From: Diadema antillarum
Taxonomy: Eukaryota
Assembly (NCBI RefSeq): GCF_040938485.1
Contig: NW_027271277.1
Coordinates: 1-64,000, forward strand
Length of the DNA: 64,000 bases
Direction of reading: 5' to 3'
In this document: positions 1 through 64,000 of the stretch, one piece after another
Position numbering within the stretch: the first letter of the stretch is position 1
Layout of the letters: each line of letters begins with the position of its first letter
The notes under the pieces: model-generated
The model's database searches: none
The model's input: only the letters and a program-made list of their open reading frames with translations
What the model was told of the DNA's origin: nothing
Program-made: the position numbers and the translations under genes

Positions 1-120
1 TCTGCCAAAATTTTGAAGCTAAATGATCTAAGGAAAGGCAAGAAATTAGCATTTTCCTGGGCCATGATTTTCCAACTTTCAACAGAACAGAAACGTGTCC
101 AAAGATTTGGATTTAACGCC

Positions 121-252
121 GCAAATAGACTCCGCCCCTAGCAACGAGGGAGTGATCTTATTGGTCAGTGCGTGGCATCCTGGTTACTAATTGGTTGTGC
201 ATAGACCGCTGGCGCTAAGCTTGAATGAACATTGTGGAGGTTGCTAGGAGCA
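121..252. promoter_or_regulatory. Promoter-like cluster: GC box, two CCAAT boxes, two RFX X-box half-sites
   Basis: CCGCCC overlapping CCTAGCAAC (~134-143), ATTGGT twice (~160, ~190), GTTGCTAGG (~240). An ATG in good context lies downstream on the minus strand at 65. Confidence 0.5.
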
Positions 253-1337
253 TACTTTCTATTGTCAAGAGGTAAAAACTTCTTGCCTCCCCTTGATCAT
301 GATAACGTCTGACGGAAAACTTTGGAGGCAGTTTTCTCGAAACACTGATTTCCTAAACCACTCGACATGCGCTAATAAAATCATCTATATCTCTGCAATC
401 AAGTACTTTTATGAATCGTGTTATATTATGAAATTAAAGAAGATGAGTAAGGGAATAATGTCATGTCATTTTCAGAAAATCGTCCTCCCCCGACTTTCAG
501 ATCCTTTTGTTGTACTACAGCAGGTCACATATATTCCAAGTGAAACTAGATCTACAGATGCTAGTAAACTTGGGTGTGGACAAGTTTAGAGAAGTTACAA
601 ATTTGTAATAAATTTAATATGTACCTACGATCAAACTAAAAGCAACAACAAAAAGGCATGCAGATGGAGGAAATCTAGGTGTAAGATATAGATGTGGAAA
701 AATCGACAACTCATTAGAACATAAAAGTACAAAAACCTTGAAATTTGGTGTTGGCCATTACCAATTTTTCCTTCAAATCCAGCTAACAACACTATGGACA
801 GTCTACGACAGGCAGATCTATACTAGCTAGATCTACAATCAACAGCCAAATGCTTCAATTCTTTCTTCTTCTTTTTTTGAGTTGAGTTAATGACACCTAG
901 CTAGCTAGATCTAGACCTCTATAATGGCAATGCCATGGTAAATATTGAATGCAGACATGATGTGCTTGCCCCTTGACTTGGGGAAAATTATCCAAAGAGC
1001 ACATTACAAAATATAAACACTCCGCTCACTCGACCACGCCTGCACGTTTATATCCCTGATGTGGAGTTTGTGCAGTATCTCACCAGATCCAGATCCAGAT
1101 CCTTCTTCGAAATGGTCAGAAAAGTTTCAAGGGATTCTGGCAATCAAATGGTTTAGGGACCATGCTCTGCACATCCCCACCCACACTCACCACACACAGA
1201 GCAGATTGCCAATATGGCAGAGAGAGGGATTTCAAAAGGAGATGCAGGCATGTTTATGACACCCAACATCAGTGAGCACATATGGGACTATTAAATTACA
1301 AAACATTCCCGATGCGAAGGACGGTCGCGATAATTAC

Positions 1338-1455
1338 CTAAAAAGAGCAGTTCCTTCGTTATGGCACGTCCCAAGCCTGTTCCACCTCCGGTAACTACGG
1401 CAACTTTGTTTGAAAACAATCCTGACCGGAAAACACTTCTGCCGGCTTGATTCAT
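1338..1455 (-). CDS. PECR: First coding exon of peroxisomal trans-2-enoyl-CoA reductase (SDR family); gene continues off the left edge
   Basis: MNQAGRSVFRSGLFSNKVAVVTGGGTGLGRAITKELLFL-G has the SDR TGxxxGxG motif and closely resembles the PECR N-terminus ([28 protein letters not shown]). It ends at a phase-1 donor TTA G|GTAATT at 1338/1337. Confidence 0.85.
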
Positions 1456-2564
1456 CTTGTCTGTAATGTGTACGGTTGACCGTACCCCACCGTGAAGAGC
1501 TACCTGTTCTGCAGCTAGCACTAGCTAGCGACGCGACGAGCCCGCGATCCCGATCCGACCCGATAGTTATCCTGAGCTAGCACTGTTTACGTTGTGTGCT
1601 TGGTGTGAGCTGATCGGCGAGACTGACTGACCTAGACACGTACACTGCATCACCTGTACCTCCCTCGCTCGTATCGTAATGGAGGTGGTACCTTGACCCG
1701 ATTCTACGCGGCTGGCACCTATTAGTGCGAGCTTTGTCGGGAGGATTGCACAGAATCTGCCCTTATCTGCGGGTCCATGCGACCTAAATTTCTCCACTTG
1801 ATACATCAATGATTAACTTGACCTGTCTCTGACATATAATATCTGTATAGGCACCCTATATGATGCCCCGGCCATCCCCCTATCAATGACTGTCTCTTTT
1901 TTTCCCCAAACATCAAGGGGGGGGGGGGGGGGGGGAGGTTAACGATCTGTACATAGAATCTGTATCGGCTTAACGGTGACGGTCCTGTAATGTTATAGTA
2001 ACTGACTATTAAAACTGGTTGTGAAAGTCGACATCAATTAGGCCTAAACAGCGTTATATTTCGATTTGTCGAATTCATTTTCATCCATTAAGACGCGTAG
2101 CACTTTAAAACTATATACGTAATGTAGTACACTAACATTGCTATTTCTCCTCGTATAGGTAGTCTACCTACAGACGTTGACATAATGCATTGATCACCAT
2201 TCATTAAGCGATTTGACACATTTTCATCCCCTCCCCCCCCCCCCCACACACACACACACACATACACACACAAATAGGTGTTTGTTTTTTTTTTTTCAAG
2301 ATTCGATCTGGTCTGATAGATGATAATGGTTAATCGCAAAGAAGTATTTATAGAAACACTCAGACTCAATTATAGTAATCAATCGAAAAACAAACACTTA
2401 CTGCTAACGATTAGAATAATAACATGAGTTCGTTATAGGTACATTGACGCAGAGACCTAAATTTGGAAGCATTATTTACCCGAGCGGTTTATTGACTGAT
2501 GTGATAATAATACAGTCACATATTATATACTGTAAAATGCCCGTTTATATTATTTCAAATAGTT

Positions 2565-3095
2565 CACTGTAAAAACATCGGTGTTAGATTTAACACCACG
2601 GGTGTTAAATCTAACACCGATCAAACTTCAATAAAGGACCACACCCACAGGTGTTAAAAATGCACTGTGATGGTGTTGAAAAGTGTTCACCTGACACTTC
2701 GTGGTGTTAATTTGACACTGTACCTGGTGTTATTTTGACACTGTACTGGTGTTAATTCAAAAATGACACCACATGGTGTTGATTTGATATTTGTTGGTGT
2801 TAATATCAATGGTTTAACACCCGTCCAGCTTCAATAAGAGACCACACCAGCTGGTGTTACTTTGGTGTAAATTTATTTTCACATTTTTTCAAAAATCTAG
2901 TATTTTAATGTAAAATTCTTGATCGTCTTGCTTAAATTAAAAATCAACAAGAAGTGCAGTTACTAAGAAACTCTTCAAAAAACAGTTTAAAATTTGGAAA
3001 TGACACCCGGGGGTGTTAATTTAACACCATAAATGAGCACCGAAAATTTAACACCAGCTCGGTGTTCACCATTTAACACCGGACTTTTTGCAGTG
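2565..3095. mobile_element. Non-autonomous EnSpm/CACTA-like element (CACTG termini)
   Basis: TIRs CACTGTAAAAA / TTTTTGCAGTG, TT on both flanks (2-bp TSD), many subterminal TAACACC/GGTGTTA repeats in both orientations. Confidence 0.8.
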
Positions 3096-4050
3096 TTTCA
3101 TCCTGCCAAACCAAAAATACAATCTCAAGAAAACTGTTTTCTTCTATTGCTGATAAAAGTAGAATATCGGGAAGTATAGTATAGACAACCGCTCATAAGA
3201 ATCCGACACAATTTTGTGAAAGTGATGGTCATAAAACGTCAGTAAGTGAATCAAGCTTGTGCCCTTAATGTGCGCCACGTAATACGTATCTGCTATCAGG
3301 TGGCAATTAAATTCGTTGTCTATTGACTTCTTGGCTATAAACTGGTGTGTGGAGTGTAAGCTATAATAACATTAGTGTATTCAAGTTTCCACATTAGCTC
3401 TGCTTTAGTTTATTTCACCATTACTCTCCTGATTTTGTTTTTCCTTTTAATCACAGAATCTGCATCTTCCAAGAGAGCTCGCACTTTAAAATCACGCCCC
3501 TCCTCCTCACGCGGGATCCATGAGCTGTGACGTAATACCCATGTGAAACATTGCATGGCTCGCCAACTATAGTTTTAAAAGGTCGATACTACAAAAATGC
3601 ATCAATTAATATGAAATCTGCTATATAGTCACGACTTTTATAATAGTCACGCTTAACCAATCGGATTTCAACCGAACCCCCACTCACAAAAAAAATATGT
3701 ATAAAAAAATATGATAATGATAATAATAATAACAATAATAACAAACGCATGAAAACTGAAATTATCAAACGCGCATACACCCATTCCATTCATGCATCAC
3801 ATACAAACATGTACACCATGGGCACCAACGAAAGTTTACAACTGTCTCTAAAAGTTGTTTGCTCAAAAAAGTGGGAACCAGTCGGAGGGAGGAGAAAGAG
3901 AAAGGAGAGGAAGCGGCAGACTACCATGAAGTATCTTTATTCAATCTGTTTATTCACATTGCCACTAAACCTGATTGTCCATTTTATCCTCATTGCACTC
4001 GGTTTGCGCAAATTGATCGCGTTCTGTGCGTAAAAGTGTAAGCAAGCATT

Positions 4051-4423
4051 AGGGTTCACGTCACGAGACCGACACCCACGAGTCATACAGCTCACAAGTC
4101 ATACAGCCCACGAGTCATACAGCTCACAAGTCATACAGCCCATAAGTTATACAGCTCACGAGTCATACAGCCCATGAGTTCGACACTAAGCCAATTAACA
4201 AGGCCCACGAGACCGACACATTAAGCGCCGTGTTGTATCTGTCGAACTCGTGGGCTGTTTTTACCTAGTGTCGAACTCGTGGGCTGTTTTTACCTAGTGT
4301 CAAACTCATGGGCTTTATTTGCCTAGTGTCGAACTCATGGGCTGTATGACTCGTGAGCTGTATGACTCATGGACCTGTTTTCAATGTCGAACTCGTGGGT
4401 GTCGGTCTAGTGGGATGACCCCT
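4051..4423. mobile_element. Foldback/MITE-like element with 16-bp internal tandem units
   Basis: 33-bp imperfect TIRs (AGGGTTCACGTCACGAGACCGACACCCACGAGT vs reverse complement of 4391-4423). About six 16-bp CYCACRAGTCATACAG units on the left are mirrored on the right. Confidence 0.75.
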
Positions 4424-5112
4424 GTATATTATACATGTATTATTGCAATACTGATATAAAATATCATTTTGAGCAAGGCTTCACTGCTGTTTGCGCTTTT
4501 CCAGCTCATAATCAATAGTATACGGGTGACTATGGAGCAGAAATAAGATCGTATGGTACCTCTACTGCGTCACGCTTATTATAAATGTTTGAAGGTGACC
4601 AGTTTCTATATCGTCCATGAAAACACAGTATAAACAAACAAAAGATGATAATGATATGGACACTGATGTTGTAGATTTTGCAGCCATGACGATGGGAATA
4701 ATATCAAAATGAACTGTTTACTACCAAGCTCATGGTACGCTAACATGAAGGAACATCCGTAATCAAAAAGAAAGACATTTCCATATCAAGCAACTGTAAA
4801 ACATTTAATACAGATGCATCAGAGCCCAGGGTCATGTCGATATTTTGTCAAAATCTCTTCGGTCATGTCGGTATCTCGAATTTAGATTTGGCATGATACG
4901 TAGATTGACAGTGGAATAAAACTTTGTGTAAACAATGATGACAAACGATACCAAATGAGAGAACAATCATTAATGAAAGCAATCGACAAAACAGAGTTTT
5001 GTGTTCTATGATGCAATGCTAAACGAACGAAAATTAGTTAATGACAGATCATTTGCAACACATGCGGGAATGACTGTGATTATTACCCATCCACGTAATT
5101 ACAGTGAGCCCT

Positions 5113-5289
5113 GGGGGGCGTTTCATCAACGAGTTCGTCGGAGTTTTCACCGACAAATTTGCTATCAGCCAATCAGACCAAGGATTTCATTAGCTTTTAA
5201 CAGTTGTCAGTGTAAATCCTTGCGTCTGATTGGCTGATAGCAAATTTGTCAGTGAAAACTCCGACGAACTCGTTGATGAAATGCCCCCC
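5113..5289. mobile_element. Near-perfect palindromic MITE, PIF/Harbinger-like
   Basis: GGGGGGCGTTTCATCAACGAGTTCGTCGGAG... arms mirror each other over about 70 bp and carry two inverted AGCCAATCAG boxes; flanks are CCT / AGG. Confidence 0.8.
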
Positions 5290-6547
5290 AGGTCTTCGAA
5301 GTGCCAAACTGAAGGCAATCTTGAATTAAAGCTTAGCGGTTTCTTGACAAGTTAATTGTATCTGCTCTTAAAAGTACTTTGACTTATCCTCATGATGCAA
5401 CAGATGATTATCGTAGGACGTGTAATATAATGTTCTAACCTCTGGATCTGAAATACTCATTTAATGCTAGAATACTATCTAATGCTAGCATACTTATTTC
5501 AAATGTGTGCACAGAATAAAACATTCCATGAGTTCCCTCTATACCGACAGTTACAAGCTACACATTTTCATCTCAGAATGTAAATTGCAAATTTTATTTG
5601 TATTATCATCCAAAATTCTCCAGGATGAAACAAGTTAAACAGAGAATCATGGGTAGACCCTGCTTTAATTATACACAAGCATGACAAATTATTGAAGGGT
5701 GCATTAATGTCAGATAGAATATCCATGAGCAATGAGTGGCAACAGCTATACCTGTATACACTATATATAAAGAAAAAAAAAGATCATATTATTACTATAC
5801 ATTGTCTTTGATAACAACTATATAATATAGACTTCACTCAAGATACTCATTTCAATAGTGTCAGTCACAAAAAAAGGTATTCAGCGTAAAAACAAAGCCT
5901 TCACTTCAAAGGTATAATTCTATCTACATGTATTTCTTTCTAGTGCCACTTACGCCCCCCCCCCCCCCCTCGAATTCCGCCGGCCCTGCAAGTAACACAC
6001 TACACTGTATGTCACAATGTGGGTCTATAGCAGAGAGCTCAGAGGCAGCGGATTAAACAGGAGATAACTATGACCAGTGCACCTGGTAGCCATTTCTCAA
6101 AAACCCAGGAGCATAATATCGTGTGCCTCGACATGGCGGTTACATTTTGCTCTTGACACACGTTACACAATACAGATTGCATTTTATCTTACATAAGAAC
6201 AATTCAACACACCTCCAATGTAGTAATGACAGCGATGGAATCATAACAATAATGGTAATGACAGCGATAACAATAATGATTATAATTAAGCCTCAGCATT
6301 GATAACAAGCATTTTTCGTAGAATATGGATTGTAGTTTCCAGGACGAGAAAATGAGGATTATATTTTGATGATTTCCTGAATTAGCAATGAGCAACATAA
6401 AGAGAGGAGCACTAATCTGCTCTATCTCTGAACTTTGGTCAGAATGTGGGTTTTTTTTCTCATCACCGTGTTACTGCTTCTGAAGTGTTTTATTGACGAT
6501 ATTAAGTGGCCGTAAAATGTGCAGCCAAATTGTTTTCTGGTTTTTAA

Positions 6548-7807
6548 TCATCTCCATGGGACCCATGTTTTCAATGATGATATTTGAGAAGTATTTTGTC
6601 CTTTGCGGCAACTCTGATACCACTTGGTTTCAGACAAGGGTTTTCTCTGTAACCTCCCAACCTTAACGTCCCGGATGTGAGGCAATAATCTGCACAGTGA
6701 CTCCCTTCGAAAGGGGGGATATGCCTTCTTGATTGATCCCAAGCTCCTCCACTTAAAGTACTTGAGGTACAATCCGTCATTCTTGGCAACTACCTTAAGG
6801 TAATCGGCGAGCGCTTTGGGTGAAGCAAAGTCAGCAGCATGTATGTAGGAGCCTGGTGGAGCGAATTTGAGGAAGCTGACTTTTCTGGCGCCGTATACTA
6901 CAGGAATGGTGTAATGAAGGAGGGCAGTTTGCCAGAACTGGTTCGTGATGTACTCTTGGCATTCTGCGTCTTCAAAGGCAATGAAAAACTTGTACTGACC
7001 CATTAGCATTCCACATTGTTCTGAATCCATGGGAAGACAAGTGAGATTGGTACAAGGGCCGTATCGGTCGATATGAATGTGTTTGGAGAGCTCGTTCAAG
7101 TATGCGTCTCGAGGCCAATATGTGTCCGTCCCACAGTTATTACCCATCCACGCCATTATTTTACGTTTTCCTGAATGATTTGGAATGACCACATTGGTGT
7201 CCATTGGTTCATCTGGAATGTAATACCCAAACGGTGTCGTCAGCTCAGATGCAGACATATATGTCCAAGAGAGATGAACGGGAAAGCTTCCAAGCTTGGG
7301 ATTTAGTTTTATGGCTTTAAGTGGTGCTAACATCGACATGAAAACCCAGAGCTGGTTGGGTTTATGTAGGGAATCTGATTTCAGACCGTCTATCCTTCCT
7401 CGCAACGATGAAGGAGACAGACCAAAGATAACTACATCCCTGTGTTTGAGGTCAGTCTCATTGGCAGATACACTAACTTGGAGAGAGCATTGTACTTGCT
7501 TTGGCTCCGCATCACATTCAACCTTGATATCACGTCTATGCCCGGCAACTTTCTTCAATTGTGACGTCAGACTAACAAACTCAGACTGTCGACTCAGCAA
7601 AATTGGTTTAGCGAAGATGAGGACGTCATAGACGCACTCCGGAAGTGATCCGTCCGGAGCTGACAAGGCCACTCTGTCTTCCAGGGCTCCTTGGAACTTG
7701 ATGACGTAGGGTGGATCGATGAGGTTGATGACTTGGAAGACGGCTACGACGGTGACGATTCCCAAGAAGAAGGCGTAGGGATAAAGACATGACCTGGACA
7801 CCCATGC
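6548..7807 (-). CDS. GT10 alpha-1,3/4-fucosyltransferase-like paralogue A, main coding exon (catalytic residues substituted)
   Basis: 419-codon exon after acceptor CACAG| at 7808. It has an N-terminal TM helix, AWMGNNC..R, YKFFIAFEDAECQEYITNQFW, IPVVYG, PPGSYIHAADF and YFKWR, all recognisable GT10 motifs. Confidence 0.92.
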   Translation of the reverse strand, partial: AWVSRSCLYPYAFFLGIVTVVAVFQVINLIDPPYVIKFQGALEDRVALSAPDGSLPECVYDVLIFAKPILLSRQSEFVSLTSQLKKVAGHRRDIKVECDAEPKQVQCSLQVSVSANETDLKHRDVVIFGLSPSSLRGRIDGLKSDSLHKPNQLWVFMSMLAPLKAIKLNPKLGSFPVHLSWTYMSASELTTPFGYYIPDEPMDTNVVIPNHSGKRKIMAWMGNNCGTDTYWPRDAYLNELSKHIHIDRYGPCTNLTCLPMDSEQCGMLMGQYKFFIAFEDAECQEYITNQFWQTALLHYTIPVVYGARKVSFLKFAPPGSYIHAADFASPKALADYLKVVAKNDGLYLKYFKWRSLGSIKKAYPPFRRESLCRLLPHIRDVKVGRLQRKPLSETKWYQSCRKGQNTSQISSLKTWVPWR

Positions 7808-8355
7808 CTGTGTGCAGGAAACAGAAAAGTGCGTCTATCATATTGCTAAGAACTGTTCAGGATAACAAGTGATACAATCGAATAGTAATCTATCGTTCAG
7901 GTAATGAGTACAGCGAAATGTAAGCTCAAAACAGTCCTATAGGTCATACTTAGTCTGTCAGGTAGGCTGGAGGCGAAATCTTTCTCGTCGGAACCAATGG
8001 ATTTTAATAATATAATTGTAGGGAATCCATGCCCAGATTGAAAGTTTATGCCCGGTCAATAACCTATTAATACCTCTACTTCTTGCACTGTCTTGTGGCC
8101 ATCATTCTTAACATTTCTCGTGGTCTACTGACAGTCCATTCTCTACCCCATTTACTAATTCACGTCCTTAGATTTTTCTCCGACAAGCATCATTTTGTCA
8201 CGTAGTCAACCCTTTCCCCCATCACCTAAATAATGCACTTTCACCATAAGCAGTGATATCATGTAACCACTCTATGTACAGTTCTTTCATGCTTTGTCTC
8301 CACATTAGCCGTGCCACGCATCCTTGTTGAATCAGAAGTCGTAAAATAGAAACAC

Positions 8356-9516
8356 AACTAGAAATGTCGCTGTGGCGACTGGAATGCCTCCGCCATAATG
8401 CATGGTTCTCCACTAGGTCTACGTATAGAATGACTTGACAATGCGTGATGGCAGTTTGACATAACTGGGAAAATATTAAAATGACATGTTTGTCCCAAAT
8501 GTGTTGATTGTTCACTTTCCTTGAACCAGGTTTAATTTGATGACTGGCTATTGTCTATCAAAAAGAGCAGGTATTGGGGTTTTGAAGAATTTTACTTGAC
8601 TTTTGATCCTTTATGAATTGATTTATTTCCAAGGTATGGAGAAAAAGTGTAATTTCAGTATTACATAGTAAAATTTTAGCATTTTAACATTGCATTTGAC
8701 CCTTGACTTTTCACCCTTATAACCCTAAATTCCCATGAGAATCACTGTCAGGCAGTACATGCATACATATGTACAAAGCTTCATAATGATAATGATACCT
8801 TGAGCGATTTTCGAGATATGGAGGAAGAAAATGAAATTTAGCATGTTCACTTGACCTTTAACCTTTTGGCGAAAACCTTTCCAAGCAAATCTCTATTGGG
8901 TAATATGTGTATACACTAAGTTTCAAGAAAAATCTTGCAGGCATTGCATGGATAGGCCTATGAGGGAAATAGTGAAATTTTGAGGAGTTGACCTTAACCT
9001 TTGACCCTTCACCCGGTGACCCCAAAATTCCCAAGATAATCTGTGCCAGTCAGTACATGTATAATTATGTACCAAGTTCCATGAAGACACCGTGAACCAC
9101 TTCCGATATATATGGAGAAAAAAGTGAAATTTTAACATAATTATTCACTTGACCTTTGACCTCTGACCTTTGACCTCATAGCTCGAAACTCTCTCTAGAG
9201 AATTATTGGGTAATACATGTATACACTAAGTTTCAAGAAAATACCTCCGGCATTACATAGATATGGGGGAAATAGTGAAATTTTGAGCAATTGACCTTGA
9301 CCCTTCGACCTTTGATCTTGATCATGTGCACCTTTAAGTTGATAGGCACAACTTTTCCTACTCATACACATACATGCCATGTTTCATTAGGATACCTCAA
9401 ACGGTTTTTTAGTTACCCTGCCCACAAGATTGATTACGGACGGACGGACGGACGGAAGGACGGACAACCCGAAAACATAATGCCTCCGGCGACACTTCGT
9501 GGCGGAGGCATAAAAA
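8356..9516 (-). mobile_element. Helentron-derived non-autonomous element (DINE-1/HINE-like) in the intron of paralogue A
   Basis: On the minus strand: 5' subTIR TTTTATGCCTCCGCC with adjacent inverted copy CGGAGGCAT, (CCGT)n microsatellite, internal TTGACCTTTGACC-rich repeats, 3' subTIR (8384-8394), hairpin GTCGC-TGTG-GCGAC (8366-8379), and a CTAG|TT end. Confidence 0.75.
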
Positions 9517-9557
9517 CATTTACGACATATTATTTACCAATAAGTAATTTAGCTTAC

Positions 9558-9599
9558 CACCATTCTGTAATGACATTGAATAGCTGACAACATGACCAT
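9558..9599 (-). CDS. Predicted first coding exon of fucosyltransferase paralogue A (MVMLSAIQCHYRMV)
   Basis: gccATGG start, 14 codons, phase-0 donor GTG|GTAAGC. It joins in frame to AWVSRSCLYP at 7807. Confidence 0.6.
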
Positions 9600-23540: not shown

Positions 23541-24151
23541 TACCATTTTTATTTCTTCATTATATATATTTATATATATAAAGGTTCGGTTGATTCGTAT
23601 CATACCTCGTATAGCCCAGGGGCTAAATTGCGTACAACATTACAAATCCTATGTACAGACAAATTCAGACCTTCAGACAGTTAAGAATATAGCATTTACA
23701 CACGTATGATAAAAATGAGTGAGAAAATATCGTCATTACAATAGTATTATCAAACTAAAATAATCATCCTAAAATGTGCATATATAAACTAAAATATCCC
23801 CAAATATGCATATTTTAACTAAAATGCTTCATAGCCTACACTTCTGATTTTTTATTACTACTACTACTACTATAAACTTAAGTTGATGCATTTATTTCTG
23901 AAGTTACGAGCTCAAGTTCATTTTCGCATTAACGAATCTCATTCCAAACAAATCTATTTCATTTTTGGATTAACAAACCCACATTCCTTTTTCAAACCGA
24001 TAAACCTTTTTCTTGCATTAACAAACCTCATTTGTAACAATATGAATATCTGAAAAAAAAAAACACACCATCGAAACAAAAAGTTGTAACCAGATGTACA
24101 TGAAACGGAAATACATGGGTATGCAGAAAAAATTAATACAGAGAGAGAGTT

Positions 24152-24231
<80 letters not shown>

Positions 24232-24959
24232 TTACTACGTGGCAGGGGAGGGGGGCGGAGGGAAAATTCTATACCTGCACCCCTATTCTTTTCCTTTGAA
24301 TAAGGGTTACAAAGTGTACGTGAAATAGCATAGTATGAAAGTCGTTCGTGTGCTAGAGCGTCCCTCTCACCACGCTTGGACGCGTCTGGTATCTTGAAGC
24401 TACCGATACGGAGTTTGTTACACGGGATTTGTAGGTGGCGATCAATGGCACGGTGACTCCATTTTGTAGTACGTGTACACGGCCCACAGTGTGATGAGCG
24501 GAATCTTTGTTGTTCCTGTTAGCTATCGTTGTGACAGCATCACACAGAGAAGGCAAATATAAGGTATGTATAAGACAACAATTTCTTTATGTTTGCCCTG
24601 ACCAAAATCTCAATTTCTTATTATATCTGAAAGTCAGGAGAAACCAGTAATTGTTGAGTGTGTGTGTTTTTCTTTTTTTTATGTGTGTGTGTATTAGCAT
24701 TTGTAAGCTGGCCGCATGTTCATACAAGTTAAATGCGGACTTTCATCAAACATATTTGGATGCTTGCTAGATTCAGCAGTGACGCCACTGACGTTGTTTT
24801 ACTTGTTGCTGTCGTTCTTATTTCCAGCATTATCTCAACTCGTGATGAACGGCACCGTAAAAAATCTATATTTGTTGGAGTTTAAGTGGTGTAAATGCCA
24901 GATTTTGTCCTGAATGTTTATATGTGGAATTGAATGTTCTCATGTACCTGTATAGTAAA

Positions 24960-25017
<58 letters not shown>

Positions 25018-25665
25018 CGAATAAAAGAAAGTCTTTGTGATTTCTCACACCTTCAGACTGATCCAAGCAGGACAGTGGAGATGGGTATGATAACCTCGAT
25101 TATTAGTCTGAAATTTAGACTAGAATACAACAGAGCATTGTTTTCAGTATAATGTTATAAGATCAATAGCTGCACGTAGCTCCTTTGCACTTGTCTACGT
25201 GATCAGTATTAGTTATTGCATCATAAGTTGCAGGGGCGAGTAAAAATGATGTAAAGACCAGCCATAAGATGGTGCAGGACGCGGATGATGAGTACACGAC
25301 TATGCATACTGTATGTCCGTCTCTGTAAGAGACTGTCTTCGTAGGTTTGCGGTCCAGACTAGCACATGTGGTTTGTCTCAAATTGTATATCCCTATATGG
25401 AGATTTCAATATGATAATTATTTGGGAAACAACACAAAAACCGTCAGTAACGTATCAGAACTCATGAATCCAAAGCTCTAGTGTTAATAGGAGCTCAAGA
25501 ATTACTTCTCAGAAAGATCCTTTGATACAAGTCATAGGCCTAAGATACAGGCTGCGCCACTGATTTCCCTCAACAGTTGCTAAGGCTGTTATGTCTATAC
25601 GATATCTCTCACACACATAGACACAGCACACACACAAACACGCACACACACACACACAAACACTC

Positions 25666-25705
<40 letters not shown>

Positions 25706-26592
25706 ACAAACACACACAAAATATCCAAAACTAATTCACTGACAATTACTTCACACAAAATTCCCATTCTGAACCTACATTCAGGAATTCAAATTCTGTT
25801 TGGTTAGTTAACATTATTTTGTACAGTTTTATTTTTTGATCTTCTTTTTCTTTCTTATTTTATTTGAACAAAAATCGTCCGAATCATTTTTTCCTTTAAG
25901 TGTTGTGAAGACTATGAAAATAAAAACAGTGATTCATTTGAGGAATGTAATCTACGACTATGTATATGATTTCAGACATTTTTTTATAATTTCGAAAGCA
26001 GAGAGCATCTATTATTCTCTTTGGCGTCGTTGGGAGTATTTACTCCCATGGGAGTATTTACTCCCATGACATGTTGTAAAAAGTATCTCTAAAATGAACT
26101 AAGAAAATTGCACTTTGTCATCTGTGGCGAACAGTACAATGCAAGACATTAAAGAGGAATTTCACTCTAGTTTAGCTAACTGTAATGAACAGAGTAAAAC
26201 CGTTATCAAAAGAAAAATAGTACCGGCCGCACAGAAACGATGTAAGTTGGGGCTTACTTCGTTCCATCAGATGATCGCATTCGCGTCGGGTGGTCGCGTT
26301 TACAACACGACCTGTCGTAGATTACATATCCTAATATACGAAGGGTCGGGTGGTGCATTTGAGAGTCAGAGCCCTATTATTTACGAAGTATCGGGTCCAG
26401 CTTACCCGAATTTTGCGAAAAAATCCAGTGCAAATTTACGAATATTTGCGTGTTTTACGCGATAGTACTGCTATGCCTTTACTCTGAGAAAAAAATTCAC
26501 AAGCGTTCGTACACAAGCTAGCAGCACAGTAACTCATGGCACTGTTAGTTAGTTGATAAACATCACCACTGCTGTAAGCTTCTGTGCGGCGT

Positions 26593-27281
26593 TTAATCCT
26601 AAAAGGGCCGGGAGCGGAATCCGCCCCTCCCCCCCCCCCCCCCCCCCCGACGTTTCGCGCTAAAATCCTGTAACGCGAGAAGGCCTCGTCGCGAGGCTTC
26701 TTGACTTTGTTTGTTCAAGTCTCGCGCAACTTTTGAGACCAAATTTGCAACGTCCGCGCATATTTTTGCGAGGCCACGCCCATTTTTGTAACGGAATGTT
26801 GCCCCAAAACGGGCACAATTTTGTGATGTTGTGTACATTTCCTATGGAAAACAGTGCTCTGTCATGAAAGTCATAAAAACCTGATTATTTTTACAATTAA
26901 TCACTTTCATTGATTAATTTGTGCTAATTATGGTAGAAAAGTGGTCAGTGACAATTTCCACTAAAAAAACAAAGAAAAAAACAAAGAAAAAAGTTGAAAA
27001 ACAAAGAAATATATAAGAAATTCTGAAAACAATAAAATAGCCTGAAATACGATCTTGAGCTTAATTTGCGTAATCAATTAATTAAAATTAGAAATTGATT
27101 GTTTCAAAAAATCTTATGACACAATCTTGTAGATTATGACGTGGGTCTCACGCATGCAAAATTTCATCGCGATCGCACCACCAATGGCCGAGATCTCGGG
27201 GGGGGGGGGGGGGGGCGGAATCCACCCCCTCCCCACCCCCGTCTGAGCATAGCCAAAAAAGCCCGGTCCTTTTAGGGTTAA
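26593..27281. mobile_element. piggyBac-like non-autonomous element
   Basis: TTAA|TCCTAAAAGGGCCGGG ... CCCGGTCCTTTTAGGG|TTAA, with poly-C/poly-G tracts near both ends. Confidence 0.8.
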
Positions 27282-27761
27282 ATGGTGGGCTAACAGCGAT
27301 ATTAGTGGATTCGACTACTAGTAACAGATTTTGTGCAGCCAAAGCATTGTACTGTCAGTGCGCTGTTAGCGCTAACAACGTTTCTGTGCGGCCGGCACAG
27401 ATTAATAGCAGTTTAAAGGAAGGAAACAATATAATACATCAGGTGATAACGTCATAACATCTATCTTTGCATGTCGTCTTGGTCGTTGCCATTGTTATTT
27501 CAGTTACATTTTGTCCAAACAAGGAGAAGAACTTAATACTCAACTGTTGACTGTTTTATCATCAAATTTTGTTACAATTTATCAAAACGTCCTTCCATAT
27601 TTTTAACCTATAAGCTTCCTCTACATACAAGTCAGGCTGAGATGGAGAGGAGTTTATCTTTCGTTATCTTTATTTGAAATTGTTCTCATCCGCCTTACTT
27701 CGCTGTTCCTCTTTCAGGACTGAGGACTACTTCATCGTCATCTACACAGAGGCCAAGGGGA

Positions 27762-27803
27762 ATGCATGAACGGGACAATATGCCACGCTGCAGAAGGTTG
27801 CTG
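27762..27803 (+). CDS. Predicted first coding exon of fucosyltransferase paralogue C (MHERDNMPRCRRLL; start could be 27780)
   Basis: Acceptor CTCTTTCAG| at 27717, in-frame ATGs, phase-0 donor CTG|GTACGC. Homologous to the CKRLL exon of paralogue B. Confidence 0.7.
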
Positions 27804-28015
27804 GTACGCTTATTCATGTTTTTGAACGATTTAATTACCTTTGAAATCGAAGTTATATTGATGACTACTGACCTTACATGACTGAATCTGTCATAACACA
27901 AGCATGGTAATTTCTGTGACTTCCTAAATCGTTTACAGGGTGATAGTTTGGCATTGACAGCCAACATCATATGACAGAAAATTCACATGGCATGTGTCGT
28001 TCTGGAACTCTAGAT

Positions 28016-28596
28016 TTAAAAAAGGAAGTCCAGTCCAAATTTAAGTTCTTCTGATTAAAAAAAAAAAAGAGTAAAATCGTACGAATTCAACGGTAAAAAT
28101 TTAACTGAAATCGGAGGGAAAATAAGGAAGTTATGACATTTTTAACTTTTACTAATTTCTGCAAAACAGTTCTTGCACAGTGGATATGAATTAGCAAATG
28201 AGTGAGCTATGTGACCATGTCATAACCTCACAATTTTCCATTGATCGTGTACAAACAAAAAATGACGTAAGTTTGATGTTTCTGACATTGAAGTCTGAAA
28301 CATGATGTTAATTTTGGTTGAATAACTTAATCATGGTCAGTTGGATATAATATGAGGATTTGAGCCATAATCGCGTTTGAATGAAAAACGGGAAATTTCC
28401 GCACAATTTTATGTACTTTAACAAACTATATGGCAGGTTAAATTGTGAGAGGATGACGACATACTCACTTTGCCGTTTGCATTTTCATATTGACCGTTCA
28501 AGAACTGTTTCCCGAAAAAAAAAATAATGTTGAAATCGTAATAATTTAATCTTTCTTATCAGGCATACTTATATTGGGTCTGGATTTTCCGTTTAA
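28016..28596. mobile_element. Kolobok-like element in the intron of paralogue C
   Basis: TTAAAAAAGGAAGTCCAGTCCAA ... TTGGGTCTGGATTTTCCGTTTAA, imperfect TIRs with TTAA at both ends. Confidence 0.65.
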
Positions 28597-28941
28597 GCAG
28601 CTCGTACAGAGCTATAACAAGGCATATCCGCACACAATATTGAATAGCGCCTTCTGGTTACCTAATTTGCATGTTCTATTGAACATTCTTCATATGCAAG
28701 TGTATCCTACAAATACTCACTGAGTCAATATAATTGATCATAACTTTGTCGTTTTTATATATATCTTCCTTTTATGTCAAGCATAATTAGAATATGCCAG
28801 ACAATATAAAAGTAACATTGTCAATGTTTGCAGACCTCTTGTCTTTGACCTAGCAAACTTAGAGTTTTTATTGGTTTAAAGTGGATAACAGATTGCATGA
28901 CTAAGGCAAATGATGAATATTATTTCTCTCTTGATTTGCAG

Positions 28942-30231
28942 TGTCGCCGTTTCTCCGCGACCTACGCTCTTGTTGCGTTCATAGTCTCTATCACAGTCTG
29001 CTTTGTACTCCTGCAACACGGCATAACCCCGTACTCGGTGAAGCAGACCTACTCGTTCGGTGGAACCTTCCTCAGAAACCACCAGGATCTTGATGAGATC
29101 GATGACCTTAGTCTTGGGTTGCCTAATCGCAACGGGGAACGGACTGGAGAGACCAAGCGAATCTACATCCACAGCAAACTAGAGGCCATCCTGACATGGC
29201 GCGAGCTGGAGAATCTCGTAGATTGTGTCCGGGTGGACGGAAGCAAGACCGAAGCCAAACCTTGCCCTGTCCAGTGTCCGAGCGGGGACCGACTGGAAAT
29301 CACTATGGACAGCGACCTGGACAAAGCCAGAGATAAGGACGCTGTGATAGTCGGTTTGTCGCCCTACACTATGAATCGCCCTCTGGAGGCCGTTGTAAAC
29401 TATGAACCGCCACCAGGACAGCTTGTGGTCTTTTACAGTATGGAGAACGTAATGCGAATGCATCACTGGCAAAGCAGGCTAGGGAAGTTCAAGTTTCACA
29501 TAGACCTGACATATGGTTATTATTCTAATATCACGGTGCCGTACGGTTACTACCAGCCAGTCACTGGAAAAGTGCCCGACATCAAACCTAAAAACAGACT
29601 GGCAGGTAAAACCAAACTCATTGCATGGATGGCTAGTAATTGTAAGGAGACTTTCTGGCCAAGGAACGAGTTTGTTGCCGAACTGCAGCGGCACATTGAC
29701 GTCGACACTTACGGTCGTTGCGGGCAGCTACAATGCCAACCGCGCCTTTCTCTTGACTGCAGTGAGATGCTTTCAAGTTATAAATTCTATCTGGCACTGG
29801 AGAACTCGGAATGTAACGACTACCTGTCGGAGAAGATTTGGAATTCGTCCCTTGAAAATGACGTCATTCCCGTTGTCTATGGGCCAAGCAAAGCTGACTA
29901 CGAAAAGCTCGCACCCCCGAATTCGTTCATTCACATCAGCGACTTCGATACTGTGGAAGAACTCGCGAAGTACATTAAGCGCGTTGCAGAAGACGAGAAA
30001 CTGTACAATAGTTATTTCTATTGGAGGGAACAAGGCAAGGTTGTCCAGGTGTATCCGAGGCTGCAACTAAATTACTTCTGCAAACTGCTACCGTACATGA
30101 AAAATGTCCCAAACACTATGATTAAACTGGAAGATTCTGGTTGGTACAATTCATGCAGAAACAAACTCCAGCATGGTATTCCAATAAACCTCACCACACT
30201 GCACCAGTTTGACAACTGGAAACCTTGGTAG
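28942..30231 (+). CDS. GT10 alpha-1,3/4-fucosyltransferase paralogue C, main coding exon
   Basis: Acceptor TTGATTTGCAG| then CRRFSAT. It has a TM helix, FYSMEN, AWMASNC..R, YKFYLALENSECNDYLSEKIW, IPVVYG, PPNSFIHISDF and YFYWR, and is strongly similar to paralogue B. Confidence 0.95.
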   Translation, partial: CRRFSATYALVAFIVSITVCFVLLQHGITPYSVKQTYSFGGTFLRNHQDLDEIDDLSLGLPNRNGERTGETKRIYIHSKLEAILTWRELENLVDCVRVDGSKTEAKPCPVQCPSGDRLEITMDSDLDKARDKDAVIVGLSPYTMNRPLEAVVNYEPPPGQLVVFYSMENVMRMHHWQSRLGKFKFHIDLTYGYYSNITVPYGYYQPVTGKVPDIKPKNRLAGKTKLIAWMASNCKETFWPRNEFVAELQRHIDVDTYGRCGQLQCQPRLSLDCSEMLSSYKFYLALENSECNDYLSEKIWNSSLENDVIPVVYGPSKADYEKLAPPNSFIHISDFDTVEELAKYIKRVAEDEKLYNSYFYWREQGKVVQVYPRLQLNYFCKLLPYMKNVPNTMIKLEDSGWYNSCRNKLQHGIPINLTTLHQFDNWKPW

Positions 30232-30589
30232 GAGGGCGTCACATACACACTTTACACCACCAACAGATGTCAATCACCACTTTTCTGGGGGTCTACATGC
30301 ATCTTAGATGACGCTTAGGAACACAATAACCCCTTACATCCCACCGACCTGTACATGACACCAAGTCGTGAAAACCAATTGTTTCTTATATTCGTTCTTA
30401 AATTATGAGTGGATTGGGACTATCTGGTCTTTCACTGTTAATGAAATCTAAAATCAGCCTGCATTTGTTGTTGCTTGGTCCAGCCAACATCAGGAAAACC
30501 ACAAACAAGTTCATTTTTCATTACAGATAAAAAAGAAGTGTGTGTGAAGTATTAACACCGTCGTAGACTTGGAACTCAAAAATAATCTG

Positions 30590-30840
30590 CACTCTTAAAA
30601 AAAATCCGTGTCAGAACTGACCCGGAACGGGGTCCGTTGGGGTCACACCCCCTTCCGGGTCGAAAATGACTTGGAATTAATTTGGTCATGAAGACCAGCA
30701 AATGGGGTCACCCTGGCCCAATTCATGACTCTGATTGGGGTCATTATCTGACCCAATTCCTTGTCATTTCTGACCCGGAACGGGGTGTGACCCAAATGGA
30801 CCCTTTCCGGGTCAGTTCTGACTCGGATGTTTTAAGAGTG
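30590..30840. mobile_element. EnSpm/CACTA-like MITE (CACTC termini)
   Basis: TIR CACTCTTAAAA..ATCCG(T/A)GTCAGAACTGACCCGGAA mirrored at the right end; subterminal GGGTCA/TGACCC repeats. TSD not clean. Confidence 0.75.
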
Positions 30841-31057
30841 ATGATTGTTGTTCATAAGAGATACTGTGGAGCCGAAAAGCTTTTGCCTTAGACTTTACAA
30901 TCTACCAGATATACAGGCATGTAAGTCCATTTCTTGCTTGCTCTCTGGTATACTGTAAGTTGACTGCTTCAAGGAAATGAAGGTTAGCTATCACACACAG
31001 GTGTGAGTTAGAGGGAGGGTCTTGGTGAGGTAAAATGTTCTTAAGGAAGCGAGTCCA

Positions 31058-31216
31058 GGGCCCCATTTCATAAAAGACGTTAGGATGGCAACTCTTGCTG
31101 GAATGGCAACTTCCAATGGCAACAGCCAATCAGGAAGCTGGATTCTTGTCGTTACCATGACAATTGCCATTCCAGCAAGAGTTGCTATCATATCAACTTT
31201 TGATGAAATGGGGCCC
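31058..31216. mobile_element. Palindromic MITE, PIF/Harbinger-like
   Basis: TIR GGGCCCCATTTCAT / ATGAAATGGGGCCC, inverted GCAACTCTTGCTGGAATGGCAA arms, central AGCCAATCAG. Confidence 0.8.
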
Positions 31217-33044
31217 TGGTGACTGCATACAAGGGAGCATATGGATACATTAAGAACTAGCTCATCGAATACATTTCTCAATTTCAGGAGTTGATCATTT
31301 AATCCTGTCTTTGCATTAGATTTTCTATACCAATGTTATTTATTCAATATCTGCAGCTGGAATTTCTACAAATTCAGACAGGTTTTAGTTTTGGGGATGG
31401 TATTCGATAAGTGGGATGCACTTTACTACTTCCCGCTGTGATTTAGATTGTATAGAGTTATTTGTGACCCTACAAAAACAACACAAATTGACAAAATTTA
31501 GATTCTAAAATAATACGTTCTCATATCTGAACTGATATGGGACTCATAAAGGGTGGATAGGTTAGACCCACCTGCATGCGAGCCGGAAAGTAAACATGTA
31601 AGAATCCTGCCACCAATACCTTTCAAGAAAGAGACTTGAAACTTAAGGGTCTTTCTAAGTGATGTTTCATTGTGTGACGAAAATGATTTAAAGTCCATGG
31701 CCACTACCGTGAAGGAATTATTAGATTATTAAAACCAAACACTTTGTGTATTTATTAATAACATTCTATTTATACGAGTATATCAAAGTATCAAAGCTAC
31801 TACTGACTCTTTTGTTAGATATCTGAAAGGTTCCATGTAGATTTTCACAAATTTAATCTCACGTGGGGAAAATTCAGAAAAGAAAACAAGACTTGGGAAA
31901 AAATGATCATTTTTTTTTTTATGTTGAAAATTTTAATCACGGCCTATGTCGAATGGAATGCTGATAAAATGAAAAAGGGTAACTTTGTCAGACATGTCAA
32001 AAGAACCCGAATGAAAACATTGAATCAGCCGAGTTAACTCACAATGTAATTAATTCTCGAGTACCTGGTAAATCAATTCTTGCGGCTTCATCTCTTTTAT
32101 AATGCATTGTAACACTTAAATGTTACTTGGGCTTTAGGCATGGCCAAAATCATACGATTCCGTGGGAAAGTGTTGATTATGCATAAAAAACTGAATTTGC
32201 CCTTGAGCTTCTCTGTTGTCAAAGAATCTCGAGTTTTTACTATAATCTGAATAAGATGTTTGAGTACTTACCTATACTTCAGATATTATATTGGCCTTTT
32301 GTTTTCGTTGCTATAGGTTTATGCGAGTATTTCTTTCAGTTTGTAGCTACTAATGCTGATATCAATCTTAAAGGAGGTGAGAGAGGATATTCGGGCTTTA
32401 GAAGGGAAGAAATGTGGGTTTTTACGGAAAAGGTGAAATGATTTATGTAAAGCTTGGGATGAAGGTTGATAGATTCGTGGTTACAATATGCATAAATATA
32501 TCTATAAAATGAATTGATTCAAAGGTAGACAGATCTGAAGGAATATAGGTTCCTAGGAAAGTAGTTATTGACATTTAAGGTTTTGCATATTGTTCCCAGT
32601 GAGTTGACGTAAATGTAATTCTTTTTTTATTCTTCAGCAGATTTAATACCGGAATAATAGAAATTGTTATGTAGCTCTCATCGCAGATTAGTCTTGGCAT
32701 GCGTTTGATAAAATAAGAAGAATACAAATTGTATATAACTGAAAGTTTCGTCCGCAAGATCTATGATTGTTTGTCATCACCCTGTACTCTTCAAGCACGT
32801 GTTGTATGAAATTGAGAATAAGTTCTTAATATGTCAAACGATTGTATTCATTGCAATTTTATATATTCGACAATAAATTCATTTTGTCAGATGTTTACTG
32901 TTTATAATGTTATCCATACTTTTCGTAAATATGCTTACAACGCTAGATTTAGCTTCTTTGGTGAATTGTGGTGAATTATCGGAGTTAGCTGAGTACGTTA
33001 AAGGTATTGTTTACCAGTGGGAGTAATGATTTAAAAAAATGTTC

Positions 33045-33863
33045 GAGTTATCACATTTTGATGCATATGTGTAGGTCAGTTGTACAGAAAGCATCCTACC
33101 ATATAAAAACAAGAATCGTAAAAAAGCCTAAAATATAAAGAGGTTTCACAATTTTTCTCACTAATCTACAGCATAGACGGTTTAGTCTACAAACAATTTT
33201 ATCGTGACTATTGTTCTTATTTTGCATATTCAACAATAACGATTGTAATGATTAAAAGTTTTACATGGGGTGCTTCTATACCTAACTCACATTTAAGAAC
33301 TATTTTGAAGCACTAAAGCTGGGTTTTTGCTTCATCTGCAAATGGTAGATAATGCCTTTTATGACATTATTGTCATTCAGAATTCTTTGAATAATCTGGA
33401 TTTTTTTCCCGAGTAATCGGTTTAAGATACGAAAGGGAAAAACGTACGAGAACTAATTGATACACTCAACGGTACCCTAAATATTAGCTGACTTCACTGT
33501 GGAACTGCGTTGTACAATTTCCCTCTGATGGATAGACTAAAAACAAACAGAATGATGGAAGATTCATTACAAGTTGAGAAAATTAAGAATGTTGTCGAGT
33601 ATCATCACCTGTCACTCAAAGATTTCCATCTTTCTCTTTTTGAAGTTTAGTGTTTATTTTCAGACCTAATTTTTATCATAAGCAAACCTTAGCAACCTTG
33701 GCAGCATCATTGTAATACAATAGATCCATGGTAGCATGGGGCGGAATCGGGAAGGGGAAAAGTTGTTGAAGGTCTTGTTTACCTTTGGGAGCAGTGATCT
33801 AAAAAATGTTCAGGATATCACATTTGATGCATTATATGTTTAGGTTTGTTGTATCACAAAACA

Positions 33864-33917
<54 letters not shown>

Positions 33918-34014
33918 TTCACAACAGTAGGTCAATATAAACTCCGTTGAAGACGTAAATTTGACGAATTTTCGCCCATAGGGCTTTGTCAAGTCAATAC
34001 ATTTGACACATATA

Positions 34015-34047
<33 letters not shown>

Positions 34048-34305
34048 GCAATGAAGCCTAAAATATAATGAGATACACTGTATCACTGTTTTTCTCATTC
34101 AACCATAACTGAAAACTGTTTAGTCTGTAAGCATTTTTGTTTTAACTATTGTTCACTTTTTGTGAATTTAACAATACTTAACATTGATTATACTGGTTCA
34201 AATTTCTACATTGGTTGTTTATATCCCTAACTCACATTCTAGAACTATTTTGAAGCACTAATGCTGGAGTTTGTTTCATCTGCAAATGGTAAATTATGCG
34301 TTTAA
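33045..34305. repeat. Two tandem truncated copies of a Kolobok-like repeat (33045-33360 and 33815-34305, the latter interrupted by (TA)n)
   Basis: Both share TATCACATTTGATGCAT, AGCCTAAAATATAA and CTAACTCACAT..AGAACTATTTTGAAGCACTA..TTCATCTGCAAATGGTA; a third, inverted copy lies at ~41998-42200. Confidence 0.65.
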
Positions 34306-34397
34306 ATAGTGTCCTCTTTGCAGATTTCCATTCAACACTAAGCTCACGCAATGAGACCACCCCTCTAAATTGTAGAAATTGCTCTGGCGATGCGTCG

Positions 34398-34511
34398 CAT
34401 CTCTGTACGTGTTGTTCATTGTTGTTGTTTTGGACATCTCTGTACGTGTTGTTCATTGTTGTTGTTTTGGACATCTCTGTACGTGTCGTTCATTGTTGTT
34501 GTTTTGGACAT
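34398..34511. repeat. 37-bp minisatellite x3
   Basis: CATCTCTGTACGTGTTGTTCATTGTTGTTGTTTTGGA repeated at 34398, 34435 and 34472. Confidence 0.9.
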
Positions 34512-34618
34512 TTTTGACGAAATAACGTTAAATGTGCGTTGCGACGACTTGGTACACATTCATATTTATTGTGATATGATATTGTATAGTCTTTCTCAAC
34601 ATTTTACCTGCACTATAT

Positions 34619-34778
34619 NNNNNNNNNNNNNNNNNNNNNNNNNNNNNNNNNNNNNNNNNNNNNNNNNNNNNNNNNNNNNNNNNNNNNNNNNNNNNNNNNN
34701 NNNNNNNNNNNNNNNNNNNNNNNNNNNNNNNNNNNNNNNNNNNNNNNNNNNNNNNNNNNNNNNNNNNNNNNNNNNNNN
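34619..34778. other. Assembly gap (160 N)
   Basis: Run of N preceded by TATAT. Confidence 0.99.
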
Positions 34779-36091
34779 TGCCATTCTCTTAGCTCCCTCT
34801 CCCTTCCTTTTACATCATCCACCCCCCTCTCTATCTCTCTTTATACATTTATATGTTTTTATGCCCCGATATACCCTTCTTCAGTATCAAATGGGACGAT
34901 TACTTTGGAATTTTATGCAGTTTAATCGTGATTTGTCACACACCATTAAGACAAACAGGCACTATCTTGACTAGTATAGTAATCATTTGTTCTGTACATT
35001 TGAAGCTGTCTCAGGTTCAGGTCGTACTCTTCATATGACTAGGTGTTTAAAGTGTTTACATTGTTGAGTGTCAATTTCAGATGACGTGAAATATGCCGAG
35101 ACCTCGTGTGAAGCACACCTATATAATGTTACTGTCTTTTCTTGGACAAAATTGTACGATCAATATAATGCCTGTGTATCGCCACATGAGTTACTTGTAT
35201 GTTGCTAATAAAGCCACCTGCTGTAGAGAAAATTCGAATACTATGAGCAAGAGAAAAAAATCAGAGAAAATATCATAGATCAGGATTTGATTAATACTTA
35301 CAGCTTGATGACACTAAGACAAGCGAATTAAAGATGAAAATAAAGTCATGATCACTCCACACCTTTGTGAAACACGAACATCAAGCAATGAAACAGTTCG
35401 ATACAACTAAGTTCAGGTATGTTTTATTTCGAGCAAGGCAATTTTCGTTGGTGTAACAGGGTCTGAGTTCGGACGCAGCGGGCTGAGAGACAATGATAAG
35501 CTGTGCGAGCTGATGGACAGAGAAATATGCCTATGGAGTATGCTTTTATCTCAGAGTTTTGTCAGTGTGTGGTGCACAGTAATTGATACCGATAACTATC
35601 AAGGTGAGAAAAAGAAATATTCTTTCGGGTCTAACGGACATTCTATCTGTCTTTTGACGTTCACGTCTACCTCAAGCATAATTATCGTGTCACTGCTTTG
35701 GGAAAAACAGAAGACAATCCACTGCTTTGTGGATGGGAATGCAGCTGTGTTTAATCTTGGAAAGTGGCGAAAGACTGAGCATGCTGAAAAATCAAGGTAT
35801 TTGTGAACTTGGTTAGGATTGATTCTGCAATCACATGAGTGGATTAAGTTTTGGATTATTTCGCCCTCAGACGAATACTCACATTTTAATCCTCCGATAT
35901 CGCAACTCGCTAAACGAACACTAAAGAAAGAGATATTTCATACATTACAGGCGATGTACGGTCTTAACTAGAGATAGCAAGAGAGGGTGGTATTGCTAAA
36001 GTGTAATTAGGGTGAAAAAAAAAAGTTGAACTAGCCCTGAAAGGCCGGTAAGGGTAGGTTGAGTTGGAGAGCCATTACTCTGCTGGCCACG

Positions 36092-36307
36092 TTACGCCTT
36101 GTTGAAGAACCGTTTTGATGTCACGCCCTCCCAATCGTAGGTGATCACCATCTGTCCCCCGACGATCTCCCTCGTGGCCCCGTTGACTCCCTTAGGTCCG
36201 GTCAGTCGAAGCTTGGCCCCGTCCCACGATGGCGTCACCGAGATCTCCTTGCCTCGCAGCTCCAAGATATCGGCGTCAACGAAGGGTTTGCCGATCGTAA
36301 AAGTGAC
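36092..36307 (-). CDS. FABP: Fatty acid-binding protein, last coding exon (VTFTIGKPFVDADILELRGKEISVTPSWDGAKLRLTGPKGVNGATREIVGGQMVITYDWEGVTSKRFFNKA*)
   Basis: Acceptor GTCGCCAG|GTC, 71 codons to TAA, with iLBP hallmarks FTIGKPF, WDG, TREIVGGQM and KRFF. Absent from the ORF track. Confidence 0.9.
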   Translation of the reverse strand, partial: VTFTIGKPFVDADILELRGKEISVTPSWDGAKLRLTGPKGVNGATREIVGGQMVITYDWEGVTSKRFFNKA

Positions 36308-49702: not shown

Positions 49703-50027
49703 CCCATGGTGGAAAACGACGGCACACGCCCGAACTTTACATTTAAACCAAGGACACACAGAGAACCGAGGACGTCCTCGGTTCGCAGGCCATTCCAAAC
49801 GGTCTGCTTTTGCATGTAGGGATACATGTTTGTAGGTCCTCAGTTAGCATTATTGTAATAAGTCCTCGGTTGTATGGTAATACAGTATACGAATGAGTCA
49901 TCTGTTGACAAGAGTCCTATACTTACACACAAGTCCTCGGTTATGTGGTAAAACTCTTGTGGATAAAACAGGTCCTCGGTTTACACCAAAGACGCTAACT
50001 CTACTATCTTTGGTTCCCACCATAGAC
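49703..50027. mobile_element. MITE-like element with GTCCTCGGTT subterminal repeats, between two (GT)n arrays
   Basis: Ends CCATGGTGGAAAAC / GGTTCCCACCATAG; perfect 22-bp palindrome GAACCGAGGACGTCCTCGGTTC at 49763-49784; further GTCCTC(G/A)GTT copies. Confidence 0.55.
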
Positions 50028-50038
50028 GCGCGCGCGCG

Positions 50039-50086
<48 letters not shown>

Positions 50087-51591
50087 CGTGCGTGTGTGTA
50101 GCTCCAAGCTATACTAAACACTTTTACTGTCCCTTCTCTTCTCTCATCTTTTCCCCCATTCAGGTATCCCCTTATGGTAGGCTATTTGTCCCTTTGACAT
50201 GTTAGATTCACTTCAATCTGTCTTGTTATATTCACGTTCTGTTATTATCCTCTACTAAATCGTGGTCAAAAACACTTGAAGTTCAAGTAGCTTGTTTGTG
50301 TTTATGTGTTTTATTCCTTCAGTTAAAAATAGAGGGACAATTATAAGATGCCATATCAACCAAAGGGCGTTATCCCAGTCAAGAAAACTGTTCATTTATA
50401 ATTCTCTCCTACACCTGCATACGTATACTTTAAAATGTACTCTGTCGTATATTTGTTATGCACGTAATAAAATTCATTTTCCTTTTAGTACTCTTTCTAA
50501 GTTTTCGACATGAAGATTGTCCGTTATGTCATAATGATTTCACTTGCAAGAGTGGAGAAATAAAAAATGAAACTGAATCTGAATCTGTCGGTCTGCCAAT
50601 TTCAGTGTCAATCAGAGTGGGCTTCCTCTTCTTCTTCTTCTTTTAGAGGGAGAGAAAAAGAGAGAGTCACAAAGAAAGAAATTAGAAAGTTTGTGGTTAG
50701 AGATACTACAGACAATGATATATGGCCATGTAACATTAGAGTCATTTTTATGGATATATACTCTAACATTACGCATTTAGCGTAGGGCCTATGATAAGCG
50801 AATTCAAATCAATGTTAAGAGGCGTCTTTTTAAATGGATCATGATAGAAACAATTATTCTAACATTCATAAAATCTTGTCACTTCTGTAGGCTTATAGAG
50901 ACAATTAGCCGGACATTATCAAAATTACTCAGAAAAACAGGCATTGTAAGCTGGTCCGTTCTCATATTCACTTGATTTAGGGCCCTTTTATGTAAAGGGA
51001 TTATGCGCCTATATACGAGCAAGGTTAACATGAACGTTGCTACTGAACATAATTTTATGCTGAATGTTTGACATCTCTACTTGGAATGCCTATTTGAAAT
51101 ACAATGCAGTCTTTTGCCACACACACCCATATGGACATAGTATTACCAAAACAAAAAGAAATAGAAAAAATGAACCCCTTTTATTATGATTAACTTTCTC
51201 CATCTCCATCCCGTTATTCCCCTAGCTCCAATCTCCTCTGTCGACATGAAGAGCTACATGTAATTGGTAGTAACTTGGGAGAGAGCGAGGTAAATGACTT
51301 CCTGGCCTTTCCCTCAAATCCACAGGTATCAATTTAAGGGATTTTACGGAGTTTGGTTACCATGTCAACGGAATCACTGATACCAGCTGATGAAGCCGCG
51401 GAATCATTAAAAAAACACACACACAGAGACAGAGTTGAAAATTGAGCCGTCATCATCATTCTGAGGAAATGTGCGATAGTGAGTGGATGACAGACCGGAT
51501 CTCGTGAAGACCTGATGTCTTCCTTTTTGATGTCGCTATAATTTTTTTACCTTCTTTCATAAGAAAGACGAATACGACTCGGTTGTCTCGA

Positions 51592-51682
51592 TATAAAAGA
51601 CAGATATTGCCATCGTCTTCATAGACTTCTACGTCACCACATTACTAGCAGTAGCTCCAGGGCGACTTCGGATGAACTACAA
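51592..51682 (+). promoter_or_regulatory. TATA box and short first exon, probably of the GPCR gene
   Basis: TATAAAAG at 51592-51599 and donor ACAA|GTAAGC at 51683. Splicing to the acceptor at 57999 gives in-frame ATG AAC TAC AAG GAA AAA ATG. Confidence 0.55.
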
Positions 51683-52064
51683 GTAAGCTTGGAAGGATTT
51701 TTACTTACTTCACGCACATTATTTTGTGTATTTGTAAAGTAGGACGATTTTGATATGAATCTTTTGGTTTGTTTGTATGTGTGTTTGTTTGTTTGTTATG
51801 CTGCAGACATTAGTATTATTTCCACAAATATGACATAGGTTGTCCAACTTTCCGTCGTGATTACTTGTACAGACATTTGTCGATGGTTCTCTGACATACA
51901 ATTTTGATAAACAACTATAGTATTGAAATGATATTTAATTGTTTTAGATTTGATATTAAAGTTTTAATTAAACTTGTTGAGTTACAGGTAATTAACAATA
52001 TCGCTAACGATCATTACTGAAAAGAATGCATACACTGAAATGCATATAGGAATGTCTGTTTGAC

Positions 52065-52095
<31 letters not shown>

Positions 52096-52262
52096 GAACA
52101 ACAACAACAACAACAACAACAAGAGAGAGATTGCCTTGCCGGAAATCTATTCTCAAGTTTCTCGTCTTTTTCTTGCCATATAAGCCGAATCTGGACGGAG
52201 CTGAACGTCATGTGTACTCTGAATAAAATCTGCCCAAAATGTTGAATTAGTATTTTTAATGA

Positions 52263-52810
52263 GTGCGTATGGCCATATACTCACTACTGAAGCTGAAGTC
52301 GAAAAACTTTGCTATCAGAGGTCGTTTTTTTGACATTTTGAATACTTCGGAAAGCCTTCCAGAGCTCAAGTCCACGGGCATCTTCATCCATGAAAATCTC
52401 ATCATCGAAAGACAAAAGTTGCTAAGAAAGATGAGAACAAAATATCCTCCACCAAATAACAAGATATAGACGCAGGAAGGCAAAATCAAAATTAGAACTG
52501 CCAACAATGTGTGCACGATTGCTTCACATGACGACTGGACGGAACATTGTAAGCGTAGATAAAAATTATTGCGTTTGCTTAAATACGAAGTTGCTATGGA
52601 CGCTAACTTGCCGGCCGGCTTTTCAGAATGCAACACAAACGGCTCCGTAAACCTTATGTAAGCTGAAATGTGTCATCTCTTTACAATAATGCCAGATTAA
52701 TCTTTGTATCATGGAAAACGTGAAGGAAGAAGAGAAGGAGGAGTTTGTCTCTATGTTGAATCTAAATGCATTGGAAATGTCAAGTATGATCTACTACAAC
52801 TGTCAAATAA
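52263..52810 (+). mobile_element. LINE remnant: ORF1 C-terminus and start of APE endonuclease
   Basis: GIFIHENLIIERQKLLRK..*TQEGKIKIR resembles the CR1/L2-group ORF1 end; GRREGGVCLYV is the endonuclease GGGVxxYV motif. Confidence 0.65.
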
Positions 52811-53286
52811 TATGTCCTATACAACGCATTTTTCGTACCAACTGGCCTTTTTTCTCTCCCTGTTGTGTTTAAGTTACGCTTCCTACAATGAAATCACTTA
52901 TGATAAAGCTTTCGTCTCTTCTCCTCTCTCATTTTCTCCCTTTTTGTGACAAATGCTTATTGTTCTTATTCTGCAATACTTTTGCCTTTTTTCGCATCTA
53001 TGTTCATAAATGTCTTTTGAGCAATACGTCCGTGTAGATATGTATGTGTGTGTATAGGCCTACGCTTGATATGCATATGTGCGGGTGGTTTTTTTTTTCG
53101 CTCTCTCTCTCCCTATGCACGGACTGTTTTCCCTACGTCAGTGCTAATATTTGAATCTTATGTTGATATCATGTGAGTGGTTACAGCGCAGACTGTTCTG
53201 TCTCCGTTTCTAAAGTCATTCATGTCTTCCCTTGACTCCTCCTTAGTCGTTGTTTACAATGACTACTCTTACTCTTCACCAGACCT

Positions 53287-53438
53287 GGGGGGGGGGGTGT
53301 TTCATCAACGTTTGTCAGCGCTGACAACTTGAATCACCATAGTAACAGTCAGTGACCAGAGCATCTCAGCCAATCAAAACCAAGAATTTTGCTGAAATTG
53401 TCAGCGCTGACAAAAGTCGATGAAACACCCCCCCCCCC
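53287..53438. mobile_element. Harbinger-like palindromic MITE related to 5113-5289
   Basis: GGG..GTGTTTCATCAAC / GTCGATGAAACACCC.. TIRs, TGTCAGCGCTGACA palindromes on both arms, central AGCCAATCA. Confidence 0.75.
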
Positions 53439-53728
53439 GCTCCTCTTTTTCTCTCTTTCTTTCTCCCTTGGTTATCCCTCTGTTCTTTTGCACGCTTTCT
53501 CTCTTCTCTTCTTTTTTATTCTCTTTTTCCCCTTTCTTTCCTAAATGCGCCGTAAATTTCTTTTTTATAAAAGGGGTGGTGCAGTTCCGGTTGAGAAGGC
53601 TTAAGGTTTCAAATGGTTTTTTTTTTTTGTGATGATTTTTTAGGTAATTAGACATTCTCGTGTAACATGCATGGAAGAGCGTATAATCTTATGAAGGAAT
53701 TAAAATTTTATTTCATGAAATTAAGTAA

Positions 53729-55800
53729 TTTTTTTTTTGTTTGATAGATACTTTATTTTCTGCAAATCAATATACATTGTACATAAACTGAATAATCGTG
53801 AACATGGGAAATATACAAAGTATATTTGAAACAGAGTCGTTTGACTTGCATAAACAATGATATAAAAGGAATTTAATGATATTACAGTATGCATGTCTAT
53901 GCAGCTGGGATTACAATAACAATATTATATTTAGGAAATGATAATGCAGAGGGCCGCCATTGTAAGCATTGCTTGAAAAGATGGCCGGCCCGAGGAAAAG
54001 GTAGGTAGGTAAATTGGTAAACAATACAAATTCTGCTGCGAGGATAGCAGGGGAAAATAAACTCTGATGTGTGAAGGTGGTGAATGTGCGTGCGAGTGCT
54101 TGAGAGTGCACAGGGGCAGATAGGCTGGGATTTGGAATGATAAAATTGGTTTGCTGGAAGAGGGAATGACTTACGATGTTGCTACTATCGGGAGACCAAC
54201 ATAAGTCATATAAATTATTCGGGCTTAATTCGTATTTGAAGTATACTGTGATAAAATATGCTTCTTTAAGTTTGCTTTGAATGAAAACAAGGAGGCACAC
54301 TGTTTCAACTCTTCAGGAAGAGTGTTCCATGTATCCGGACCGTGATGTCTAATCGACTTTTGAGCAAGTAAAAGCTTTGGATTACTTAAATGAAAATCAT
54401 GGGAACGACGGGTAGGGTATGAGTGAATATAATCATTAGTAACTAGGGCATTATGGAAAAATGGTAATAAATTTCGAATGTGTTTGTACATAAATATAGC
54501 AGTTAAATATGAATGTATATCATGGGCCTTTAGGGTTTTTAGGCGATAAAATATGGGATCAGTGTGAGCCAAAAAATTTGAATGTGGTATGTGCATATAC
54601 GAAGAGCCTTTTTCTGAAGAAGAAAAATTGTGTTCAATTTGGTTTTGCTACAGTTGCCCCATACAATATTACAGTACATTACATATGGTAGAAATAAGGT
54701 GTTGTATAACATCATTAAAGTTTGATCATTAATTAAGTATTTTATTCTCCTTAACACACCAGTTGCCTTAGATATTGCTGTTATAATATTCTGGACATGA
54801 GTATTCCAAGTTAGATTGTTATCTAGGGTCACTCCTAGGAACTTGGTTGAATGTTTCTCAGCAATGTTTATATCATCAATAGAAATACTTTGAGGAAGGG
54901 TGGGTTGAGATTGAAGCGTATGAAAATGTATAAAACATGTTTTATCAATATTCAATGAAAGCTTATTACTTCTAAACCATTTCGAAATATTACTTAATTC
55001 CATGTTAAATGTATCCACCAATGTTACAATATCCTTGTGGGAATAAAAAACATTGGTGTCGTCTGCAAATAAAATGAAGTTTAAACGAGGAGAGGAATTA
55101 ATGATATCATTAATATAAATCAAAAAAAGTAGGGGCCCGAGGATAGATCCCTGAGGGACACCACATGACACGTTCAAATGGAACGAATGACTGGATTTAA
55201 ATGCAACATATTGTTTTCGATGACTTAGATAACTTCTAAACCATGACAAAGTAATCCCTCTCACGCCATAATTATGTAATTTTTCAAATAAAATGTCATG
55301 ATCAATAGTGTCGAATGCTTTACTAAGATCCATAAAAACTCCAATTATGTGCTCCTTTTTAATAAGCGCATCAATAATATTATCAACAGATTTAATTATA
55401 GCATAATCGGTAGAAAATCCTTTCCTAAAACCAAACTGATTCACATTTAATATTTCATTTTCAATCATAAACGAGGAGAGACGCTTATAAACTAATTTTT
55501 CTAAAATTTTCGATATTGCAGGTAACAATGAGATGGGTCTATAATTTTTCACCAATGATGGATCTTCTCTTTTATAAATGGGGATAACTTTGGCGATTTT
55601 AAAAGAGTCTGGAAACTCACCGTTAAGTAAGGATAAATTAAATATATGGGTGAGAGGGGCTGCTAAGGGGTAGAATTTGTAAATCTGTTGCATTTTTTTT
55701 AAACAGTTGATAATTTTATCATTCCGGTGCCTATAATTATTGTGTACACTTTTTATTCTATCATGGCATGACTAATTTCAAGGGATTATTGAATTTTTGG
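53729..55800 (-). mobile_element. 5'-truncated LINE (CR1/L2 group, Crack/Daphne-like) with RT domain, one frameshift, 3' UTR and A-rich tail
   Basis: ORF 55693-54539 has NYRPISLL, QFGFRKG, DLSKAFDTIDH, GVPQGSILGPLLF and FADDT; it continues in another frame (54596-54225). AATAAA at 53757-53752 is followed by CAAACAAAAAAAAAA. Confidence 0.92.
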
Positions 55801-56189
55801 AGGAAATGAATAAAAATGACAGAACTTATCATATCTTAATTGTGATTATGTTTTTGATAATTTTTTTCTTACGAGGACTCCCGCTTTCCCTTTCGTTGTC
55901 TTTTTCTCCTTCCCTCATTTCTGCCTCTCTAACCCCTTGTTAGTACCTTTGTCTTTCTTCCCTCCCTCACGTCCTCTCGAGTCCATATCCTGGTTAAATA
56001 TGGTGTGTTCATAATGGCAATGCTTTTTGTAATTTTATCATTCTTTTACCGTACTGTATATGTGTATTATAGATATTTTTTTAACTGTAACATTGTGTAA
56101 GTTAGTCACCGACTGCAATACGATTGAAATCTAAACCATTATTGAATTTAATTGAAGTGAATTCAATTCAATTGAATTGAGATGATTTG

Positions 56190-56410
56190 GTGTTTTTGTA
56201 ACGTGTCTACCGATACGATACTTTTTTTCATTGAAATTGCGTTGAAGCACGCAGAAAATATCATAGTTGGTGTGATGTACAGGGCTTCAAATTCAAACCC
56301 ATGTGATTTCAATAGCGTAGAGATAGAAACGTGTTTAAAAGCTATTACCATGGAAAACAAAACATGTTATATTGTTGGCGACTTCAACATTGGCATGTTC
56401 AAATACCTAG
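56190..56410 (+). mobile_element. LINE APE endonuclease fragment, continuation of the 52.3-52.8 kb element
   Basis: FFIEIALKHAENIIVGVMYRAS...ENKTCYIVGDFNIGM contains the typical IIVGxxYRP and GDFN endonuclease motifs. Confidence 0.75.
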
Positions 56411-56564
56411 AAAAGGTCGCATAAGGACTGCAGTATTTTGTTTTGTTTTGTTTTTACTGCGTGGGTTGGCCTTAGTTAGAGTGACCAGACCATGTTATCT
56501 GACAGGTGGCCATGTTAAAGGTTATGGACCGTAAAAATGTTAAAAGAAACCCCATACACAACCC

Positions 56565-57557
56565 TTAACCCTATTAAGCCCAAGCTATTTTGACCCCTCG
56601 CAGGCCCAAGGGGGGGGGGGGGGGGCACATTGTGCCCCCCTATATAACTTTTTTATTATTTGATGTATCATCGTCATATTTGGTACGTGGGTAGAGTAAC
56701 TCATACTCTACATGACCGTACATGTGAATTTTCACAAGGTCACCCATGGAAGGTGCTATTTACAAAAATATAAAGAAATACATAGGAAATATGCTAAAAA
56801 CATGATTTTTCAGTATAATTCCTTTATCCCCATTATATATGTCTTATTATAGACCAATCATTTTCATATTTGCCACAAATGATAAGCAAGTGAAATTTTA
56901 TTATTTGTTATATTTGAAATTTCTCAAGGTCACCACATGGGGGCGCTATTCATATCAACATAGTGGTACATTATGAGACCTGAGATGAAATGTTTGGGAT
57001 GGATACATGTATAGTTATGACATTTCATATTTGCATAATAGTGGAATTTTGAGATTGCAAATTGATAATATGATAAACTAGTGATATAAGAGGCATAACT
57101 TGGGTGAAGGAATCAAAATAACTCAAAATTTAAGGGTAATCTGTAGAAAATATTATTGTTTTCAATTATCTCTATTATATCTATTGTTTTATGCCTTTGT
57201 CACATAAAAACAAAGGAAATAATAAGAAAAACTTTCCAGGACCATGTTTACTTCAAATTTTGCTTCTTCAACAAATTTCAGCCAAGAAACACCCATTTCA
57301 CACACTGTAATGCTGTTAAATGAAATGGGAACAGAAAAAAGATGCAAAATCTTACTGACATGGTTGTCACTTAATGGTTGCCATGGCAACCACCAACATC
57401 AAATATAGCTAAATTATATATCAAACTGTTCACAATAAGATTTTAGGAAAAGTCACCAAATTTGGTTGAAATCGGATTAAGGACGAAGGAGTGGCAAACG
57501 AAAATCTGGTAGGGGGGCACAATGTGCCCCCCCCCCCCTTGGGCTTTATAGGGTTAA
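56565..57557. mobile_element. piggyBac-like non-autonomous element
   Basis: TTAA|CCCTATTAAGCCCAAG ... CTTGGGCTTTATAGGG|TTAA; GGGGGCACA(T/A)TGTGCCCCC hairpins near both ends. Confidence 0.85.
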
Positions 57558-58006
57558 ACACAAACCTGCGTTCATATAGGATGGCTTGTTGATTTGACCT
57601 CTTTTATTGACAGATCCCATCCCTTCAGTAAGACTTTCACTGTTCCTTCATGTGACACTCAAAAGTGAATTTTGTCATTGTTGTCTTTAAAGTTCGCGTT
57701 CTCAGCCATGTATAACATTTGTCAACGTTATTAGGTATCAATGGAAAGAGGAAGAGTTCTTATTTCCTCAAAATCAACATTGCACTCTCCATAGCTGACA
57801 ATTCTGACATGGTAGCCTTATTAAGTTGGATTACCTTTTTATATGCTCTGTATAATATACAAATCACTCACACTCACAATTATTATATAGATAGCCATAT
57901 CATTGAAAATAGCATTGTGCTTTAAAGCTAATGCTGTCTTTGCTTTTTATATCATGGCTCTGTTTTGTTGTGTTTTTTCCTTCTTGTAATAATCTGCAGG
58001 GAAAAA

Positions 58007-59488
58007 ATGGAAAGCACGGCTTTGTTGAATTCTTCATCAGGCATGTCAGCGGCCGGCAGTTTGGATGAGGCAAAGGACATAAATATCGCCCTCTATAGGC
58101 TTCGACTGGTCCTCGGGGTACTGCTGGCCGTAGCGATTGTTGCCGTCAACTCAGTTGTCATAGCAACGTATTGGACTGTAGCTAATGTCAGGAGCAAGAT
58201 ATCTAACGCTGTCATTGCTAATATATCCCATGCTGATATTTTGGTGGGAATAGTCAATGTACCATGCTTAGTTTATGTTGAATTTTCTCGGGGCATGTGG
58301 TGGCAGAGTGCGTCTCTGTGCAAGTTTGTCCTCACAGTAAGCTATCTCGACACAATGATTACCATCGTATCTAGCATTATACTGTTATCTATTCAACGAC
58401 TCAGTCTATCGAGAAGCCCCCGATACAGAAATTTTGTCACTACTAAACATATTTCAGTAATCCTTCCATGCTGCTGGGTATTGTTTGCAGCATTGTACAC
58501 ATTTGTCTTTTTTGGCATTCCCAAATTTACCGCTACCAATGTCATAGAAAACATTAATCAGTGTATCATAGAATACCTCTTTTTTCCTGCCTGGGTCTAC
58601 TTCATGATAAGTTTGGAGGTTTTTCTGCCCTTCACGCTCCTTGCCTTTCTTGCTGTTGATCTGCTTTGTGTAGTCAGGCGAAATTTAACATCAGTGTCGC
58701 CAGAGAACAACAATGCACAGGCCGCCCGTCCGTCCACAAATCGAGTGACAGGCACTTCCAGCAATTGGAACTCGCTATCCACTCAATCGTCCCGTGTGAC
58801 TGGATCTTTAGGACCGGTACGGACTCCTCACCCCGTATCTGGTCATCAAGGTTCTACCTCTCGCCAGTTTCTAGAAGCCATATCAGAGCCAGTGAGCATC
58901 CTGTGCCAAGCAGCACCAGTGCCCCCAGGACCAATGCCCCCAGGACCAGTGCCCCCAGGACCAGTGCCCCCAAGACCAATGCCCCCAGGACCAGTGCCCC
59001 CAGGACCAGTGCCCCCAGGACCAATGCCCCCAGGACCAGTGCCCCCAAGACTAATGCCCCCAGGACCAGTACCCGCAGCACCAATGCCCCCAAGATTAAT
59101 GCCCCCAGGAACAGTGCCCCCAGGACCAGTACCCGCAGCACCAATGCCCCCAGGACCAGTGCCCGCAGGACCTGCGTCCCCAGCACCAGTGCCCCCAGGA
59201 CCAGTGCCCCCATCGCCAGTGCCCCCAATACGTTCCAGAAGATATCCAATGCGGGCTACAATCAAACTTCTCCTCTATGTTGCTGTTGTCGTTGTGTTCT
59301 GGCTACCCTTCGCTATCGCGTCTGTGCTTGTTACGATTTGTCCTACATGCATATCACATGATGTCATCAAACAAACGCATTGGGTTTTAAACTGTAATTC
59401 TCTTGTTAATCCATTTCTCTATGCCACAACGCATCCTAATTTCCGTCAGGGTCTGAAAAAGGTTCTGCGTCTGCCGAGAAGGTCATAA
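58007..59488 (+). CDS. Class A (rhodopsin-like) orphan GPCR, aminergic/histamine-H3-like scaffold, with proline-rich repeat ICL3; 493 aa from this ATG
   Basis: Seven hydrophobic segments with N1.50 (VAVN), D2.50 (HADILVG), C3.25, W4.50, LEVFLPF in TM5, FWLP in TM6 and NSLVNPFLY in TM7, then helix 8 (HPNFRQGL). An acceptor CTGCAG| lies at 57999, so the ORF-track start at 57965 is probably intronic. Confidence 0.93.
58919..59230 (+). repeat. 15-bp coding minisatellite (about 21 units) encoding [VM]PPGP
   Basis: (G/A)TGCCCCCAGGACCA tandem units with variants such as [10 protein letters not shown] and VPAAP. Confidence 0.95.
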
Positions 59489-62390
59489 AAACAAGAAATC
59501 AGAGGGGAGAGGTTACTATTATTTCATAAATGACTTTCACATTTTCCGTTTTACAAACGTAATTTCCCACATTTCACATAAATCACTAAAAAAAAAACTG
59601 AGCACATGCAGGATATTTGATATAACATGTGAGGAGCATTGTATCGTAAGGTTCAAACACAACAAACTGGAAAGGGAATAGCAATGCAAGCACACGTAAA
59701 AGCGCTGGTATACATGACAGAAGCTGTAGTGGTATTCAATGTATCCTAGATGTTGATTGATTTTTGTGTTGTTGTTGTGGGTTGTTGTTTTTTTGCCGGG
59801 GGGGGGGGGGGGGGAGGGGAGGGGAGCGGGGCGGGGATGGTGTGTATAGAAGATCTTCATAAAAGGTTGTTAGCTTGCACTGTGCATGCACCTGAAGAAG
59901 ATAATTTAGATTAAGTATAGCCACACAGTATTTACGCGATTAGGAGTAATATCATGCCGATTTCTTTCTCTACGACACTTACATTGTATATCTATTACCC
60001 GCTGTAATTTTCTGTTCATAGGTTTTTGTGTGTGAAATTTGACTCACTAGCACGAAAAGGGTTAACACTAAAGCATAGGAGGTCGAAATTACGTAATCCT
60101 TTGTATGTAAAAGTTGTGAAACTATGAACTCACCCCGTTCTGTTTGTAGGAACGTAGGCCTGATGTTCATGAGTCTGACGAAATATGCAAACTTTAAATC
60201 CCATGAATATATTTTTTTCGATTTTTATCATACGTATATTATCTTTAATTCTGTTTGTTTTTTCTCTGTTTAAGATAAACTTGAACAGAATTTGAGTTTC
60301 CTTGGAAAAGAATAACTGACTAAAGACTTTTTTATTATATGGTAATACTTTTAGTGTCCGGCAGGAAATGAACAAATTCCTTTCTGAGATGCACGCTCCT
60401 TATACAGCGAAAGCTAAGAAAGGGCAAAAATATGAAGTAAGAGGTTGTGTCTTAAAGTCTAGATACCCAGTGCCCTATCTTGGCACAATCGCAATGTAAC
60501 TCACGTAGTATTAGTGATTACGTTTCATCTACAGTACTTATCTAATAATGGGATATGTTGCAAGTTTATTAAAGCGTTTTAACTTTCGAAATTATGTGAA
60601 TAATGTAATTACTTTAAAGGTGTAAAACTCTCATCAGTAGGCCCATTATAAATTAAAATTGCCTTTTCTCGTGTCAACACCATTTTGTGGTACCGTTTCG
60701 TGTATAAGCATGTTTTGAAAGGGAACCTAATTTTGTCAGATTTTTTTTTTTTTTTTTTTTTTTGCTGCACATACTGACTTCCTCGTAAAAAAAAGTGCAC
60801 AATTCATGCAAAATTTACCGTAGGTGTAAGACATGATTATATAAATGGACAGCCGCCATTTTGAATGCTAGGGAAACTATTTTGCTGACTGCTAAACAGC
60901 ATTTTCCATGTTTAAAGTAAAATGTGACTCTCTATGGTATGTTTGTTTTAATTTGTTTCTTATATTGTTTATTGTACACTAATTTGCATTAATATGTAGC
61001 CATCACTCTAAGTGAAATAGATTCTTTCCTCTTTCATCGTGTTTGAAGTCGGATGACCTTTTGGTATTGTTTGGTTGGTTTTGCCCTTAAGACCTATATT
61101 CTGACTGATGATAAACTGATGACGGTCATTATTCCCATTTATTCCAAGCGTTCAATCCTTTAATGAGCATTTTAATCGAATAGTTAATTCGTCTTTAAAG
61201 ATGGCGAGCCGTTAGTGTTGTTTTGTTTTGCTTTTTTCCCGTTTCTATAATCATGTCGATTAATAATAAACCATTAGAATGATGATAAACAAATTAAAAT
61301 GAATGGAATGTATTCTATTCAAGTAATTGAGAGCGCTATGTACATTCTTTCTTATAATGACAGATTTTAGGTAATATTTGAGAACGGAGTGCAATTACGG
61401 ACGAATTAATTATGCATGATGTAAACCAATGGTCCACCATCGCACAATAAGAAAAACTGCAAGACAAATATTCAGTCAATGGGGTATGTGGGTACTCAAT
61501 TCTTCTTCCCTCTTTGTTTATGAGATGTGGTGTATAAAGAGATAAGTAAATTTATGAAGAAATTGAGCGCCAAAAAAAAAAAAGTTTAAGCGCCATTATT
61601 AAACATCTAAATAGCAATTAAAGTCTTTCGTGTGAAACTTCACTTGTAACATAACAAGAAATAATGTTTTCTTGAAATTATGATTTTGAAAATCTCATAG
61701 TTTATCATCATGTTCTTTGTTTTTGTTTTTAGCAGCTTTTACAGCACATATCTCAACTTGTTTTGCCATAAAACTCTTCCTATACAGTTATATAAACAAA
61801 GAAAGAAAACAGAATACACGTGATTAAAACAAACCGAAGCTGTAAATACGGAAACTCAGGATAGACAAAAGAGAGAACGAAGACAATACAATGTTGCAGT
61901 ATTGACCTAAAATCAGATGTTGAAGGCCAATCAAATCGAATTTCTACAGCATGACGTCATCTTTGCCCAAACCATCTATCTACCTTAATCAATTACTTGA
62001 AGAAAAAAAACCAAAAAACAAACAACAACTTGTAAAGTGATGATTACGTTAAGAAAAATATGTAAATACGGAGTTGGGAATCTAATCCACTAACATAAGC
62101 CATTCTACCAGCGCGCCCGCAAGTATTACACTATAGGCCTGCACAGTAACAATTACTCGTATATCTTCCAAGTAACAACCTTTACTTTGACATTGACAAC
62201 CATAATGACAACCATAAAGAAAAAGAAAAGCAAATTATCACAAGGTCAAAGGTCACAGACAGGGGACAACGAACTTTCAGGTCACCACAAGGTCAAAGGT
62301 CAATGAACTTCGGGAGTTAGAAAAACATTAATTTCTTCTAGCGAATGGGCGAGACACATTTTGGCACTTGCTTTGTTATTGTTTAAATGA

Positions 62391-63870
62391 CCCTGTCACA
62401 CCTTTCCGCTACGCGGACTTGTTGGGTGTATGGATTTTTCAGCAAGCAGGATAATTTTCTGAGGGCGGACAAGAATTTGGACGAGCCTCGCGTGCGAACT
62501 TTCTTGCTGAACGTGTGCTACTTAGGTTCGTGACTCACGGTCTAGCTGCGGGCAAGTTGCGTGGGAATTATCCGCGAGGTGCTACGGCTACGGACCTCCT
62601 ACTTGTGTTCTGCGTGGACCTCAGCGACCAGTCCCCGCGACTTACTTGGAACAGGTGTCGATACTGCCAACATCCGTGTACCTGGTCATTTTTGCAGGCG
62701 CGGGGCGAGATATAAGGGTAAATTGCCTGCATGCTTAGGTTCAGTTACTGCCTAATTCCTGCCGGACAGGTTAGTTGAGAGTCGGCTGCGGCCAAGATAA
62801 TGACATTCTGTGAGATCTCTGCCAAATGGATAGTCCTTCATCAGGATTCACTGAGTTGTCAGCCCTCACCGTCGCCTGACACGCAGGCCACACATAATGC
62901 CCACAAGAAGAACTTACGTACCACGCGTTACTGCAGGTAAGACGCATGCAAAACTCACCCAAATCCTTTTCCACCCCCAGAACTTGTTCCGCATGCTGGA
63001 AAATCCCCAATCCCCACACGCAGTAAAGGCCGTGTCACACCTTTCCTGGCAAGCCTTGCGTGCGACTTGTGAAGAATAATTTTTACTACCCAGAGGTCGC
63101 CGCAGATGACCCGATCATGACAGTACCAAGAGCGTATCTCACTCGTAGTCGCCTGGAGGTGCGCACGCAAATCTTTTTACTCGCAACCATGTTAAGGCTC
63201 TCTTCCAGGATTATACCGGACAGTTTCTGAGGGCGGACAAGGATTTGGGCGAGTCAGAGCATGTGTCTTACTAAAAAAGAGTGCTTGCTGGTATACCGTG
63301 TGACCTGTGTTCTAGTCGCGTGGGTGCTGGCAGCTGAGAAAGAATTCCTCTGAAGGAATGGCAAAAGTCCCACAGAATATCATTATCTTGGCTGTATACG
63401 GGGACTGCAAAGTACCTGCGTGGGAGATGCCTGCGAGGTGATGCCGCTCTGGGCCTCCTATGGCGTTCTGCATGGACCTCTCCGGGCATCCCCGCGACTC
63501 AACCGGGAAAAGTTTTGGTCATGCTCAAACCTTGTTCCGAGTGACTAGTGGGGATTCGCTCGAAGACGTACACGCAGAACACCAGTAGGAGACCCTTACC
63601 GGCAGCACCTCTCAATCAACTCCAACGTAAGTACTTCTCGGTACCTGTAAGTCGCTCGTAACAGAAAACCGATCGGTTTCAAAGCTCTCAGGCAGGTCAC
63701 ATGGAATACACGCAAGTAGAAGATAAGTAGCTCACGCGTCTAGTAGGTAAGAAACAAGTGCGAAACTCGCAAACATTCTTGTCCACCCGGGGAAATTCTC
63801 TTGCGTGCTGGAAAATCCCTTCTCGCAACAAGCCCGAGTATAGCTTTTCCGGAAAGGTGTGCGGGAAAAG
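62391..63870. mobile_element. Compound foldback element, Harbinger-like termini
   Basis: CCTGTCACACCTTTCC (62391), GTGTCACACCTTTCC (63033) and inverted GGAAAGGTGTGCGGG (~63852); internal modules recur in both orientations. Confidence 0.55.
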
Positions 63871-64000
63871 AGGAATTGTCTGCGCACCTTCAGCGGGCTT
63901 AATACGGGCGAGATACGTGCTAGGTAATGTCATACATGCGGGATATCTGCGGGGATCTCATGGTAGCAAAATTTGCTTTCCGCAAGTCACACGCAAGGCT

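Follow-up and report, generated by a model that had tools for sequence, protein, structure and literature searches.

A conserved sea urchin GT10 fucosyltransferase homologue lacking the catalytic base is a candidate pseudoenzyme

Gene A, one of three GT10 copies (A, B and C) in a 64,000-nucleotide window of the Diadema antillarum genome, lacks the catalytic residues of its family but is intact and under strong selection, and therefore most likely encodes a working protein that is not a normal enzyme. The best explanation, to which we give a probability of roughly 60%, is that A is a selectively maintained GT10 pseudoenzyme that no longer transfers fucose by the mechanism of the family and works through its fold. 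As is expected of pseudoenzymes, catalytic residues are missing in an otherwise conserved fold, the gene evolves under purifying selection and its orthologues have been retained.

Gene A is encoded on the minus strand in two exons, and its product (NCBI model XP_071505495.1) is 443 amino acids long, rather than the approximately 433 of the original prediction, which was made from the DNA letters and their open reading frames.
10399-10470, minus strand: exon 1 of A, 24 codons for the cytosolic N-terminus, located by tblastn of the NCBI protein XP_071505495.1 (P0001)
7808-10398, minus strand: the single intron of A, with splice sites read on both sides
6548-7807, minus strand: exon 2 of A, 419 codons plus the stop codon (6548-6550), from the ORF list, Pfam PF00852 and the AlphaFold2 model
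7718-7789, minus strand: transmembrane anchor of A, about residues 31-54, followed by DPPYVIK

Exon 2 codes for the transmembrane anchor, the stem and both Rossmann-like halves of the GT10 domain, and the uninterrupted reading frame that had been claimed for this copy was found in the ORF list (6548-7801(-)). A 5' exon near 9599, also part of the original prediction, is rejected because the NCBI model starts at 10399-10470(-) and position 9599 falls within the intron. Exon 1 ends in a canonical donor (TTG/GTCAGT), its peptide is similar to the exon 1 peptide at the Lytechinus N-terminus, and the acceptor of exon 2 lies at 7807 (cacacag/GCATGG). The position of the intron is conserved, and a high-copy repeat lies inside it at about 8254-9541 (word depth 10^4-10^5). 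Another in-frame ATG is present beside exon 1 (10473-10471).

The product of A is, as modelled, a type II membrane protein with an intact GT10 (alpha1,3/4-fucosyltransferase) GT-B fold, and it shares both Pfam family and fold with the active enzymes human FUT9 (8D0O), Helicobacter pylori FucT (HpFucT, 2NZW) and Arabidopsis FUT11 (AtFUT11, 9S6A). The C-terminal GT10 domain (Glyco_transf_10, PF00852) is matched with 156 bits (E = 1e-45, cut-off 23.9), whilst the N-terminal domain (PF17039) scores 19 bits in Diadema A, below its cut-off of 28.7, and is carried by the camarodont A orthologues in precomputed tables. An AlphaFold2 model built from 122 sequences reached a pLDDT of 89.5 and a pTM of 0.80 (five orthologues alone gave a pLDDT of 34.5). 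The best Foldseek matches of this model in the PDB are FUT9 structures (8d0o/8d0w, E = 1e-19, TM 0.75-0.77), on which the predicted fold superposes, followed by AtFUT11, mango FUT13 and HpFucT. In agreement with the preserved anchor and core described earlier for this copy, A keeps the core cysteines, YKF, VVYG, PPxSxIH..DF and type II topology found in FUT9. The anchor, modelled as a helix at residues 8-54, is unusually conserved among A orthologues; between Diadema and Strongylocentrotus purpuratus the first 30 aligned residues are 67% identical in A and 30% identical in paralogue B.

The active site differs sharply between A and its neighbours. Re-reading of all three copies confirmed the motifs FMSMLAP, MGNNC, FEDAEC and EYITNQ in A, against FYSMEN, MASNC, ENSEC and DYL[TS]EK in B and C. 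The positions concerned are the following.
7328-7330, minus strand: Leu184 (codon TTA) of A, replacing the base (FUT9 Glu137 = HpFucT Glu95 = AtFUT11 Glu158)
7139-7141, minus strand: Asn247 of A, at the position of FUT9 Ser194; the adjacent Asn248 (= Asn195) is kept
7109-7111, minus strand: Arg257 of A, equal to FUT9 Arg202, a diphosphate contact (PMC12717137)
6968-6970, minus strand: Asp304 (codon GAC) of A, replacing FUT9 Asn246 = HpFucT Asn240, the donor/transition-state Asn of the FEN motif
6938-6943, minus strand: Asn313 and Gln314 (AAC CAG) of A, replacing FUT9 Glu255/Lys256 = HpFucT Glu249/Lys250

The HMMER alignment to human FUT9 (8d0o) and an alignment of 163 sequences (150 best family representatives plus controls) agree on these equivalences, and the roles of the residues are those given in a review (PMC12717137) and in the report on AtFUT11 (PMC12929593). 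Catalytic or donor roles are described for FUT9 Glu137, Asn195, Arg202, Asn246 and Lys256 (PMC12717137), donor contacts in HpFucT are made by Tyr246, Glu249 and Lys250 (PMC11468063), and the E158A mutant of AtFUT11 is fully inactive (PMC12929593). Unlike FUT9, A has Leu for Glu137, Asp for Asn246, Asn for Glu255 and Gln for the diphosphate-stabilising Lys256. Within GT10 these four positions are 89-100% conserved (Glu at the base position in 149 of 163 rows, Lys in 152), and B and C retain E/N/E/K there. Of the 47 family positions with a conservation of 85% or more among 102 GT10 proteins that look active, 37 are kept in all A orthologues and six are lost in every one; those six include E137, N246 and K256, three of the four catalytic positions that are documented (hypergeometric P = 0.005). 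Asn248 and Arg257 (FUT9 Asn195 and Arg202), together with Glu245, YKF and the Tyr of EYIT, are present in every A orthologue. In mechanistic terms, the general-base Glu of A would be gone, together with two or three contacts to the donor and the transition state.

The neighbourhood of A identifies its orthologues in other urchins.
18140-19468, plus strand: main exon of paralogue B, head-to-head with A, with E/S/N/R/E/N/E/K complete and probably active judging from its residues
28897-30231, plus strand: paralogue C, likewise active-looking, sister to B in the tree
1336-1470, minus strand: first coding exon of a short-chain dehydrogenase (SDR) gene downstream of A, a synteny marker found by tblastx

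By tblastx, 1336-1470 matches the SDR gene that lies downstream of the A orthologue in both S. purpuratus and Lytechinus variegatus; both neighbours, the head-to-head B-type GT10 and the SDR gene, are conserved in these two species and on a second Diadema contig, and the S. purpuratus orthologue of B occupies the same position. An intact A reading frame is present at the syntenic place in four urchins (D. antillarum, S. purpuratus, L. variegatus and Lytechinus pictus), and two further Strongylocentrotus-like variants in Logan contigs are also intact. The question raised with the original prediction, whether the substitutions are shared across species, is answered by the orthologues, since the Glu, Asn and Lys are absent from the proteins of S. 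purpuratus, L. variegatus and L. pictus and from the two Strongylocentrotus-like variants. The residues that took their place differ. The base-site codon is TTA (Leu) in Diadema and Lytechinus and CAG (Gln) in Strongylocentrotus; the Asn246 site is Asp in Diadema and Ser (AGT) in camarodonts; the Glu255 equivalent is Asn in Diadema and retained in camarodonts; and the Lys256 site is Gln in Diadema and Ser or Pro in camarodonts.

After these comparisons, the probability that the substitutions arose through misassembly or are private to the sequenced individual, as had been considered for A at the outset, is negligible. The second D. antillarum contig (L014) has identical codons at the catalytic sites and a single amino-acid difference outside them, the losses are common to orthologues in other genera, and contigs from a related run show no change at D304, N313 or Q314 among the differences listed (25 of 54, not reaching L184).

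Outside the echinoids, the closest relatives keep the residues. In the sea star Acanthaster planci the head-to-head pair is present, and its A-type gene (XP_022088567.1, P0027), in the same position beside a B-type GT10, has E/N/E/K; all catalytic residues are likewise retained in the nearest relatives from sea cucumbers, brittle stars and elsewhere. These echinoderm relatives came from an exhaustive profile search, whereas a word-index protein search gave only orthologue clusters and distant arthropod matches. In contrast to A, the Acanthaster protein and that of Apostichopus japonicus (XP_071826567.1, cluster of P0024) keep E/S/N/R/E/N/E/K and, from these residues, look catalytically competent. 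In the tree a long stem (branch length 0.75) leads to the A clade (support 100/100), which groups with these two proteins inside an echinoderm subfamily (99/96); most other members of that subfamily retain the residues. B and C fall into a different subfamily, and A is only 33% identical to either. The Apostichopus locus has no conserved synteny with A, so the tree is what its orthology depends on. A grouping of the A clade with two crinoid proteins (88/89) was set aside as a weak grouping of long branches. Since the sea star, sea cucumber and brittle star relatives keep the residues, the loss is, on the sequences compared, echinoid-specific and older than the Diadema/camarodont split. A single loss of the base would have occurred on the echinoid stem, when the lineages of sea stars and sea cucumbers had already branched off; the other active-site residues would then have eroded stepwise, with the rest of A held under strong purifying selection.

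Selection on A was estimated with the NG86 method. The dN/dS ratio is 0.09 between Strongylocentrotus and Lytechinus (dS about 1), 0.06 between L. pictus and L. variegatus and 0.11-0.21 among Strongylocentrotus sequences, and by region it falls to 0.03 in the donor-side domain, the most constrained part. Between Diadema and camarodonts synonymous sites are saturated (pS 0.86-0.89), so the ratio is not computable for that pair. The Diadema lineage was instead covered by the related-run contigs, which come from three runs of one study, are about 4% divergent from the window and are genomic, as they include intron flanks. In exon 2 these contigs show 54 substitutions and no indel, with indels in the non-coding flanks, and 18 of the 25 differences listed (of 54) are synonymous, giving a dN/dS of about 0.10 (binomial P = 7e-8). 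Both the expectation of a dN/dS below 1 and the claim that A is maintained rather than decaying are thus borne out, the latter by the intact orthologues as well as by ratios far below 1.

It is accordingly very improbable that A is a pseudogene, either recent or in slow decay, that is not expressed and has an open frame by chance. Such a relic would agree with the run search for gene A, which matched three runs of one study and no RNA run, and with the roughly 1.5-fold faster evolution of A than of B since the Diadema/camarodont split, a rate taken from branch lengths; as S. purpuratus was the only camarodont whose B gene was fully covered, amino-acid identity and branch lengths stood in for a control dN/dS of B. 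Dead copies are moreover to be expected in echinoderm genomes, which hold about 79 GT10 genes each (PMC11468063). However, a relic does not account for intact syntenic frames in four urchin species and in the Strongylocentrotus-like Logan variants, for a conserved intron position and an exon 2 without indels in the related run, for frames intact across a Diadema-camarodont divergence in which synonymous sites have reached saturation, or for dN/dS of 0.06-0.21 with P below 1e-7 against neutrality. Logan contigs encoding P0002 and P0017 were considered as transcripts and rejected; an intron acceptor lies upstream of the ORF, which makes them genomic.

A different reading is that A is still a glycosyltransferase with changed chemistry, acting base-free or substrate-assisted, using an acidic acceptor as base, or taking another donor or acceptor. 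POFUT1 (GT65), an inverting GT-B fucosyltransferase, works with the donor beta-phosphate and an Asn relay and has no classical base (PMC12717137), so loss of the base alone is no proof of inactivity, and FUT10 and FUT11, of the same family as A, proved to have unexpected protein acceptors. The low dN/dS of the donor-side domain and the retention of Arg202, Asn195, Glu245, YKF and the EYIT Tyr in all A orthologues would also fit nucleotide-sugar binding or even transfer, a point against the pseudoenzyme interpretation. We nevertheless regard changed chemistry as unlikely. New catalytic residues should be fixed, and the replaced sites vary between orthologues (Leu/Gln; Asp/Ser; Asn/Glu; Gln/Ser/Pro); the diphosphate-stabilising Lys is lost besides the base, and the corresponding base mutant of AtFUT11 has no activity. 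Unlike A, POFUT1 has an Asn relay that is fixed, and it has kept the Arg that serves the leaving group.

Cosmc (C1GALT1C1) is a glycosyltransferase-derived, non-catalytic partner of C1GALT1. The preferred interpretation, that A is a maintained pseudoenzyme, would place it beside such proteins, its glycosyltransferase fold being kept non-catalytically alongside an active relative. A further case is IRX9 (GT43), a glycosyltransferase-derived non-catalytic chaperone or scaffold (PMC4132061); Cosmc and IRX9 belong to folds and families other than that of A. Another parallel is rabbit Sec1 (GT11), an alpha1,2-fucosyltransferase paralogue that has no activity and exerts a dominant-negative effect on Fut1 (PMC4398370). 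Like Sec1, A is an intact, tandemly linked fucosyltransferase paralogue, and by analogy it could modulate its active neighbour. Sec1, however, falls in another CAZy family, occurs in leporids only and has been homogenised through gene conversion, whereas A is conserved across distant urchin orders and has diverged far from B and C.

By these analogies A may be a partner of an active transferase such as B, a non-catalytic regulator of active Golgi fucosyltransferases; the conserved head-to-head linkage of A and B and the conserved transmembrane segment are circumstantial indications of such a partnership. Alternatively, a pseudoenzyme A might serve as a binder of glycan or nucleotide. Full-text literature searches found no pseudoenzyme described for family GT10. 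As a tentative extension, the active enzyme encoded head-to-head with A would have a dead GT10 as its non-catalytic subunit or regulator, one that sea urchins would have preserved for what is probably well over 200 million years, perhaps in the synthesis of the fucose-rich glycans or sulfated fucans of echinoderms. A would then be the first GT10 pseudoenzyme to be described, and the large expansion of GT10 in echinoderms would include several independent losses of the active site, A among them.

Glycosyltransferase-derived pseudoenzymes (Cosmc, IRX9, rabbit Sec1) control the products of active enzymes, and A offers a natural experiment on this theme, with active-looking orthologues in sea stars and sea cucumbers, an apparently dead but constrained version in urchins and active-looking paralogues adjacent. 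What a fucosyltransferase fold does after transfer stops is thereby directly testable in a tractable developmental model. For the echinoderm GT10 expansion more generally, A is a warning that automatic names such as 'FUT3-like' and 'fucosyltransferase 6' overstate function.

Gene A of the sea urchin Diadema antillarum consists of two exons joined by canonical GT..AG splice sites and lies close to two further members of the GT10 family.

GT10 gene A: exon 1 at 10399-10470 and exon 2 at 6548-7807, minus strand, defined by protein match and splice sites
GT10 gene B: 18140-19468, plus strand, open reading frame in the window
GT10 gene C: 28897-30231, plus strand, open reading frame in the window
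Short-chain dehydrogenase gene, first exon: 1336-1470, minus strand, synteny marker downstream of A

The original prediction had placed the 5' exon of A near 9599 and its spliced length at about 433 residues; both are revised here, since that position falls within the intron, beside high-copy repeats, and the actual product has 443 residues. The flagged reading frame encodes a protein with 100% identity to the partial record XP_071496245.1 and a single residue difference from XP_071505495.1 (443 aa), which is encoded on another D. antillarum contig. Databases name A 'FUT3-like' or 'fucosyltransferase 6'. Within the intron, 8254-9541 has very high-copy repeats, probably of the short interspersed or miniature type; in the contigs from a closely related run their summed word depth is 10^4-10^5 and internal joints are numerous.

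The motifs by which A had been distinguished from B and C were all found at their codons, and the equivalence of their residues was borne out by a HMMER match of A to human FUT9 that is unambiguous around the motifs. In this alignment, Leu184 of A (TTA, 7330-7328) occupies the position of FUT9 Glu137, Asn247 that of Ser194, Asp304 that of Asn246, and Asn313 and Gln314 (6943-6938) those of Glu255 and Lys256, while Asn195 and Arg202 are retained as Asn248 and Arg257. Glu137 is the likely base of FUT9, the diphosphate is stabilised by Arg202 and Lys256, and the transition state by Asn195 and Asn246 (PMC12717137). Mutation of the Glu137 equivalent in Arabidopsis FUT11 (E158A) abolishes activity completely (PMC12929593), and Tyr246, Glu249 and Lys250 are cited as donor contacts in H. 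pylori FucT (PMC11468063). At position 6955, Glu309 of A (the Glu of EYIT) is replaced by Gln in one of three related runs (X1), which looks like a polymorphism adjoining the former donor site.

Searched exhaustively with a profile, 1.84 billion representatives yielded 9103 GT10 relatives. In an alignment of the best 150 of these together with controls (163 rows), the base-site Glu is present in 149 rows and Lys256 in 152. Across 102 active-looking GT10 members, 47 positions reach a conservation of at least 85%. Of these, 37 are retained in every A orthologue, including all core cysteines, YKF, the Tyr and Thr of EYIT, the P, V and G of VVYG, PP.S.I..DF and the Trp of FxWR. Six of the 47 are lost in all A orthologues (E137, S194, N246, K256, the Gly after the second core Cys and the Tyr after YKF), and these six include three of the four positions with a documented catalytic role (P = 0.005).

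The fold itself appears well preserved. An AlphaFold2 model of A from a 122-sequence alignment is confident (mean pLDDT 89.5, pTM 0.80), with an N-terminal helix (residues 8-54) containing the hydrophobic anchor, followed by two Rossmann-like halves. Its best PDB match is human FUT9 (E = 1e-19, TM 0.75-0.77), followed by Arabidopsis FUT11, mango FUT13 and H. pylori FucT; GT10 clusters likewise came up as matches for the ESM Atlas model of A. Between Diadema and S. purpuratus the membrane anchor is 67% identical in A and 30% in B, and the A segment is weakly similar in the sea cucumber orthologue, which suggests that a conserved anchor is a trait of the A-type subfamily.

Orthologues of A were recovered by word-index search and cluster look-ups from S. 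purpuratus (XP_784963.2, two isoforms), L. variegatus and L. pictus, along with several near-identical Logan variants; the L. pictus gene is likewise split into two exons, the first of which encodes a similar peptide. Orthology is supported by gene order, A being flanked by a head-to-head B-type GT10 gene and the downstream short-chain dehydrogenase gene in S. purpuratus, in L. variegatus and on the second Diadema contig. Diadema and camarodont A proteins are 50-55% identical. The expectation that orthologues share the catalytic losses was confirmed: all have an open reading frame and all lack the catalytic constellation, with the motifs FMTM[Q/L]SP, MG[N/D]NC, FESSEC and EYITE[S/P].

Selection on A was estimated by the Nei-Gojobori method between orthologues. 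dN/dS is 0.09 between Strongylocentrotus and Lytechinus (dS about 1), 0.06 between L. pictus and L. variegatus and 0.11-0.21 among Strongylocentrotus sequences; it lies below 0.22 in every region of the protein and is 0.03 in the donor-side domain. Synonymous substitution has reached saturation between Diadema and camarodonts (pS 0.86-0.89). A search for sequencing runs containing A yielded no RNA run, and every contig recovered was genomic. In the closely related run, exon 2 carries 54 substitutions and no indels, and its non-coding flanks do contain indels. Among the 25 of these 54 differences that were listed, 18 are synonymous and seven are not, giving a Diadema-lineage dN/dS of 0.10 (P = 7e-8 against neutrality), and none alters D304, N313 or Q314. 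The anticipated dN/dS below 1 is thus found both in camarodonts (0.06-0.21) and, from the 25 of 54 listed differences, in the Diadema lineage (0.10). Together with the open reading frames and shared losses of the orthologues and the indel-free exon 2, these values rule out a decaying pseudogene, and a private allele or assembly error is likewise excluded.

The two D. antillarum contigs look like haplotypes. Between them, one of 419 residues of A differs, and B (18140-19468 in the window, 351-1676 in the second contig) differs at about 2% of residues; by this comparison A is the more constrained within the species.

The next-best relatives in the profile search, from sea cucumber (Apostichopus), sea star (Acanthaster), brittle star (Amphiura) and crinoids, score 356 bits versus 783 for the orthologue cluster, under half. 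In a maximum-likelihood tree, whose echinoid A sequences come from Diadema and camarodonts, the echinoid A clade (100/100) is nested in an echinoderm subfamily (99/96), and B and C group with Asterias sequences in another subfamily (100/98). The tree therefore places the duplication separating A from B/C before the split of the echinoderm classes. In Acanthaster planci (DF978530.1), a B-type/A-type pair lies head-to-head (3881-5194, minus strand, and 11326-12951, plus strand), which marks its A-type gene as the positional orthologue of urchin A; the pairing in sea stars and urchins may reflect a shared regulatory region. The Acanthaster A-type protein has the complete E/S/N/R/E/N/E/K set, as do the Apostichopus and Amphiura proteins and the proteins P0025 and P0028; Apostichopus orthology comes from the tree alone, synteny around its gene not being conserved. 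With the residues intact in sea star, sea cucumber and brittle star relatives, the loss is, as judged from these sequences, specific to echinoids.

At the base site, Diadema and Lytechinus share the codon TTA (Leu), and Strongylocentrotus has CAG (Gln), for which the most parsimonious account is one loss of the base before Diadema and camarodonts diverged, a split of the order of 200-270 million years old. In place of Asn246, Diadema encodes Asp (GAC) and camarodonts encode Ser (AGT), the Glu255 site is Asn in Diadema only, and the Lys256 site is Gln, Pro or Ser across orthologues. The pattern resembles a step-by-step decay of an active site that has lost its importance, within a protein that is still needed.

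We favour, at a probability of roughly 60%, A being a maintained pseudoenzyme, a Golgi-type membrane protein that would keep the GT10 fold but could not perform the base-assisted inverting mechanism of its family. The main rival, a working enzyme with altered chemistry, draws on POFUT1, in which a carboxylate base is dispensable (PMC12717137), but appears less likely, as A lacks the diphosphate Lys as well as the base, and its replacement residues vary among orthologues rather than being fixed. For the pseudoenzyme, a non-catalytic role is hinted at by the linkage to an active-looking B-type gene from sea stars to urchins, and the conserved anchor would fit interaction within the membrane. A may still bind GDP or GDP-fucose, given that constraint is strongest in the donor-side domain and that Arg202, Asn195, Glu245 and YKF survive. 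As a partner or regulator, A would be comparable to the inactive alpha1,2-fucosyltransferase paralogue Sec1 of rabbit, a dominant negative of Fut1 (PMC4398370), or to scaffolds such as IRX9 (PMC4132061). Glycosyltransferase-derived pseudoenzymes are already known as a kind; a full-text literature search found neither a GT10 pseudoenzyme nor this urchin gene described.

Parts of the catalytic constellation are also lost in other GT10 proteins: P0056, a second Diadema gene located outside the window (D. antillarum XP_071494584.1, D. setosum XP_072180079.1), P0154 (Holothuria leucospilota KAJ8028907.1), P0043 (Antedon), P0032 (Anneissia) and the ENA proteins P0060 and P0096. In the motif table, P0056, P0154, P0060 and P0096 lack the equivalents of the Glu base, Asn246 and Lys256, and most also Glu255, whereas in P0032 and P0043 the base is kept and other donor contacts are missing. 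Of the four organism-assigned proteins (P0056, P0154, P0043 and P0032), at least three are of echinoderm origin, and active sites may have been lost recurrently and independently in the expanded echinoderm GT10 family, with P0056 a second candidate pseudoenzyme within Diadema.

Elsewhere, the window contains two runs of N (23399-23539, 141 bases; 34619-34778, 160 bases) and a tandem repeat region (40152-40787) with long repetitive reading frames on both strands, in units such as RRVFSACQHVVSEKASLLGMSC, for which there was no Pfam match. Two further reading frames were recognised.

Reverse-transcriptase reading frame of a non-LTR retrotransposon: 54539-55693, minus strand, RVT_1, 138 bits
Intronless rhodopsin-family GPCR reading frame: 57965-59488, plus strand, Pfam 7tm_1, 101 bits

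The former is followed by another reading frame (54225-54596), and in the GPCR an extended series of [VM]PPGP repeats forms the third intracellular loop.
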